Virus record (IMG/VR): IMGVR_UViG_2778261267_000002
Length of the DNA stretch: 39,741 bases
Reading direction: 5' to 3' (one strand)
DNA from: a virus
Lineage: Duplodnaviria; Heunggongvirae; Uroviricota; Caudoviricetes
Part shown: positions 1 through 39,741 of the stretch, piece after piece
Position numbering within the stretch: position 1 is the stretch's first letter
Layout of the letters: the number at the start of each line of letters is the position of its first letter
Notes under the pieces: generated by a model
Database searches by the model: none
What the model was told of the DNA's origin: nothing
What the model saw: the letters and a program-made list of their open reading frames with translations, nothing else
Made by a program: the position numbers and the translations under genes

Positions 1-1248
1 ATGGCACTGAATATTCCATTCAGAAATGCGTACTATCGTTTTGCATCCAGTTACTCATTTCTCTTTTTTATTTCCTGGTCGCTGTGGTGGTCGTTATACG
101 CTATTTGGCTGAAAGGACATCTAGGGTTGACAGGGACGGAATTAGGTACACTTTATTCGGTCAACCAGTTTACCAGCATTCTATTTATGATGTTCTACGG
201 CATCGTTCAGGATAAACTCGGTCTGAAGAAACCGCTCATCTGGTGTATGAGTTTTATCCTGGTCTTGACCGGACCGTTTATGATTTACGTTTATGAACCG
301 TTACTGCAAAGCAATTTTTCTGTAGGTCTAATTCTGGGTGCGCTCTTTTTTGGCCTGGGGTATCTGGCGGGATGCGGTTTGCTTGACAGCTTCACCGAAA
401 AAATGGCGCGAAATTTTCATTTCGAATATGGAACAGCGCGCGCCTGGGGATCTTTTGGCTATGCTATTGGCGCGTTCTTTGCCGGCATATTCTTTAGTAT
501 CAGTCCCCATATCAACTTCTGGTTGGTCTCGCTATTTGGTGCTGTATTTATGATGATCAACATGCGTTTTAAAGACCAGGATCACCAGTGCGTAGCGGCG
601 GATGCGGGAGGGGTAAAAAAAGAGGATTTTATCGCAGTTTTCAAGGATCGAAACTTCTGGGTTTTCGTCATATTTATTGTGGGGACGTGGTCTTTCTATA
701 ACATTTTTGATCAACAACTTTTTCCTGTCTTTTATGCAGGTTTATTCGAATCACACGATGTAGGAACGCGCCTGTATGGTTATCTCAACTCATTCCAGGT
801 GGTACTCGAAGCGCTGTGCATGGCGATTATTCCGTTCTTTGTGAATCGGGTAGGGCCAAAAAATGCATTACTTATCGGTGTTGTGATTATGGCGTTGCGT
901 ATCCTTTCCTGCGCGCTGTTCGTTAACCCCTGGATTATTTCATTAGTGAAGCTGTTACATGCCATTGAGGTTCCACTTTGTGTCATATCCGTCTTCAAAT
1001 ACAGCGTGGCAAACTTTGATAAGCGCCTGTCGTCGACGATCTTTCTGATTGGTTTTCAAATTGCCAGTTCGCTTGGGATTGTGCTGCTTTCAACGCCGAC
1101 TGGGATACTCTTTGACCACGCAGGCTACCAGACAGTTTTCTTCGCAATTTCGGGTATTGTCTGCCTGATGTTGCTATTTGGCATTTTCTTCCTGAGTAAA
1201 AAACGCGAGCAAATAGTTATGGAAACGCCTGTACCTTCAGCAATATAG
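1..1248 (+). CDS. cscB: Sucrose:H+ symporter, LacY-family (oligosaccharide:H+ symporter) MFS permease; host gene flanking the prophage
   Basis: 415-aa ORF, polytopic hydrophobic profile, collinear similarity to LacY/CscB recalled from memory (e.g. GLKKPLIW, FEYGTARAWGSFGYA motifs); typical ~50% GC. Confidence 0.8.
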   Translation: MALNIPFRNAYYRFASSYSFLFFISWSLWWSLYAIWLKGHLGLTGTELGTLYSVNQFTSILFMMFYGIVQDKLGLKKPLIWCMSFILVLTGPFMIYVYEPLLQSNFSVGLILGALFFGLGYLAGCGLLDSFTEKMARNFHFEYGTARAWGSFGYAIGAFFAGIFFSISPHINFWLVSLFGAVFMMINMRFKDQDHQCVAADAGGVKKEDFIAVFKDRNFWVFVIFIVGTWSFYNIFDQQLFPVFYAGLFESHDVGTRLYGYLNSFQVVLEALCMAIIPFFVNRVGPKNALLIGVVIMALRILSCALFVNPWIISLVKLLHAIEVPLCVISVFKYSVANFDKRLSSTIFLIGFQIASSLGIVLLSTPTGILFDHAGYQTVFFAISGIVCLMLLFGIFFLSKKREQIVMETPVPSAI

Positions 1249-1256
1249 ACGTAAAC

Positions 1257-1301
1257 TTTTTCCGGTTGTTGTCGATATCTCCATATCCCTCAACCGGAAA
1301 A
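1257..1301. repeat. Inverted repeat hairpin (TTTCCGGTTG ... CAACCGGAAA) just 3' of cscB; possible transcription terminator or REP-like element
   Basis: 10-bp perfect inverted repeat with ~22-nt spacer seen directly 9 nt after the cscB stop. Confidence 0.3.
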
Positions 1302-1671
1302 TAATAATAGTAAAATGCTTAGCCCTGCTAATAATCACCTATGTTCTGGTACAGTCGCTCAAATGTACTCCGGATACACGGTTCGCTGATTTCCAGGACA
1401 TTGTCGTCATTCAGCGACCTGTCCCGTGTATCACGGGCCTGCGAATTCATCAAGGAATGCATTGCGGAGTGAAGTATCGAGTCACGCCGTATTTCGCTAT
1501 CAGGATTCTGTGTGATGGTTACATCGCCCGGCCCAGGGCTGTTTAGTCATCAGCGCTTTCTGACAGTGCTGAGATTTCAACCTGTTGCAGTAAAAATGAG
1601 TAGATATAAGGCAAGTGTGCTGCCAAACCCATCTTTTACGGGGTGAAGGTAGATTTCGTTTGAAGGGTATC

Positions 1672-1686
1672 TGGTGTCCCCTGCAG
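1672..1686. other. Putative attachment-site core copy (TGGTGTCCCCTGCAG = reverse complement of the 3' end of tRNA-Arg argW)
   Basis: 15-nt match to the 3' acceptor/T-stem end of argW as I recall it; host-like sequence on one side, phage-like on the other. Confidence 0.5.
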
Positions 1687-1759
1687 ACATCTACTTGGCG
1701 CGGCAGGGGATTGATTGGAATGATGTTTTTTAGATGTAAGAAATATTTTACCCGCTATT

Positions 1760-1960
1760 TTACCCATTGGCGCGGCTTAAGAGCTTATTTTTGAATTCAC
1801 AATGGTCACGATATAACCATCTTGCTCGTCCGTGGATAACTTTGGCTTTAGGCAGGTCGCCGGACTTAATCCGGTCATAGATGAAGGTCTTACCGAAGCC
1901 AGTATCAGCCATGATGAATTTCAAATCAACCAGTGAATCAGGTTGTAGTTCGTGTTGCAT
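1760..1960 (-). CDS. torI: Excisionase / recombination directionality factor, TorI/AlpA-type winged-helix (66 aa)
   Basis: 66-aa ORF MQHELQPDSLVDLKFIMADTGFGKTFIYDRIKSGDLPKAKVIHGRARWLYRDH...; matches the KplE1 TorI excisionase as recalled; AlpA-family HTH signature. Confidence 0.75.
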   Translation of the reverse strand: MQHELQPDSLVDLKFIMADTGFGKTFIYDRIKSGDLPKAKVIHGRARWLYRDHCEFKNKLLSRANG

Positions 1961-2003
1961 GAGTGCTATCTCCGAATAGGGAATCGAACCTGCAAATCAG
2001 GCA

Positions 2004-2028
2004 ATAAAAAACCGCCATCAGGCGGCTT
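2004..2028 (-). terminator. Rho-independent terminator on minus strand (GCCGCC-UGAU-GGCGG followed by U-run)
   Basis: GC stem-loop plus T6 run read on the minus strand, overlapping the stop of the 55-aa ORF upstream of torI. Confidence 0.5.
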
Positions 2029-2185
2029 GGTGTTCTTTCAGTTCTTCAATACAAATATTGGTTACGTCTGCATGTGCTATCTGCACCCATAGCATCCAGT
2101 GGTCATAGCAGTCGTTGATGTTCTCTGCTTCGATAACTCTGTTGAATGGTTCTCCATTCCATTCACCTGTGACTCGGAAGTGCAT
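2018..2185 (-). CDS. Small hypothetical protein (55 aa)
   Basis: Short ORF MHFRVTGEWNGEPFNRVIEAENINDCYDHW... between the DUF551 gene and torI; below the ORF-track cutoff. Confidence 0.3.
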   Translation of the reverse strand: MHFRVTGEWNGEPFNRVIEAENINDCYDHWMLWVQIAHADVTNICIEELKEHQAA

Positions 2186-2372
2186 TTATCATCTCCATAA
2201 AACAAAACTCGCCGTAGCGAGTTCAGATAAAAGAAATCCCCGTCAGTGCGAGGATTGTTAGTTGCGCTCTGCTGCTTCCTTGGTCATTACCATATCCACC
2301 AAACTTCACCAGACATGATTCTCGCAATCACTATCATCACCAAAGTGATAATCACAACTTTAACTGGCGGCA

Positions 2373-3227
2373 TCATTCACCATCCTGCTCCGGCGGTTCA
2401 GGAATCGCCATCCATCTGATTACATCGCAATTACGTAGGCTGATGTCATCTCCAAGCCATCCTTGACCTTCAGACCAGCATTGCACGTAATACCCGTCTG
2501 CGGCGTCAACTACGCACCACTGCGCGTCGTCCGGCATTCGCTCACTACAGCTTATCCAGCCATCCGGAGTTACCGGATAGTTGCCCGATAGCGCATTACG
2601 CAATCGCTCCAGCTTCACGTATTCCTGAACCCTGTTTCCGTCGCATGCCTGAAGCCATTGCGCAGCCTTTTGCGCATCAGTGTGAAAGGCACAAGTGCGA
2701 CCGTCATCAAATTGCATTTCGTAGAGGTCAGCAACTTGTTCAAACTGCGTATGTTGTGACTTGTAAGTTTGGCTTACAGGTTCGGCACCATGAAGCATGG
2801 CGTCGCTCCGCTCTATGCCATCCAGCGCGATTCGCAGTGCCTGAATTGTGGTAGAGCTATCGTTTGGGGCTATTCCATATCGCTCGAATACAGCTAAATG
2901 GTTGCGCATAATCTCAGGCGTAAGCTCTTTGTAAGCATAAGCAAGAGGCTCTGATGCATTATCCGGCACAACCGACGCAGGCGCGGCAGCATAAACAGGA
3001 ATAACGTCCGATTGATCTTTATTGCTTTCATCCGTCAAAGCCCAGAATAATTTTCCGGCCGGATGTTTGAAAATATAAGCAACTGGCTCTGCTTCCAGTG
3101 ATGCCAGTGCAATTCGTGCCAGTTCCCTAAGATTTTCGCTATATGGTGAAGTATTATCACGATGGATTATGTGGTTAGCTGTATCTATGAGAATTTGCTT
3201 TTGTTCTTCTCTGTTCATAGTGGTCAT
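2373..3227 (-). CDS. DUF551-domain early protein (284 aa)
   Basis: C-terminal W/C-rich segment (DGWISCSERMPDD...WCVV...GYYVQCW) typical of DUF551 prophage proteins; start overlaps upstream stop. Confidence 0.6.
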   Translation of the reverse strand: MTTMNREEQKQILIDTANHIIHRDNTSPYSENLRELARIALASLEAEPVAYIFKHPAGKLFWALTDESNKDQSDVIPVYAAAPASVVPDNASEPLAYAYKELTPEIMRNHLAVFERYGIAPNDSSTTIQALRIALDGIERSDAMLHGAEPVSQTYKSQHTQFEQVADLYEMQFDDGRTCAFHTDAQKAAQWLQACDGNRVQEYVKLERLRNALSGNYPVTPDGWISCSERMPDDAQWCVVDAADGYYVQCWSEGQGWLGDDISLRNCDVIRWMAIPEPPEQDGE

Positions 3228-3228
3228 C

Positions 3229-3945
3229 TCACTCTCCTTTGATGCGAATGCCAGCGGCGCGGATTGCAGCGATGACTTCAGAAACTTTGTATGCCATTAC
3301 CGTTTGGTAATCATCGTGAAAATCTGTTCGATGAAGCATGCTGCTACGTTCTGGGAGCGATATTTCCCGCGCTTCCAGTTCAGCAATCCGCTTCTCTGCG
3401 GCTTCCAGCTTCTCGCGCATATCGTCAACGTACTCGACCAGAGATCCGCCAGCAGGAATTTCGCACTCCTCGACCAGTTGGAAGTAGATATCAGCTGCGG
3501 CCCGTGTGTTGCTATGCCTAGCGTCGCCCATCTCACCTTCACGAAGAGCATCGCGTTCGGCGGTAAGATTGGCTATTTTGCTGTCTTTGCCTTCCAGCTC
3601 AACACGCAGCTTCCCTACCGTAAGCGCAATTTCCTCGTTCTCCTGGTCGCGGCGTTTTATGTATTGCTGGTTTCTTTCCCGTTCATCCAGTAGTGCCAGC
3701 ACGGTAGCCGGATTGGCTGCGGCGATGAATTCAGCATTGGCCTGCTGTTCTATTTGGAAATCTTCATCGAAACCGCTTTCAGGATGCGCTCCTTCAATTC
3801 TGCAAATGGGAAGATATCCAACAACTTCACGATGAATTAGCGCATCACCAGCATCAAATCTCTCCTCTCCATATTCGAGCGACCACACGCCACACGTTGC
3901 TTTTTCTGCCGCCTCACGCAGTGCCTGATAGTCAATCTTGTTCAC
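3229..3945 (-). CDS. Ead/Ea22-like early protein with coiled-coil (GTG start; longest ORF extends to 3978)
   Basis: N-terminus [16 protein letters not shown]... resembles the Ead/Ea22 family; GTG start at 3945 overlaps the stop of the upstream gene (GTGA). Confidence 0.55.
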   Translation of the reverse strand: MNKIDYQALREAAEKATCGVWSLEYGEERFDAGDALIHREVVGYLPICRIEGAHPESGFDEDFQIEQQANAEFIAAANPATVLALLDERERNQQYIKRRDQENEEIALTVGKLRVELEGKDSKIANLTAERDALREGEMGDARHSNTRAAADIYFQLVEECEIPAGGSLVEYVDDMREKLEAAEKRIAELEAREISLPERSSMLHRTDFHDDYQTVMAYKVSEVIAAIRAAGIRIKGE

Positions 3946-4403
3946 TGGCTGCCTCCTTTGCGAAGCTGCTCCGCACAATGCAGCAGGGCGTCCGTCGCTT
4001 CTTTCACCGTAACGATGTCGCCATCGTCCAGCCCGGCAACCGTCGCGTCCTTAACGAACACCGAGCAAAGGTCATTAAACGCCTGCGCCCGTACTTCAGC
4101 CAAGAAAGCGTCGGTGGCTGTGGTTTCGATATCGTTAATTTCAGGAAGAATCTCTTCCCATGTAGCGATATCGCCATTCAAATGCCACCCGGCAATTCCA
4201 CTGGAGTTATCCGCAACACTCCGAACGGCTTCAATAGTTTCATGCATTGCCGCATTCAACGCCGCCAGCGCCGCGCACTTGGCCTCCGCTTCAGCAAATT
4301 TACGCACCAGATATTCAGCGTTTGTTTCGTTAACCTTTAAATCTCGGGGGATGCATTTACCTTTCAGGAATCCATCCATCTCAATTAGTGACATTTGTTT
4401 CAT
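3942..4403 (-). CDS. Hypothetical early protein (153 aa)
   Basis: ORF with ATGA start/stop overlap to the upstream gene (translational coupling). Confidence 0.5.
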
Positions 4404-4582
4404 TTCTTCCCACTCCGCAACATCGCATTCAGATATTTGTTGTCATTAACAGAACCGAAACTATTTCTCTTAAGTAATTCCTCTCTCGATGGCATTGGCT
4501 TTACGCGTTGGCGAATAATCATTTCTGCCGGAAGAATGCCGGGATTGTATGCAAGTCCTCTCATGGTAAATTCCTCAGTCAT
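4400..4582 (-). CDS. Small hypothetical early protein (60 aa)
   Basis: [34 protein letters not shown]... starting at an ATG that overlaps the Abc2-like stop. Confidence 0.35.
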
Positions 4583-4871
4583 TACTGATAGCGCCATAGC
4601 GTGAGCGGTAATTACGCAGACGCGGGTCGATATATTCAGGGAAGTTGGTATATGTGGCTTTGCGGAATGGTCGGATTGATGCCTGGTAAATTCGCTCGCG
4701 TTCTTGTTTCTCTGCAAGCCATATACAATGACGAAATTCCTTTTCCTCTTTCGTTTCCTGCGGTAGCGACATTATCAGGTCGTAGTTTTTTCTGAATTTA
4801 TCCAGCACCTCCAATACGGAATTGCCGGAACAGCGGCGCGCGTCGTCCGCACCATACAGAGGCGCTGGCAT
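4575..4871 (-). CDS. abc2: Anti-RecBCD protein Abc2-like (98 aa)
   Basis: Position downstream of erf as in P22; sequence [10 protein letters not shown]...[10 protein letters not shown] resembles P22 Abc2 as recalled. Confidence 0.5.
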
Positions 4872-4894
4872 AATGGAATCCTTATGTTGCTACT

Positions 4895-5278
4895 TTAGAA
4901 GGGAATTGAATCGTCGTATTCAGGATGATTTTGATGATTGCTACTTTGCTGCTGTTGGCTGTTTCCTGAAGTTGCAAATCCAATCTTTGCATTCAGTAAT
5001 TCAAGAGTGATTGATTGACCATTTTGCCCCTGATAAACATCAACCCTGATGTTTTCTCCGGTAATTTCTACAATGCCACCTTCAACAAGAACACTACGGT
5101 AGTAATCCGCTTGCGCTCCCGGCTTGGCAAATACAACGGCGCTGTAGTTTGTCCATTCTTTCTTTTTTGTCTGGCGATCGTAATACTGAACGCCAGCACG
5201 GATGTTGAATCCGATATTTTCCCCGGCCTGAAACTCTCTTGCTGGCTTGTTTAGTCTTACAGTAATCGAATGTGCCAT
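4895..5278 (-). CDS. Short single-strand DNA-binding (SSB)-like protein (127 aa)
   Basis: Gly/Gln-rich linker and acidic C-terminal tail ...EYDDSIPF resembling the SSB C-terminus DDDIPF. Confidence 0.5.
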   Translation of the reverse strand: MAHSITVRLNKPAREFQAGENIGFNIRAGVQYYDRQTKKKEWTNYSAVVFAKPGAQADYYRSVLVEGGIVEITGENIRVDVYQGQNGQSITLELLNAKIGFATSGNSQQQQSSNHQNHPEYDDSIPF

Positions 5279-5883
5279 TAAGCAGCCGCTCCTTCTAATT
5301 CATCTCGTCTGATGTTGTAAACGTCCTGCGCTTTGTGCTGCTCCGGTGTGCCTTCGAGCATCTTCCACGCTTTGGCGAACGCCTGTTTAAGCTCTTCTAC
5401 GGTGTTTTTCTGCATTGCTGCGTCAGTGAATGCCTTTAAAACCTGTTCAGGTGTAGGTGATGGCTTTGATTGCTTTGCTGCTGCGTTCTGCTGATGTTTA
5501 TGCTCGTCTGTATCTGCATCTTTCGCATCATCTATGCCGAACAAACCATTGAGGCAATACTTGCGTGCATAAGAGCTTGTAGCTCCAGTAACTTGTGCAG
5601 AATCCATTCCTTTCTTGCTTTCTTCCTCTCGTGCAAGGGCGGTTGCCGTATGACTGTTTTCGCCATCGGTAATAGTTGCCGTGGCTTTCACGTAATACCG
5701 ATCACCAATCAACACAACTTCATCGCTGATTGATAAAAACAGGCCATTCAGTAGCGGCTTAACGCCTTCAAGAATGTCTTCGCAGCTTCTGTATTTATAT
5801 TTACCGAATGAGTTGTACTGATTCTTTGGCGCGTTCAGATTCTCCTGAATAGCTGCCAGTCTTGCGTAAAATTCTTTGCTCAT
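5278..5883 (-). CDS. erf: Erf single-strand annealing recombinase (P22 Erf family); longest ORF extends to 5913
   Basis: MSKEFYARLAAIQENLNAPKNQYNSFGKYKYRSCEDILEGVKP... closely matches P22 Erf as recalled. Confidence 0.8.
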   Translation of the reverse strand: MSKEFYARLAAIQENLNAPKNQYNSFGKYKYRSCEDILEGVKPLLNGLFLSISDEVVLIGDRYYVKATATITDGENSHTATALAREEESKKGMDSAQVTGATSSYARKYCLNGLFGIDDAKDADTDEHKHQQNAAAKQSKPSPTPEQVLKAFTDAAMQKNTVEELKQAFAKAWKMLEGTPEQHKAQDVYNIRRDELEGAAA

Positions 5884-6139
5884 ATGATTGTTCTCAGAAT
5901 GGACACGGCCCAAGGAAATAACGCTGATTTAATACTTCGACTCGGGACAAATTAAGGCATACCCGCATTCCTTCGCGGTCACCATTATGGCGATACCAGA
6001 GAGCTTTCTGCGTGTACATGCGTCTCTGTAACTTGCTCTCCTTCACTGTGGTTGCAAGTGACATGAATATCTCCTTCGTTACCGATTAATTCTTTCATCT
6101 GACGAATGAATTCTTCGTCTGACCAGTTATCTGTAAAAC

Positions 6140-6262
6140 TCATTTCCTGCGATACCACGGAAGGTTGATAGCTGATTTCATCTCTTTATTTGCTTCAAGC
6201 CACATTTTGGAATCACCAATAAATCTGGCTATTACTGCTTTGTTTTGTGCCGCACGAAGCAT
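6140..6262 (-). CDS. kil: Kil-like small protein (40 aa)
   Basis: MLRAAQNKAVIARFIGDSKMWLEANKEMKSAINLPWYRRK; FIGDxKM motif and position next to cIII as in P22/lambda. Confidence 0.4.
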   Translation of the reverse strand: MLRAAQNKAVIARFIGDSKMWLEANKEMKSAINLPWYRRK

Positions 6263-6276
6263 CTGGTGATTGATGG

Positions 6277-6411
6277 CTATTTCATTGCGCATAACGCCTC
6301 CAGTTGTTTCTTTGCTGCTCTGATTAATTGTTTAACTCGGCGTGATAATTCAGATTCGTGCGGGTAGAAAGCGGACATGACGCCGCTACCCGCGAGCTGA
6401 AAGTGCATCAT
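6277..6411 (-). CDS. cIII: CIII-like protein (FtsH inhibitor family, 44 aa)
   Basis: MMHFQLAGSGVMSAFYPHESELSRRVKQLIRAAKKQ...; HESxL amphipathic motif typical of CIII. Confidence 0.45.
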   Translation of the reverse strand: MMHFQLAGSGVMSAFYPHESELSRRVKQLIRAAKKQLEALCAMK

Positions 6412-6486
6412 GGGTAACTCCTTATATTTGATTGCATAACGAAAACGCCTCGAATGAAGCGTTATTGGTATGCGGTAACGCCGCGC

Positions 6487-6855
6487 TCAGGCGGCTTTGA
6501 TAGTCATATCATCTGAATCAAATATTCCTGATGTATCGATATCGGTAATTCTTATTCCTTCGCTACCATCCATTGGAGGCCATCCTTCCTGACCATTTCC
6601 ATCATTCCAGTCGAACTCACACATAACACCATATGCATTTAAGTCGCTTGAAATTGCTATAAGCAGAGCATGTTGCGCCAGCATGATTAATACAGCATTT
6701 AATACAGAGCCGTGTTTATTGAGTCGGTATTCAGAGTCTGACCAGAAATTATTAATCTGGTGAAGTTTTTCCTCTGTCATTACGTCATGGTCGATTTCAA
6801 TTTCTATTGATGCTTTCCAGTCGTAATCAATGATGTATTTTTTGATGTTTGACAT
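6487..6855 (-). CDS. Acidic hypothetical protein (122 aa)
   Basis: Clean ORF with strong Asp/Glu bias; sits in the ral/ea position between N-proximal terminator and cIII. Confidence 0.5.
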   Translation of the reverse strand: MSNIKKYIIDYDWKASIEIEIDHDVMTEEKLHQINNFWSDSEYRLNKHGSVLNAVLIMLAQHALLIAISSDLNAYGVMCEFDWNDGNGQEGWPPMDGSEGIRITDIDTSGIFDSDDMTIKAA

Positions 6856-6873
6856 CTGTTCATATCCTCATAG

Positions 6874-6901
6874 ATAAAAAATCGCCCTCACACTGGAGGG
6901 C
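6874..6901 (-). terminator. Rho-independent terminator on minus strand (GCCCTC-CAGTGT-GAGGGC + U-run), tL1-like
   Basis: Stem-loop plus T-run read on the minus strand, downstream of the 156-aa ORF. Confidence 0.5.
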
Positions 6902-6963
6902 AAAGAAGATTTCCAATAATCAGAACAAGTCGGCTCCTGTTTAGTTACGAGCGACATTGCTCC

Positions 6964-6991
6964 GTGTATTCACTCGTTGGAATGAATACAC
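6964..6991. repeat. Perfect 9-bp inverted repeat GTGTATTCA-N10-TGAATACAC
   Basis: Seen directly 15 nt downstream of the stop of the 156-aa ORF; no adjoining U-run. Confidence 0.5.
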
Positions 6992-7005
6992 AGTGCTTAT
7001 TTGTA

Positions 7006-7476
7006 CTAATAAAATACCCAATTTTCTGTTTCTTGGTTGTGTCCAAAGTTATATTCAATATCTGGTGTTGATGTATCAATATTCTTCATCCCATCAACAA
7101 GAGTTGATACAACAGCCAAATCTTGTTTGATTCTCATTAAATGGTATTTCTTCCGGCGCAATAAACTTTCAATGGCAAGTTTCTTCGTTGGGAATGCAAA
7201 AGATCTTTCTGCATTTTTTGCTACTTTCTTAATTGCATATCTATTTTTCCTTTGTTTCCATTCCTGTAACCACTGATTTGGTGCTGGTTTAAAATTAACA
7301 ATCCAATGCGCAGGAACCAACCATGCATAATGCTCTGTCTGATGAAAAGATATATATTGAAGTGCGAATATTTTTATCCCATCTTCTTCAACTGTCGCCT
7401 GGAATCTCCAGAAAACAGGCATTCCATCATGTTCAGTTTCTGATTCAGGAAAAGGTACGCTCCATGATTTTGTCAT
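7006..7476 (-). CDS. Hypothetical protein, AT-rich accessory gene downstream of N (156 aa)
   Basis: ORF in a ~33% GC island, preceded by a GAGGTGAG ribosome-binding site; no recognised motifs. Confidence 0.55.
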   Translation of the reverse strand: MTKSWSVPFPESETEHDGMPVFWRFQATVEEDGIKIFALQYISFHQTEHYAWLVPAHWIVNFKPAPNQWLQEWKQRKNRYAIKKVAKNAERSFAFPTKKLAIESLLRRKKYHLMRIKQDLAVVSTLVDGMKNIDTSTPDIEYNFGHNQETENWVFY

Positions 7477-7530
7477 ATCTCACCTCAAATAAGTGGTTTG
7501 CTGCGAAAGTAAATACGCTTAAGTTACCTG

Positions 7531-7668
7531 TTATTTATCCCACCAAGTTCCGTATCTATCTATCCAGTTACACCAATCATCGACATTCCATTTTGCTGTG
7601 TCGCATTTTGGCAATTGGCATGAATATCTACCTTCTTTGTAAAGTCGGCGTTTGACTTTCTTGAGCAT
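7531..7668 (-). CDS. Small Cys/Trp-rich hypothetical protein (45 aa)
   Basis: MLKKVKRRLYKEGRYSCQLPKCDTAKWNVDDWCNWIDRYGTWWDK; immediately downstream of N and upstream of the 156-aa ORF. Confidence 0.3.
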   Translation of the reverse strand: MLKKVKRRLYKEGRYSCQLPKCDTAKWNVDDWCNWIDRYGTWWDK

Positions 7669-7676
7669 GGCTCACC

Positions 7677-8009
7677 TCAATCGTAATAAGCTGGAATTGA
7701 TTTTCCGCGTTGCTTCTGGCGGCCTGAGCAAGTCACACCCATTTCACTGCGTGGCTTGCTGTACCATGTGCGCTGATTCTTGCGCTCAATACGCTGCAGG
7801 TTGCTTTCAATCTGTTCGTGGTATTCAGCCAGCACCGTAAGGTCTATCGGATTCAGTGCGCTTTCTACTCGTGATTTCGGTTTGCGATTCAGCGAGAGAA
7901 TAGGGCGGTTAACTGGTTTTGCGCTTACCCCAACCAACAGGGGATTTGCTGCTTTCCATTGAGCCTGTTTCTCTGCGCGACGTTCGCGGCGGCGTGCTTG
8001 TGCATCCAT
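7677..8009 (-). CDS. N: Antitermination protein N (lambda N)
   Basis: MDAQARRRERRAEKQAQWKAANPLLVGVSAKPVNRPILSLNRKPKSRVESALNPIDLTVLAEYH... near-identical to lambda N including the arginine-rich RNA-binding motif. Confidence 0.9.
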   Translation of the reverse strand: MDAQARRRERRAEKQAQWKAANPLLVGVSAKPVNRPILSLNRKPKSRVESALNPIDLTVLAEYHEQIESNLQRIERKNQRTWYSKPRSEMGVTCSGRQKQRGKSIPAYYD

Positions 8010-8283
8010 CTGGATTCTCCTGTCAGTTAGCTTTGGTGATTGGATGGCCGGCGCTGAACCCCGGCTTACTGGTTAGAGCGCCCGCACTACCAGTGACGCT
8101 GTCTTGAGGCGCAGATTGGTTACTGCTTGCCATGAGCGCTGTTTATACATTGGTCGAGCATCAGCCTGCTCATTCATCCAATCCCAAAGCCTTCTGCTTT
8201 AAATGCTGCCCTTCTTCAGGGCTAAATTTTTAAGAGCCTCACCTTCAATGGTGGTTAGTGCGTCCTGCTGATGGCTTAAAATT

Positions 8284-8352
8284 ACAAGAAAGATTGTATG
8301 CTGTAAACAAGAAATATTGTAAAAATGGGCGTGAAAAAACAAACTCCATTGT
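8284..8352. promoter_or_regulatory. OL operator cluster / pL region: three 14-bp 434-type operators (ACAAGAAAGATTGT, ACAAGAAATATTGT, ACAAACTCCATTGT)
   Basis: Three ACAA-N6-TTGT 14-mers at 8284..8297, 8307..8320, 8339..8352 seen directly, upstream of N on the minus strand. Confidence 0.6.
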
Positions 8353-8520
8353 TTTTAAACGGAAAATAGTTTGTTTTTTGGTTGTCGAAATCGAGGTGAG
8401 GATTACTGGTTGCAGGTTCCGACTACATCACCAACAAAGGATTTGGTTGATGTAAGTTGTTGCATACCTGGGATGTTCATTACTTTGGAGTAAAGAGCTT
8501 TTTTTGTCTGTAGTGATTGA

Positions 8521-9756
<1,236 letters not shown>

Positions 9757-9875
9757 GACATTCCCGCTCTTACACATCCCAGCCCTGAAAAAGGGCATCA
9801 AATTAAACCACACCTATGGTGTATGCATTTATTTGCATACATTCAATCAATTGTTATCTAAGGAAATACTTACAT

Positions 9876-10154
9876 ATGCAACTTACAAGTACTCGCAAGA
9901 AAGCGAATGCAATTACAAGCAACATCCTGAATCGAATTGCTGTACGTGGTCAGCGAAAGGTTGCTGACGCGTTAGGAATTAATGAATCGCAAATTTCGCG
10001 ATGGAAAGACAGCTTCATCCCAAAAATGGGAATGCTTCTGGCTGTTCTTGAATGGGGTGTTGAAGACGAGGAGTTGGCGGAACTGGCTAAGAAAGTAGCC
10101 AGAATGCTGACAAAAGAAAAAGCCCCGAAGAACGGCGAATTCTTCGAGGCCTGA
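9876..10154 (+). CDS. cII: Transcriptional activator CII
   Basis: ...GINESQISRWKDSFIPKMGMLLAVLEWGVEDEELAELAKK matches lambda CII; AAGGAAA ribosome-binding site 9 nt upstream of the ATG at 9876. Confidence 0.85.
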   Translation: MQLTSTRKKANAITSNILNRIAVRGQRKVADALGINESQISRWKDSFIPKMGMLLAVLEWGVEDEELAELAKKVARMLTKEKAPKNGEFFEA

Positions 10155-10188
10155 TGTAGAAAGACTGGATCAATCCACAGGAGTAATT

Positions 10189-10347
10189 ATGACAAAACGT
10201 CGTAAGAAATACCAGGAAAAAGAAGAGATTCGACACCCTGATTCACCTGAGGGATTAGTGGTAGCCGCAGCAAATAACAGGGCGTTCGCAGAGCGCCTTG
10301 TTGGTGTTTACAGACTAGCCAAAGCAGGAGTGAAACATGGGCGTCGT
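10189..10347 (+). CDS. Small basic hypothetical protein (52 aa) between cII and O
   Basis: Short ORF MTKRRKKYQEKEEIRHPDSPEGLVVAAANNRAF...; overlaps the O start; below ORF-track cutoff. Confidence 0.25.
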
Positions 10348-11158
10348 TAAGTTAGCTGATTACAGGCCTCAACTGGAGGTCGTGGAGCATCGCGTGGCAG
10401 ATACCGAAGATGGTTTCATGCGCGTTGCTAACGAGATTACCGACAGTCTGCTGATGGCTGATTTAACCGTCCGGCAGTTGAAGGTGATGCTCGCTATCAT
10501 GCGCAAGACATACGGATTCAATAAGCCGATGGATCGACTCACAAACACGCAGATAGCAGCCATGACAGGTATTCATCACACTCATGTTTGCGCTGCCAAG
10601 CGCCAGCTTATTGAGCGTAAATTCCTCATTGCTGATGGCGTAAAAATCGGAGTGAACAAGGTGGTTTCTCAGTGGATTAGCCAGGACAGCTTAACATTAG
10701 CTAAAACAGCTAATAAAACATTAGCCAAGTCGGCTAATGGGTATAAGCCAAGTCAGCTAAACACAAAAGACAATATACAAAAGACAATAAATACAAATAC
10801 CCCCTTACCCCCTAGCGGGGGCGGCGATGGGCAGGTTAAACCTGAACGTCGCAAGGCAGAACGAATCGACTACGAATCCTTCCTGAACGCCTACAACACC
10901 GAAGTCGGTGACAGACTTCCACACGCTGTTGCGGTCAACGAGAAACGAAAACGCCGCCTGAAGAAAATCATTCCGCAACTGAAAACGCCAAACGTGGACG
11001 GTTTCAGAGCGTATGTCAGGGCGTTTGTGCATCAGGCCAAGCCGTTTTACTTCGGAGACAACGACACGGGCTGGACGGCCGATTTTGATTACCTGCTGAG
11101 GGAAGACTCGTTAACGGGGGTACGGGAAGGGAAGTTTGCAGACAGGGGGGTTGCATGA
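10337..11158 (+). CDS. Replication initiator, lambda O / P22 gp18 family
   Basis: N-terminal region ([33 protein letters not shown]) matches the O-protein DNA-binding domain; internal iteron-like repeats. Confidence 0.75.
10690..10800. repeat. Putative origin of replication: iteron-like direct repeats (TTAGCTAA / TTAGCCAAGTC / AGTCAGCTAA variants) followed by an A+T-rich tract, inside the O gene
   Basis: Repeated AGCTAA/AGCCAAGTC units and the following AAAAGACAATATACAAAAGACAATAAATACAAATAC tract seen directly; lambdoid origins lie within O. Confidence 0.4.
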
Positions 11159-12531
11159 AACAGGATATCGAAGCGAGCGTTATCGGTGGCCTGCTGATTG
11201 GTGGATTAACACCAACCGCCAGCGACGTTCTGGCAACGCTGGAGCCGGAAGCGTTTTCAATTCCGCTCTACCGGAAAGCCTTCGAGGTTATCCGCAAGCA
11301 GGCGAGAAACAGAAACCTAATCGACGCGCTGATGGTTGCCGAGGCGTGCGGAGAGGAGCATTTCACGTCAATCCTGATGACCAGCAAAAACTGCCCGAGC
11401 GCCGCAAACCTGAAGGGATATGCCGGAATGGTCGCGGATAACTATCACCGCCGTCTGGTGCTGGAAATCATGGATGAAATGCGTGAACCAATTCAGAGCG
11501 GAACCATCGATACATCGAGTCAGGCGATGGACGAGCTTGTAAAGCGTCTTTCAGCCATCAGAAAGCCCCGTGACGAGGTTAAACCTGTACGGTTAGGGGA
11601 AATCATCACTGACTACACTGACACGCTTGACAGGCGTCTGAGGAACGGAGAAGAGTCAGATACCCTGAAGACCGGAATCGAAGAACTTGATGTCATCACC
11701 GGAGGGATGAACGCGGAAGACCTGGTGATAATCGCTGCCCGTCCTGGCATGGGGAAAACCGAACTGGCGCTGAAGATTGCCGAAGGCGTTGCAAGCCGCG
11801 TTATTCCTGGTTCTGACGTCCGGCGCGGAGTATTGATTTTCTCAATGGAAATGAGCGCATTGCAGATTGCAGAGCGAAGCATTGCCAACGCCGGGAGGAT
11901 GTCGGTTAGCGTACTGCGAAATCCTGCATCGATGGATGACGAAGGCTGGGCGCGTGTTGCTAACGGCATGAGTCAGCTTGCAGATTTGGATGTATGGGTA
12001 GTCGATGCCTCGCGGTTATCGGTCGAAGAAATACGCTCAATCGCAGAACGACACAAACAGGAAAATCCAAACCTGTCACTCATCATGGCGGATTATCTTG
12101 GCCTGATTGAGAAGCCGAAAGCAGACCGCAACGACCTCGCAATTGCTCACATCTCCGGAAGCCTGAAGGCGATGGCGAAAGACCTGAAAACGCCTGTTAT
12201 CTCCCTAAGTCAGCTTTCGCGCGATGTTGAGAAGCGACCAAACAAACGCCCGACAAACGCAGATTTGCGTGATTCAGGAAGCATTGAACAGGACGCAGAC
12301 TCAATCATCATGCTCTATCGGGAAGCTGTATATGACGAGAACAGTAGCGCCGCGCCATTTGCTGAAATCATTGTGACGAAAAACCGTTTTGGCTCACTTG
12401 GTACGGTTTACCAGCGGTTCTGCAACGGACACTTTGTTGCATGTGACCAGGATGAAGCCAGACAGATTTGCACAGCATCAAATGCACCTGCTGCGCGTGG
12501 CAGACGATATGCACAAGGGGCTGACGTATGA
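11155..12531 (+). CDS. Replicative DNA helicase, DnaB-like (P22 gp12 family)
   Basis: 458-aa ORF with Walker A motif [15 protein letters not shown] and DnaB-like N-terminus; start overlaps the O stop. Confidence 0.8.
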
Positions 12532-12603
12532 CCATCTACATCACTGAGCTGATAGCAGGCCTGCTGGTAATCGCAGGCCTTTTTATTTGGGGGAGGGTAA
12601 ATC

Positions 12604-12810
12604 GTGGCTGAGTTAATTTTCTCTGCATTGAGGATTCTCGGTGCTATGTGGATGGTGGCGACGTTCATTGTTGTTGCCAGCAGTTTTGTCCGGTTGGTAG
12701 GCGAAGGTAAAGACCTGGTGGGTGTGCTTTTCGGTAGCATTTTCCTGTGGGTGATTATCGGTGTTATGCCTGTCGCTGTAGCAAAAATGGCGTGGCGTTT
12801 TGTGAGTTGA
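12604..12810 (+). CDS. Small hydrophobic protein (68 aa), nin region
   Basis: ORF with two predicted TM segments. Confidence 0.35.
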   Translation: MAELIFSALRILGAMWMVATFIVVASSFVRLVGEGKDLVGVLFGSIFLWVIIGVMPVAVAKMAWRFVS

Positions 12811-12827
12811 ACTGAGGGTAAGTATCG

Positions 12828-13148
12828 ATGGACGAATCAAGAAAGCAGTTTGAAGAAAGTTGGTTGCGACGTGGAGGCGAATCCTCAGACCTTATCCGTT
12901 ACCCTGAAAATCACCATGAAATTGGCAGTGGTAATATTGGTGGTCAATATGTGATGGACGATGTTCAAGGCCACTGGCAAACGTGGCAGGCATCGCGATC
13001 AGCTATTGAAATAACCGCGCCAAAGTTTATCGACAGCAGAGAAGCATTAGCCAAAGGGTTTACTGTTGATTATTCCAATGGCTTCGGTGATGCAATGGAT
13101 GCTTATGAGGAAAACATCCGCGCTGCTGGAGTCAAAGTGAAGGAGTGA
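12828..13148 (+). CDS. Hypothetical nin-region protein (106 aa)
   Basis: Clean ORF preceded by a ribosome-binding site; no recognised motif. Confidence 0.45.
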   Translation: MDESRKQFEESWLRRGGESSDLIRYPENHHEIGSGNIGGQYVMDDVQGHWQTWQASRSAIEITAPKFIDSREALAKGFTVDYSNGFGDAMDAYEENIRAAGVKVKE

Positions 13149-13336
13149 GCATGAATCGACGAAGTAGCTTTTTGGGGTTTGTAATATTCCTGTCCTGCAC
13201 TGGTTACATCGTAATCTGGTCAATTTCGAACATTGACCGTGGCGGGGAATATCTCATTGTAATGTTCTTTCCTTTGTTTCTTGGGTGGTACGCCGCAAGG
13301 TTGCTGGAAGAATGGGGTTACAGGCATAAAAAATAA
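13145..13336 (+). CDS. Small membrane protein (63 aa)
   Basis: ORF with hydrophobic segments; start overlaps the upstream stop. Confidence 0.35.
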   Translation: MSMNRRSSFLGFVIFLSCTGYIVIWSISNIDRGGEYLIVMFFPLFLGWYAARLLEEWGYRHKK

Positions 13337-13347
13337 AGGAGTGTTCA

Positions 13348-13758
13348 GTGAAGCAAACAATATTCCTCCGAACTAAGCAACAACAGCAAGCCGCAATCAA
13401 CGCCATCCTCGCAACTCCTCTCGATAAAGACAAGCCAGTCACCATCCGCATTACTGACTACAAGCGCAACCTTGACCAGAACGCAAAATTTCACGCGATG
13501 CTGGCGGATATCGCTTGTCAGGTTCAATGGTGCGGCAAATGGTTAAAACCAGAGCAATGGAAGGTTTTGTTGATAAGCGGTCATGCAGTGGCAACAAAGC
13601 AGGAAGCTGATGTTTTGCCCGGGCTTGAAGGCGAATACGTCAACATTCGCGAAAGCAGCGCGCAGATGAGTGTGAAGCGTATGGCAAGTCTGATTGAGTA
13701 CACGACAGCATGGGCTATTGGTCAGGGTGTCAGATTTACCGACAGGAGGTACGAATGA
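13348..13758 (+). CDS. ninB: NinB (Orf family recombination mediator)
   Basis: GTG start with AAAGGA ribosome-binding site; sequence collinear with lambda NinB (...[22 protein letters not shown]...). Confidence 0.8.
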
Positions 13759-13937
13759 GACGACAGCGACGAAGTATCACCGACATAATCTGCGAAAACT
13801 GCAAATACCTTCCAACGAAACGCTCCAGAAATAAACGCAAGCCAATCCCAAAAGAATCTGATGTAAAAACCTTCAACTACACGGCTCACCTGTGGGATAT
13901 CCGGTGGCTTAGAGAACGTGCGAGGAAAACAAGGTGA
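13755..13937 (+). CDS. ninE: NinE
   Basis: [60 protein letters not shown] matches lambda NinE; ATGA overlap with ninB. Confidence 0.75.
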
Positions 13938-14104
13938 TTGACCAAAATCGAAGTTACGAACAAGAAAGCGTCGAGCGAGCTTTAACGTGTGCTAACTGCG
14001 GTCAGAAGCTGCATGTGCTGGAAGTTCATGTGTGTGAGCACTGCTGCGCAGAACTGATGAGCGATCCGAATAGCTCAATGTACGAGGAAGAAGACGATGA
14101 ATGA
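13934..14104 (+). CDS. ninF: NinF (small Cys-rich protein, 56 aa)
   Basis: [56 protein letters not shown] matches lambda NinF; GTG start overlapping the ninE stop. Confidence 0.65.
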
Positions 14105-14819
14105 GTTAATAAATGGCAATGCCATCAAAATGACAAGCATTGAAATCGCTGAGTTGGTTGGTAAGCGTCATGACAATGTGAAACGTACCATCGAAACGCT
14201 GGCTAAAAATGGTGTTATCCGGCTTCCTCAAATTGAGGTTTCCGAAAGAATCAATAACTTAGGGTTCAATGTTCAGTACGAGCATTACGTCTTCGAAGGC
14301 GAACAAGGTAAGCGAGATAGTATTGTTGTTGTTGCCCAGTTGTCGCCAGAGTTCACCGCTCGCCTTGTTGACCGCTGGCGAGATCTTGAAGAAGCTGCGG
14401 TTAATATCCCCAAAACGCTACCGGAAGCGTTGCGCCTTGCTGCTGATCTTGCTGAGCAGAAAATGCAACTGGAAAACCAGCTTGCAATTGCCGCACCTAA
14501 AGTTGAGTTTGCCGATCGCGTTGGCGAGGCCAGCGGAATTTTGATTGGAAACTTTGCAAAGGTTGTCGGTATTGGTCCAAACAAACTGTTTGCGTGGATG
14601 CGCGATCACAAAATCCTTATTGCTTCAGGTTCCCGGCGCAATGTGCCAATGCAGGAATATATGGATCGCGGCTATTTCACAGTGAAAGAAACAGCGGTCA
14701 ACACAAATCACGGAATACAGATATCGTTCACCACAAAAATCACCGGGCGTGGTCAACAGTGGCTGACCAGAAAGCTGCTCGATAACGGAATGCTGAAAGT
14801 AACAGGGGAGGCTGCTTAA
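14097..14819 (+). CDS. Roi-like DNA-binding protein (Rha-type N-terminus with KilA-C/antirepressor-like C-terminal domain)
   Basis: N-terminal ...MTSIEIAELVGKRHDNVKRTIETL... Rha/Bro-N like; 240 aa in the HK022 Roi position between ninF and rusA. Confidence 0.55.
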   Translation: MNELINGNAIKMTSIEIAELVGKRHDNVKRTIETLAKNGVIRLPQIEVSERINNLGFNVQYEHYVFEGEQGKRDSIVVVAQLSPEFTARLVDRWRDLEEAAVNIPKTLPEALRLAADLAEQKMQLENQLAIAAPKVEFADRVGEASGILIGNFAKVVGIGPNKLFAWMRDHKILIASGSRRNVPMQEYMDRGYFTVKETAVNTNHGIQISFTTKITGRGQQWLTRKLLDNGMLKVTGEAA

Positions 14820-15109
14820 TGGCTAACCTACGCAAAGAAGCACGCGGCAGAGAATGCCAGGTACGTATTTACGGCGTATGCAATGGCAATCCTGAAACTA
14901 CAGTTCTGGCACATTACCGGATGGCTGGAATTTGCGGAACGGGAATGAAACCTGACGACCTGATCGGCGCATGGGCTTGTAGCGCGTGTCACGATGAAAT
15001 CGACCGACGCACCCATAACCTCGACAACAAAGACGCCAGACTTTACCACCTGGAAGGCGTGATCAGGACGCAGGCGATACTGCTGAAGGAGGGGAAGATT
15101 AAGCCATGA
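14819..15109 (+). CDS. YbcO-like DUF1364 protein (putative metal-dependent nuclease, 96 aa)
   Basis: Cys/His-rich 96-aa ORF in the position of DLP12 ybcO next to rusA. Confidence 0.5.
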   Translation: MANLRKEARGRECQVRIYGVCNGNPETTVLAHYRMAGICGTGMKPDDLIGAWACSACHDEIDRRTHNLDNKDARLYHLEGVIRTQAILLKEGKIKP

Positions 15110-15468
15110 ACGAATATCAGTTTGTGCTTCCATACCCGCCGTCGGTGAACACCTACTGGCGAAGACGGGGAAGCCAATACTACATCAGCGATAAAGGCCA
15201 GAAATACCGAAAAGACGTTCAGCAAATCATCCGCCAACTCAAGTTAGACATTTTCACCAAATCACGACTCCGCATCAAAGTCATCGCAGACGTTCCAGAC
15301 TCCCGCCGCCGCGACCTCGATAACATCCTGAAAGGTTTACTCGATTCCCTTATCCACGCCGGATTTGCGGAAGACGACGAGCAATTCGATGACATTCGCG
15401 TAATTCGTGGTGTGAAAGTACCAGGCGGACGGCTTGGAATAAAAATCACCGAACTGGAGAACGCATGA
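15106..15468 (+). CDS. rusA: Holliday junction resolvase RusA
   Basis: 120 aa; ...DVPDSRRRDLDNILKGLLDSL... matches the RusA catalytic region. Confidence 0.8.
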   Translation: MNEYQFVLPYPPSVNTYWRRRGSQYYISDKGQKYRKDVQQIIRQLKLDIFTKSRLRIKVIADVPDSRRRDLDNILKGLLDSLIHAGFAEDDEQFDDIRVIRGVKVPGGRLGIKITELENA

Positions 15469-15653
15469 ACGCCACAATTCAAACGATACCAGAGCTTCTT
15501 ATCCAGACACGAGGCAATCAGACCGAAGTGGCGAGGATGCTTTCCTGCGCAAGAGGAACAGTGCTCAAGTACAACCGAGACAGCAAAGGCGAGCGTCACG
15601 TAATAGTTAACGGCGTCCTGATGGTCAAACAGGGCAAGAGGGGAAGACCATGA
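15465..15653 (+). CDS. ninH: NinH
   Basis: ...GNQTEVARMLSCARGTVLKY...HVIVNGVLMV... matches lambda NinH. Confidence 0.7.
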   Translation: MNATIQTIPELLIQTRGNQTEVARMLSCARGTVLKYNRDSKGERHVIVNGVLMVKQGKRGRP

Positions 15654-16273
15654 GACTCGAAAGCGTAGCTAAATTTCATTCGCCAAAAAGCCCGATGATG
15701 AGCGACTCACCACGGGCTACGGCTTCTGACTCTCTTTCCGGTACTGATGTGATGGCTGCTATGGGGATGGCACAATCACAGGCCGGATTCGGAATGGCTG
15801 CATTCTGTGGTAAGCACGAACTCAGCCAGAACGACAAACAAAAGGCTATCAACTATCTGATGCAATTTGCACACAAGGTATCGGGGAAATACCGTGGTGT
15901 GGCAAAGCTCGAAGGAAATACTAAGGCAAAGGTACTGCAAGTGCTCGCAACATTCGCTTATGCGGATTATTGCCGTAGTGCCGCGACGCCGGGGGCAAGA
16001 TGCAGAGATTGCCACGGTACAGGCCGTGCGGTTGATATAGCAAAAACAGAGCAGTGGGGGAGAGTTGTCGAGAAAGAGTGCGGAAGATGCAAAGGCGTCG
16101 GCTATTCAAGGATGCCAGCAAGCGCCGCATATCGCGCTGTGACGATGCTAATCCCAAATCTTACCCAACCCACCTGGTCACGCACTGTTAAGCCGCTGTA
16201 TGACGCTCTGGTGGTGCAATGCCACAAAGAAGAGTCAATCGCAGACAACATTTTGAATGCGGTCACACGTTAG
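15650..16273 (+). CDS. Q: Late-gene antiterminator Q (lambda Q)
   Basis: 207-aa protein matching lambda Q essentially end-to-end, including the zinc-binding CRDCHGTG...CGRCKG region. Confidence 0.9.
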   Translation: MRLESVAKFHSPKSPMMSDSPRATASDSLSGTDVMAAMGMAQSQAGFGMAAFCGKHELSQNDKQKAINYLMQFAHKVSGKYRGVAKLEGNTKAKVLQVLATFAYADYCRSAATPGARCRDCHGTGRAVDIAKTEQWGRVVEKECGRCKGVGYSRMPASAAYRAVTMLIPNLTQPTWSRTVKPLYDALVVQCHKEESIADNILNAVTR

Positions 16274-16315
16274 CAGCATGATTGCCACGGATGGCAACAT
16301 ATTAACGGCATGATA

Positions 16316-16345
16316 TTGACTTTTTGAATAAAGTTGGGTAAATTT
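16316..16345 (+). promoter_or_regulatory. Late promoter pR' with overlapping qut site
   Basis: TTGACT -35 and TAAATT -10 in a sequence near-identical to the lambda pR'/qut region. Confidence 0.7.
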
Positions 16346-16351
16346 GACCCA

Positions 16352-16545
16352 ACGATGGGTTAATTCGCTCGTTGTGGTAGTGAGATAAAAAGAGGCGGCG
16401 CTTACTACCGATTCCGCCTAGTTGGTCACTTCGACGTATCGTCTGGAACTCCAACCATCGCAGGCTGAGAGGTCTGTAAAATGCAATCCCGAAACAGTTC
16501 GCAGGTAATAGTTAGAGCCTGCATAACGGTTTCGGGATTTTTTAT
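16352..16545 (+). ncRNA. 6S late leader RNA (pR' transcript terminated at tR')
   Basis: Region between pR' start and tR' is near-identical to the lambda 6S RNA template. Confidence 0.45.
16487..16545 (+). terminator. tR' Rho-independent terminator
   Basis: Long hairpin CCCGAAACAG...CGGTTTCGGG followed by ATTTTTTAT, matching lambda tR'. Confidence 0.7.
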
Positions 16546-17346
16546 ATCTGTGTAACAGGTAAGAGCATTCTCCCTTATGGGGCTTGGCTTAAATGCACCG
16601 AGTGCTCTTATCGTTGTGGCAGCACAACGATAGTTTTCGTCAGAGTTGGCGACTTTGCGGTTTTTTAGAAACTGACCACAAAGATAAATGCAAACGATGA
16701 TGTTGTTCTGATGGCGGCGTAATAGCCTGTAAGTCAGCAAGGTCTTCCGACTCCTTGTAAACAAATTCGGCGCACTGGCCCGGTGTGATTAATAATGGGC
16801 ACACAACAGGTAAGAGCATTAAAGAACTGGCAAAGAGCTTAACGGTCTGCGAAAGCATTTCTTAGTGGCACAACTGGCCGGTACAACTGAGTGCTCTTTC
16901 CGGTGTGGTGAATGCGCAGGCTGATGCGCGCAGGAGAGCTTCGGAAGAACAAGGTGCCTGTATACAAGCCGGAGATCAGCGCCGGCCACCACAGCCAAAT
17001 CCACCCAGAGCAAAACCGTTGTTCATCCTTACCATTCCCTCAGTATTTTGGGCTACAACCCTCAGCCCATTTTTTAAAGCGTACTTCCACCAAGAACCAG
17101 ACCTAACCAACTCATTGCTGACACTCTGTGGATACGGTTGTCTAGTGCGCTTTAAAAAAGAAAACCCAGCATCAATGGCTGGGCTTCGTGATATGAGCGG
17201 CATGTATTGTTGGCGCAATCCACGCCTGATTTGCTCATGAATGCGGTCACGAACAAGCCCGTTACAAATAAACCGTAACCCGGATTTGTTCAAGCGACCA
17301 TATCCATAATTCCTAATTTGAACAGATCCCCTTCTGGGGGTAAGAC

Positions 17347-17670
17347 ATGAAGATGCCAGAAAAACATGACCTGTTAGCCGCCATTCTCGCGGCAAAGGAA
17401 CAAGGCATCGGGGCAATCCTTGCGTTTGCAATGGCGTACCTTCGCGGCAGGTATAATGGCGGTGCGTTTACAAAAACAGTAATCGACGCAACGATGTGCG
17501 CCATTATCGCCTGGTTCATTCGTGACCTTCTCGACTTCGCCGGACTAAGTAGCAACCTCGCTTATATAACGAGCGTGTTCATCGGCTACATCGGTACTGA
17601 CTCGATTGGTTCGCTTATCAAACGCTTCGCTGCTAAAAAAGCCGGAGTAGAAGATGGTGGAAATCAATAA
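17347..17670 (+). CDS. S: Holin S (lambda S107/S105 dual-start)
   Basis: [34 protein letters not shown]... matches lambda S. Confidence 0.9.
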
Positions 17671-18130
17671 TCAACGTAAGGCGTTCCTCGATATGCTGGC
17701 GTGGTCAGAGGGAACAGATAACGGACGACAGAAAACCAGAAATCATGGTTATGACGTCATTGTAGGAGGAGAGCTATTCACTGATTACTCCGATCACCCT
17801 CGCAAACTTGTCACGCTAAACCCAAAACTCAAATCAACAGCCGCCGGACGTTACCAGCTTCTTTCCCGTTGGTGGGATGCCTATCGTAAGCAGCTTGGCC
17901 TGAAAGACTTCTCTCCGAAAAGCCAGGACGCTGTTGCACTACAGCAGATTAAAGAGCGTGGCGCTTTACCGATGATTGATCGCGGTGATATTCGTCAGGC
18001 TATCGACCGTTGCAGCAATATCTGGGCTTCACTGCCGGGGGCTGGTTATGGTCAGTTCGAGCATAAGGCTGACAGCCTGATTGCAAAATTCAAAGAGGCT
18101 GGCGGAACGGTCAGAGAGGTTGAGGTATGA
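17654..18130 (+). CDS. R: Endolysin R (lambda-type lytic transglycosylase)
   Basis: [39 protein letters not shown]... matches lambda R. Confidence 0.9.
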
Positions 18131-18564
18131 GCAGAGTAACCGCGATTATCTCCGCTCTGGTTATCTGCATCATCGTCTGCCTGTCATGGGCTGTTAATCA
18201 TTACCGTGATAACGCCATGACCTACAAAGAGCAGCGCGATAAAGCCACATCCATCATCGCTGATATGCAGAAGCGTCAACGTGATGTAGCAGAACTCGAC
18301 GCCAGATACACAAAGGAGCTTGCTGATGCTAACGAGACTATCGAAAGCCTCCGTGCTGATGTTTCTGCTGGTCGTAAGCGCCTGCAAGTCGCCGCCACCT
18401 GTGCAAAGCCAACGACCGGAGCCAGCAGCATGGGCGATGGAGAAAGCCCAAGACTTACAGCAGATGCTGAACTCAATTATTACCGTCTCCGAAGTGGAAT
18501 CGACAGGATAACCGCGCAGGTTAACTACCTGCAGGAGTACATCAGGACGCAATGCCTGAAATAA
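18127..18564 (+). CDS. Rz: Inner-membrane spanin Rz
   Basis: N-terminal TM segment plus coiled-coil; similar to lambda Rz; start overlaps the R stop. Confidence 0.85.
18320..18511 (+). CDS. Rz1: Outer-membrane lipoprotein spanin Rz1, embedded in the +1 frame of Rz
   Basis: Embedded ORF with signal peptide, lipobox-like LVVSAC and Pro-rich mature region. Confidence 0.6.
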
Positions 18565-18588
18565 TTTTTTTGCAAATCACAAAGTCAA

Positions 18589-18612
18589 TTTAATGATCCT
18601 CGCGATGCGGGG
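18589..18612 (+). terminator. Possible Rho-independent terminator after the lysis cassette
   Basis: CCUCGC-GAU-GCGGGG hairpin (one G-U pair) followed by CTTTTTTT. Confidence 0.4.
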
Positions 18613-18769
18613 CTTTTTTTACATCTGAATTTCACAGCGCATCTCACGCGCATATTACATCACCCGAGCCTTTCAGAAAGTTGAGCCTGAGAACTGCCGT
18701 ATATGGTGGCGACCATCTCGGGGCGGCTTTTCTGTGAGACAGGCTCACTTTCTAAAAGGTAAAGACGCT

Positions 18770-19288
18770 ATGAATCATCAATTGGCTAATCTCGATTTCC
18801 GGGACATGGTGGTTGTTTCTGGTGATCGCGTGATCACAACCTCCCGCAAGGTAGCAGCTTACTTCGACAAGCAGCATCACCACATCATTCAGAAAATCGA
18901 AAAGCTAGACTGTTCGGATGAATTTCTAACCAGCAACTTTTCGCGGGTTACCTATGAACACAAGGGTAATCAGTATGTTGAATATGAAATTTCCAAAGAC
19001 GGCGCGATGTACATCATCATGTCGTTTACCGGCAAAAAAGCTGCCGCCATCAAAGAGGCGTTTATCAAAGCATTTAATTGGATGCGTGACAGGCTGATGG
19101 AGATGGCTCACTCATACCAAAGAGAGCACAACGAGTTAATGCTGGAGTTCATGAAGGAAAAGGATGTTGCCAGTATGTCAGGACGCTTGCTGAACCGCTG
19201 GGGCAGGATCAAAAAACCGCAACTCATAGCAAGAATCGAAAGGCTTGAGCAGCAGGCGCAAATATCGATCCCCGGACTGCCAAAGTGA
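18770..19288 (+). CDS. Rha-family phage regulatory protein (longest ORF starts at 18734)
   Basis: N-terminal ...VVSGDRVITTSRKVAAYFDKQHHHIIQKIEKL... Rha/Bro-N like DNA-binding domain. Confidence 0.6.
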   Translation: MNHQLANLDFRDMVVVSGDRVITTSRKVAAYFDKQHHHIIQKIEKLDCSDEFLTSNFSRVTYEHKGNQYVEYEISKDGAMYIIMSFTGKKAAAIKEAFIKAFNWMRDRLMEMAHSYQREHNELMLEFMKEKDVASMSGRLLNRWGRIKKPQLIARIERLEQQAQISIPGLPK

Positions 19289-19641
19289 CCATTCCAAAGC
19301 CCATCTACGGGTGGGCTTGATAATGAAACCGTGATTTACATCCCTCACAATCCAGGTATGTAAAAGCTGGATCATGCGAGAACGGATTTAACTAAATCTG
19401 TGCACCACCAGTTACGGCAGTACAGCGAAACAACCCAAGCCAGTAAGTGGGGAAATAACACTGGCAGCCACTGAAAGATGAACCTCCTGCCTTATGGCAA
19501 AAAAGATTCTTTGTGGTGGCGGACTGATGGAAAGACATCGGTTATTGCAGAGACCATTCAATGAGTGGTCTCGACAATGGCTTATACCCTACACGGGATA
19601 ACTTAACTGATATCCCTTTTAACGGATAAACGGAGTCAACA

Positions 19642-19884
19642 ATGGCAGAGATTATTCCCATGACTGAAGAACAGAAATTCCAGTTAGAAATTTACAAACT
19701 GGTCATGAACCAGAACGCAGCCGCAGAGGAAGCATTTCAGTTCATTGGCACTGACGAACTGAAGCTTGAGCTATTCAAAATTCACTTCCAGTCAGGCGGC
19801 GCTAATTCAGATATCACGACCCGCACTATCGAAGCGGTGCGTAAATCGAAGGAAGCGTTAGACCTGTTCACTACCGGAGCATGA
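19642..19884 (+). CDS. Hypothetical protein (80 aa) upstream of terminase
   Basis: ORF with AACGGAG ribosome-binding site. Confidence 0.45.
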   Translation: MAEIIPMTEEQKFQLEIYKLVMNQNAAAEEAFQFIGTDELKLELFKIHFQSGGANSDITTRTIEAVRKSKEALDLFTTGA

Positions 19885-19885
19885 T

Positions 19886-20065
19886 GTGAGCCGCGTAATC
19901 AATTTGGGTAAGGAGAAGAAATTCCCAATTACTCAAGAGCTATACAAGCGGCTGGAAAGCGTCATCCATGATTACGATGGTGAAATCAGTTTATGCGAGG
20001 CGATTGGCACACTTGAATTGCTGAAGCAGTCACTGATTGAAGGCGCGAAAGAGTCCTCAGCCTGA
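19886..20065 (+). CDS. Small hypothetical protein (59 aa, GTG start)
   Basis: Short ORF abutting the preceding gene; below ORF-track cutoff. Confidence 0.3.
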   Translation: MSRVINLGKEKKFPITQELYKRLESVIHDYDGEISLCEAIGTLELLKQSLIEGAKESSA

Positions 20066-20082
20066 AATAACAACTAAGTGAG

Positions 20083-20577
20083 ATGAATATGGCAGCACCA
20101 AAGGGCAACCGATTTTGGGAGGCCCGCAGTAGTCATGGGCGAAATCCTAAATTCGAATCGCCCGAGGCGCTGTGGGCTGCTTGTTGTGAATACTTCGAGT
20201 GGGTTGAAGCTAACCCGCTATGGGAGATGAAGGCGTTCTCGTATCAGGGTGAAGTGATACAAGAGCCTATCGCCAAGATGCGAGCGATGACCATTACCGG
20301 CCTCACTCTGTTCATTGATGTGACGCTTGAAACATGGCGCACATATCGCCTGCGAGAAGATTTATCTGAAGTCGTTACGCGAGCAGAACAGGTCATCTAC
20401 GACCAGAAATTCTCTGGCGCAGCCGCTGACCTTCTCAACGCTAACATCATCGCCCGTGATTTGGGCCTCAAAGAGCAGTCGCAAGTTGAAGACGTGACAC
20501 CTGATAAGGGAGATCGCGATAAGCGGCGCTCTCGTATCAAGGAGCTATTCAACCGTGGAACTGGACGCGATTCTTGA
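20083..20577 (+). CDS. Terminase small subunit (P22 gp3 family)
   Basis: 164-aa ORF immediately upstream of large terminase; contains a P22 pac-like sequence. Confidence 0.85.
20356..20378 (+). other. pac-like packaging initiation site within the small terminase gene
   Basis: GAAGATTTATCTGAAGTCGTTAC matches the P22 pac site as recalled. Confidence 0.45.
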
Positions 20578-22054
20578 TAACCTGAGCGACGAAGAGCAAA
20601 TCGAATTGCTCGAGCTACTCGAAGAAGAAGAGAACTACCGGAACACACACCTGCTATATGAATTTACGCCATACAGCAAACAGCGTGAGTTCATCGACGC
20701 CGGGCATGACTATCCAGAGCGCTGTTTTATGGCTGGTAACCAGCTTGGTAAGTCATTTACTGGTGCTGCTGAAGTCGCGTTTCACCTTACCGGGCGTTAT
20801 CCGGGAACAAAAGGCTATCCGGCTGATGGTAAATATGGCGGGGAGTGGAAAGGTAAGCGTTTCTATGAGCCTGTTGTCTTCTGGATTGGTGGCGAGACAA
20901 ACGAGACTGTAACCAAAACGACTCAACGCATCCTGTGCGGTCGTATCGAAGAGAATGATGAGCCTGGCTACGGTTCCATACCGAAAGAGGACATCATTAG
21001 CTGGAAGAAGTCTCCTTTCTTTCCGAACCTTGTTGATCATCTTCTGGTTAAGCATCACACGGCTGATGGCGTTGAAGATGGCATTTCAATCTGCTACTTC
21101 AAACCATACTCGCAAGGCCGCGCTCGCTGGCAGGGTGACACAATCCACGGCGTGTGGTTTGATGAAGAGCCACCATACAGCATTTATGGCGAAGGTCTTA
21201 CCCGTACCAACAAATACGGTCAATTCTCGATTCTGACGTTTACCCCGCTGATGGGGATGTCTGACGTTGTTACCAAGTTCCTGAAGAATCCCAGCAAGTC
21301 TCAGAAAGTGGTCAACATGACCATCTATGACGCTGAGCACTACACCGACGAGCAGAAAGAGCAAATCATCGCATCCTATCCTGAGCATGAGAGAGAGGCG
21401 CGTGCTCGCGGTATTCCTACGATGGGTAGCGGTCGAATCTTCCAGATACCGGAAGAGACGATTAAGTGTCAGCCGTTCGAGTGTCCTGATCACTTCTACG
21501 TAATTGGCGGGATGGATTTCGGATGGGATCACCCGCAGGCGCAGGTTCAGCTTTGGTGGGATAAGGACGCAGACACAATCTACGTTTCACGCGTGTGGAA
21601 GGCGAAAGAAAAAACAGCCGTTCAGGCATGGGGAGCGGTTAAATCATGGGCGCATAAAGTGCCAACAGCATGGCCTCATGACGGAAACCAGCATGAGAAG
21701 GGCGGCGGTGAGCAGCTCAAAGGGCAGTATGCAGACGCTGGTTTTATGATGTTGCAGGAGCATGCGACATGGCCTGATGGCGGTAATGCTGTGGAGCCTG
21801 GCATCACTGAATTGCGCGACATGATGCTCGATGGTCGCTTCAAAGTATTCAACACCTGTGAGCCATTCTTTGAGGAGTTCCGCCTCTATCACCGTGATGA
21901 AAACGGGAAGATCGTCAAGCTTAACGACGACGTGCTATCAGCCGTTCGCTATGCATACATGATGCGCCGCTTCGCAAAAATGATGCGCGACATCAAAAAA
22001 CCAAAAGAGAAAAAGATACCAGCCCCAATCAGGCCCATCGCACGGAGAACTTAA
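20555..22054 (+). CDS. Terminase large subunit (P22 gp2 family, 499 aa)
   Basis: Length and position as P22 gp2; ATPase and nuclease regions; overlaps the small-subunit gene. Confidence 0.85.
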
Positions 22055-24220
22055 ATGGCCGACGAAAACAGACTCAATTCCATTCTGTGTAAGTTTGACG
22101 CAGACTGGATGGCGAGCGATGAAGCCAGAACCGAGGCGACAAATGACCTGTATTTTAGCCGAGTGTCGCAATGGGATGACTGGCTATCAAACTACACGAC
22201 CCTGCAATATCGCGGACAATTCGATGTTGTTCGCCCGGTGGTCAGGAAACTGGTCGCAGAGATGCGCCGTAACCCTATCGACGTTCTCTTCCGACCCAAA
22301 GACGGCGCTAATCCTGATGCAGCCGATGTGTTGATGGGGATGTATCGTACTGATATGCGCCATAACACGGCAAAGATTGCCGTTAACGTTGGCGTTCGTG
22401 AGCAGATAGAGTCCGGCGTTGGTGCATGGCGTCTGGTCACGCAGTACGAAGACAACGATCCAACAAGCAACAATCAGGTAATCCGACGCCTGCCAATCCA
22501 TGAAGCCTGCTCACACGTCATATGGGACGCCAACAGCAAGCAGATGGATAAGAGCGACGCTAAGCACTGCACGGTGATTAACGCCTTGTCGCGCAATGGC
22601 TGGAAAGAGTTCGCAGAGGATTACGGTATTGATCCGGACACCTTGCCATCTTTCCAGAATCCGAACGATACATGGCTGTTTCCGTGGGTATCGAATGATG
22701 TCGTCTACGTCGCTGAGTATTACGAGGTCGAAGAGAAGAAAGAGAAAGTCTTCATCTACCGCGACCCGCTGACAGGTGAGCCGGTAAGCTATTACCAGCA
22801 GGATATTAAAGACGTTATCGACGACCTGGCTAATCGTGGATTCATTAAGGTAGCAGAGCGCAAGGTGAAGCGTCGTCGTGTGTATAAGTCGATCATCACC
22901 TGCACGCAGATACTGAAAGACCGAGAAAAGATAGCCGGAGAGCATATCCCAATCGTTCCAGTGTATGGAGAATGGTCATTCGCTGGTGACAAGGAGTGCT
23001 ACGAGGGAGTGGTAAGGCTGACGAAAGACGGTCAGCGCCTTCGTAACATGATCATGTCATTCAACGCCGATATTGTTGCTCGCTCACCGAAGAAGAAACC
23101 GACCTTCTTCCCTGAGCAAATCGAAGGCTACGAATACATGTACGGTGGAAATGATGACTATCCGTACTATCTGCAGAACAGGACCGATGAAAACGGTAAC
23201 GACCTGCCGATTGGTCCAGTCTCCTACATGGAAAACCCTGAAGTGCCGCAAGCCAACGCTTACATGCTTGAGGCAGCCACCAACGCAGTGAAAGAGGTGG
23301 CTAGTCTTGGCGTTGATGCGCAGGCGGCAAATGGTCAGGTCGCTTTCGATACCGTCAATCAACTGAACATGCGGGCAGACCTTGAGACATACGTGTTTCA
23401 GGATAACCTGGCTACCGCAATGCGACGTGATGGCGAGATTTATGCCTCAATGGTCAACGATATTTATGACGTTCCTCGCCATGTAACGCTGACTCTTGAA
23501 GACGGAAGCGAGAAAGACGTTCAACTCTACGCGCAAGTTGTAGATTACCAGTCCGGCAATGTGGTCACACTCAACGACATTCGCGGTCGCTATGAGTGCT
23601 ATACAGACGTTGGACCATCCTTCCAGAGTATGAAGGAACAGAACCGCGTAGAGATTCAGGAGTTACTCACCAAGGTTCCACAAGGTACTCCAGAGTTCCA
23701 GATGCTGATGCTGCAATACTTCACGCTGCTTGACGGTAAAGGCGTCGAGATGATGCGAGAGTACGCGAACAAGCAACTGGTGATGATGGGGCTGAAGAAA
23801 CCAGAAACACCTGAAGAGATGGAGATGGTACAGCAGGCTCAACAGCAGCCGCAGCAGCCATCAGCAGAGCAAATTCAGGCGCAGGGTATCCTTCTGCAAG
23901 GTCAGGCTGAATTGCTCAAGGCAGAGAACCAACAGGCGCAGATTCAGGTTGAAGCTGCCAAGGTTGAAGCCCAAAACCAACTCAACGCCGCGAAGATTGC
24001 AGAAATCTTCAACAATATGGACCTCGACAAGCAGGCAGAACTGCGTGAGTACCTCAAGCTCGTAGGTCAATTCCAGCAACAGCGCAGCAAAGATGCTCGT
24101 GCTAACGCTGAGCTGCTTCTTAAAGATGCAGACCAGACTCATTCACAACGCATGGATTTCGCGAATCTTATGCGTCAAGTTCAAATCCCCTCCGGCGGAG
24201 TAGCCGAGACACCTCAATAA
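22055..24220 (+). CDS. Portal protein (P22 gp1 family, 721 aa)
   Basis: Size, position and Gln-rich C-terminal barrel-forming tail typical of P22-like portals. Confidence 0.9.
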
Positions 24221-24233
24221 GAGAGAGTTAATC

Positions 24234-25145
24234 ATGGACCAAACCACCGACATTCAGGCTTCTGAAGAATTAACCCTGCCCGGCAATCATGCAGCGGCAT
24301 CTGCTGATGGCTTAGTTGTCGATAATGCCAACGACAACGCAGGTCAGGAAGAAGGCTTCGAGATTGTCCTGAAAGACGATGAGAAACCAAAACAAGACCC
24401 GGCAACTAATGCTGAATTTGCCCGTCGCCGCATCGAACGCAAACGCCAGCGTGAGCTTGAGCAACAGATGGAAGCGGTTAAGCGTGGAGAGTTGCCGGAG
24501 CACCTGCGGGTGAACCCTGAGTTACCAAAACAACCAGACCCTAACGATTATCTTTCCGAAGATGCACTGGCTAAGTACGACTATGACCAGAGCCGCGCAC
24601 TGGCTGCCTTCCAGCAGGCAAACAGTGAATGGCAGATCAAGGCTATGGACGCACGAAGCCAGGCTGTCGCCGAGCAGGGTCGCAAAACTCAGGAGTTCAC
24701 CCAGCAATCAGCGCAATACGTCGAGGCAGCCCGTAAGCACTACGACGCAGCGGAAAAGCTCAATATCCCTGACTATCAGGAGAAAGAGGATGCATTCATG
24801 CAACTGGTGCCGCCAGCAGTCGGTGCCGACATCATGCGCCTCTTCCCGGAGAAATCCGCTGCTCTCATGTATCACCTTGGTGCTAATCCTGAGAAAACAC
24901 GCCAGTTGCTGGCGATGGACGGGCAATCCGCGTTGATTGAACTCACTCGACTGTCAGAACGTTTAACTCTCAAGCCTCGAGCCAAGCCTGTTTCAGAAGC
25001 CCCGTTACCTGATGAACCCATTCAGGGACATGCTGTTGCTGCAAATATCTCTGCGATTGAAAAGCAGATGGAAGCGGCAGCAAACAAAGGGGATGTAGAG
25101 GCATACCGCAAGCTCAAGGCGCAACTGAATAAAGGAATTCGATAA
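24234..25145 (+). CDS. Scaffolding protein (P22 gp8 family, 303 aa)
   Basis: Highly charged helical 303-aa protein between portal and coat, same length as P22 gp8. Confidence 0.8.
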
Positions 25146-26440
25146 TGGCATTAAATGAAGGTCAACTGGTCACATATGCTCTGGATGAAATCATCGAAAC
25201 CGTCCAGAACCTGACGCCAATGGCGTCAAAAGTGACAAAATACACCCCTCCGGCAGAATCCATGCAGCGTTCAAGCAACACCGTGTGGATGCCTGTTGAG
25301 CAGGAAGCGCCAACGCAGACTGGCTGGGATTTAACTGGCAACGCAACCGGGATTCTGGAACTCTCCGTGAAATGCAACATGGGCGATCCGGATAACGATT
25401 TCTTCGAGCTTCGTGCAGATGACCTGCGTGATGAGCGTTCTTACCGTCGCCGCATCCAGGCATCCGCCAAAAAACTGGCGAATAACATTGAGTCAGCGAT
25501 TGCCAAACAGGCAACTGAAATGGGCTCGCTTGTTGTTCACGATACCCGAGCAATTGGTCCATCTACTGGCCTGTCTGGCTGGGATTTTGTGTCTGATGCA
25601 GAGCGCCTGATGTTCTCCCGTGAGCTAAACCGCGATATGGGCATCAGTTACTTCCTGAACCCTGACGATTACCGCAAAGCAGGCCGCAACCTGGTAGATG
25701 GTGACATCTTCGGGCGCGTTACTGAAGACGCGTATCACAACGGTACTATTCAGCGTCAGATTGCTGGCTTTGATGAAATTCTTCGCTCACCGAAACTTCC
25801 CGCAGTTACCAAGTCAACCGCTACTGGTGTAACTGTTTCTGGTGCGCAGAAGTTTAAGCCGCAGGCATACACCCTTGATACCGATGGTAACAAAGAGAAC
25901 GTCGATAACCGTGTTGCAACGGTGACCGTATCCTCCACCACCGGATTTAAGCGCGGCGACAAAATCAGCTTCACTGGTGTGAAATTCCTGTCTCAGATGG
26001 CGAAGAACGTGCTGACTGATGATGCGACTTTCTCAATCACCCGTGTGATCGATGGTACTCACATCGAAATCACGCCGAAGCCGATTGCGCTGGATGACGC
26101 GTCACTGACAAAAGAAGAGAAGGCTTACGCTAACGTAAACACCTCTCTTGCTGATACCACTCCGGTAAACGTTCTGAACGTGGCAACAACCACCGCTAAC
26201 GTGTTCTGGGCTGATGACTCAATTCGTCTGCTGTCTCAGCCGATCCCGGTAACCCATGAACTGTTTGCTGGCATGAAAACGTCTTCCTTCAGCATTCCAG
26301 GCATTGGTGTTAACGGCATCTTCGCAACGCAGGGTGATATCAACACTCTGTCTGGTAAGTGCCGTATTGCTGTGTGGTATTCAGCATGTGCTGTACGACC
26401 AGAGGCAATTGGTGTTGGTCTTCCTAACCAGACCGCGTGA
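25145..26440 (+). CDS. Major capsid (coat) protein (P22 gp5 family)
   Basis: [27 protein letters not shown]... collinear with P22 coat protein across its length. Confidence 0.9.
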
Positions 26441-26446
26441 TAACCA

Positions 26447-26469
26447 GAGGGAGCTTCGGCTCCCTTTTT
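26447..26469 (+). terminator. Rho-independent terminator after the coat gene
   Basis: GGGAGC-TTCG-GCTCCC hairpin followed by TTTTTT, 7 nt after the coat stop. Confidence 0.6.
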
Positions 26470-26484
26470 TATCTGGAGACAAGC

Positions 26485-26715
26485 ATGACACACATGATCT
26501 TTCGTCATGGCGACATGAAGAAATGGAAAGGCGTTGGATACGACTTTGAAATCGTGAAAGCCGAAGAGCTTCAGGAATATCTGGATGCTGGTTGGTTTTC
26601 ACATCCTGATGACCTTTTGAAGGATGTTGCAGAGCCAGAGCCAGAAGAAAAACAGCGTAAAAAGCTTGGTCGAAAACCTAAGGCGGCAGCAGATGAACCT
26701 GACAACGAAGGGTGA
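26485..26715 (+). CDS. Small acidic hypothetical protein (76 aa) between coat and gp4
   Basis: ORF with GGAGA ribosome-binding site right after the coat terminator; track shows an upstream-extended frame from 26437. Confidence 0.4.
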
Positions 26716-27193
26716 TTTAGTTCTTGCGGCATTACGTAAGCTCGGTGTGGCATCAAATGCCACGTTAACCGATGTCGAACCGCAGTCTATGGAAGACGGC
26801 GTCAACGACCTTGAAATGATGATGGCTGAATGGCTTGGCGGTGATGCGTCACCTGGCATCAACGTTGGCTACATTTTCGCTGATGCAGATGTCGCTCCAG
26901 ATCCGGGCGATGAGCACGGTTTATCAAATAACGCTATCAATGCCGTCATTTTCAACCTTGCCTGCCGCATTGCTCCGGATTATGCGCTGGAAGCGTCTGC
27001 AAAACTTATAACCACTGCCAGATACGGGAAAGAGCGACTCGTCAAACTGTCTGCAATGGACAGAGCAAAAGCCGCTAAATGTAAGTCCGGTTATCCAAAC
27101 CGTATGCCTGTTGGTAGCGGTAGCCAGTTGGCGAAGTGGAATGGTTGGAATTACTTCCACCGAAAGGAACCTTGCGATAACGGGAGCGAATAA
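26693..27193 (+). CDS. Head-completion / tail accessory factor (P22 gp4 family, 166 aa)
   Basis: [33 protein letters not shown]... matches P22 gp4; track ORF starts further upstream at 26624. Confidence 0.8.
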
Positions 27194-27297
27194 TGCCGAT
27201 TCAGCAACTTCCGCTTATGAAAGGTGTCGGCAAAGACTTCCGAAACGCCGACTATATCGACTATCTGCCAGTGAATATGCTGGCAATTTTGATATAA
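27193..27297 (+). pseudogene. Displaced 5' fragment of tail gene 10 (34 codons, then stop)
   Basis: [31 protein letters not shown] matches the gp10 N-terminus, then diverges (ILI-stop) at the HEG insertion junction. Confidence 0.6.
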
Positions 27298-27333
27298 TAA
27301 GTACATGAAAAATCGAAACTTTAAGGAGTAGAT

Positions 27334-27918
27334 ATGCTTTCTGAGAATGCTAAAGATATACCTGGATTTGAAGGTGTTTATGCCGTAACAGAAGATGGCA
27401 GGGTGTATTCTCACTCACGTGTTGTTAAGGCTGCGCATGGCAGCACGCAACTCAGAAAGGGGCGCTGGTTAAAGCCTAAAATAAATCAGGGAAGGGTGCT
27501 TTATAATATCGGAGCAAAATGGACTTTTGCCCATCGAATCGTTGCAATGACATTCCTGCCAAATCCTGAAAACAAGCCTCAGGTAAATCATATTGATGGC
27601 AATCCACTCAATAATAACGTCAATAATCTTGAGTGGTGCACTCAAAGCGAAAACATCAAACATGCATACGCCACAGGATTAAAGAAACCAATCAAGTTTT
27701 TCGGAACCAAGCACCCAAAACACAAGTTGAGTGATGACGATGTTCTTGCAATCAAGTCATCAAAAGAAAGCTTGTCAGTAATTGCGGCTAAGTACGGGAT
27801 ATCTAAGACCTGGGCAAGTAGGCTAAAGCGTGATGCTAACTGGGTTCATATAAAGGTTGATTCCAATGGCAATACAACAACTACCACTAATGAAGGGATT
27901 AGGGAAAAGTGCGGTTAA
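27334..27918 (+). CDS. Free-standing HNH homing endonuclease (NUMOD4-type N-terminal motif, HNH core, C-terminal HTH-like domain)
   Basis: GFEGVYAVTEDGRVYSH (NUMOD4-like), VNHIDGNPLNNNVNNLEWCTQSEN (HNH), AAGGAG ribosome-binding site; ~36% GC versus ~50% surroundings. Confidence 0.8.
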   Translation: MLSENAKDIPGFEGVYAVTEDGRVYSHSRVVKAAHGSTQLRKGRWLKPKINQGRVLYNIGAKWTFAHRIVAMTFLPNPENKPQVNHIDGNPLNNNVNNLEWCTQSENIKHAYATGLKKPIKFFGTKHPKHKLSDDDVLAIKSSKESLSVIAAKYGISKTWASRLKRDANWVHIKVDSNGNTTTTTNEGIREKCG

Positions 27919-29284
27919 TGCTGATTATATAGACCAACTTCCAGTCAATCTTTTAGCTACGCCCAAGGAGGTGTTGAATTCATCGGGATATCTTCGCTCA
28001 TTCCCGGGCATTGTCAAACGCTCTGATGTGAACGGTGTATCTCGCGGCGTCGAGTACAACATGGCGCAGAGTGCTGTTTATCGTGTGTGTGGTGGCAAGC
28101 TGTACAAAGGAGAAAGCGAGGTCGGTGATGTTGCCGGAAGTGGTCGCGTATCAATGGCGCATGGTCGAACATCTCAGGCTGTAGGCGTTAATGGTCAACT
28201 GGTCGAGTATCGCTATGATGGCACGGTTAAAACCGTCTCAAACTGGCCTACAGACAGCGGATTCACGCAGTATGAGTTAGGCTCAGTCCGCGACATTACG
28301 CGCTTACGTGGGCGTTATGCGTGGTCAAAAGACGGAACTGATTCATGGTTCATCACTGACCTTGAAGACGAATCGCATCCTGACCGCTACAGCGCACAAT
28401 ATCGTGCAGAATCGCAGCCTGACGGCATCATTGGCATCGGAACATGGCGAGACTTCATCGTCTGTTTTGGTTCATCGACGATTGAGTATTTTTCCCTGAC
28501 GGGTGCAACCACCGTTGGTGCTGCTTTGTATGTCGCACAGCCATCTCTTATGGTGCAGAAAGGCATTGCCGGAACTTACTGCAAAACGCCATTCGCTGAT
28601 TCTTATGCGTTCATCAGCAATCCGGCAACGGGTGCACCGTCTGTATACATCATTGGCTCCGGGCAGGTGTCACCAATCGCCAGCGCGAGCATTGAGAAAA
28701 TCCTCCGCTCCTACACTGCTAATGAACTGGCTGATGGTGTAATGGAATCGCTGCGATTTGATGCGCATGAGCTTCTGATTATCCATCTTCCGCGTCACGT
28801 CCTTGTGTACGACGCATCTTCAAGCGCCAATGGTCCTCAATGGTGTGTGCTGAAAACAGGGCTGTATGACGATGTGTACCGCGCTATCGACTTCATTTAC
28901 GAAGGCAATCAGATAACGTGCGGCGATAAGCTGGAATCGGTTACCGGCAAATTGCAGTTCGATATCAGCAGCCAGTACGACAAGCAACAGGAACACCTGC
29001 TGTTTACTCCACTGTTCAAAGCGGATAACGCCAGAGTGTTCGACCTTGAGGTTGAATCGTCAACTGGCGTTGCGCAGTACGCCGACCGCCTGTTCCTCTC
29101 TGCAACCACTGACGGCATAAATTACGGTCGTGAGCAGATGATTGAGCAGAATGAACCATTCGTTTACGACAAACGCGTTTTGTGGAAGAAAGTAGGGCGC
29201 ATCAGGAAAAACATTGGTTTCAAATTGCGCGTTATCACGAAGTCACCTGTCACTCTGTCTGGCGCTCAGATAAGGATTGAGTAA
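27866..29284 (+). CDS. Tail hub protein (P22 gp10 family, 472 aa), with a recoded 5' end
   Basis: Collinear with P22 gp10; first ~31 codons are AT-rich and overlap the HEG 3' end. Confidence 0.85.
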
Positions 29285-30132
29285 TGGCGGATTCGAATCT
29301 CAATGTGCCGGTAATCATCCAAGCTACGCGGCTCGATACATCAGTCCTTCCACGCAATATCTTCTCGCAGTCGTATCTGCTTTACGTTATCGCACAGGGC
29401 ACTGATGTTGGTAACGTGGCTAACAAGGCCAACGAGGCCGGACAGGGCGCTTATGACGCACAAGTCAGGAACGATGAGCAGGATGTGATTCTCGCTGACC
29501 ATGAGCAGCGAATTTCTGCTGCGGAAGCAACGCTTGTTAATCATGAGGAGCGAATCAGCCAGGCAGAATCAACTCTTCAGGAACATGAAACACGAATAGC
29601 TCAGAATGAAAGCGATATTGCGTCTCTTGATACCAGAGTTCAGTCGCTCGAATCGCAGGTTTCAGACCATGAAACGCGCATCGATGCTCTGGAGTATGCC
29701 ACTACTCGCAAAAAGTCAGAGGTTGTTTACTCTGGCGTATCTGTAACCATCCCGACAGCGCCGACCAACCTTGTTAGCCTGCTGAAAACGCTCACGCCGT
29801 CATCCGGCTCGTTGGCACCATTCTTCGACACCGTTAACAACAAGATGGTTGTGTTCAACGAGAACAAAACCCTGTTCTTCAAGCTGTCGATTGTCGGGAC
29901 GTGGCCCAGCGGAACCGCCAACAGATCAATGCAGCTAACCTTTTCCGGCTCTGTTCCTGACACGTTGGTCAGCAGTCGTAATGCGGCGACAACAACCGAT
30001 AACATCCTGTTAGCTACGTTTTTCAGCGTGGATAAAGACGGCTTTCTTGCCACAAATGGCAGTACGTTAACCATCCAGTCAAATGGTGCGGCGTTTACTG
30101 CCACAACAATTAAAATCATTGCGGAGCAGTGA
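29284..30132 (+). CDS. Tail needle (P22 gp26 family) with divergent C-terminal knob domain
   Basis: N-terminal [43 protein letters not shown] like P22 gp26; heptad coiled-coil; distinct C-terminal ~130 aa. Confidence 0.8.
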
Positions 30133-30611
30133 TGGAAATAAAGCTCATCGATAACCCGGTGAAGCTTGCAGAATTCCTTAACAACCCGGCAAACACGGGA
30201 AATATCGTAGACAGTGGAGATAAATACTACATCAAGCCTGATGCGGTATACCTCGGCATCTACGAAGGATTAGTGCTGGCTGGCGTTCATGAAGTGCGTA
30301 ACTTCTGGCATAGCGTTGTTGAATGCCATGCGGTGTACGACCCCGGATTCCGTGGTGAATATGCACTGCAAGGGCATCGATTATTCTGCAAATGGCTTCT
30401 CGAAAACTCACCATTCCTTAACAGCATCACCATGGTTCCTGACACCACGAAATACGGACGGGCAATTATCCGTTTGCTTGGCGCTACCCGTGTTGGTCAC
30501 CTTGATGATGCTTATACCAGCAATGGAAAGCCTGTAGGCATCACAATTTATCAGTTACCGCGCTCAAAATACGAGGAGCTAACGAATGTTAATTTTCCAG
30601 ATTGCCAATAA
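30129..30611 (+). CDS. Virion assembly protein (P22 gp14-like position)
   Basis: Synteny (follows tail needle); 160 aa. Confidence 0.55.
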
Positions 30612-31260
30612 GCACCTCAGCAAAGCTGTTTACTGCAAAGGTGGCAGTGATGGCGGCTCAAAAGCCCAGGCACGCGCAACTGAAAAAGGTATCGAATTGC
30701 AGCGTGAAATGTGGCAAACGAACATGCAAAACCTTGCACCGTTTACGCCACTCGCTCAGCAGTATGTATCACAGTTGCAGAATCTTTCCTCACTTCAGGG
30801 GCAAGGGCAGGCACTTAACCAGTATTACAACTCTCAGCAGTATAAAGACCTTGCAGGGCAGGCGCGCTATCAGAGTCTGGCAGCAGCAGAGGCAACGGGT
30901 GGATTAGGCTCTACAGCAACAGGAAACCAGTTAGCAGCAATCGCACCTACACTCGGTCAAAACTGGCTGTCAGGTCAGATGAACAACTACAACAATCTGG
31001 CAAATATCGGCCTTGGTGCTCTTACAGGTCAGGCAAACGCCGGACAAAACTACGCCAATAACGTCAGCCAGTTGTATCAACAGCAGGCAGCAGCATCTGC
31101 GGCTAATGCTAACCGACCATCAGGACTGCAATCAGCCTTGGGAGGTGCCATGAGCGGTGCGGCATCAGGGGCGATGATTGGCTCTGTGGTGCCAGGAATA
31201 GGTACAGCTGTTGGCGCTATTGGTGGCGGTATTATCGGTGGTCTTGGATCATTGTTTTAA
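30586..31260 (+). CDS. Ejection (injection) protein, P22 gp7-like position
   Basis: Synteny; Gln/Ala-rich with Gly-rich hydrophobic C-terminus. Confidence 0.55.
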   Translation: MLIFQIANKHLSKAVYCKGGSDGGSKAQARATEKGIELQREMWQTNMQNLAPFTPLAQQYVSQLQNLSSLQGQGQALNQYYNSQQYKDLAGQARYQSLAAAEATGGLGSTATGNQLAAIAPTLGQNWLSGQMNNYNNLANIGLGALTGQANAGQNYANNVSQLYQQQAAASAANANRPSGLQSALGGAMSGAASGAMIGSVVPGIGTAVGAIGGGIIGGLGSLF

Positions 31261-31269
31261 GGTGGGAAT

Positions 31270-32571
31270 ATGGCTACTTGGCAACAAGGAATCAACTCAG
31301 GCGGCTTTCTTGCTGGTATCGGTGGGCAAAACTCAAATGCGCCAAAGGCAAGTGATGTAAGTGAGGCGTTGGCCTATATTCGCCAGAACAACGAAATGGA
31401 GCGCTCAGGTCGCAATAACATCGGCCTTCAGGCGTTGCAGGGGCTTGGTAGTGTCGCTCAAACATATCAAGCCGCAAAGCAACAGGAAGCGGATGCTGCA
31501 TTCCAAAAAGAATATGCGGCAGCCATCCAGTCCGGTGATCGACAGCAGGTTCGAGATCTGATGACCAAATATCCTGGTCAATTAGAGAAGATTCAGTCTG
31601 GTATGAAGTGGGCAGACGAAGACCAGCGCAATTCTATCGGCACCTTAGCGGCTGGCGCACGCCTTGCGGCCTCGTCTCCAGAAGCAATGCAATCATGGCT
31701 GCAAAACAACGCCAAGGAACTGACTCGCGTCGGTGTTGACCCTAATAACGTTGCTCAGATGTATCAGCAGAATCCTTCAGGGTTTGGTGAGTTTGTTGAT
31801 CACCTTGGGATGGCTGCTCTCGGTCCGATTGACTACTTCAATGTTCAGGACAAGATGGCTGGTCGTGAGATTGACCGAGGCAGGCTGGCAGAGACAATCC
31901 GCAGCAATCAGGCCGGAGAAGCACTAACAGCTCGAGGTCAGGACATCCAGATACGTGGACAGAACATCAGCGCACAGAATGCTGCTCTTTCCCGCGAAAT
32001 ACAAAGAGCAGAATTACAAGAAAAGGCCCTGGACAGACAAATAGCCAGAGAAAGCAATCAGTTAAAGCTTGAAGAGCTAAAACAGAAACAGGCAGATGTT
32101 CGGCAAAAGGCTGACATAGCCCGCGCTGACAGGCAGGCCGCCGCTCAGGGTGCAGTTGATACGTTCAGCACCGCGCTTGATTCTCTCAACGAGATAGAGC
32201 AAAGCCCCGGCCTTTCAAAAGCAGTAGGAATTCGCTCAGCGTTTCCGACAGTTCCTGGCTCTGATGCGGCTAACTTTGAAGCAAGGCTCGACACCTTTAA
32301 AGCTCAAACATTCCTTCCTATGGTGCAGTCCCTGAAGGGTATGGGCGCTCTTTCAGATGCTGAGGGTAAAAAATTATCCGATGCGGTTGGTGCCCTAAGC
32401 CCCAAAATGAGTGAAAAGGCTTTTCGTGACTCTATCGGAAAGATTAGAAATCAGCTTGAAAGCAAGTTGAGCACCGTTAAAAAACAGTTTGATTATCAGG
32501 AGCCGGTGCAGAATATGCCAGCGCAACAACCTACTACTGGCAGTAATTTTTCTTCGCTATGGGGTGATTAA
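31270..32571 (+). CDS. Ejection protein, P22 gp20-like position
   Basis: Synteny and size (433 aa); coiled-coil rich. Confidence 0.6.
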   Translation: MATWQQGINSGGFLAGIGGQNSNAPKASDVSEALAYIRQNNEMERSGRNNIGLQALQGLGSVAQTYQAAKQQEADAAFQKEYAAAIQSGDRQQVRDLMTKYPGQLEKIQSGMKWADEDQRNSIGTLAAGARLAASSPEAMQSWLQNNAKELTRVGVDPNNVAQMYQQNPSGFGEFVDHLGMAALGPIDYFNVQDKMAGREIDRGRLAETIRSNQAGEALTARGQDIQIRGQNISAQNAALSREIQRAELQEKALDRQIARESNQLKLEELKQKQADVRQKADIARADRQAAAQGAVDTFSTALDSLNEIEQSPGLSKAVGIRSAFPTVPGSDAANFEARLDTFKAQTFLPMVQSLKGMGALSDAEGKKLSDAVGALSPKMSEKAFRDSIGKIRNQLESKLSTVKKQFDYQEPVQNMPAQQPTTGSNFSSLWGD

Positions 32572-34568
32572 TGGCTAAAGCATGGAAAGATGTTATCGCC
32601 TCTCCACAGTATCAGGCGTTAGCACCAGAACAAAAAGCGCAGGCTCAGGAGCAATACTTCAATGAAGTCGTGGCCCCGCAAGCCGGAGAAAATGCAGAGC
32701 AGGCTAAGCAAGCTTTCTATGCTGCCTATCCATTGCCATTTGTGCAGTCAGTGGAGACACAGCAACCAGTAGCACAGCAACAACCACAGCAAAGTGGATT
32801 TATGTCTGATCTTGGCGAAGCAGTAAAAGAGACTGGTCGCGGAATGGTGCAGGCTGGCGTGAACGTGGCAAACATACCTGCATCAGTTGCCGATGCTGTA
32901 ACAAGCGCGGCGGCTTGGGCTGGCGGTAAACTCGGTATTGGCGATGGTACATATCAACCAGCACCACGAGTAACAACGCAGGGATTAGAGCAGGACTTTG
33001 GCCTTCAGCAAGGTGCGCTGACTCCACAAACGACAGAGGGAAAGGTATTTGCTGAAGCATTGCCTTACCTCACTCCTGCTGGCGTTGAGAGAGCGGCAGC
33101 ACAGGCACCAACACTTGCTGGGCGAATTGCTCAGGGGGCAACTCGTCTTCTCGCTGAAAACGCAGTTGGATCACTTGCTGCAAATAGTGCGAAAGATGAT
33201 GCGGAAGCACTCGCCACCGATTTAGGCGTTGGTGTGCTGGCTGGCGGTGCTATTAACGCTGCCGGACGTGGATTAGGTGCTGCTTATCGTGGCGTTCGTG
33301 GTGCTATTGCGCCAGAAGCGCAGCAGGCTATCAGATTTGCAGAGCGTGAAGGAGTTCCTCTGCACACCACAGACCTGTTACAGCCTACTTCCCGCGTCGG
33401 GAAAATGGCGCAGACGACAGCGGAAAATATCCCCCTGGCCGGCACAAGCGGAATGAGAGCAACGCAACAGGAAGCGAGAAGCCAGTTGGTGCAGAGATTT
33501 GCTGATAAATTCGGTGAGTATGATCCAGCTGTTGTTATTGACAGCCTTAAAGCGAAAACATCAGGAATTCGTCGTGCTGCAGGTAATCGACTGGAGCAGG
33601 TTCAGAATGCTATGGCAGGAGTAAACATTCAGCCTGCACGAGCAATTCAGCAGATTGATACAGAAATATCTAACCTGCAGAAGCTTGGTAAGGTCGCTGA
33701 TAACGAGACTATTTCAAAACTTCAGTCATATCGTGATGAGCTTGTTCGCAATGCTGGCCCTGATGGTCCGGTAAATCTGGATTTGAAGCAATTAAGCGAC
33801 CTGCGCAGCCAGTTCAGAATGGACGTGAAGGGGGAGCGACCAGTGTTACCAAACCGTTCCGATGCCGCCATTCAACGTGTTTACAAGGCGATGACCGACG
33901 ATATCAATGGTGCCATTGGTCAGAATCTTGGCAACGATACTCTCCGTAAATATCAGCAGGCCAATGCCGTCTACGCTGACGAAGCGGCGAAACTAAAGAA
34001 TACCAGGCTGAAGAATGTTCTCATGAAAGGCGACCTGACGCCGGAAGTTGTCAACAACATGCTATTCAGCAAGAACAAATCGGAAATTAAGACGCTGTAT
34101 AACTCAGTTGGTCGTGTTGGCAGGGCGCAAATGCGCAATGGCATCATTGGAAAGGCGATGGAGAAATCTGGCGGATCACCTGACCAGTTCCTTCGGCAGC
34201 TTAACATCCTGCAAAACCAGACTGGCATCACATTTAAAGGTCAGGAAGCCGCTTATCTGAAAGGATTGAAAAACTACCTGCAATCCACGCAGCAGGCTGC
34301 AAAAGCGGCAGTAACAACACCAACAGGGCAGCAAACCATCCCGTTCATTATCGGATATGGTACGGCAATGAACCCGGCGACAACTGGCGCAGCGGTAAGC
34401 TACGGACTTCTTACTCGCGCCTATGAGAGCGAGCCATTCAGAAATGCAATGCTCCGAATGGCAAATACCCCACGCGGATCAACAGCGTTCGAGAAAGCCA
34501 TGCAGCAGGCACAAAAGGCCATTAACGCCCTGACTCAGGGGGCTAAGTCTGATGCGTTGTCAGAATAG
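32571..34568 (+). CDS. Ejection protein, P22 gp16-like position
   Basis: Synteny and size (665 aa); Ala/Gly/Gln-rich. Confidence 0.6.
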   Translation: MAKAWKDVIASPQYQALAPEQKAQAQEQYFNEVVAPQAGENAEQAKQAFYAAYPLPFVQSVETQQPVAQQQPQQSGFMSDLGEAVKETGRGMVQAGVNVANIPASVADAVTSAAAWAGGKLGIGDGTYQPAPRVTTQGLEQDFGLQQGALTPQTTEGKVFAEALPYLTPAGVERAAAQAPTLAGRIAQGATRLLAENAVGSLAANSAKDDAEALATDLGVGVLAGGAINAAGRGLGAAYRGVRGAIAPEAQQAIRFAEREGVPLHTTDLLQPTSRVGKMAQTTAENIPLAGTSGMRATQQEARSQLVQRFADKFGEYDPAVVIDSLKAKTSGIRRAAGNRLEQVQNAMAGVNIQPARAIQQIDTEISNLQKLGKVADNETISKLQSYRDELVRNAGPDGPVNLDLKQLSDLRSQFRMDVKGERPVLPNRSDAAIQRVYKAMTDDINGAIGQNLGNDTLRKYQQANAVYADEAAKLKNTRLKNVLMKGDLTPEVVNNMLFSKNKSEIKTLYNSVGRVGRAQMRNGIIGKAMEKSGGSPDQFLRQLNILQNQTGITFKGQEAAYLKGLKNYLQSTQQAAKAAVTTPTGQQTIPFIIGYGTAMNPATTGAAVSYGLLTRAYESEPFRNAMLRMANTPRGSTAFEKAMQQAQKAINALTQGAKSDALSE

Positions 34569-34732
34569 CTTCGCAAACACCAGGAACGTGCAAAAACCAA
34601 ATATGTAGAACGCAATATTCAACAGATCTTTTTGCATAGACTCATCTCATAGTTAACAAATCATAACTTACATTAATGCAATGTAGGGCAAGTTGCATCT
34701 TGTTCGGCGTTGCTACGTCAGGAGCAAATTAA

Positions 34733-36838
34733 ATGACAGACATTACAGCCAATGTTGTAGTGAGTATGCCTTCGCAACTCTTCACTATGGCGCGTTCTTT
34801 TAAAGCCGTAGCCAATGGCAAAATTTATATCGGTAAAATTGATGCTGACCCGGTAAATCCTGAAAACCAGATTCAGGTTTATGTAGAGAACGAAGACGGA
34901 TCTCACATTCCTGTTTCGCAACCAATCATTATCAATTCTGCTGGTTACCCTGTATATAACGGACAGATTGCCAAGTTTGTTACGGTGCAAGGTCATTCTA
35001 TGGCTGTTTATGATGCGTATGGTGCACAGCAGTTCTATTTTCCAAACGTGCTGAAGTATGATCCTGATCAGCTAAGGCAGAGTCTAACAAAATATGGCTC
35101 AACAATTGATCAGATAGCGCATCGGGCGACAGCCATTAAAACATTTGAAGAGTTTGGGGCAATTGGTGATGGGATTGTTGACGACACCACATCTATGTTA
35201 TCAGCATTAGCATGGCTCGAAGGAATACCTTTTGGTAAATTAACAGGGAGAGTAGGTGCGAGATATCGCATAACACAAAGTCTTGTAATGAAGTTCGATG
35301 GCTCGTATACACAGGATGTTACATCTACACGGTATATTGATTTTACTGGTACAACAATCGTAGCAGGAGACTCGGGAATTACATGTTTAAGAATGAGCCA
35401 TGATTTCTGCCACATAATCAATCCTGTAGTAATTAACCCAGATAACTACTCTGACGTTATTGCCTACGCCATTGCTCCTGAAGACGAATCTCAGGCAACC
35501 ATGCGTGTGTCACAGCAATTTTGTGTAATGGAGAATCCACGCGCAAGGGGAGTAAAAGTCGGACTGAAATTCAAGCCGGGACCAACAGTATCAGGTGAAA
35601 ACAGCGGCTCATACTACCACTCAATTATGAACCCTAACTTTGAGCGTGTAGACTGCGGGTTTTATTTTGAACGCAGCGTCAGTGGCGATAATAATAATAC
35701 GCGCATCCATATATATAACCCTCATCATGCTACGGGAAATTGTAGCTTTTGGATTGAGTCTACCGACACTTTGCGCGTATTTGGTGGTCACGCTGAGAAT
35801 ATCACTCTAGGTACTTGGCCTGCAGACGTGCCATGCGCAGTGCGTATTGTTAAGACGGTGAACAGTGATACATCAGTGGCAGGTAATATACACTTCCGTG
35901 GATTTTTTGGCGAGTTGTGTACGCGTCCGTATCAGATTGATTTTAATGTGAAAACCTATGAAAACCACTTTGACTGGTCATGGGTGTATCTAACTGAGAA
36001 CGCACAGCGTCAAGGTGCTAACAGTTATGAAAGCATATCCCAGTTTGACGGGGTTCTTGTTAGCTCAAATATGGACCCAGACCAGAAAAACGTTACTGGA
36101 TGCCGTAGGCGTTCTAGTGGTAAAGGGGCGCTTATTATTCAGCCTGACGACTCATCTCCGGCCGAGCTTTATTCTGACACAAAATGGAAAATTACCTCAT
36201 CTGTACTAGAGGCTCCTGTTCAGGACTTACGCAACGATAATAGTGAAATACAGATTCTTGGTGCCACTAATTCAGGTATCCTGCTCACTACGACTACTGG
36301 TACAAAGGGGGTAACATTATCGAGTTATGACGGTAAATTGTCACCAGGAAACCCAAGCGGCGACTTTAAGATTGGCGGGTACAATGGATTCATGCCTGAT
36401 GCAGACAATACGACTGTATTAGGATATACATCACATAGATGGTCTGTTGTGTATGCTGCCACGGGCACAATAAGCACATCGGATGAAACACTGAAGGTAA
36501 AAACCCCGGCAACAAACGAGAGTGCGGAAAGGGAAGCGGCTAATGAAATTCGCAAGAATATTATTCGTTATAAGTTTGCTGATGCCATAGAACTTAAGGG
36601 AGAAGAGTCTGCACGTGTCCACTTTGGTGTTGGTGCGCAAACTGTTGGTTCTATCCTGACAAAGCACGGACTTAAACCAGAGGATTACGCATTCTGGTGC
36701 AAGGACGAGTGGGAAGAATCTTCTGAAATAAGCATTAATCCAGAAACGTTAGAAGAAGTTGTAACAGTTAAACCAGCGGGCGTAAGGTACGGAATACGCT
36801 ATGATGAGCTTATTATGTTCTTAGCAATGTATGCGTAA
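34733..36838 (+). CDS. Tailspike: P22-like N-terminal head-binding domain, distinct receptor-binding domain, C-terminal intramolecular chaperone (peptidase S74-like) domain
   Basis: First ~110 aa [58 protein letters not shown] match P22 gp9; C-terminus has SDETLK and [13 protein letters not shown] / [15 protein letters not shown] motifs. Confidence 0.85.
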
Positions 36839-36859
36839 ATTGCATAGTTATGGCGTTAC

Positions 36860-38002
36860 ATGTACAATGCTGCAAATTTTTTTGGGGTTATTAACATGAA
36901 CGCCTTTTTGCTTTTTATTGCAGTAATTGGTGTAATTATAGATTTAGCATCTCCGTTGACAGTTTATGGTGTACAACTATTCCTATTTCCATTCGCATGC
37001 CTTTTTTTATACGCAAAAAGTGTAAGTAAAATGACGTATCAGTCATTATTATTTATAATAATGGTGGTATCTATTGTTATAATAAGTTCATTTATCCAAG
37101 TTTATATATCAAAGCATAATGAGATATTATTATCACAGACGCTTAAAGTAATAATTTGGGTGGTGTCGTCATACTTGTTATATGTTGGATGTAAGGGGGT
37201 GGATAAAGATACTTTAGAGAGATCCATAAATGCAGCGCTAGTAGTTTTCATGCTCTCTTTATTTATTCAAGTAGTATCGAAGCTTTTATTTGGTTCTATT
37301 GTTGACTACTCTATGCTAATTGGTGGCGAACCATCAAGAAATATGATGACTGGAGTTGGGTTTAGGCCAACAGGGCTAACTGCAGAACCAAGTGTATATT
37401 GCGGAATAACAGCGTGGTTAATTACGTTACGATATGCAATTAATAAAAAGATTGATTATTTGTTTTTACTGTCATGCGTTTCAATGACGTTTACATTGTC
37501 ATTTGTTGGAATATTTCTTTGCTTTCTCATGCTATGTGTTGGTATGATGAGAATTAAGATGATTATCCCAGTGATAGCAATATTTGTGATTGGGTATCTT
37601 TCTGTTTTAAATATTGTAAATGACAGGATTGTTTTATTTCTATCTGGGGCTGATGGTAGCAATAATATAAAGATAGAGACCATTCTTGATTTTATTGGAA
37701 ATCAAAATTTATATATTTTTGGTTATGGTTTGATTGGTAAGTCAGAATCTGCGCCATCATTTTATGAGTCGTTATATGATATGACTATATTTGGAAACTT
37801 TATTACAATATTTGGTCTTCCATTTGGAGTATTATGCATAGTATTATATTGTGTTTTTATAATTAAAATTAAAATAACAAAAAGGGCAAAGCTAATGATG
37901 TTGCTATCATCTTTAAAAATTAGCCTGCCGTTTTTTGCTGTGTTTTATATGGCTATTGCTATGATATGTGCAATTTCAAATAAGAACAAAGCGTTAACGT
38001 AA
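36860..38002 (+). CDS. AT-rich polytopic inner-membrane protein (~10 TM), possible Wzy-like polysaccharide polymerase / O-antigen modification protein (alternative start 36896)
   Basis: Highly hydrophobic 380-aa ORF at ~30% GC with a hydrophilic loop containing R and G residues; sits in the tailspike-int slot. Confidence 0.6.
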   Translation: MYNAANFFGVINMNAFLLFIAVIGVIIDLASPLTVYGVQLFLFPFACLFLYAKSVSKMTYQSLLFIIMVVSIVIISSFIQVYISKHNEILLSQTLKVIIWVVSSYLLYVGCKGVDKDTLERSINAALVVFMLSLFIQVVSKLLFGSIVDYSMLIGGEPSRNMMTGVGFRPTGLTAEPSVYCGITAWLITLRYAINKKIDYLFLLSCVSMTFTLSFVGIFLCFLMLCVGMMRIKMIIPVIAIFVIGYLSVLNIVNDRIVLFLSGADGSNNIKIETILDFIGNQNLYIFGYGLIGKSESAPSFYESLYDMTIFGNFITIFGLPFGVLCIVLYCVFIIKIKITKRAKLMMLLSSLKISLPFFAVFYMAIAMICAISNKNKALT

Positions 38003-38302
38003 CAACTTGCACATAATAATATCTCTTTTTTTAGTTTCTGGTGATTGTATTGTTATACTATAATCACCAGAATAAAACTCAGTTAAAGTGAATTTTTCTT
38101 TATCAATAGATATATAATCAAGAGAACGAGCCTCGTTAAAAAATTCTTTTTCAAGGCTAAATTCTACATCATCTAGATGCACTTTGGACGCATTTGATGT
38201 GTTAACTTTAACAAGATGAGAACCACATACTATTTCATTTATCTTTGCGCTTGATGAATTACTAACCATAAAGGTAAGTATAAAAAACAAGTATTTAAAC
38301 AT
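37994..38302 (-). CDS. Small secreted protein (102 aa, signal peptide), AT-rich
   Basis: N-terminus MFKYLFFILTFMVSNSSSA; convergent with the membrane protein gene, overlapping by 9 nt. Confidence 0.45.
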   Translation of the reverse strand: MFKYLFFILTFMVSNSSSAKINEIVCGSHLVKVNTSNASKVHLDDVEFSLEKEFFNEARSLDYISIDKEKFTLTEFYSGDYSITIQSPETKKRDIIMCKLLR

Positions 38303-38583
38303 ATATCACCATCTTTGAAAAATATTCTACAAATAGTAGCATGAACATCATGCTAATTAAAGAAAGATTGCAAAACCATTTGCCATTTGTCAAGCACTTA
38401 GGTGATAAATGTATGGGGTTGTGATGTTTATATTTTAGTAAGTTCGTGATCATATAATTATTTACATGTAATGATATGTACCACATCAGGTGGTAGTATT
38501 TGTATCCACTTGAGGCAAAACTGAGAAACGCAAAGCTTTGTACTGGATTGCAAGGCTTTATGTCATTCGATAGTTAAGGTGGA

Positions 38584-39741
38584 TCACTCCACCTTCCCAT
38601 CAAGCCAGTCCGCCCACCACTGCATCATTTCTCTGCGCTTATCGAGATACTGAGCATGGTTGTAAATCCCGCGCACAGATCCGCCGTTGGCATGTGCCAG
38701 TTGCACCTCAATCGCGTCAGCAGGCCATTCGTGCTCGTTCATAATCGTGCTGAATTCATGCCTGAATCCGTGACCGCTTTCCAGACCTTCATAGCCGATT
38801 TGTTTGATCACAAGTAATACCGCGTTCTCGCAGATTGGCTTCTTCTTATCGTTGCGCCCGGCAAAAACAAACTCTGACACTGGTTTAGTGATTGAGCTTA
38901 GCGTAGTGAGAAGTTCAACCACCTGGTCTGACATAGGAACCACATGAATTTTGCGACCCTTCATCACACTGGCGTCGATGGTGATAATCCTGTTTTCAAA
39001 ATCGACGTTCTTCCATTGCATGGAACGAAGCTCTTTTGTTCTTAGGGCTGTGTAGCGTAAAACCTTGGTGGCAATGAGCGATACGATACTTCCTGAAAAT
39101 GTTGCCAGTGCTTTGTTGAATGCCGGGATCTGGTCTGCAGGAAGAAACGGGAAGTTCTTCTTGCGGTATCCCTTCATGGCGTCAGCAAGATCAGGTGCCG
39201 GGTTATATTTAGCCCTTCCGGTGACAATAGCGTAACGGAAAACCTCGCCGCATCTTCTGCGGGCTTTGTTGGCTCGCTCCATTGCACCGCGATCTTCAAA
39301 TCTGCGGATTACTTCCAGCAGTTGCATCGGCTCAATATCCTGAATTTCAAGACCGCCGATGATGGGTAAAATGTCGTCATCAAACATTTTGGCAAGTTCA
39401 GTTGCATAGCCTACTGACCAGACTTGCTTCTTGTGCTCGTACCATTCCTTGTAAATGGCACTAAAGGAATTGTTGTTAGACGAAGCCTTTTTCGCTTTTA
39501 CCGGATCGATGCCAACCGAGATGTCTTTCCTCGCGGTCCATGCTTTATCTCTTGCCTCCTGCAAAGTCATTAGCGGATATTTTCCTACGGTCAGGATTTT
39601 CTCCTTACCGTCAATCTTGTAGCGAAGCTGCCATACCTTTTTCCCTGACACAGGGACATAAAGGTACAGGCCATTACCATCGAGAAGGCGGTATGGTTTC
39701 TCTTTCGGCTTTGCTGCTTCAATCTGCTTAACGGTGAGCAT
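38584..39741 (-). CDS. intS: Tyrosine integrase, P4/IntS type (385 aa); start codon is the last three bases of the window
   Basis: Full-length ORF with tyrosine-recombinase catalytic signature (R...H-x-x-R...Y); matches KplE1/CPS-53 IntS as recalled. Confidence 0.85.
   Translation of the reverse strand: MLTVKQIEAAKPKEKPYRLLDGNGLYLYVPVSGKKVWQLRYKIDGKEKILTVGKYPLMTLQEARDKAWTARKDISVGIDPVKAKKASSNNNSFSAIYKEWYEHKKQVWSVGYATELAKMFDDDILPIIGGLEIQDIEPMQLLEVIRRFEDRGAMERANKARRRCGEVFRYAIVTGRAKYNPAPDLADAMKGYRKKNFPFLPADQIPAFNKALATFSGSIVSLIATKVLRYTALRTKELRSMQWKNVDFENRIITIDASVMKGRKIHVVPMSDQVVELLTTLSSITKPVSEFVFAGRNDKKKPICENAVLLVIKQIGYEGLESGHGFRHEFSTIMNEHEWPADAIEVQLAHANGGSVRGIYNHAQYLDKRREMMQWWADWLDGKVE

Follow-up and report, generated by a model that had tools for sequence, protein, structure and literature searches.

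Among described systems, the closest to the locus analysed here is KplE1 (CPS-53), a cryptic prophage in the argW tRNA gene of Escherichia coli K-12. Its attachment core is a stretch of 16 nt (CTGCAGGGGACACCAT), and its recombination module is conserved in HK620, Sf6 and CUS-3; the same work defined the sites of the excisionase TorI (GTTCG, GTCCG and GATCG) and the arm-type repeats of the integrase IntS, described TorI as a repressor of PintS and called PtorI 'non-characterized' (PMC2951348). Recombination of KplE1 at this core was reconstituted in vitro, integration and excision by IntS, TorI and IHF were established on KplE1 and HK620 substrates nearly identical to the present module, and an attR of 135 bp was sufficient for excision in vitro. 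In Sf6, HK620, KplE1 and Kapi1, attP lies between int and xis, which places the two genes at opposite ends of the prophage (PMC8787464).

We analysed a 39,741-nt stretch of viral DNA (hereafter, the window), in which the original prediction, made from the sequence alone, had picked out two argW-derived segments flanking torI, referred to below as fragment A and fragment B. The module of the window resembles that of KplE1 in its argW target, its core, the TorI pentamers and arm repeats of attL, the separation of int from xis and the presence of fragment B upstream of torI; TorI is identical in the two elements and IntS is 99.5% identical. However, KplE1 is a 10-kb remnant, whereas the window holds a full-length P22-like element of ~38 kb. 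The host flank is dsdC in KplE1 and the csc sucrose locus in the window, the core measures 16 bp in the former and 15 bp in the latter, and the gene upstream of the torI module is ypdJ/yfdT in KplE1 but a 55-aa open reading frame with a terminator in the window. The Lederbergvirus phages HK620, Sf6, Kapi1 and CUS-3 carry xis/attP DNA that is 96-97% identical to that of the window, including fragment B and the terminator-bearing upstream reading frame, and share its layout of tailspike, O-antigen or capsule modification genes, int, attP, xis and early-left genes. Their deposited annotations conflict: the HK620 and Sf6 records place the core at fragment A and a predicted promoter in the region of fragment B, whereas the CUS-3 record places the core at fragment B and omits torI. 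The wider family of P4-type tyrosine integrases, which are directed at the T-arm and 3' end of tRNA genes, has the same domain set, a putative core in the T-stem and acceptor stem, and restoration of the tRNA 3' end by phage DNA. To our knowledge, no P4-type module with a conserved orphan copy of the tRNA-side half-site in the excisionase leader has been described.

Fragment A is the attR core of a KplE1-type argW module

The P22-like prophage occupies the window between the start of cscB at its left end (1..1248, plus strand) and intS at its right end (38584..39741, minus strand), the start codon of intS being the exact right end of the window. IntS is a P4-type tyrosine integrase with an arm-binding domain (Pfam PF13356, PF22022 and PF00589, i.e. 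the Arm-DNA-bind_3, central and catalytic domains), and 383 of its 385 residues are identical to those of K-12 IntS. At the other end of the prophage, torI (1760..1960, minus strand; the gene name is that annotated in relatives) encodes a 66-aa excisionase, or recombination directionality factor, identical to K-12 TorI at 66/66 positions and 100% identical to HkaC of HK620. The gene lies 73 bp from the core and is transcribed towards attR. Its leader (1961..1978, minus strand) contains the Shine-Dalgarno sequence GGAG at 1970..1973 on the plus strand, and the 55-aa reading frame upstream (2018..2185) ends at an intrinsic terminator (2009..2028, minus strand) made of an 8-bp stem followed by a T-run. 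The prophage also encodes a head-binding tailspike, and relatives carry the early-left genes ead/Ea22 and anti-RecBCD.

Fragment A (TGGTGTCCCCTGCAG) occupies 1672..1686 and has one exact copy in the window. The argW gene ends in TTGCAGGTTCGATTCCTGCAGGGGACACCA in K-12, in the contig L118 and in a relative that is 99.9% identical at the int end, and fragment A corresponds to argW positions 61-75, whereas fragment B corresponds to positions 46-61. With one mismatch allowed, each fragment recurred in at most 1 of 100 dinucleotide-preserving shuffles of the window. The argW sequence assumed in the original prediction matched real genes at both fragments, but the two segments overlap by one base and are not strictly adjacent.

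No intact tRNA gene was found by ARAGORN anywhere in the window. We used L118, a contig that encodes exactly the IntS of the window, to stand in for the sequence past the window edge; it was identical to the right end of the window over all 3,658 common bases and so belongs to the source genome or to an identical strain. An intact tRNA-Arg(CCU) gene lies in L118 on the same strand as intS, with its end 160 bp past the window edge, and the same 15 bp (CTGCAGGGGACACCA) that form the last 15 nt of argW (tRNA positions 61-75) and the minus strand of fragment A close this intact argW beside intS. Placed via L118, attL and the intact argW extend over 1-235 bp past the window edge. The second direct repeat for which a search beyond the integrase had been suggested was thus located, and the integrase 5' end faces an intact argW as anticipated, both in L118 and in the 99.9% identical relative. 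The base following the 15-bp repeat is T at attL and G at attR. The duplicated core measures 15 bp here because the base after CCA differs, the attR flank being the csc locus and not dsdC.

The surrounding sites were equally similar to those of K-12. The leader, torI and attR were identical to K-12 at 322 of 342 positions and attL, taken from L118, at 189 of 194, and the five TorI pentamers, like the four arm-like repeats, were all at the K-12 positions. In the P arm of attR (1687..1759, minus strand), the arm-type repeat TTTTACCC occurs twice on the plus strand, once at 1746..1753 and again at 1758..1765, where it overlaps the stop codon of torI. The P arm also contains an inverted copy of the core motif (GCAGGGG, 1703..1709), and it falls within the published 135-bp attR substrate. 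In the K-12 annotation, the equivalent of fragment A is the pseudogene pawZ, which marks the end of CPS-53, and the HK620 and Sf6 records label it the attP core. Together with the published 16-nt core of KplE1 (PMC2951348), these records agree with the assignment of the first fragment as an attachment core. The placement of int and xis at opposite prophage ends, as in KplE1, is seen directly in the window and is documented for the group (PMC8787464). These results indicate that the window contains the known KplE1/HK620-type argW module in a new host strain, and the identity of fragment A as the core in argW is established knowledge. Given the near-identity to KplE1 and HK620, IntS, TorI and IHF would be expected to recombine at fragment A in the strain of the window as well.

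The torI leader carries a second argW T-arm copy, fragment B

Fragment B occupies 1980..1995 on the minus strand (TTGCAGGTTCGATTCC; GGAATCGAACCTGCAA on the plus strand) and is an exact, single-copy match in the window to argW positions 46-61, covering the end of the variable loop, the 5' T-stem, the T-loop and the 3' T-stem as far as its second base. The original prediction had given 1979..1994 for this string, one base too far to the left, and 1672..1686 for fragment A, which was exact; the ~290 bp said to separate the two fragments do contain torI (1760..1960). K-12, HK620, Sf6, NCTC8623 and S88 all have this 16-mer upstream of torI, and it was present in 75 of the 80 viral contigs that encode an identical TorI. 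The conserved module begins ~14 nt upstream of fragment B, directly after the T-run of the preceding terminator; these terminators differ among viral contigs, while the module itself is the same.

The match to the tRNA amounts to 16/16 positions in E. coli and to 17/18 in Serratia, where it extends over tRNA positions 46-63 (TTCCAGGTTCGATTCCTG). In Edwardsiella and Pantoea stewartii, the match runs on as CC(C)TGT. A degenerate T-loop is also present on the P-arm side of the core in most relatives (TTCGATGTA-TGCAGGGG), where the junction reads (A)ATTCGATGTA|TGCAGGGG compared to GGTTCGATTCC|TGCAGGGG in the tRNA. We considered a model in which torI had been inserted into a contiguous 30-nt argW fragment and had split it in two. 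This model was rejected, as a degenerate T-loop is kept beside the core and the Serratia copy of fragment B reaches position 63. Both tRNA-derived segments thus cover some of the same tRNA positions, which makes fragment B a second T-arm copy and not the missing half of the first. Judged by its sequence, fragment B is descended from the tRNA; the phage carries it as a T-arm copy of its own in the leader of torI, ~290 bp inside attR.

An 11-base box within fragment B is conserved across genera

We collected modules from three sources, namely phage records, genomes sampled at one per species, and viral contigs queried with diverged excisionases, which yielded 67 distinct xis proteins. The target was the 3' end of tRNA-Arg(CCU) in every one of the 67 modules, and the set offered no module aimed at another tRNA for a co-variation test. 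The attR cores follow the tRNA variants of the hosts, with GGGAACGCCA in Edwardsiella and CTGTAGGGG in Rouxiella. The box was scored as present when the leader contained a match of at least 9/11 to GGTTCGATTCC. By this threshold it was found in 48 of the 67 xis modules, over a range of excisionase identity of 58-100%, and its spacing to the ATG was 19 nt in 34 of these 48 modules and 18 nt in another eight.

The constrained part of fragment B is the box GTTCGATTCCC (1979..1989, minus strand), which includes one base that is not derived from the tRNA. Among 41 unique leaders this box was invariant or nearly so, a uniformity inflated by the selection at 9/11 or better, which does not affect the identity comparison below or the bimodal pattern of presence and absence. 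The non-tRNA C that follows position 61 was conserved in 39 of the 41 leaders. The tRNA position G51 varied (G, A or T) and lies outside the invariant block, and the 5' flank of the box was poorly conserved, with a weak TTnCA trace of tRNA positions 46-50. The information content of the box exceeded that of the Shine-Dalgarno sequence. In nine lineages taken without selection for the box, mean pairwise identity was 0.96 for the box, compared to 0.60 for third codon positions of xis and 0.66 for the P arm.

The box has also been duplicated and lost. Tandem duplications were found with a period of 16 in Erwinia phage Midgardsormr38 and related phages, and with a period of 14 in contig L216. A clean deletion of ~25 nt (TTATTGCCTG|GAG...) has removed the box in Dryocola and in four Emek-type contigs, and the box was absent from Tatumella, Rouxiella, several Pantoea, Klebsiella phage Chronis, Erwinia phage EhrS_49 and the L190-type contigs. 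The modules lacking it otherwise look intact. This pattern, in which the box is either present and invariant or absent, points to an element that is dispensable yet selected, and not to a relic in decay.

The T-stem bases 5' of the box were CCAGG, ACAGG, GCCGG, CCAAG, CCTG or TCAG, and they do not follow the GCAGG implied by attR, which argues against repeated copying from the host tRNA. For this comparison, host T-stems were deduced from attR; actual host tRNAs were compared for E. coli and Proteus, and the part of tRNA-Arg(CCU) that is invariant between these two (AGGTTCGATTCCTG) coincides with the box. Taken together, these comparisons show that the 11-base box has evidently been under purifying selection across genera. 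The suggestion that the second fragment is an older att relic therefore holds for its tRNA origin but not for the decay that the word implies, as few non-coding bases of the module are as well conserved between genera as its central 11.

Fragment B lies outside the published excision substrate and ends at the predicted cleavage point

The inner primer of the published 135-bp attR substrate (attR-IHF2) maps to 1764..1783 of the window, so that the substrate ends at ~1783, 197 bp short of fragment B. We searched 5,426 complete E. coli genomes for the argW(1-61)::torI-leader junction that would be expected from recombination between two copies of fragment B, and found it in none of them; every alignment to the torI leader began exactly at tRNA position 46. 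Fragment B lies outside the sufficient attR and gives no such fusion product, so it is not an arm site that recombination requires, nor can it be detected as a site of crossover. Inspection by eye revealed no convincing match of fragment B to IHF, arm-type or tor-box sites. The proposal that the second fragment serves as a binding arm for recombination proteins is thus not supported for a required arm, as the sufficient attR stops 197 bp short of it and its sequence is unlike the arm-type repeats. Fragment B does contain a TorI pentamer, GTTCG, for which the nearest mapped site is I4 of K-12 (GGTTCGCTT). The base following this pentamer is always A in fragment B, but C or T in all five mapped TorI sites.

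The core itself has a dyad structure. The predicted 7-bp overlap, TGCAGGG (1679..1685, minus strand; tRNA positions 62-68), was derived from symmetry and is flanked by the imperfect inverted half-sites AGATGTC (1686..1692) and GACACCA (1672..1678), with the dyad axis at tRNA A65. Overlaps of 6-8 bp are usual for tyrosine recombinases. In 49 modules, a mean of 4.25 of the 7 half-site positions were symmetric, compared to 1.75 expected; the commonest arrangement was AGGTGTC|TGCAGGG|GACACCA, and one module was perfectly symmetric (TGGTGTC|TGCAGGG|GACACCA). By this symmetry, the left cleavage point would fall at tRNA 61/62, where the identity between attP and attB begins and where the match of fragment B stops. 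A shifted-register control did not tell apart overlap lengths of 1 to 9 bp; this control was uninformative because the dyad symmetry reaches into the spacer, and as it could not fix the overlap length, the predicted cleavage position is a deduction from the dyad. Since the match ends at position 61, at the left cleavage point predicted from the dyad, fragment B would be a copy of the attB-type left half-site.

The CUS-3 record is delimited at the inner of two nested repeats

The GenBank record of CUS-3 starts and ends with the 16-mer of fragment B, labelled attL core and attR core, and leaves torI outside. In the HK620 record the same stretch is a predicted cII-activated 'integration' promoter, and in the Sf6 record it is 'pI', at the end of a 'boundary sequence'. 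The K1 strain S88 and CUS-3 are 100% identical at the int/neuO end. In S88, fragment B is followed by torI, the P arm, fragment A and dsdC, an order which indicates that the CUS-3 record was cut at the inner nested repeat and lacks its own excisionase. Direct repeats at other coordinates, which the original prediction had named as counter-evidence, do in part exist: there are two nested repeats, the outer at fragment A and the inner at fragment B, and the CUS-3 record took the inner one. The prophage carries both of these nested repeats, which in the tRNA lie next to each other, and at least one public record has been delimited by the wrong one; automated callers of prophage boundaries could repeat this error. 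No mention of the fragment B sequence in a phage context was found in the searchable literature. Two observations are new, though modest: the conservation of the box across genera and the wrong delimitation of the CUS-3 record.

Discussion

The explanation we favour has two parts, namely that recombination takes place at fragment A by the KplE1-type module and that fragment B is a conserved, half-site-derived cis element controlling torI, and we put the probability that both hold at roughly 0.6. In this explanation, IntS would exchange strands within the 15-bp core, at 1672..1686 in attR and at its partner just past the window beside intS. The circular phage would carry attP between torI and intS, so that integration places the two genes at opposite ends of the prophage, and excision would need TorI bound to GTTCG-type sites in attL. 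Strand exchange in the core and TorI-dependent excision are steps taken from the published work on KplE1, in which the module studied is almost identical. Fragment B was probably left behind when the xis/P-arm cassette joined an argW-type att site, and it may since have been retained as a cis-acting element that controls torI expression. It would most likely act by binding the module's own proteins. The core-binding domain of IntS is a candidate reader because fragment B mimics the attB half-site that IntS must recognise, and TorI is a candidate because fragment B contains the GTTCG pentamer.

More specifically, we propose tentatively that the box is an attB half-site mimic, a domesticated operator that would be read by IntS or TorI and would adjust excisionase expression to the amount of recombination proteins present; we consider this possible, but less likely than not to be correct in this specific form. 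An isolated single half-site is normally bound weakly by a tyrosine recombinase. The C half-site of attP varies considerably among modules (TTCGATGTA, TTAGGTGTC, GTAGATGTC), much more than fragment B does, so that IntS binding alone is not an obvious reason for 11 invariant bases. Moreover, the fixed spacing between box and ATG could equally reflect a translational role.

Several other readings of fragment B were weighed against the proposed cis element. That fragment B is a true or alternative attachment core, at which some phages excise, is what the CUS-3 record implies, and its 16-mer is a genuine direct repeat flanking the prophage. We give this reading hardly any credence. The free-phage genomes of HK620, Sf6 and Kapi1 contain torI, with fragment A between torI and int, torI and fragment A lie beyond fragment B in S88, and the reconstituted KplE1 recombination took place at fragment A. 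Excision at fragment B would strand the excisionase and the P arm and disrupt argW, and as a crossover site it is effectively refuted by the zero argW::torI-leader products in the 5,426 E. coli genomes. A neutral fossil, left over from a tandem att site or from an argW-derived attP that was once longer and persisting only through youth, would account for a tRNA-derived segment outside the functional attR and for clean losses in several lineages with intact-looking modules. However, the box has an identity of 0.96 against 0.60 at third codon positions of xis while the surrounding leader can barely be aligned, its distance from the ATG stays fixed even where the excisionases share just 58-75% identity, and the conserved block takes in a non-tRNA base and leaves out G51 of the tRNA, unlike a merely young copy; we therefore regard a fossil as improbable. 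It is likewise quite improbable that fragment B serves as a distal arm site of the integrative intasome on attP that excision does not need. The substrates documented in the accessible part of the literature are for excision only, and the TorI pentamer lies inside fragment B, but the segment is ~290 bp from the core and beyond xis, far outside the usual attP arms. Furthermore, arm-type sites switch between Int lineages (GGGTAAAA versus GGGCATAA), whereas fragment B does not resemble them or change with them, and free phages without it exist, e.g. Chronis and EhrS_49.

The two remaining readings concern expression. The annotated pI would place fragment B within an 'integration' promoter, activated by cII, from which int would be transcribed through torI and attP once a cell is infected. 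The HK620 record places this promoter at 1664..1702 with the cII site TTGCCTGATTTGC, Sf6 annotates pI at the same place, the second TTGC of the cII site is formed by the first four bases of fragment B, and a start just upstream of the ATG would yield Int without Xis, analogous to PI of lambda. Both annotations are predictions and not experiments, however, and the spacing is TTGC-N5-TTGC, where N6 would be canonical. Erwinia, Salmonella, Edwardsiella, Serratia and Pantoea modules keep the box but lack both the TTGC half-sites and the putative -10 (TATTCG), and a sigma-70 scan found no promoter-like site in 1600..2300. We judge this reading unlikely, although it retains some weight. Alternatively, fragment B could act as RNA, either by mimicking a T-arm in the torI 5' UTR, to be recognised by a factor that binds or processes tRNAs, or by forming a hairpin over the ribosome binding site. 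The fixed distance to the start codon suits a translational function, a T-arm-like hairpin can be drawn in Edwardsiella-type and Serratia-type leaders, and bases of the box pair with the Shine-Dalgarno region in some lineages. Folding of seven lineages nevertheless gave no common structure (z-scores of -1.6 to +0.8, none significant), the T-stem is not maintained in the E. coli, Erwinia and Salmonella types, and Rfam returned no match above threshold, which makes an RNA role very improbable. The Rfam match to STnc130 (24 bits against a gathering threshold of 55) was discarded, being carried by the terminator hairpin and A/T runs with fragment B unaligned.

That the att core forms the end of argW and that integration splits int from xis is textbook knowledge for this phage family, to which the window adds one example. 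The inner repeat is not junk, as many genera have retained a T-arm-derived box of 11 bases in the leader of the excisionase gene. If the half-site mimic is real, it would represent a so-far undescribed layer of directionality control in tRNA-integrating phages across Enterobacterales. A fragment of the integration target would then have been recruited to regulate the decision between integration and excision, thereby offering a concrete element for the torI promoter region.

Attachment core, host flank and P arm

In K-12 the prophage is flanked by dsdC, whereas the host flank in the window (1..1671) is the csc sucrose-utilisation locus (cscB), and because of this difference the duplicated core measures 15 bp, not 16 or 17 bp. 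Among E. coli sequences, the closest match to this flank reached only ~96% identity.

At this end of the prophage, we found an inverted repeat, CCCCTGC(A)...N17-20...(T)GCAGGGG (window 1678..1709), which was kept at the same place in all relatives. Through it the core motif recurs in inverted form within the P arm, some 20 bp inward of the crossover. At the other end, the T-loop of the intact argW, which lies at attL beyond the window and was read from the matching sequence that extends past its right edge (L118 2310..2440), adds a sixth GTTCG pentamer, which is oriented like TorI sites I1-I5 and lies 31 bp upstream of I1.

The core is also crossed by a 43-aa ORF (window 1636..1767, minus strand). 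Its first 32 residues match HkaB of HK620 (Sf6 gene 17), and past residue 32 it runs into host DNA. In the free phage this short reading frame runs across attP, so its C-terminus is replaced on integration. Another possible counterpart is hyp25 of Kapi1, located between int and attP.

Boundaries of the CUS-3 record

The attL and attR core labels of CUS-3 (CP000711; L004 1..16 and L007 1..16) fall on the inner direct repeat, that of fragment B, the second argW-derived copy, located in the torI leader. This repeat sets both ends of the GenBank record, which therefore lacks torI and the P arm as well as the core that has experimental support. In the chromosome of E. coli S88, a K1 strain whose int end is identical to that of CUS-3, torI, the P arm and the core are present after fragment B (L120 1670..2000).

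Duplication and loss of the conserved box

The conserved box of fragment B occurs in tandem in phages of the Midgardsormr38 type, as CAGGTTCGATTCCC GT CAGGTTCGATTCCC with a period of 16 (Erwinia phage Midgardsormr38, L008 ~2800..2840). Duplicated boxes were also found in the leaders of L216, L219, L220 and L223; in L216 the duplication reads TGTTCGATTCCCGCGTTCGATTACC, with a period of 14. The box is missing just upstream of xis in five loci (L100 from Dryocola, L190, L193, L197 and L200), although the terminator upstream of it and the conserved ATTGCCTG are retained in all of them. The loss, with the junction TTTTTATTGCCTG|GAGGAAAGC or |GAGATAATGAT, looks like one common, clean deletion of ~25 nt. 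The hosts of all five modules carry the GACGCCA tRNA variant.

Neighbouring genes and related modules

Between the tailspike gene (window 34733..36838) and intS lie two genes (window 36860..38302), one for a multi-pass membrane protein of 380 aa and one for a protein of 102 aa without a Pfam match. In P22-like phages this position is where genes for O-antigen or capsule modification are found, and in other strains with identical IntS it is occupied by acyltransferases instead.

A related module in Proteus hauseri (L109 9990..11570) has the usual order of tRNA-Arg(CCU), attL and int, but its TorI-like gene comes directly after int, in convergent orientation, rather than at the far end. The tRNA gene there has the T-stem ACAGG/CCTGT, and CCA is not encoded. 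Two contigs with enterobacterial-type xis/att modules (L097, L112) carry the labels 'MAG: Actinomycetes bacterium' and 'MAG: Parachlamydiaceae bacterium', which probably reflects mis-binning or contamination.

Possible bracketing of the crossover

On the attR side, the tRNA-like identity ends early in L095, L097, L105, L111 and two viral contigs, stopping after GGGG, GGGGA, GGGGACA or GGGGACAC, with unrelated DNA beyond. These prophages may be secondary-site insertions or may have flank deletions; if they are insertions, the crossover would be bracketed within CTGCAGGGG.

What the first reader, a model, noticed from the sequence alone, without database searches (positions are those of the whole stretch)
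7006..7668. AT-rich two-gene accessory cassette immediately downstream of N
A 45-aa Cys/Trp-rich ORF and a 156-aa ORF sit at ~33% GC, flanked by lambda N on one side and a terminator plus a perfect 9-bp inverted repeat (6874..6991) on the other. This is the position where lambdoid phages carry exclusion or anti-restriction functions (ral, sieB). Neither protein resembles anything I can name.
Basis: partly seen in the sequence, partly recalled or inferred. Interest (0 to 1): 0.6.

Follow-up and report, generated by a model that had tools for sequence, protein, structure and literature searches.

The report
Two separate uncharacterised early phage genes
The two AT-rich ORFs after N are real but independent phage genes, near-identical to HK97 gp45 / 933W L0079 and related to T4 gp55.4; both are long catalogued, neither has a known function, and they do not form a paired system.

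Summary
Both ORFs exist as described, on the minus strand in the leftward early (pL) operon. The order is nutL boxB, N, ORF45 (7531-7668), ORF156 (7006-7476), a hairpin, an intrinsic terminator, then ea10. GC is 36.5%, not 33%; the window averages 47.3%.

ORF156 is 98-99% identical to HK97 gp45, 933W L0079 and phi24B vb_24B_11c (PHROG 1636). It occurs in 598 of 5426 complete E. coli genomes. It belongs to a large stand-alone family of at least 589 clusters. That family has no Pfam model, no defence-library hit and no solved structural relative, despite a confident model (pLDDT 92).

ORF45 is a Pfam DUF5484 member, 41-50% identical to T-even gp55.4.

The two genes assort independently. Only about 45 genomes carry both. 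Ral can replace ORF156 after ORF45, and other genes insert between them. So this is a variable accessory slot, the place where lambda carries ral and sieB, and not a cassette.

The terminator and inverted repeat are conserved lambdoid joint sequence. No promoter of their own or membrane segment was found, and homologues sit in T-even and other non-lambdoid phage early regions. This favours early lytic accessory roles over prophage exclusion. ORF156 may bind nucleic acid. Function remains untested.

The parts
7531..7668 (-). ORF45: a 45-aa basic protein (pI 9.4). It belongs to Pfam DUF5484 / PHROG 1871 and is a homologue of T-even gp55.4.
   Evidence: Listed as an ORF. Pfam DUF5484 E 2.2e-10, 40.5 bits against a 27-bit cut-off. 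PHROG 1871 E 3e-21. tblastn finds 1041 phage records, mostly T-even-like, including T2 gene 55.4. Alignment A5 has 11 invariant residues, and the three Cys are not among them. The start codon lies 8 nt after the N stop, and the Shine-Dalgarno sequence TGAGGTGAG overlaps that stop.
7006..7476 (-). ORF156: a 156-aa soluble protein, near-identical to HK97 gp45, 933W L0079 and phi24B vb_24B_11c (PHROG 1636). It belongs to a large phage family with no Pfam model and no solved structural relative.
7477..7530 (-). A 54-bp spacer between the two genes. It is a mosaic joint and carries the ORF156 ribosome-binding site.
   Evidence: Homology breakpoints with other phages fall at 7473-7504. This is also where Nmad5 or DUF7446 genes are inserted, and where Ral replaces ORF156. 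The TGAGGTGAG motif is shown.
6964..6991 (-). A perfect 9-bp inverted repeat forming a hairpin with no U-tract in the ORF156 3' region. It is conserved lambdoid sequence.
   Evidence: Read directly; repeat search; RNA fold. It lies inside the 98.6%-identical lambda flank, window 6435-6996 = lambda 33483-34045. It is also linked to ORF156 in HK97 and H-19B.
6882..6903 (-). An intrinsic terminator (GCCCTC stem, T-run). It is the first terminator predicted downstream of pL, and it is shared with lambda and HK97.
   Evidence: Found by the terminator scan. It corresponds to lambda at about 33930-33951. It also corresponds to the 'putative terminator' annotated after gp45 in the HK97 record.
7677..8009 (-). 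Antiterminator N, the upstream flank. Its 3' end (7677-7763) travels with ORF45, and lambda identity resumes only at 7753.
   Evidence: Pfam N36 E 3e-25. Breakpoints are given.
8208..8222 (-). The nutL boxB hairpin upstream of N. It places both ORFs in the pL transcript.
   Evidence: Window 8183-8273 matches lambda 35494-35583, which contains the annotated NutL at 35518-35534. The hairpin GCCCTTCTTCAGGGC is reported.
6487..6855 (-). ea10 (DUF2528), the downstream flank. It is nearly identical to lambda.
   Evidence: Pfam DUF2528 E 3e-47. Identity to lambda is shown.

Best explanation
These are two unrelated single-gene accessory modules in the variable slot just downstream of N in the leftward early (pL) operon of a lambdoid phage. 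They are transcribed with N from pL. No promoter of their own is detected, and the first intrinsic terminator lies after ORF156. They should therefore be silent in a repressed prophage and be made very early in lytic growth or induction. ORF156 (HK97 gp45 / 933W L0079 family) is a soluble stand-alone protein. Its model has a three-stranded beta-sheet, a fourth short strand and a long helix. A strongly basic central segment (residues 74-116, net +13) holds the residues conserved across the family (K83, K84, K87, R91, R108, K109, R115). I infer that it binds nucleic acid, or an acidic partner, and assists the phage early in infection. The role could be DNA-metabolism support, host takeover or counter-defence. 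ORF45 is a lambdoid copy of the small T-even early protein gp55.4. It presumably acts on a host component common to enterobacteria. Shown: gene identity, family membership, independent assortment, operon position and lack of known relatives. Inferred: expression timing, nucleic-acid binding and the early lytic role.
For: Operon position: nutL boxB, N, ORF45 and ORF156 are all on the minus strand with 8-nt and 54-nt gaps and strong Shine-Dalgarno sequences. No minus-strand promoter-like site occurs in 6400-8400, and the only minus-strand terminators are at 6903-6882 and 6463-6444. Independent modules: genome counts are 598, 146 and about 45, and mosaic breakpoints fall at 6874/6876, 7473-7504 and 7753-7763. 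Alternative architectures include N-ORF156 in 933W, HK97 and H-19B; N-ORF45-Ral; and N-ORF45-Nmad5 or DUF7446-ORF156. Lytic rather than lysogenic role: ORF45 homologues occur in over 1000 T-even-type phage records. ORF156 homologues lie in early small-gene arrays of non-lambdoid phages next to primase, methyltransferase, RecE or DNA polymerase A genes. In other temperate phages they lie in the repressor-proximal early operon upstream of recombination genes. Charge distribution and absence of a membrane segment are shown; conserved basic residues. All lambda pL genes except N are dispensable accessory functions (PMC10695390).
Against: No experiment or homology links either protein to any activity. 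The basic patch could bind a protein rather than nucleic acid. The promoter scan uses only a sigma-70 consensus, so a weak or activator-dependent promoter would be missed. Rho-dependent termination between N and ORF156 cannot be predicted with these tools, so co-expression with N before antitermination is not established. The lifestyle of the non-lambdoid phages that carry ORF156 homologues was not verified. Genomic neighbours of distant homologues are heterogeneous, so no single pathway emerges.
Confidence: 0.55

Rival explanations
1. Counter-defence genes in the narrow sense. One or both proteins would inhibit a host immune system, for example restriction, as functional analogues of Ral, which occupies the same slot in lambda.
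For: The position matches lambda ral. After ORF45, prophages carry either Ral or ORF156 at the same joint. The genes are early, non-essential in type, low in GC and patchily distributed. ral is conditionally essential only on hosts with type I restriction (PMC10695390). This shows how such a gene would escape notice.
Against: There is no similarity to Ral or any other named family. ORF156 is basic, unlike the acidic DNA-mimic anti-restriction proteins. AntiDefenseFinder, run by others on phi345, phi367 and phi419, reported only methyltransferases, Ral and Gam (PMC12502783); these phages carry ORF156. phi367 has both Ral and ORF156. The family extends to phages of distant hosts, which argues for a generic target.
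Confidence: 0.25
2. A prophage-expressed superinfection exclusion or abortive-infection function, like sieB or rex, that protects the lysogen.
For: lambda sieB lies in this slot. Low-GC accessory genes in prophages are often defence genes. The gene is frequent in E. coli prophages.
Against: The genes are co-directional with N inside the repressible pL operon, and no promoter-like site is found. Neither protein has a membrane segment. There is no meaningful PADLOC hit. ORF45 homologues are in virulent T-even phages. ORF156 homologues lie in early arrays of non-lambdoid phages.
Confidence: 0.08
3. A cooperating two-gene cassette, such as a toxin-antitoxin pair or an effector with its partner, as the finding's title implies.
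For: The genes are adjacent, share an identical Shine-Dalgarno motif and have similar GC in this window. About 45 E. coli genomes carry them together.
Against: About 92% of genomes with ORF156 lack ORF45, and about 69% of those with ORF45 lack ORF156 nearby. Other genes insert between them. The wider families live in different phage groups.
Confidence: 0.03

Closest known systems
HK97 gp45 / 933W L0079 / phi24B vb_24B_11c (PHROG 1636)
   Same: 98-99% amino-acid identity over all 156 residues. Same place directly downstream of N, followed by the same terminator.
   Different: Nothing of substance; it is the same gene in another mosaic background. Here an extra small gene (ORF45) lies between it and N. 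All records annotate it as hypothetical, and no paper on it was found.
T4/T2 gp55.4 (Pfam DUF5484, PHROG 1871)
   Same: Similar length (43-48 aa). 41-50% identity with invariant K6, R7, L9, K11, G13, Y15, P20, K21, T24, W27 and W32. It is an early-region small ORF.
   Different: ORF45 sits in a temperate lambdoid pL operon rather than the T-even 55-nrd early cluster. It has three Cys that T-even copies lack, so the Cys content has no conserved role. The function of gp55.4 is itself unknown.
lambda Ral (restriction alleviation)
   Same: Same slot between N and ea10/cIII, same operon, and the same dispensable accessory character. Ral and ORF156 are alternatives at the same joint after ORF45.
   Different: No sequence similarity, and 66 aa against 156 aa. 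The two can occur in one phage (phi367). Activity is untested.
lambda SieB (superinfection exclusion)
   Same: Same slot in lambda.
   Different: ORF156 and ORF45 have no hydrophobic segment, no detectable promoter of their own and no similarity to SieB. From prior knowledge, not tested here, SieB is membrane-associated and expressed in the lysogen.
Lambdoid 'morons' / mosaic single-gene modules (Juhala et al. 2000, from memory)
   Same: Low-GC single genes bounded by short conserved joints and a downstream terminator, present or absent among otherwise similar phages.
   Different: No promoter of their own was found. They appear to be ordinary members of the pL transcript rather than autonomous transcription units.

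Membership tests
Pfam DUF5484 (T4 gp55.4 family), for ORF45 | HMM score above Pfam's gathering threshold, covering nearly the whole model | tested here: met
   40.5 bits against a 27-bit cut-off, E 2.2e-10, residues 5-42 on profile positions 3-41 of 43.
Pfam DUF5484 (T4 gp55.4 family), for ORF45 | Direct similarity to T-even gp55.4 proteins, with a shared conserved motif | tested here: met
   tblastn E 1e-6 to 7e-6 to T2/T4-type phages, with T2 gene 55.4 under the match. Alignment A5 has 11 invariant positions.
PHROG 1636 / HK97 gp45 / 933W L0079, for ORF156 | Full-length sequence match to the family profile and its named members | tested here: met
   E 3.6e-111 over positions 1-156 of 156. 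98.1% identity to HK97 Gp45 and 98.7% to 933W.
Ral anti-restriction family | Sequence similarity to Ral | tested here: not met
   No Ral model appears among Pfam, PHROG or NCBIfam hits, even at E<=1. In L004 and L007, Ral is a different 66-aa gene at the same joint.
Ral anti-restriction family | Alleviation of type I restriction or enhancement of modification | not testable with these tools
   This needs plating assays on hsd+ hosts.
SieB / prophage exclusion proteins | Sequence similarity; a membrane segment; expression in the lysogen from its own promoter | tested here: not met
   No family hit. The maximum Kyte-Doolittle 19-residue hydropathy is 0.53 for ORF156 and -0.75 for ORF45. No minus-strand promoter-like site occurs in 6400-8400 (consensus scan only).
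Known anti-phage defence systems (PADLOC-DB) | A significant match to a defence-protein model | tested here: not met
   The only hit is Cas1_II at 12.6 bits, E 0.015, for ORF156. ORF45 has none.
Obligate two-gene system (toxin-antitoxin-like cassette) | Consistent co-occurrence and adjacency of the two genes | tested here: not met
   The genome counts are 598 with ORF156, 146 with ORF45 and about 45 with both. Insertions between the genes and alternative partners are documented.
Moron (autonomous promoter-gene-terminator unit) | Own promoter, downstream terminator and atypical composition | tested here: inconclusive
   The terminator is present and GC is low. No promoter was found by the consensus scan. 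Transcript mapping is needed.

The most novel reading that the evidence does not exclude
ORF156 would represent a large family of stand-alone phage proteins that has never been described. The family has at least 589 clusters at 50% identity, no Pfam model, and no solved structural relative despite a pLDDT-92 model. In this reading its conserved basic face binds DNA or RNA. It would carry out a new early-infection function, either counter-defence or control of host or phage nucleic-acid metabolism. The family is carried by HK97, by many Stx-converting phages (79 phage records at 95% identity or more) and by 11% of complete E. coli genomes.
Probability: 0.3. Interest if true: 0.6.

Novelty: already known. 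Interest (0 to 1): 0.33.

Why it matters
The immediate result is a correction. This is not a new defence or anti-defence cassette. It is two long-catalogued hypothetical genes in the well-known variable slot after N.

The residual value is that ORF156 is one of the commonest uncharacterised early genes of Stx-converting and HK97-like phages. It is in 598 of 5426 complete E. coli genomes, with up to 4 copies per genome. The present work gives it a confident structural model with no known relative, a family-wide conserved basic motif, and a clear expression hypothesis. These make it a tractable target for knock-out and binding experiments.

The link between a lambdoid early gene and T4 gp55.4 likewise gives a second genetic system in which to study a T4 gene of unknown function.

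Tried and rejected
- **First structure model.** The first AlphaFold2 run used a shallow 23-sequence alignment of close homologues and was unusable (pLDDT 58). Adding distant homologues fixed it.
- **ORF45 as a zinc ribbon.** Rejected. The protein has only three Cys, and none is conserved in T-even homologues.
- **Fusion partners as a clue to function.** None was found. The 150 listed family members are 75-203 aa and none shows an added domain, and none of 67 diverse members has a Pfam domain.
- **Conserved neighbours.** Contexts are heterogeneous. An Nmad5 gene lies within 0-3 kb in three contexts. That is too few to interpret.
- **Literature.** Searches for L0079, HK97 gp45, vb_24B_11c, DUF5484, accession numbers and PHROG ids found nothing relevant. 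One search on '55.4' returned only numerical noise.
- **Silas et al. accessory-gene library.** Neither protein sequence was found in the supplementary files held as text, at least one of which was cut when stored.
- **Antisense ORFs.** Those at 7323-7655, 7037-7276, 6957-7130 and 7652-7840 have no PHROG match.
- **RNA families.** Rfam found nothing in 6000-8600.
- **Profile searches of PDB sequences.** They found nothing.

Full report
**What is there.** The region lies on the minus strand of a lambdoid phage genome with a 434-type cI (8805-9437) and a lambda-type N (7677-8009; Pfam N36 E 3e-25). Reading leftward from pL, the order is:
- nutL boxB at 8222-8208. Window 8183-8273 matches lambda 35494-35583, which contains NutL.
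- N.
- ORF45 (7668-7531), which starts 8 nt after the N stop.
- A 54-bp spacer.
- ORF156 (7476-7006).
- A hairpin built on a perfect 9-bp inverted repeat (6964-6972 and 6983-6991).
- An intrinsic terminator (6903-6882).
- ea10 (6855-6487), then cIII.

Both ORFs are preceded by TGAGGTGAG. The coordinates and flanks in the finding are therefore correct. GC is 36.5%, not about 33%; the window mean is 47.3%, and the stretch is in the lowest 4.8% of equal-sized windows.

**Are they genes?** Yes, both.
- ORF156 has full-length homologues from 99% down to 22% identity.
- Against homologues at 57-64% identity, synonymous sites are saturated (pS 0.79-0.91) while pN is 0.20-0.27.
- With a 58-sequence alignment, AlphaFold2 gives pLDDT 92.2 and pTM 0.79.
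- ORF45 passes the Pfam gathering threshold for DUF5484 (40.5 against 27 bits). It is 41-50% identical to gp55.4 of T2/T4-type phages, with 11 invariant positions.
- Antisense ORFs have no family match, and Rfam finds no RNA family.

**What are they?**
- ORF156 is PHROG 1636 (E 4e-111). It is 98-99% identical to HK97 Gp45, 933W L0079, phi24B vb_24B_11c and an unannotated ORF of H-19B. In each case it lies directly after N.
- It occurs in 598 of 5426 complete E. coli genomes, with up to four copies per genome.
- It has no Pfam, NCBIfam or PADLOC family.
- A profile search of 1.84 billion representatives finds 589 clusters at E<=1e-3. The 150 listed are 75-203 aa, nearly all matched as a single stretch, with no sign of an added domain.
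- None of 67 diverse members has a Pfam domain.
- It matches only uncharacterised phage proteins in BFVD, with TM 0.44-0.66.
- ORF45 is a lambdoid member of the T-even gp55.4 family. Its three Cys are not conserved, so the Cys-rich character has no family-wide meaning.

**Is it a cassette?** No.
- ORF45 is in 146 genomes, and the pair, adjacent or nearly so, is in about 45.
- The ORF156 module spans about 6874-7504 and carries the hairpin and terminator with it in HK97, H-19B and several prophages.
- The ORF45 module spans 7474-7763 and includes the last 87 nt of N.
- In two prophages ORF45 is followed by Ral instead of ORF156.
- In others an Nmad5 or a DUF7446 gene is inserted in the spacer.
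- Lambda matches the window at 98.6% identity over 6435-6996, which includes the terminator and inverted repeat, and again from 7753. Its ral-orf28-sieB segment is what is replaced here.
- The terminator and repeat are therefore conserved joint sequence, not the edge of an insertion.

**How it most likely works.** The two genes sit inside the pL transcript. No minus-strand promoter-like site occurs in 6400-8400, and the first intrinsic terminator lies after ORF156. I infer that both are silent in the repressed prophage and are made with N at the very start of lytic development. Rho-dependent termination cannot be assessed with these tools.
- ORF156 is soluble.
- Its central segment 74-116 has net charge +13, between acidic ends.
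- That segment holds the residues conserved down to 22% identity: K83, K84, K87, R91, R108, K109 and R115.
- This suggests a nucleic-acid-binding face, or binding to an acidic partner.
- Homologues sit in early small-gene arrays of non-lambdoid phages. Their neighbours include primase, cytosine methyltransferase, RecE, and Nmad5 with DNA polymerase A.
- In other temperate phages they sit in the repressor-proximal early operon ahead of recombination genes or just before xis-int.
- ORF45's relatives are in virulent T-even phages.

Together this favours early lytic accessory roles. The role could be host takeover, DNA-metabolism support or counter-defence. It argues against a sieB-like exclusion function in the lysogen. 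In lambda, every pL gene except N is dispensable, and ral matters only on restricting hosts (PMC10695390). This shows how conditional such functions can be.

**Rivals.**
- A Ral-like counter-defence role is the main alternative. The slot is the same, and Ral and ORF156 are alternatives at one joint. However, there is no similarity, the protein is basic, the two can co-occur, and a published AntiDefenseFinder run on ORF156-bearing phages reported only methyltransferases, Ral and Gam (PMC12502783).
- Prophage exclusion and a cooperating two-gene system are both disfavoured by the evidence above.

**Novelty and verdict.** As sequences, both genes have been in the databases since the HK97, 933W and T4 genomes, and both belong to existing families (PHROG 1636; DUF5484). 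No paper on either was found. The finding is a correct observation of an ordinary feature of lambdoid mosaics, wrongly framed as a cassette. Its interest lies only in the unknown function of a very common gene with an apparently new fold.

Noticed in passing
window 1-1248 (+): A complete 415-aa LacY-family sugar/H+ symporter (PF01306, E 2e-193). It lies in opposite orientation between the distal end of the early-left operon and the integrase at 38584-39741, if the window is a circularly permuted phage genome. Phage vB_EcoP-611R6, whose record lists a 'sucrose transport protein' among its features, matches the window from base 1. This may be a phage-borne metabolic gene.
   Followed up: partly
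window 36860-38002 (+), inside the 37400-38400 GC minimum: The lowest-GC stretch of the window (27-28%). It holds a 380-aa ORF with no Pfam hit, directly after the tailspike (34733-36838). It may be a serotype-conversion or defence gene.
   Followed up: no
window 8521-8880 (-): A 119-aa ORF just downstream of the 434-type cI, with an internal signal-peptide-like start ([20 protein letters not shown]) and no Pfam hit. It occupies the place of rexAB in lambda.
   Followed up: no
window 7677-7763 (-), the 3' end of N: A mosaic joint lies inside N. The last roughly 28 codons of N travel with ORF45 in prophages whose N genes otherwise differ. Identity to lambda N begins only at 7753, so the C-terminus of N differs from lambda's.
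   Followed up: partly
L018 2678-3301, L030 4149-4757, L031 1919-2584: An Nmad5-family gene (putative nucleotide modification) lies next to or within 3 kb of ORF156-family genes in three unrelated phage contexts. In one case it sits between N-ORF45 and ORF156 in an E. coli prophage. The sample is too small to judge.
   Followed up: partly
L020 2495-2641 (+), Erwinia phage phiEt88; also most E. coli RefSeq records: The ORF45 homologue is usually unannotated. In phiEt88 a 174-aa ORF is annotated on the opposite strand over it. In many E. coli genomes no feature is called there.
   Followed up: partly
L026 8545-8703 and 10210-10449: A roughly 60-kb non-lambdoid phage shares several small early-gene families with lambdoid pL operons: DUF2737, DUF7446 and the ORF156 family. 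This suggests a common pool of mobile early accessory genes.
   Followed up: no

What the first reader, a model, noticed from the sequence alone, without database searches (positions are those of the whole stretch)
16546..17346. Expanded late-operon leader with duplicated palindromic elements between tR' and the holin
The Q-to-S interval is ~1.07 kb, about 0.4 kb longer than in lambda as I recall it. The extra DNA contains two copies of a structured motif, CAGGTAAGAGCATT ... GAGTGCTCTT (16556..16612 and 16806..16900), whose ends are inverted repeats. This interval is the insertion hotspot where stx and tRNA genes sit in other lambdoid phages. No convincing ORF is present, so a structured RNA or a scar of a lost insert is possible.
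Basis: partly seen in the sequence, partly recalled or inferred. Interest (0 to 1): 0.4.

Follow-up and report, generated by a model that had tools for sequence, protein, structure and literature searches.

The report
Phage tmRNA-like RNA lacking tRNA domain
The "extra" DNA between the late-gene activator Q and the lysis genes of this prophage is not a scar: it holds a conserved set of folded RNA modules, and the central one copies the message-carrying half of the bacterial ribosome-rescue RNA (tmRNA) without its tRNA-like half, which none of the annotated records or papers I could search describe.

Summary
AACAGGTAAGAGCATT (16554, 16805) and GAGTGCTCTT (16600, 16889) each occur exactly twice, and the Q-S gap is 1073 bp against 676 bp in lambda.

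The repeats are the arms of two separate hairpin modules, not a duplicated unit. Lambda itself has one such module after tR'. Between them lies a 180-nt RNA (16628-16811). It carries the sequence that precedes a tmRNA resume codon, a start-less 10-codon tag frame (ANDDVVLMAA, then UAA UAG), a stop-codon hairpin, a second hairpin and an H-type pseudoknot. All helices are backed by compensatory changes. A cloverleaf-shaped module (16902-16996) and a second terminator follow.

A covariance model built without this window scores it at 171.7 bits. E. coli ssrA scores 6.3. Relatives occur in 758 of 50,697 phage records, including P1, HK620, and Felix-O1-like, Vi1-like and N4-like phages. They usually sit beside tRNA genes and in several phages behind their own promoter. 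None is annotated.

The tag varies mainly at third codon positions, always keeps 10 codons and always keeps a stop, so it is probably translated. No tRNA-like domain is attached.

Best reading: a TLD-less tmRNA derivative acting on host trans-translation. The mechanism is inferred, not shown.

The parts
16316..16344 (+). PR' late promoter (TTGACT-17-TAAATT). Context: it drives the leader.
   Evidence: Promoter scan. Near-identical to lambda.
16485..16545 (+). tR' terminator of the short PR' transcript (15-nt arms plus a U-run). Context only.
   Evidence: Inverted repeat I2. Lambda-identical sequence.
16554..16612 (+). Hairpin module H1. Arms are GGUAAGAGCAUU (16558-16569) and GAGUGCUCUU (16600-16609). 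The interior contains the invariant GGGGCUUGGCUUAAAUGCA (16579-16597).
   Evidence: and 105/106. Fold z = -3.8. The same interior follows the core in Felix-O1-like phages (Moogle, L084, L085) and lies upstream of it in L033 and L100. Arm covariation over 135 unique modules.
16609..16632 (+). Perfect 10-bp mini hairpin UAUCGUUGUG/CACAACGAUA followed by UUUU. It is terminator-like and specific to this prophage lineage.
   Evidence: (I10).
16628..16811 (+). tmRNA-like core RNA without a tRNA-like domain. It holds a leader with the invariant GUUUUCG, a possible PK1-like fold, the tag frame, two hairpins and a pseudoknot.
   Evidence: Covariance model R1, built without this window, matches full length at 171.7 bits, E = 7e-37. 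Weak Rfam tmRNA-family hits cover only the tag region.
16684..16725 (+). AUAAAU, then resume codon GCA (16690-16692), a 10-codon tag ANDDVVLMAA (16690-16719), and stops UAA UAG (16720-16725).
   Evidence: In-register alignment to E. coli ssrA nt 80-123. Codon-position statistics. The same tag occurs in N4-like phage B2.
16708..16737 (+). Helix-5-like hairpin that encloses the stop codons (CUGA/UCAG plus an inner stem).
   Evidence: Helices 1 and 2 are 99.6% and 88.6% paired. The window carries the compensatory GC->AU variant.
16738..16757 (+). Hairpin B (CAAGG / CCUUG).
   Evidence: Helix 3: 99.7% paired, with UA<->CG (18 sequences) and GC<->AU (17 sequences) double changes.
16771..16800 (+). 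H-type pseudoknot. S1 is CGCAC (16771-75) with GUGUG (16783-87). S2 is GCCCG (16778-82) with UGGGC (16796-16800). The loop GAUUAAUAA is invariant.
   Evidence: S1 is 100% paired with three compensatory variants. S2 occurs in at least four different sequence and length versions, all complementary.
16805..16904 (+). Hairpin module H2. Arms are GGUAAGAGCAUU (16809-16820) and AGUGCUCUUUCC (16890-16901). The interior is unrelated to H1 and has a GAAA loop.
16902..16996 (+). Cloverleaf-shaped (tRNA-like) module D. It has a closing stem UGUGGUG/CACCACA, a D-like arm (16914-16929), a central arm, and a T-like arm (GCCGG 16968-72 / CCGGC 16982-86).
   Evidence: The MFE fold is a cloverleaf, z = -2.3. 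Compensatory variants occur in L046 and L008. Relative L036 has canonical D- and T-arms.
17050..17075 (+). Second intrinsic terminator (GGGCU...AGCCC plus U6) that closes the RNA array.
   Evidence: Read directly from the sequence. The identical sequence is annotated as late terminator tQ in HK620.

Best explanation
WHAT IT IS (shown). The stretch 16554-16996 of the late leader is an array of structured-RNA modules on the + strand. The order is hairpin module H1, a 180-nt tmRNA-like core, hairpin module H2, and a cloverleaf-shaped module. The core holds the sequence context upstream of a tmRNA resume codon, a start-less 10-codon tag frame ending in stop codons that sit in a hairpin, a second hairpin, and an H-type pseudoknot. 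In effect it is the mRNA-like domain, helix 5 and a pseudoknot of tmRNA, without the tRNA-like domain. It is a full-length member of a family found in many unrelated phages of Enterobacteria and relatives.

HOW IT WORKS (inferred).
- In this prophage the array is made only when Q lets RNA polymerase read through tR'. In virulent phages it has its own sigma-70 promoter and is co-transcribed with tRNAs.
- The flanking hairpin and tRNA-like modules probably serve as processing sites (RNase III, RNase P type) that release the core as a discrete stable RNA.
- The core then engages the host trans-translation machinery. Because the tag shows peptide-level selection, the most likely role is as a tag template.
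- Its helix 5 and pseudoknot would dock at the mRNA-channel entrance. Its -5..-1 bases would be read by SmpB delivered on host alanyl-tmRNA. Rescued ribosomes would then add a phage-specified tag (AND...LAVA, or ...MAA/VAA here) in place of the host ALAA degron.

Step confidences: structured-RNA family with a tmRNA-like mRNA domain, about 0.9. Tag translated, about 0.45. Template used in trans with the host TLD, about 0.25.
For: - Family membership: model R1, built without the window or HK620, scores 171.7 bits over the full model. It scores N4-like B2 at 158 bits, P1 at 87, Erwinia phage Aioli at 81, and E. coli ssrA at only 6.3.
- Structure: four helices are 89-100% paired, with 76 double-sided compensatory cells against 22 in shuffles, and 34-45% paired when partners are slid. 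Pseudoknot stem 2 exists as GCCCG/YGGGC, GCCCAC/GUGGGC, GCCCUGA/UCAGGGC and GGCGGGAG/CUCCCGCC.
- tmRNA likeness: Rfam tmRNA-family models hit only here and at the same place in relatives. The profile aligns to ssrA nt 80-123 with resume codon, 10 codons and stop codon in register. ARAGORN reads the tag ANDNVFLAVA** in Moogle.
- Translation: across 66 distinct sequences, minor-allele counts are 54, 58 and 154 at codon positions 1, 2 and 3. The length is always 10 codons. A stop is always kept, as TAA, TAG or TGA. Synonymous variants occur (GAT/GAC, GAG/GAA, TTC/TTT, GCA/GCC, GTA/GTG). Position 6 stays aromatic (F/Y) in 65 of the 66 sequences; the window itself has Val there. No in-frame start codon lies between an upstream UAG and the GCA.
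- Strand and expression: G.U pairs fit only the + strand. Promoters TTGACA-17-TAGATT (10/12) and TTGACA-17-TATAGT (11/12) sit directly upstream in swi2 and Moogle. The element is co-oriented with flanking tRNAs.
- Docking rationale: helix 5 and PK2 anchor tmRNA at the mRNA-channel entrance, and SmpB reads the five bases upstream of the resume codon (PMC8012679).
Against: - No tRNA-like domain is joined to the core. ARAGORN finds no tmRNA or tRNA in the window. The best Rfam tmRNA-family score is 26.3 bits against a gathering score of 47.
- I found no acceptor stem with G3:U70 plus CCA.
- In B2 the RNA ends in a terminator about 110 nt after the pseudoknot. In Felix-like phages only a simple hairpin follows.
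- No trans-acting template has ever been shown for trans-translation. An untethered mRNA-like domain would have to compete with the host's own, which is tethered in cis.
- Part of the tag (codons 7-10) is also base-paired, so some of its conservation is structural.
- The sequences are related by descent, so the codon-position counts are not independent events.
- No expression or processing data were available.
Confidence: 0.45

Rival explanations
1. Decoy or competitor. The TLD-less RNA is not translated. It occupies the ribosomal site used by tmRNA helix 5 and PK2, or titrates S1, RNase R or the SmpB tail. This would damp host trans-translation during late infection.
For: - It lacks a TLD but keeps exactly the helix-5 and pseudoknot part that anchors tmRNA near the mRNA entrance (PMC8012679).
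- There is a precedent for a half-tmRNA in a phage. The TLD-only RNA of mycobacteriophage DS6A resembles a molecule shown to inhibit tmRNA strongly (PMC4131195; PMC11915505).
Against: A pure decoy does not need an open frame. Yet the frame is always 10 codons, always ends in a stop, and varies mainly at third positions with conservative replacements.
Confidence: 0.25
2. A true split (two-piece) tmRNA. One of the neighbouring tRNA-like modules (H or D) supplies the acceptor and T-arm, either fused to the core or base-paired with it after processing.
For: - 23 of 135 H-module interiors carry a canonical T-loop (GGUUCGAAUCC), in swi2 directly next to the 3' arm.
- Vi1-like phages carry T-arm + CUCCAAU-C-CCA after the core.
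- The D module is a cloverleaf.
- ARAGORN and the Rfam permuted-tmRNA model give weak permuted calls.
Against: - The neighbouring modules are not constant. There are none in B2 and a plain hairpin in Felix-like phages.
- No G3:U70, and no consistent CCA.
- The stem arms covary with their local partner, not across the core (L015, L023, L037, L054). A helix that closes the core onto a TLD is therefore contradicted.
- A search for a partner of the 5' motif found nothing.
Confidence: 0.12
3. Leader-processing and stability elements only. The hairpins are RNase III sites that shape the late lysis mRNA. The tmRNA-like part is an evolutionary relic carried along with them.
For: - Lambda has one H module right after tR'.
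- A 1988 paper reports RNase III processing sites in the lambda late leader. Only its title was seen, as cited in PMC7547250.
- The H stems are about 20 bp long.
Against: - The core is the most widely conserved part.
- It occurs away from any lysis genes, inside tRNA clusters and between tail genes, with its own promoter.
- A relic would not keep its frame, its stop codon and four covarying helices in at least eight phage groups.
Confidence: 0.1
4. DNA-level feature. It is a recombination 'linker', a scar, or a MITE-like element bounded by inverted repeats, with no RNA function.
For: - Mosaic joints coincide with the repeat arms.
- Modules come and go between phages.
- The tag segment has been swapped between this prophage and HK620.
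Against: - Compensatory changes keep the pairing.
- The conserved wobble is U.G, which would be an A.C mismatch on the other strand.
- Promoters and co-orientation with tRNAs point to transcription.
- Pseudoknot covariation has no DNA-level rationale.
Confidence: 0.04
5. Unannotated small protein genes lie in the interval.
For: Mechanical ORFs of 64-151 aa overlap the region on both strands.
Against: - No Pfam match.
- Not annotated in RefSeq or in HK620.
- The homologous DNA in other phages does not keep these frames. Indels and module swaps are frequent.
- The alternative AUG frame across the tag varies mostly at its second codon position.
Confidence: 0.02

Closest known systems
tmRNA (SsrA, Rfam RF00023), one-piece
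   Same: - The A-rich context upstream of the resume codon.
- A GCA resume codon.
- A 10-codon tag starting AND and ending in small hydrophobic residues plus Ala.
- Stop codon(s) in a helix-5-like hairpin.
- An H-type pseudoknot downstream.
- In-register alignment to E. coli ssrA nt 80-123.
   Different: - No acceptor stem, D-loop, T-arm or CCA.
- No helix 2.
- One downstream pseudoknot instead of three.
- About 180 nt instead of 363.
- Scores far below the family thresholds.
- The tag ends LAVA or (M/V)AA instead of ALAA.
Two-piece (permuted) tmRNA of alpha-proteobacteria, cyanobacteria and others (RF01849, RF04321)
   Same: The coding part is a separate piece from the acceptor part. RF04321 gives the best weak hits.
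   Different: In two-piece tmRNA the coding piece begins with the 5' acceptor strand and pairs with an acceptor piece encoded just upstream. Neither the strand nor a complementary partner is found here.
TLD-only tmRNA of mycobacteriophage DS6A
   Same: A phage carrying only half of a tmRNA (PMC4131195; PMC11915505).
   Different: It is the opposite half. DS6A keeps the tRNA-like domain and lacks the tag. This family keeps the tag and lacks the tRNA-like domain.
RNase III processing hairpins of the lambda late leader (Daniels et al. 1988; title only, cited in PMC7547250)
   Same: Lambda carries one H module at the expected place after tR'. The stem is about 20 bp long with internal mismatches.
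   Different: I could not verify that the published cleavage sites coincide with this hairpin. The H modules also occur in virulent phages, away from any late leader.
Phage tRNA gene clusters and the tRNA genes (ileZ-argN-argO) in the Q-stx interval of Stx phages
   Same: - Same genomic niche, from my own knowledge for Stx phages.
- Co-orientation and co-transcription with tRNAs in Felix-like, P1-like and sipho-type phages.
- The D module is cloverleaf-shaped.
   Different: ARAGORN and the Rfam tRNA model do not recognise any module here as a tRNA. The anticodon region is replaced by variable inserts.
Large phage-associated structured RNAs found next to tRNAs (GOLLD, ROOL)
   Same: They are phage-borne and tRNA-adjacent. 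They are built from many stems, GNRA loops and T-loops around variable regions (resemblance from my own knowledge).
   Different: No Rfam match to either. The hosts differ. Neither is known to carry a tmRNA-like tag frame.

Membership tests
tmRNA (SsrA) | Detected by dedicated tools at their thresholds (ARAGORN; Rfam RF00023 and clan at gathering score) | tested here: not met
   ARAGORN finds 0 genes in the window. The best Rfam hit is 26.3 bits against a gathering score of 47, and it covers only the tag region.
tmRNA (SsrA) | tRNA-like domain: 5'/3' acceptor stem with G3:U70, T-arm, 3' CCA | tested here: not met
   - Nothing of this kind is contiguous with the core in the window or in 40 cluster representatives.
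- Arms flanking the core pair locally, not across it.
- The B2 RNA ends in a terminator.
tmRNA (SsrA) | Start-less tag reading frame opening with a resume codon in a conserved upstream context and ending in a stop codon | tested here: met
   AUAAAU-GCA, 10 codons, then UAA UAG. It is in register with E. coli ssrA. There is third-position excess (54/58/154) and a stop in 66 of 66 sequences.
tmRNA (SsrA) | Helix 5 holding the stop codon, followed by pseudoknot(s) | tested here: met
   Helices 1 and 2 plus pseudoknot S1 and S2, all with compensatory changes. There is only one downstream pseudoknot.
tmRNA (SsrA) | PK1 immediately upstream of the resume codon | tested here: inconclusive
   A PK1-like fold can be drawn (AGUUUU/GAAACU and CUUUGCGG/CCACAAAG). 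The MFE fold contains the second helix. The positions are nearly invariant, so there is no covariation test.
tmRNA (SsrA) | Alanylation, SmpB and EF-Tu binding, tagging activity | not testable with these tools
   This needs biochemistry or proteomics.
Phage tmRNA-like core family (defined here, model R1) | Full-length match to a covariance model built from 38 other phages | tested here: met
   Window 16628-16811, 171.7 bits, E = 6.7e-37, model positions 1-182.
tRNA | Cloverleaf with canonical D- and T-loops and an anticodon arm, recognised by ARAGORN or RF00005 | tested here: not met
   Module D (16902-16996) folds as a cloverleaf, but neither tool calls it. Its T-like loop is not canonical, and it has no anticodon loop.
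RNase III processing site | A stem of about two helical turns that RNase III cleaves in vivo | not testable with these tools
   The stem length fits. The lambda literature was seen by title only.
Known prophage sRNAs of the Q-S interval (STnc100/PasD, AgvB, AsxR) | Rfam match | tested here: not met
   No such hit at 15500-18500, even at E <= 10.

The most novel reading that the evidence does not exclude
The core is a free-standing template for trans-translation. Host alanyl-tmRNA-SmpB rescues the ribosome, but the phage RNA is threaded instead of the host message. It docks through its own helix 5 and pseudoknot and is recognised by SmpB through its -5..-1 bases. Rescued proteins then receive a phage-chosen tag. 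That tag keeps the SspB-binding AAND..(F/Y) part but changes the ClpX degron (ALAA to LAVA, MAA or VAA). This would be 'tag swapping': the first trans-acting tmRNA message, and a new way for phages to rewire host protein quality control. The surrounding hairpin and cloverleaf modules would form a new class of modular phage RNA built on tRNA-like scaffolds.
Probability: 0.25. Interest if true: 0.92.

Novelty: new variant of a known kind. Interest (0 to 1): 0.78.

Why it matters
[quoted passage not shown] A conserved, apparently translated mRNA-like half that lives on its own in hundreds of phages questions how the message is chosen during ribosome rescue. This includes textbook phages such as P1 and HK620, and therapy-relevant Felix-O1-like, Vi1-like and Klebsiella phages.
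- It gives a directly testable handle. One can look for the predicted tags by mass spectrometry, with and without ssrA and smpB.
- It would add trans-translation to the host systems that phages reprogram, next to phage tRNAs that counter tRNA-targeting defences.
- Practically, it fills long "empty" intergenic gaps in many phage genomes and explains spurious ARAGORN tmRNA calls.
- It also shows that the lambdoid late leader, including that of lambda, is built from conserved RNA modules.

Tried and rejected
- Long-range pairing of the arm upstream of the core with the arm downstream, which would give an acceptor- or helix-2-like stem with a G.U at position 3. Rejected: in L015, L023, L037 and L054 the downstream arm covaries with the next arm, not with the upstream one. 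Promoter-bearing versions also lack the upstream arm.
- An acceptor partner for the invariant 5' motif GUUUUCG (YGRRRRC-N-CCA). Only scattered hits or genuine tRNA 3' ends turned up.
- Base-pairing of the core with host ssrA by duplexfold. The result was no better than shuffles and was uninformative (one search timed out).
- Homology to ssrA beyond the tag. nhmmer aligns only nt 80-123, and the family model gives ssrA 6.3 bits.
- The alternative AUG frame overlapping the tag (MQT...). Its variation falls on second codon positions, and the peptide is not conserved.
- Protein-coding ORFs. No Pfam hits.
- Known RNA families. Rfam 15 at E <= 10 returned only sub-threshold tmRNA-family hits.
- Chromosomal origin. 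Only 1 of 185,579 species-representative genomes carries the tag pattern.
- Literature. No paper in the library prints any of six tag peptides. Phage-tmRNA searches found only mycobacteriophage, Bacillus phage G and marine cases. The Pas-sRNA preprint on the Q-holin interval does not mention it.
- An automated scan for D modules with a loose 5' arm was too noisy. I replaced it with an anchored scan.
Full report
**1. The observation**

The window is a lambdoid prophage. Q lies at 15650-16273, followed by PR', qut and tR', then holin S at 17347 and endolysin R at 17654. The stretch 16546-17000 is 100% identical in many E. coli O26:H11 chromosomes.

AACAGGTAAGAGCATT occurs at 16554 and 16805 only, where 0.04 matches are expected even with two mismatches. 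GAGTGCTCTT occurs at 16600 and 16889 only. Each 5' motif is the inverted complement of the following 3' motif.

The Q-S gap is 1073 bp against 676 bp in lambda. The alignment shows a replacement, not an insertion. Identity with lambda runs through tR' and the first AACAGGTAAGAGCAT, then disappears until just before S.

Lambda itself has one hairpin of the same kind after tR': CACAACAGGTAAGAGCATTG...CCAGTGCTCTTTCCGTTGTG. The motif is therefore a normal part of lambdoid late leaders. What is special here is what lies between and after the two hairpins.

**2. The lead**

A permissive Rfam scan gave only one kind of hit. These were weak matches of tmRNA-family models at 16668-16771 (26.3 bits against a gathering score of 47). 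They came from AUAAAU GCA AAC GAU GAU GUU GUU CUG AUG GCG GCG UAA UAG. That reads as a start-less frame, ANDDVVLMAA, followed by two stops. It looks like a tmRNA tag (E. coli: ANDENYALAA). ARAGORN finds no tmRNA or tRNA anywhere in the window.

**3. Relatives**

The 174-nt core (16633-16806) matches 758 of 50,697 phage records. These span very different phage groups:
- HK620 and other lambdoid or P22-like phages.
- Felixounavirus and Mooglevirus, where it sits inside the tRNA cluster between tRNA-Ile and tRNA-Arg on the same strand.
- Ackermannviridae (Vi1-like).
- Klebsiella and Escherichia siphophages, where it lies in a 600-bp gap between oppositely oriented tail genes, upstream of tRNA-Arg and tRNA-Met.
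- N4-like Shigella phage B2, Erwinia Chaseviridae and an Aeromonas phage.
- P1 and P1-like plasmids, where it sits in the ban-operon leader between an annotated 'dicF-like region' and tRNA-Asn/Thr.

In E. coli complete genomes it occurs in 656 of 5,426, with 554 of 704 places on plasmids. Only 1 of 185,579 species-representative genomes carries the tag pattern, so it is essentially phage-borne.

No inspected record annotates it. The features under the matches are 'none' or short 'hypothetical protein' ORFs. In P1 the only feature is the neighbouring 'dicF-like region', which overlaps the match by a few bases.

In swi2 and Moogle a strong sigma-70 promoter sits immediately upstream: TTGACA-17-TAGATT (10/12) and TTGACA-17-TATAGT (11/12). 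In this prophage the element has no promoter of its own. It lies between tR' and a second terminator at 17050-17075, which HK620 annotates as tQ. It should therefore be made only under Q antitermination.

**4. Structure of the core**

On a 66-sequence alignment I named four nested helices and counted pairs.

| Helix | Cells paired | Compensatory changes |
|---|---|---|
| CUGG/CCAG, enclosing the stop codon | 99.6% | The window carries the compensatory CUGA/UCAG |
| Inner stem with the stop codon in its loop | 88.6% | CG<->UA in 17 sequences |
| Hairpin B | 99.7% | UA<->CG in 18, GC<->AU in 17 |
| Stem CGCAN/N'UGUG | 100% | CG<->UA or GC in 12, CG<->UA in 8 |

Overall there were 76 double-sided changes against 22 in shuffles. 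Only 34-45% of cells stayed paired when the 3' partners were slid.

The loop of the last stem pairs with sequence after the invariant GAUUAAUAA. This second stem exists as GCCCG/YGGGC, GCCCAC/GUGGGC, GCCCUGA/UCAGGGC and GGCGGGAG/CUCCCGCC. The two stems together form an H-type pseudoknot.

Upstream of the tag a PK1-like fold can be drawn. Its bases hardly vary, so it stays untested.

A covariance model built from 38 phages, excluding this window and HK620, finds the window at 16628-16811 with 171.7 bits over the full model. It scores B2 at 158 bits, P1 and SJ46 at 87, Aioli at 81 and E. coli ssrA at 6.3. It finds nothing in lambda and no convincing second copy in the window.

**5. The tag frame**

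A profile of the family aligns to E. coli ssrA only at nt 80-123, with resume codon, ten codons and stop codon in register.

Tags seen are ANEEMYLAVA, ANDEQFLAVA, ANDDQFLAVA, ANDNVFLAVA, ANDNTFLAVA, ANEEVYLAVA and others. P1 and SJ46 have ANDDLMMVAA, and Aioli has ANDSEMRVAA. ANDDVVLMAA occurs both in this window and in N4-like phage B2, whose DNA differs by one synonymous base in the tag.

Over 66 distinct sequences:
- Minor-allele counts are 54, 58 and 154 at codon positions 1, 2 and 3.
- The frame is always ten codons, although indels are common around it.
- A stop is always present, as TAA, TAG or TGA.
- Position 6 is F or Y in 65 of the 66 sequences. The window, with Val, is the exception.

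The overlapping AUG frame varies mostly at its second positions. No start codon lies between an in-frame UAG seven codons upstream and the GCA.

I read this as selection on the peptide, and hence translation that begins the way a tmRNA tag does. There are caveats. Codons 7-10 are also paired. The sequences are related by descent. My collection pattern fixed part of codons 1-4 and 7.

From my own knowledge (Flynn et al. 2001, which I could not retrieve), the conserved AAND..(F/Y) part corresponds to the SspB-binding half of the E. coli tag. The altered end (LAVA, MAA or VAA against ALAA) falls in the ClpX degron.

**6. The missing half**

I could not find a tRNA-like domain joined to the core.

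The arms upstream and downstream of the core could in principle pair across it, even giving a G.U at position 3. That is contradicted by covariation. In L015, L023, L037 and L054 the downstream arm has changed together with the next arm, not with the upstream one. Promoter-bearing versions have no upstream arm.

The neighbouring modules differ from phage to phage:
- A plain hairpin in Felix-like phages.
- Interiors with a canonical T-loop in 23 of 135 hairpin modules.
- A T-arm followed by CUCCAAU-C-CCA in Vi1-like phages.
- A terminator in B2.

Searches for a partner of the 5' motif and for pairing with host ssrA gave nothing.

**7. The other modules**

H modules have a strongly conserved stem, GGUAAGAGCAUU/AGUGCUCUUUCC, with a conserved U.U mismatch and a U.G wobble. 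Compensatory variants occur, for example GAUAAUUGCAUU/AGUGCAAUUAUC and GGUAAGCUGCUU/AGGCAGCUUUCC. Interiors are hypervariable, at 22-149 nt.

The interior of H1 (16570-16599) is the one found after the core in Felix-like phages. It includes an invariant 19-mer, which lies at 16579-16597 in the window.

The D module (16902-16996) folds as a cloverleaf. It shows compensatory changes in its D-like arm (L008) and T-like arm (L046). In L036 it has canonical D- and T-arms around a long insert.

In Klebsiella siphophages the array runs promoter, core, H, D, H, D, tRNA over 0.5-0.9 kb.

A 1988 paper reports RNase III processing sites in the lambda late leader. I saw only its title. The ~20-bp H stems are plausible candidates for those sites.

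**8. What it most likely does**

Shown: a conserved, + strand, structured RNA family whose core is the mRNA-like domain, helix 5 and a pseudoknot of a tmRNA without the tRNA-like domain.

Inferred:
- Late, Q-dependent expression here.
- Excision at the flanking modules.
- Action on host trans-translation.

The parts kept are those that anchor tmRNA at the mRNA-channel entrance (helix 5 and PK2) and those that SmpB reads (the five bases before the resume codon) (PMC8012679). A template acting in trans with host alanyl-tmRNA-SmpB is therefore mechanistically conceivable, and it fits the peptide-level selection. A non-translated competitor is the main rival. A split tmRNA that uses a neighbouring module is a weaker one.

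**9. Novelty**

- An exhaustive 2014 survey listed phage tmRNAs only in mycobacteriophages and Bacillus phage G, including the TLD-only DS6A (PMC4131195).
- In the main text and the held supplementary files of the 2025 tmRNA database paper I found no mention of an enterobacterial-phage form.
- No paper in the library prints any of six tags.
- Rfam 15 has no matching family.
- The detailed P1 annotation leaves the core blank.

I therefore rate it a new variant of a known kind: a TLD-less tmRNA derivative embedded in modular tRNA-like RNA arrays. The library lacks most subscription journals, so an earlier description cannot be excluded.

Noticed in passing
window 17050-17075: A second intrinsic terminator (GGGCU...AGCCC plus U6) lies about 300 nt upstream of S. 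The identical sequence is annotated as late terminator 'tQ' in HK620. This prophage therefore has both a lambda-type tR' and this terminator.
   Followed up: partly
window 16254-16266 and 17238-17250: An exact 13-nt direct repeat, TGAATGCGGTCAC, lies at the end of Q and again about 100 nt upstream of S. It brackets the whole leader and may be a recombination joint.
   Followed up: no
window 17161-17187 (- strand): A terminator-like hairpin plus T-run lies on the minus strand inside the leader (GAAGCCCAGCC...GCTGGGTTTT CTTTTTT). It could stop antisense transcription coming from the lysis side.
   Followed up: no
window 16628-16811 vs L001 (HK620) and L130 (Shigella phage B2): The window and HK620 are nearly identical on both sides, but the tag segment differs (ANDDVVLMAA against ANEEMYLAVA). 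The window's tag DNA equals that of an N4-like phage except for one synonymous base. This implies recombination inside the core between unrelated phages.
   Followed up: partly
L131 (phage P1) 805-1160: In P1 the core lies in the C1-controlled ban-operon leader. It sits directly after the annotated 'dicF-like region' and its terminator, and before tRNA-Asn and tRNA-Thr. An H-type hairpin follows it. The core itself is not annotated.
   Followed up: partly
L004 (Klebsiella phage cp21) 3194-3326: A sub-threshold Rfam hit to the prophage sRNA STnc100 (41.3 bits, gathering score 47) lies about 1.4 kb downstream of the core.
   Followed up: no
L036 (IMG/VR contig), about 220-330 nt downstream of the tag start: This D-type module has a canonical D-arm (GCUC-AGCGGGUUA-GAGC) and T-arm (GUCGG-UUCAAAU-CCGGC) around a ~60-nt insert. 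ARAGORN does not call it. It looks like a tRNA whose anticodon region has been replaced.
   Followed up: no
L005 (Citrobacter phage Moogle) and L003 (phage swi2): The Moogle record lists its tRNAs on the strand opposite to where ARAGORN finds them. ARAGORN also makes chimeric tmRNA calls. A 'tmRNA*' in Moogle borrows a distant tRNA-like piece but reads the real tag ANDNVFLAVA**. A false one in swi2 reads the tag as AKAVRLRKCSFRCGECAG*.
   Followed up: partly
window 38192-38304 and 6668-6833: Weak hits of the family model R1 (13-15 bits, E about 0.05-0.1) fall in AT-rich DNA. They are most likely noise.
   Followed up: no
window 18734-19288: A 184-aa ORF lies directly after the lysis genes. I did not examine it.
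   Followed up: no

What the first reader, a model, noticed from the sequence alone, without database searches (positions are those of the whole stretch)
34733..36838. Three-part chimeric tailspike with a self-cleaving chaperone-type C-terminus
Residues 1-110 match the P22 gp9 head-binding domain, then similarity to P22 stops. The C-terminal ~119 residues carry SDETLK and G-x-x-AQ / Y-x-x-L-x-x-L-x-x-A motifs typical of intramolecular chaperone (peptidase S74) domains of endosialidase and T5-type fibres. The central ~470 residues are an unassigned receptor-binding or depolymerase domain, so host glycan specificity is unknown.
Basis: partly seen in the sequence, partly recalled or inferred. Interest (0 to 1): 0.55.

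Follow-up and report, generated by a model that had tools for sequence, protein, structure and literature searches.

The report
Prophage tailspike with self-cleaving chaperone end
This is the host-recognition spike of a P22-like prophage of E. coli, built from swappable parts: a P22-type attachment end, a sugar-cutting beta-helix found only in O166-type strains, and a well-known self-removing folding helper; it is a new member of a known kind.

Summary
ORF 34733..36838 (+) encodes a 701-aa tailspike.

- Residues 1-113 are a P22 gp9-type head-binding domain (Pfam PF09008, E 5e-66).
- Residues 583-701 are an intramolecular-chaperone (peptidase S74) domain. Ser583 and Lys588 align with the catalytic dyad of K1F endosialidase and T5 pb1, and both are invariant in 30 homologs.

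The architecture is not new. The P22-like phage CUS-3 carries the same head-binding domain and chaperone around an endosialidase. The whole cassette 114-700 is 81% identical, without gaps, to a tail spike of the Kuttervirus Salmonella phage SS9.

What I add:
- The receptor-binding DNA occurs at near full length in only 4 of 5,426 complete E. coli genomes. All four are among the 18 that carry O166 wzx/wzy, so the O166 O-antigen is the likely receptor.
- The next gene (36896..38002) has a WaaL/Wzy-type fold. It is 58% identical to an off-cluster "O-antigen polymerase" of Salmonella bongori, whose O166-like cluster lacks wzy. This suggests a lysogenic-conversion polymerase.

Verdict: a real feature, correctly read, and a new member of a known kind. 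Cleavage and substrate are still inferred.

The parts
34733..36838 (+). Tailspike gene, 701 aa (77.3 kDa precursor)
   Evidence: ORF and translation. The identical protein is on record in GCA_002486075.1 and three Logan assemblies, always after the P22-type ejection-protein genes gp7/gp20/gp16 and before the integrase at argW.
34733..35071 (+). Residues 1-113: P22 gp9-type head-binding (tail-attachment) domain
   Evidence: PF09008 E 5.3e-66. Matches Sf6 gp14 7sg7 at E 1e-63 and P22 gp9 structures over residues 1-118. About 90-94% nt identity to more than 1,100 E. coli prophage tailspike 5' ends.
35072..35131 (+). Residues 114-133: junction and helical neck, the module-exchange boundary
   Evidence: P22-like tailspikes match only nt 1-339..358 of the gene, and Kuttervirus TSPs match from nt 352. 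The SS9 alignment starts at residue 114. The model predicts helices here at low confidence.
35132..36142 (+). Residues ~134-470: right-handed parallel beta-helix, the putative O-antigen depolymerase and receptor-binding domain
35915..36112 (+). Residues ~395-460: hypervariable patch inside the receptor-binding region
   Evidence: Sliding identity falls to 40-56% here against homologs that are 86-100% identical on both sides (P0002, P0006, P0017). The model is at low confidence for residues 416-448.
36143..36478 (+). Residues ~471-582: stalk leading to the cleavage site
   Evidence: Beta strands in the model. Residues 550-582 match the last 33 positions of the endosialidase stalk profile PF12219 (E 0.006) and the phi92 endosialidase 4hiz. 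Identity to the O166:H15 prophage allele falls to 40-60% from about residue 485 onward.
36479..36835 (+). Residues 583-701: C-terminal intramolecular chaperone (peptidase S74) domain, predicted 13.4-kDa released fragment
   Evidence: phmmer against solved chaperone domains. Foldseek hits to 4uw8, 3gw6 and 3gud. Full-length homologs P0022 and P0033 pass the PF13884 gathering score. 485 phage records carry a related module, including K1F gp17 with its annotated CTD.
36479..36496 (+). SDETLK: Ser583 (36479..36481) and Lys588 (36494..36496), the predicted catalytic dyad and scissile site
   Evidence: Coordinates checked. S583, D584 and K588 are invariant in 30 homologs down to 34% identity. They align with 'TADARLK' of 4uw8 and 'TANGERK' of 3gw6. 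From memory, those constructs are Ser-to-Ala mutants.
36896..38002 (+). Neighbouring gene, not part of the spike: 368-aa (380 from the upstream ATG at 36860) polytopic membrane protein, a putative phage-borne Wzy-type O-antigen polymerase
37994..38302 (-). 102-aa ORF with a signal-peptide-like N-terminus, function unknown, conserved beside the polymerase-like gene
   Evidence: ORF listed. An ORF of the same size and position is annotated in the O166:H15 and OZ197100 prophages. No family hits.
38584..39741 (-). IntS-type tyrosine integrase marking the prophage end at argW
   Evidence: Pfam Phage_integrase, Phage_int_M and Arm-DNA-bind_3. tRNA-Arg and yfdC follow in related genomes.

Best explanation
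The gene encodes the tailspike of a P22-like temperate phage integrated at argW in E. coli.

How it most likely works:
1. Three chains associate. The C-terminal 119-residue intramolecular chaperone (peptidase S74 type) nucleates trimerisation and folding of the stalk and beta-helix.
2. The chaperone then removes itself by Ser583/Lys588-catalysed cleavage immediately before Ser583. This leaves a 582-residue (63.9 kDa) mature spike and a 13.4 kDa fragment.
3. The N-terminal gp9-type domain (1-113) plugs the mature trimer onto the P22-type tail.
4. The beta-helix (about 134-470) binds and most likely hydrolyses the host O-antigen, predicted to be E. coli O166, so that the virion can reach the outer membrane.

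The protein is a mosaic. The adaptor comes from the P22-like lineage. The cassette 114-701 is shared with myovirus (Kuttervirus) and other tail spikes that carry a TSP1/gp66-type adaptor. The stalk plus chaperone is exchanged separately again.

Shown here: domain identities, fold, conserved dyad, mosaic junctions and the O166 association. Inferred: cleavage, trimer dependence, enzymatic activity and chemistry.
For: Head-binding domain: PF09008 E 5e-66, solved Sf6 and P22 head-binding domains align to residues 1-118, and the gene sits in a P22-type virion module.

Chaperone domain:
- Sequence matches to solved domains: 7y5s 1.8e-23, 9vvr 1.1e-21, 4uw8 1.9e-15, 3gw6 9.4e-11, 3gud 1.4e-8, with the SDETLK Ser and Lys aligned to their catalytic positions.
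- S583, D584, K588, H630, G632, A635 and Q636 are invariant in 30 homologs.
- Foldseek recovers 4uw8, 3gw6 and 3gud.
- Homologs P0022 and P0033 exceed the Pfam S74 cut-off.
- The module occurs in 485 phage records, including K1F gp17 with its annotated cleaved CTD.

Precedent: the CUS-3 tailspike has Head_binding 1-113 and Peptidase_S74 818-878 and aligns with this protein at both ends.

O166 link:
- The receptor-binding DNA is found in 5 of 5,426 complete E. coli genomes. The 4 with at least 94% coverage are all among the 18 with O166 wzx/wzy. The hypergeometric P is 8.5e-11, uncorrected for relatedness.
- These carriers hold two spike alleles and three wzx-wzy identity classes, so they are not one clone.

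Mosaicism.
Against: - The protein itself scores 20.2 bits on Pfam S74, below the 22-bit cut-off.
- No proteolysis data exist for this protein or its close homologs.
- The stalk and cleavage region are poorly modelled as a monomer, with pLDDT below 50 for residues about 548-587.
- The beta-helix has no close solved relative (at most 15% identity) and no Pfam catalytic-family hit. The active site and chemistry (hydrolase, lyase or binding only) are therefore unassigned.
- The serogroup of the window's own host could not be determined.
- The O166 association rests on four genomes.
- The adjacent putative polymerase may alter the lysogen's O-antigen, so the true substrate could be a variant of O166.
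Confidence: 0.78

Rival explanations
1. The C-terminal domain assists folding or trimerisation but is retained in the mature spike, or serves as a distal binding domain. There would be no autoproteolysis.
For: The Pfam S74 score is slightly sub-threshold. No cleavage data exist. The classical P22-family tailspikes (P22, Sf6, HK620) keep their C-terminal trimerisation domains (established knowledge).
Against: The Ser-x4-Lys dyad is intact, aligned to the catalytic residues of endoNF and T5 pb1, and invariant across 30 homologs down to 34% identity. That degree of conservation is hard to explain without catalysis. The CUS-3 and K1F relatives carry annotated processed forms.
Confidence: 0.1
2. 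The beta-helix targets a glycan other than the O166 O-antigen, such as a capsule, colanic acid or ECA. The O166 co-occurrence would then reflect prophage inheritance within a few lineages.
For: There are only four informative genomes. The best PHROG family is labelled 'colanic acid degradation'. Kuttervirus homologs come from Salmonella and O157 phages. A degraded partial copy sits in the non-O166 strain MLI104K2.
Against: The PHROG match covers only residues 1-186, which is the adaptor and neck and not the enzyme. The four carriers have two spike alleles and three wzx-wzy sequence classes. The spike is linked to an O-antigen-polymerase-like gene, and that gene's nearest outside relative sits in S. 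bongori, which has an O166-like cluster. By the title of Liu et al. 2010 (cited in PMC10370184), Salmonella O66 is closely related to O166, which gives a plausible substrate for the homologous spikes of Salmonella Kutterviruses.
Confidence: 0.17
3. The central domain is a polysaccharide lyase, an epimerase-like enzyme or a non-catalytic lectin rather than an endoglycosidase.
Confidence: 0.15
4. The gene is a decaying remnant in a defective prophage and makes no functional spike.
For: Relatives are clearly decaying. 608-aa alleles are interrupted 9 codons after Ser583 by an IS end. The OZ197100 copy is truncated at its 5' end next to an IS3.
Against: The window ORF is full length, and all conserved residues are intact and collinear with the SS9 phage protein without gaps. 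The same intact protein is found on six contigs from independent samples. The upstream virion genes are intact.
Confidence: 0.05

Closest known systems
Endosialidase tailspike of the P22-like phage CUS-3 (siaK1, ABQ88383)
   Same: The overall design is the same: a P22 gp9-type head-binding domain at 1-113, then an enzymatic receptor-destroying domain, then a stalk, then a Peptidase_S74 chaperone with the T-S-D-x-x-L-K site. Identity is 77% over residues 1-160 and 33% over 555-700 (E 4e-20). The position in the prophage, next to the integrase and a surface-polysaccharide conversion gene, is also the same.
   Different: In CUS-3 the central part is a beta-propeller sialidase for the K1 capsule. 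Here it is a pectin-lyase-like beta-helix with no sequence similarity to it. The predicted substrate here is an O-antigen.
Tail spike (TSP1 position, TSP1/gp66-type N-terminus) of Kuttervirus phages SS9, SS3, SeKF_64 and PhaxI
   Same: The cassette 114-700 is 81% identical and gapless to SS9 YP_009883287, including SDETLK, with 77.6% nt identity. It is the same beta-helix, stalk and chaperone.
   Different: The N-terminal adaptor is different (PF18668 against PF09008) and the virion type is different (Ackermannviridae myovirus). The host of this TSP subtype was not assigned in the parts of the Ackermannviridae subtype survey I could read (PMC8432352). The PhaxI copy is annotated as a truncated 474-aa CDS.
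C-terminal intramolecular chaperone domains of K1F endoNF (3gw6), T5 pb1 (4uw8), GA-1 gp12 (3gud) and Kp7 gp51 (7y5s)
   Same: There is sequence homology, an aligned Ser/Lys dyad, the HxGxxAQ core, and a position at the extreme C-terminus after a trimeric stalk. Autoproteolytic release after folding is described for these proteins (PMC4690869 abstract; PMC8217332).
   Different: The passenger domains differ. Cleavage has not been shown for this protein.
Classical P22-family tailspikes (P22 gp9, Sf6 gp14, HK620 gp9)
   Same: They share the head-binding domain, a right-handed beta-helix that acts on the O-antigen, and the same gene position.
   Different: Those spikes end in a retained trimerisation domain and have no S74 module (established knowledge). 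There is no sequence similarity beyond residue about 118.
[quoted passage not shown] 2008, cited in PMC8217332)
   Same: It shows the same phenomenon: one receptor-binding cassette shared between P22-like podoviruses and Kuttervirus myoviruses behind different adaptors.
   Different: It is a different cassette (P22-type endorhamnosidase) without an S74 chaperone.

Membership tests
P22 gp9-type head-binding domain (Pfam PF09008) | Profile match above the curated cut-off over the whole domain | tested here: met
   220.4 bits against a cut-off of 24, residues 1-113 matching profile positions 1-113 of 113.
P22 gp9-type head-binding domain (Pfam PF09008) | Homology to solved head-binding domains, and location in a P22-type tail/ejection gene module | tested here: met
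   Sf6 7sg7 E 1e-63 and P22 2vky, 1lkt and others. Upstream genes are P22 gp7, gp20 (Inj_translocase) and gp16 types.
P22 gp9-type head-binding domain (Pfam PF09008) | Physical docking of the trimer on the gp4/gp10 tail hub | not testable with these tools
   This needs virion cryo-EM or a binding assay.
Peptidase S74 / C-terminal intramolecular chaperone domain | Pfam PF13884 match at or above the gathering score | tested here: not met
   20.2 bits against 22 for this protein. Full-length homologs P0022 (27.0 bits) and P0033 (41.1 bits) do pass, as does CUS-3 (40.8 bits). The shortfall is marginal and applies to this subfamily's sequence, not to the family relationship.
Peptidase S74 / C-terminal intramolecular chaperone domain | Sequence homology to experimentally solved chaperone domains | tested here: met
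   7y5s 1.8e-23, 9vvr 1.1e-21, 4uw8 1.9e-15, 3gw6 9.4e-11, 6eu4 9.4e-10, 3gud 1.4e-8.
Peptidase S74 / C-terminal intramolecular chaperone domain | Catalytic Ser and a Lys five residues downstream at the domain boundary, conserved in relatives | tested here: met
   S583 and K588 lie in SDETLK. They align to the equivalent positions of 4uw8 and 3gw6 and are invariant in 30 homologs.
Peptidase S74 / C-terminal intramolecular chaperone domain | Predicted fold resembles solved chaperone domains, at the extreme C-terminus after a stalk | tested here: met
   Foldseek hits: 4uw8 E 2.6e-6, 3gw6 E 2e-5, and 3gud with 41% identity over 87 columns. The last 33 positions of the endosialidase stalk profile match residues 550-582. 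The monomer model of the cleavage region is at low confidence.
Peptidase S74 / C-terminal intramolecular chaperone domain | Trimer-dependent autoproteolysis and release of the domain | not testable with these tools
   This needs SDS-PAGE or MS of wild type against S583A/K588A.
Pectin-lyase-like right-handed beta-helix depolymerases (phage tailspike type) | Right-handed parallel beta-helix fold | tested here: met
Pectin-lyase-like right-handed beta-helix depolymerases (phage tailspike type) | Match to a curated catalytic family profile (for example PF12708) | tested here: not met
   There is no Pfam hit in residues 134-480 of this protein. The close homolog P0001 gives only 17.7 bits against 27.
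Pectin-lyase-like right-handed beta-helix depolymerases (phage tailspike type) | Identified catalytic acid/base residues in a substrate groove, and glycan-degrading activity | tested here: inconclusive
   The invariant carboxylates E250, E342, E355 and D379 are candidates. No trimer model or model coordinates were available to place them. Activity is not testable here.
Wzy/WaaL-type Und-PP-glycan polymerases (neighbouring gene 36896..38002) | Polytopic membrane fold of the WaaL/Wzy/SEDS type | tested here: met
Wzy/WaaL-type Und-PP-glycan polymerases (neighbouring gene 36896..38002) | Match to a Wzy/ligase sequence profile (Wzy_C, O-ag_pol_Wzy, EpsG) | tested here: not met
   There is no Pfam, NCBIfam or PHROG hit and no similarity to the chromosomal O166 Wzy. 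Wzy proteins are notoriously divergent (established knowledge).
Wzy/WaaL-type Und-PP-glycan polymerases (neighbouring gene 36896..38002) | Polymerase activity that changes the inter-repeat linkage | not testable with these tools
   This needs O-antigen structure determination in lysogens against cured strains.

The most novel reading that the evidence does not exclude
The spike and the gene after it form a matched attack-and-disguise pair for the O166/O66 antigen family. The beta-helix would be a previously undescribed O166-specific endoglycosidase. The adjacent phage-borne Wzy-type polymerase would re-link the O166 repeat units in lysogens, giving an O66-like polymer that the spike can no longer cut. 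In this reading, the 'missing' wzy of Salmonella O66, which sits on a degraded mobile island in S. bongori, is a domesticated copy of such a prophage gene.
Probability: 0.35. Interest if true: 0.55.

Novelty: new member of a known kind. Interest (0 to 1): 0.35.

Why it matters
The architecture itself teaches nothing new. Self-cleaving chaperone ends and adaptor swapping are textbook features of phage receptor-binding proteins, and CUS-3 already shows this exact layout in a P22-like phage.

The practical value lies in three places:
- It gives a testable receptor prediction (O166, a serogroup that includes the diarrhoeagenic strains E7476 and the O166:H15 outbreak-type isolates listed). The same prediction extends to an uncharacterised spike family also present in Kuttervirus phages, which could help host-range prediction and spike engineering.
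- It provides a clean example of one receptor-binding cassette moving between podovirus prophages and lytic myoviruses.
- It offers a lead on how the O166 and O66 antigens of E. coli and Salmonella came to differ, through a phage-borne polymerase.

Tried and rejected
1. A scan of species-representative genomes with the O166 GT4 glycosyltransferase, meant to find the Salmonella O66 cluster, returned only distant Shewanella, Acinetobacter and Psychrobacter loci. The question was answered instead through the Wzx protein search and its encoding contig.

2. I tried to learn the serogroup of the window's own host by looking up contigs that encode the O166 flippase fragment P0105. Only an unrelated assembly came back.

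3. The promoter/terminator scan of 34400-38700 gave counts close to shuffled expectation (18 against 15.3; 6 against 2.8) and no convincing signal for separate expression of the conversion genes.

4. The Ackermannviridae TSP-subtype paper (PMC8432352) and its one held supplement do not give the subtype or host of the SS9/SS3/PhaxI homolog. 'O166' together with 'tailspike' finds no relevant prior study. Liu et al. 2010 is not held.

5. Two roughly 39-kb phages with related chaperone modules (H95, H99) were checked as possible further P22-like examples. Both are T7-like Kayfunavirus.

6. The PHROG label 'colanic acid degradation' was rejected as functional evidence because that match covers only residues 1-186.

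7. The 102-aa ORF has no counterpart next to the S. bongori polymerase-like gene, so a conserved two-gene conversion unit across genera is not supported.

8. The lyase reading was considered and judged less likely (see the rival explanations).
Full report
**1. What is there**

The window is the late and right part of a P22-like prophage. The ORF at 34733..36838 (+) is intact and encodes 701 residues. It follows genes for the P22-type tail needle, gp7, gp20 (Inj_translocase) and gp16. After it come a 368/380-aa membrane protein, a 102-aa ORF on the other strand, and an IntS-type integrase. In related genomes the integrase abuts tRNA-Arg (argW) and yfdC. The identical protein is on record in NCBI assembly GCA_002486075.1 and in three assemblies of public sequencing runs, always in this context.

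**2. The observation**

- Pfam Head_binding (PF09008) covers residues 1-113 at E 5.3e-66.
- Solved Sf6 gp14 and P22 gp9 structures align only to residues 1-118.
- SDETLK is at 583-588, with Ser583 encoded at 36479..36481. G-x-x-AQ is at 632-636.
- Pfam Peptidase_S74 matches 583-647 but at 20.2 bits, just under its 22-bit cut-off.

The sub-threshold Pfam score is outweighed by direct matches of residues about 550-699 to solved chaperone-bearing proteins:

| Protein (PDB) | E-value |
|---|---|
| Klebsiella phage Kp7 gp51 (7y5s) | 1.8e-23 |
| 9vvr | 1.1e-21 |
| T5 L-shaped fibre pb1 (4uw8) | 1.9e-15 |
| K1F endosialidase C-terminal domain (3gw6) | 9.4e-11 |
| AS12 gp42 (6eu4) | 9.4e-10 |
| GA-1 neck appendage (3gud) | 1.4e-8 |

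In these alignments 'TSDETLK' lies over 'TADARLK' of 4uw8 and 'TANGERK' of 3gw6. From memory, those crystal constructs carry Ser-to-Ala mutations at the cleavage serine. Full-length homologs of the window protein (P0022, P0033) pass the Pfam cut-off. In an alignment of 30 homologs down to 34% identity, S583, D584, K588, H630, G632, A635 and Q636 never vary.

**3. The middle of the protein**

An AlphaFold2 model of residues 110-701, built on that alignment, gives a confident right-handed beta-helix for residues about 135-410. A low-confidence stretch follows at 416-448, then further beta strands, then a helical and beta-hairpin C-terminal domain. The segment around the cleavage site is poorly modelled, as expected for a monomer model of a trimeric stalk.

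The central domain is therefore a generic tailspike beta-helix without a close solved relative. The invariant carboxylates E250, E342, E355 and D379 are candidate catalytic residues, but I could not place them in a trimer.

**4. Mosaic structure**

- P22-like phages and more than 1,100 E. coli prophages share only nt 1-339..358 of the gene.
- From nt 352 the gene matches tail spikes of Kuttervirus myoviruses at 77.6% nt identity (SS3, SS9, SeKF_64, PhaxI).
- At the protein level SS9 YP_009883287 is 81% identical to residues 114-700 without a single gap.
- In the large protein database the same cassette sits behind a TSP1/gp66-type N-terminus (P0001 at 96% identity; P0002; Citrobacter proteins), behind PF09008 (P0006, P0014), or behind no recognised adaptor.
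- A second breakpoint lies near residue 485. The tailspike of an O166:H15 prophage is about 95-100% identical up to there and only 40-60% identical in the stalk and chaperone, although it keeps an SDESMK site.
- A patch at about 395-460 is hypervariable among otherwise close homologs.

**5. Comparison with what is known**

The head-binding domain plus enzyme plus S74 layout is already documented in the P22-like phage CUS-3. Its endosialidase tailspike has Head_binding at 1-113 and Peptidase_S74 at 818-878, and it aligns with the window protein at both ends but not in the middle.

The chaperone module is widespread. tblastn finds it in 485 phage records, including K1F gp17 (annotated precursor, gp17* and gp17-CTD), K5 lyase and T5-like fibres. 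The literature describes its role as assisting folding followed by autoproteolytic removal (PMC8217332; PMC4690869 abstract).

This protein is therefore a new member of a known kind. Two further candidates for P22-like examples turned out to be T7-like phages.

**6. Likely receptor**

The receptor-binding DNA (window 35100-36150) occurs in only 5 of 5,426 complete E. coli genomes. The four with at least 94% coverage are OZ197100, MLI104K1, E7476 and the O166:H15 strain JNE21-009. All four are among the 18 genomes that carry the O166 wzx-wzy genes. The hypergeometric P is 8.5e-11 if genomes are treated as independent.

They are not a single clone. Two spike alleles (99.8% and 94.6%) and three wzx-wzy identity classes are involved. 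Prophage tailspikes of this family normally act on the O-antigen of the strain type they lysogenise (established knowledge; see also PMC10370184 and PMC10408124). I therefore predict O166 as the substrate, with moderate confidence.

The O166 gene cluster contains only wzx, wzy, four glycosyltransferases and epimerases. This argues for a neutral polymer, and so for hydrolysis rather than beta-elimination (inference).

The serogroup of the window's own host could not be established.

**7. The neighbouring gene**

- The 368-aa membrane protein (36896..38002) has no family hit in Pfam, NCBIfam or PHROGs.
- It lies in a 28-33% GC island.
- It is 99% identical in the O166:H15 prophage.
- It shows no similarity to the chromosomal O166 Wzy.
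- Its family is small, with 15 clusters.
- A 58%-identical member is found in Salmonella bongori, where UniRef calls it an O-antigen polymerase. There it lies away from the O-antigen cluster, on a degraded mobile island beside a transposase, an integrase fragment and an acyltransferase-3 gene.

S. bongori also has an O166-like cluster: galF, wzx (63% identical), GT2, an 874-bp gap with no ORF over 71 aa, GT4, GT, GT, galE, gnd. This is the O166 gene order with wzy missing. It agrees with my recollection of Liu et al. 2010, whose title is cited in PMC10370184. As I recall it, O66 and O166 differ in one linkage and in O-acetylation, and O66 uses a wzy outside the cluster. I could not read that paper.

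The most economical reading is that the prophage carries a Wzy-type polymerase for lysogenic conversion of O166. This would resemble the polymerase-based conversions of Salmonella phage epsilon15 and Pseudomonas phage D3 (my knowledge). It remains a hypothesis.

**8. Mechanism and confidence**

- Shown here: domain identities, fold class, conserved dyad, module boundaries, the CUS-3 precedent and the association with O166 genomes.
- Inferred: trimer-dependent self-cleavage before Ser583 giving 63.9-kDa and 13.4-kDa products, endoglycosidase activity, O166 specificity, and the conversion role of the neighbour.

Natural alleles in which an IS end interrupts the gene nine codons after Ser583, and a copy truncated at its 5' end next to an IS3, show that this prophage lineage also decays. 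The window copy is intact.

**9. Verdict**

The feature is real, well explained by known biology, and of modest interest on its own. The O166 prediction and the adjacent polymerase-like gene add a testable story about phage-driven O-antigen variation.

Noticed in passing
window 36896..38002 (+) (alternative start 36860): A polytopic membrane protein with no family hit but a WaaL/Wzy/SEDS-type predicted fold. It is 99% conserved in the O166:H15 prophage and 58% identical to an off-cluster 'O-antigen polymerase' of S. bongori. It is probably a lysogenic-conversion O-antigen polymerase.
   Followed up: yes
window 37994..38302 (-): A 102-aa ORF with a signal-peptide-like N-terminus (MFKYLFFILTFMVSNSSSA). 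An ORF of the same size and position is annotated next to the polymerase-like gene in E. coli prophages. It has no family hit and no counterpart in the S. bongori island. Its function is unknown; it could be a partner or inhibitor in O-antigen conversion.
   Followed up: partly
window ~36800..38400: A low-GC island (28-33%), compared with 42-45% in the tailspike and about 50% upstream. This is typical of horizontally acquired O-antigen genes.
   Followed up: partly
L030 12062..12936 (S. bongori CP035676): An O166-like O-antigen cluster in which the wzy position is an 874-bp stretch with no ORF above 71 aa. The same strain carries the external polymerase-like gene (P0096).
   Followed up: yes
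L013 ~6777..6841 (GCA_028651475.1); proteins P0004, P0005, P0007: 608-aa tailspike alleles end 9 codons after Ser583, where foreign sequence begins (TAGACTGGCCCCCTGAATC...). From memory this resembles an IS2-type terminal repeat. The contig breaks there. These are natural knock-outs of the chaperone domain.
   Followed up: partly
L003 4773..7679 (E. coli NZ_OZ197100.1): A 99.9%-identical copy of the spike's 3' 80% sits directly beside an IS3 element, with the rest of the prophage gone. The polymerase-like gene there is annotated at only 267 aa, against 368 aa in the window.
   Followed up: no
L001 5515..7739 (phage PhaxI) and L005 (Salmonella phage 38): The PhaxI homolog is annotated as a 474-aa CDS although the DNA match runs about 800 bp further. 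The tail-spike region of phage 38 is split into many short CDSs, with a chaperone module 92.6% identical to the window's. These are probably frameshifts or sequencing errors in the records.
   Followed up: no
window 35915..36112 (residues ~395-460): A hypervariable patch within otherwise 86-100% identical receptor-binding domains. It coincides with a low-confidence loop region of the model and may fine-tune glycan specificity.
   Followed up: partly
E. coli NZ_CP116925.1 (MLI104K2) 1450102..1451134: A fragmentary copy, about 85% identical, of part of the receptor-binding region sits in a genome that lacks O166 wzx/wzy. No feature is annotated under it. It is the only carrier outside the O166 set.
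   Followed up: no

What the first reader, a model, noticed from the sequence alone, without database searches (positions are those of the whole stretch)
36860..38486. AT-rich membrane-protein plus secreted-protein module between tailspike and integrase
In P22-like and KplE1-type prophages the tailspike-to-int slot carries surface-modification genes (gtrABC, oac). Here it holds a ~30% GC, 380-aa polytopic membrane protein with no gtr or acyltransferase-3 signature, and a convergent 102-aa protein with a signal peptide. That suggests an uncharacterised surface-polysaccharide modification or exclusion module, possibly a Wzy-like polymerase with a partner.
Basis: partly seen in the sequence, partly recalled or inferred. 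Interest (0 to 1): 0.65.

Follow-up and report, generated by a model that had tools for sequence, protein, structure and literature searches.

The report
Prophage-borne O-antigen polymerase with secreted partner
Between the tailspike and integrase genes, this E. coli prophage carries an unannotated O-antigen polymerase (Wzy) and a small secreted partner protein; intact copies are found only in O166-type strains, they probably re-link the host's surface sugar chain, and a related copy appears to be the long-missing polymerase of Salmonella bongori O66.

The parts
36850..38550 (.). Low-GC island (0.27-0.35) that holds the cassette
   Evidence: Composition profile. Flanking phage genes are 0.41-0.56 GC.
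36896..38002 (+). wzy-like gene: 368-aa polytopic inner-membrane protein, predicted O-antigen polymerase. The longest ORF starts at 36860 (380 aa).
37292..37387 (+). Codes for predicted periplasmic loop PL3 (residues 133-164). It carries D137, G144, R148, R157, G160, E164 and P165; R157, E164 and P165 are invariant in 106 relatives.
37619..37786 (+). Codes for predicted periplasmic loop PL5 (residues 242-297). It carries R244, D253, S255, G276, G278 and D295. The Wzy_C matches of relatives map to residues 190-278.
37994..38302 (-). Partner gene: 102-aa protein with a cleavable signal peptide (coded by 38246-38302), giving a ~83-aa periplasmic protein with two conserved cysteines (C26, C98). 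It is convergent with wzy and overlaps it by 9 nt.
   Evidence: A 36%-identical homolog (E 2e-18) has the same arrangement in a myovirus-type element, L025. Only 2 clusters exist among 5.8 billion proteins.
38303..38583 (.). Intergenic region between the partner gene and int. It contains the 63-aa ORF (38295-38486, minus strand), which is probably not a gene. It presumably holds the partner's promoter.
   Evidence: No family match. Not annotated in RefSeq. No homolog in L025. Hairpins listed.
34733..36838 (+). P22-type tailspike. The body (residues ~114-700, nt ~35072-36838) travels with the cassette across phage types.
   Evidence: Head_binding 5e-66. 80% identical to the tailspike of the O166:H15 prophage. 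66-72% identical over the body to the L025 tailspike, which has a different N-terminal adaptor.
38584..39741 (-). IntS-type tyrosine integrase. In public genomes it lies next to tRNA-Arg argW.

Best explanation
This is a serotype-conversion cassette of a P22-like prophage integrated at argW. The 368-aa protein is a Wzy-type O-antigen polymerase of a family that no curated model covers. It sits in the inner membrane: 12 TM segments, both termini cytoplasmic, and two periplasmic loops carrying the conserved Arg/Asp/Glu residues. It takes undecaprenyl-diphosphate-linked O units of the O166 type, made and flipped by the host's own cluster, and joins them into polymer. It belongs to a different Wzy class from the resident O166 polymerase, so it most likely makes a different linkage between units. 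The lysogen's O antigen would then stop being a good receptor or substrate for the phage's own tailspike, giving superinfection exclusion and antigenic change, as in Salmonella phage epsilon15 and Pseudomonas phage D3. The 102-aa protein is exported to the periplasm and is a dedicated partner. Most likely it suppresses or outcompetes the resident polymerase or chain-length machinery. Once the resident wzy is lost, the phage copy becomes essential and is kept while the prophage decays. S. bongori O66 looks like the end point of that process. SHOWN: the anatomy, the fold class, family contexts, the O166 association, the conserved partner and tailspike linkage, and the decayed resident wzy in S. 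bongori. INFERRED: polymerase activity on O166 units, the changed linkage, the exclusion phenotype and the partner's inhibitory role.
Against: The window protein itself matches no Pfam, NCBIfam or PHROG family and no PDB sequence. The Foldseek E-values are weak (0.037). The closest solved fold is a ligase (WaaL), not a polymerase. The AF2 model is poor (pLDDT below 50) for residues 136-163, which is the conserved PL3 loop. The Arg...Gly spacing differs from the RX10G and RX15G motifs described for other Wzy proteins. Three of the four carriers keep an intact resident wzy, and those strains are still called O166, so any change may be partial or serologically silent. The association test is not phylogenetically corrected and rests on four genomes. 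The MLI104K1 frameshift could be an assembly error. The partner is a soluble periplasmic protein with no similarity to the epsilon15 inhibitor, so its inhibitor role rests only on analogy and on where it is present or absent. No lysogen-active promoter could be identified. That O66 and O166 differ in the inter-unit linkage is my recollection of Liu et al. 2010; that paper is not held and I only saw its title.
Confidence: 0.7

Rival explanations
1. The membrane protein is a member of the WaaL/SEDS-like superfamily but not an O-antigen polymerase. It could be an alternative ligase, or an enzyme acting on another lipid-linked glycan such as ECA, colanic acid or capsule.
For: The best structural match is the ligase WaaL. 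Pfam Wzy_C covers both ligases and polymerases. There is no direct activity data.
Against: Homologs occupy the wzy slot of four wzx-type clusters that have no other polymerase candidate. Intact copies occur only in O166 strains. S. bongori has lost its cluster wzy and keeps a homolog. In Enterobacteriaceae waaL lies in the core (waa) cluster (established knowledge).
Confidence: 0.08
2. The Wzy is real, but the 102-aa protein has nothing to do with polymerisation. It could be an independent periplasmic superinfection-exclusion factor or a fitness/virulence factor that merely shares the accessory-gene slot.
For: It has no similarity to known polymerase inhibitors, which are small membrane peptides: D3 Iap is 31 aa (PMC12004945) and epsilon15 gp22 is 66 aa with two TM domains. 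It is transcribed convergently, not as an operon with wzy. It has no family and no usable structure.
Against: The pair keeps the same convergent, overlapping arrangement at 58% and 36% identity in two unrelated phage backbones. The partner is found nowhere else among 5.8 billion proteins. It is missing wherever the Wzy homolog is the cell's only polymerase.
Confidence: 0.25
3. The partner is a helper of the phage Wzy rather than an inhibitor of the resident enzyme. It could be a periplasmic co-factor, a chain-length modulator or a stabiliser.
For: It is strictly linked with the phage-borne Wzy. Wzy enzymes are known to work with periplasmic-domain partners such as Wzz (PMC12004945).
Against: The S. 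bongori homolog and the cluster-borne homologs have no such partner, so the enzyme family does not generally need one.
Confidence: 0.15
4. The cassette is functionally silent cargo in O166 strains. On this view it is redundant with the resident Wzy, and its association with O166 only reflects the tailspike's host range.
For: Three carriers keep an intact resident wzy and are still typed or annotated as O166. The tailspike body co-travels with the cassette, so host range alone would produce an O166 association.
Against: The wzy ORF is intact in all four O166 carriers, including two prophage remnants where IS elements removed nearly everything else. It has decayed in the O92 strain. The resident wzy has been lost in S. 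bongori and apparently in MLI104K1.
Confidence: 0.12

Closest known systems
Salmonella phage epsilon15 conversion genes: gp21 (beta-polymerase, Wzy_C/O-antigen ligase family) plus gp22 (alpha-polymerase inhibitor)
   Same: A wzy gene and a small second gene lie immediately downstream of the tailspike gene. The polymerase families are distantly homologous (hhalign probability 86%). In both cases the phage polymerase is of a different class from the resident one. The expected outcome is also the same: a changed inter-unit linkage that blocks the phage's own tailspike (PMC3715488).
   Different: There is no BLAST-level similarity. The window protein itself does not reach Pfam Wzy_C. The small protein here is a 102-aa secreted, soluble, two-cysteine protein, whereas gp22 is a 66-aa two-TM peptide; the two are unrelated. 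The two genes are convergent here and co-directional in epsilon15. No anti-acetylation genes are seen here.
Pseudomonas phage D3 / serotype O16 conversion unit: Iap plus Wzy-beta
   Same: It is a phage-acquired polymerase that replaces the linkage made by the resident Wzy-alpha. Both have two large periplasmic loops with essential Arg residues, at almost the same positions: 142-178 and 242-301 in D3 Wzy-beta against 133-164 and 242-297 here (PMC4815439).
   Different: Iap is a 31-aa membrane peptide that mimics Wzz TM2 (PMC12004945); the partner here is periplasmic and soluble. The host genus and the phage type differ. D3 Wzy-beta has an essential His in its Wzy_C loop, whereas this family has no conserved His there.
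Sf6 oac and P22 gtrABC: the seroconversion slot of P22-like phages at the tailspike/int junction
   Same: Same genomic slot and, for Sf6 and CPS-53, the same attachment site argW (Kapi1 paper PMC8787464). All are low-GC accessory cargo.
   Different: The chemistry differs: polymerisation of O units rather than O-acetylation or glucosylation. There is no Acyl_transf_3 or Gtr signature.
Salmonella rfc (wzy of groups A, B1, D1) outside the O-antigen cluster, with a wzy remnant left in the cluster
   Same: The evolutionary pattern matches what is seen here for S. bongori O66: a polymerase gained at an outside locus, and the cluster's own wzy reduced to a remnant (PMC3715488).
   Different: The locus and the protein family differ. 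Here the donor can be traced to a phage cassette that is still circulating in E. coli.

Membership tests
Wzy O-antigen polymerases (functional class; WaaL/SEDS-like fold) | Polytopic inner-membrane protein of about 10-14 TM segments with cytoplasmic termini | tested here: met
   The AF2 helices and hydropathy give 12 TM segments. There are 13 K/R in 45 cytoplasmic-loop residues against 6 in 108 periplasmic-loop residues. This is a prediction only.
Wzy O-antigen polymerases (functional class; WaaL/SEDS-like fold) | Two large periplasmic loops carrying conserved, functionally essential Arg residues (RXnG motifs) | tested here: met
   PL3 (133-164) has R148 (92% conserved), R157 (100%) and G160 (98%). 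PL5 (242-297) has R244 (89%) and G251. The spacing is RX11G / RX2G / RX6G, not the published RX10G or RX15G. Whether these residues are essential was not tested.
Wzy O-antigen polymerases (functional class; WaaL/SEDS-like fold) | Fold shared with WaaL and the SEDS polymerases | tested here: met
Wzy O-antigen polymerases (functional class; WaaL/SEDS-like fold) | Encoded with wzx and glycosyltransferases as the only polymerase candidate of a Wzx/Wzy-dependent cluster | tested here: met
   Met for the 32-35% homologs P0012-P0015. The window copy itself is phage-borne, outside any cluster.
Wzy O-antigen polymerases (functional class; WaaL/SEDS-like fold) | Polymerase activity: loss gives semi-rough LPS with a single O unit | not testable with these tools
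   This needs genetics and LPS gels.
Pfam PF04932 Wzy_C (O-antigen ligase-like) | Score above the Pfam gathering threshold (31.7 bits) | tested here: not met
   The window protein has no hit even at E <= 1. 14 of 106 profile-found relatives do hit (best 2.3e-10), mapping to window residues 190-278. Homology is therefore transitive only, and I do not file the protein as a Pfam member.
epsilon15/D3-type conversion unit (phage Wzy + inhibitor of the resident Wzy) | Phage-borne polymerase of a different class from the resident polymerase of the host it is found in | tested here: met
   There is no BLASTP or hhalign relation to the resident O166 Wzy. All intact copies are in O166 hosts.
epsilon15/D3-type conversion unit (phage Wzy + inhibitor of the resident Wzy) | A small hydrophobic membrane peptide that inhibits the resident polymerase (Iap, gp22) | tested here: not met
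   The partner has a cleavable signal peptide and an ~83-aa hydrophilic mature part. hhalign to epsilon15 gp22 gives probability 0.3%. Its function is untested.
epsilon15/D3-type conversion unit (phage Wzy + inhibitor of the resident Wzy) | The lysogen shows a changed inter-unit linkage and resists adsorption of the converting phage | not testable with these tools
   This needs NMR or LPS profiling and adsorption assays.
GtrABC glucosylation / Acyl_transf_3 O-acetylation modules | GtrA/GtrB/GtrC or Acyl_transf_3 (PF01757) domains | tested here: not met
   No such Pfam, NCBIfam or PHROG hits for any ORF of the module.
WaaL O-antigen ligase | Encoded in the waa core cluster, with a conserved catalytic His in the large periplasmic loop | tested here: not met
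   The gene is phage-borne and its homologs sit in O-antigen clusters. No His is conserved in PL5; the conserved residues there are R244, D253, S255, G276 and D295.

The most novel reading that the evidence does not exclude
Tailspike body, Wzy and secreted partner form one mobile 'recognise-then-rewrite the receptor' unit that moves between podoviruses and myoviruses of several enterobacterial genera. On this reading the partner is a new, periplasmic, protein-type inhibitor (or re-director) of a resident Wzy/Wzz machinery, mechanistically unlike the membrane-peptide inhibitors Iap and gp22. Domestication of this cassette, with loss of the partner and of the resident wzy, is what created the Salmonella bongori O66 antigen from an O166-like ancestor. 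That would identify the O66 polymerase that was proposed, but (as far as I recall) not identified, in 2010.
Probability: 0.3. Interest if true: 0.75.

Novelty: new variant of a known kind. Interest (0 to 1): 0.6.

Why it matters
Serotype conversion by a phage polymerase is textbook biology, but it rests on very few systems (epsilon15, D3). I found none described for E. coli P22-like phages in the held literature or in the phage records searched. This cassette matters for four reasons. First, it gives a name and a testable function to a protein family that every curated library misses and that RefSeq calls 'hypothetical' in every E. coli copy listed (several hundred contigs). Second, it predicts hidden O-antigen heterogeneity within serogroup O166, which includes ETEC and outbreak-associated O166:H15 strains. 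That is relevant to serotyping, vaccines and phage therapy. Third, it offers a concrete candidate for the missing polymerase of Salmonella O66, and a stepwise series showing how a phage gene can replace a chromosomal one. Fourth, it supplies a small secreted protein that may be a new way to control Wzy or Wzz. That is of interest because Wzy inhibitors are sought and the only known lead is the Iap peptide.

Tried and rejected
DIRECT FAMILY SEARCHES. Pfam, NCBIfam, PHROGs and PADLOC gave nothing for either protein. PDB sequence searches with profiles A1 and A2 gave nothing relevant.

STRUCTURE SEARCHES. Foldseek against viral structures (BFVD) gave only noise, E > 0.8. The afdb50 library was not available. 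The AF2 model of the 102-aa partner from a single sequence had pLDDT 38 and was unusable, so I did no fold search on it.

COLLECTION SCANS. tblastn of both proteins against 50,697 phage records found no match. The genome-contig scan with the O166 GT2 protein missed S. bongori and returned only irrelevant metagenome-assembled genomes. I reached the S. bongori cluster through its GT4 ortholog instead.

WZY_C MATCHERS. A first guess that the partial-match relatives were the Wzy_C hitters was wrong. A second batch of ten gave two weak Wzy_C matches, P0082 and P0098.

KAPI1. This argW P22-like phage modifies the O antigen, but its slot genes are unrelated and were not shown to be responsible.

REJECTED READINGS. 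The resident O166 Wzy is not a paralog of the phage protein. The 63-aa ORF 38295-38486 is rejected as a gene: it has no support beyond DNA conservation. The MLI104K2 copy is not an exception to O166 specificity: it has no intact ORFs and lies in a wzm/wzt O92 strain.

PAPERS NOT HELD. Liu et al. 2010 and Kropinski et al. 2007 could not be read.

PROMOTERS. The promoter scan found no more sites than in shuffled sequence.

Full report
OBSERVATION. The coordinates are accurate. ORF 36860..38002 (+, 380 aa), ORF 37994..38302 (-, 102 aa) and a 63-aa ORF at 38295..38486 (-) are all present. They lie in a sharply bounded low-GC island: 0.27-0.35 from about 36750 to 38550, against 0.41-0.56 around it. 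On the left is a P22-type tailspike (34733..36838; Pfam Head_binding 5e-66). On the right is an IntS-type integrase (38584..39741). The rest of the window is a mosaic P22-like lambdoid prophage, closest to phages HZ41, IME10 and HK633. Its left end is a host LacY-family permease gene. In public genomes the same DNA lies at tRNA-Arg argW next to yfdC. That is the site of CPS-53/KplE1 and Sf6, and the tailspike-to-int slot is where related phages keep their O-antigen modification genes (PMC8787464). The true start of the membrane-protein gene is most likely ATG 36896 (368 aa). RefSeq uses this start in two genomes, all homologs share it, GGGG lies 9-12 nt upstream, and variation in the length of an upstream T-run explains the 380- and 390-aa calls.

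THE MEMBRANE PROTEIN. No curated library recognises it: Pfam, NCBIfam, PHROGs and PADLOC give nothing, nor do PDB sequences. The word-indexed search of 5.8 billion proteins found only 15 clusters. An exhaustive HMMER profile search found 507 representatives at E <= 0.001. Five independent lines identify it as a Wzy-type polymerase.

(ii) Topology. A 12-TM model with both termini inside obeys the positive-inside rule. Almost all residues conserved across 106 relatives fall in two large periplasmic loops. PL3 (133-164) carries D137, R148, R157, G160, E164 and P165. PL5 (242-297) carries R244, D253, S255, G276 and D295. Two periplasmic loops with essential arginines are the hallmark of Wzy. The loop positions nearly coincide with those mapped experimentally in phage D3 Wzy-beta (PMC4815439).

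(iii) Transitive family membership. 14 of 106 relatives match Pfam Wzy_C (best 2.3e-10). Two such matches, in P0082 and P0098, map onto window residues 190-278.

(iv) Profile homology. hhalign against the epsilon15 beta-polymerase gp21 gives probability 86%, E 5e-6, over 271 columns.

(v) Gene context. Four distinct 32-35% homologs sit between wzx and glycosyltransferase genes as the only other polytopic membrane protein. One of these loci is a complete cpxA-to-secB O-antigen locus.

HOST SPECIFICITY. Only 5 of 5,426 complete E. coli genomes carry the module. I located the O-antigen cluster of the O166:H15 carrier and searched with its wzx-wzy DNA; 18 genomes have it. All four genomes with intact module copies are among those 18: OZ197100, E7476, MLI104K1 and JNE21-009 (Fisher P 8.5e-11, not corrected for phylogeny). 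The fifth copy, in MLI104K2, has no intact ORF. It sits in a strain with an O92 wzm/wzt (ABC-transporter) cluster, where a Wzy has no substrate. The carriers span both O166 cluster alleles, two tailspike alleles that are 80% identical and three prophage states: complete, IS1-truncated and IS3-truncated. So the association arose at least twice. The resident O166 Wzy is unrelated to the phage protein by BLASTP and by hhalign. A lysogen therefore holds two polymerases of different classes, as in the D3 and epsilon15 systems.

THE SALMONELLA LINK. A 58%-identical homolog (P0006) lies in S. bongori on an IS3-flanked island with an integrase fragment, 1.8 kb from an Acyl_transf_3 gene. It is the only member that any source calls 'O-antigen polymerase'; every E. 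coli copy listed is 'hypothetical protein'. The S. bongori O-antigen cluster has the O166 gene order: wzx, GT2, [slot], GT4, GT4, GT4, galE. Its GT4 is 61% identical to the O166 one. The wzy slot, however, is an 874-bp, 26% GC stretch with no gene. That stretch still contains three decayed fragments of an O166-type wzy (best E 3e-11). This agrees with my recollection of Liu et al. 2010. I saw only that paper's title because it is not held. As I recall it, the Salmonella O66 cluster lacks wzy, its O antigen differs from O166 in one linkage (probably the one between O units) and in O-acetylation, and a wzy elsewhere in the genome was postulated. The island protein is the obvious candidate for it. 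Salmonella group B1 shows the same pattern: a remnant of the cluster wzy remains after wzy was gained at the outside rfc locus (PMC3715488). E. coli may show an intermediate stage. In MLI104K1 the resident wzy has a 1-nt deletion, not in a homopolymer, that truncates it at residue 250 of 357. The phage wzy there is intact, inside a prophage remnant reduced to tailspike, wzy, partner and int. This could still be an assembly error. The resident wzy is intact in the other three carriers.

THE PARTNER. The 102-aa protein has a good Shine-Dalgarno sequence, a short hydrophobic N-terminus and an S-S-A cleavage site. Only two clusters exist in 5.8 billion proteins, and it has no family. Its single-sequence AF2 model is useless. 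It is nevertheless a real, linked gene. A different element, L025, carries baseplate genes 94.6% identical to Hafnia myophage Meifeng. It holds a 58% Wzy homolog directly downstream of its tailspike gene. That homolog is followed by a convergent, 3'-overlapping 103-aa gene whose product is 36% identical to the partner (E 2e-18), with an A-N-A signal-peptide site and both cysteines conserved. The L025 tailspike has a different N-terminal adaptor (Tail_spike_N instead of Head_binding). Its body is nevertheless 66-72% identical to the tailspikes of the E. coli carriers. Tailspike body, wzy and partner therefore move together between phage types. No partner homolog is present in the S. bongori island or in the O-antigen-cluster loci. 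So the partner accompanies the Wzy only when the Wzy arrives by phage in a cell that already has a polymerase. That pattern is why I favour an inhibitor or competitor role, by analogy with epsilon15. There a wzy and a 66-aa two-TM 'alpha polymerase inhibitor' also follow the tailspike gene. D3 Iap is a further analogue. The partner, however, is soluble and periplasmic, and unrelated to gp22. Its role is inference, and I put it at about 0.3-0.35.

ALLELES. The E. coli copies form two allele types, the window type and a P0005 type that is closer to S. bongori. Recombinants between them have breakpoints inside the gene (P0002, P0004). One contig (L024) combines the window's tailspike (99.9%) and partner (97%) with the P0004 recombinant.

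COMPARISON AND NOVELTY. Functionally this is an epsilon15/D3-type conversion unit in the Sf6/P22 seroconversion slot. It is not a detectable member of Pfam Wzy_C. It has no match in 50,697 phage records or in viral structure predictions. Its second component is of a different kind from the known inhibitors. I therefore rate it a new variant of a known kind. Confidence that the membrane protein is a Wzy-type polymerase is about 0.85. Confidence that it converts O166-type O antigen is about 0.6. Confidence in the whole account is about 0.7.

Noticed in passing
window 1-1248 (+): A 415-aa LacY-family sugar/proton symporter (Pfam LacY_symp 1.9e-193) lies at the left end of the window. It is host flank, not phage. 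Its size and position near argW/dsdA resemble the sucrose permease CscB; that resemblance is from memory and was not tested.
   Followed up: partly
window 36700-36822; L025 4216-5157: The last ~120 nt of the tailspike gene are 92-93% identical to tail-fibre genes of large lytic phages (PhaxI, Salmonella phage 38, SS3, SS9). Part of the L025 tailspike is 79% identical to phage 38 tail-fibre genes. The C-terminal Peptidase_S74 chaperone region seems to be exchanged between temperate and lytic phages.
   Followed up: no
window 36840-36895: Variation in the length of a T-run upstream of the wzy start shifts the upstream frame. Gene callers therefore produce 380-aa or 390-aa versions, the latter starting inside the end of the tailspike gene. 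RefSeq annotates the 100%-identical copy in OZ197100 as only 267 aa.
   Followed up: yes
Proteins P0002, P0004, P0005 (alignment A1); locus L024: The wzy alleles are mosaic. P0002 is P0005-like in its N-terminal half and window-like in its C-terminal half. P0004 switches at about residue 300. This means recombination inside the gene between two allele types, possibly reflecting different linkage or host specificities.
   Followed up: partly
L004/L005 10946-12004 (S. bongori island): An Acyl_transf_3 gene (7.5e-28) lies 1.8 kb from the Wzy homolog, on the same IS-flanked island as an integrase fragment. It is a candidate for the O-acetylation that (from memory) distinguishes O66 from O166.
   Followed up: partly
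L015 (E. coli MLI104K2) 7200-7970: The decayed or error-ridden copy of the module contains the region upstream of the partner gene twice: the 63-aa ORF matches at 7967-7779 and at 7710-7522. This is a tandem duplication or an assembly artefact. The sister isolate MLI104K1 has the same IS1-truncated remnant but a different O-antigen cluster (O166 against O92), which implies an O-antigen switch on a shared backbone.
   Followed up: partly
L027 2445-3517 (E. coli MLI104K1 resident wzy): A single-C deletion in ACTTTCGGC truncates the resident O166 Wzy at residue 250 of 357, in a strain that keeps the phage wzy intact. It is either real pseudogenisation or a sequencing error.
   Followed up: partly
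window 38337-38355 and 38479-38495: Two hairpins with T-rich tails lie in the partner-int intergenic region. The second is a near-perfect palindrome, TACCACATCAGGTGGTA. Their function is unknown: a terminator for int or for wzy read-through, or a protein-binding site.
   Followed up: no
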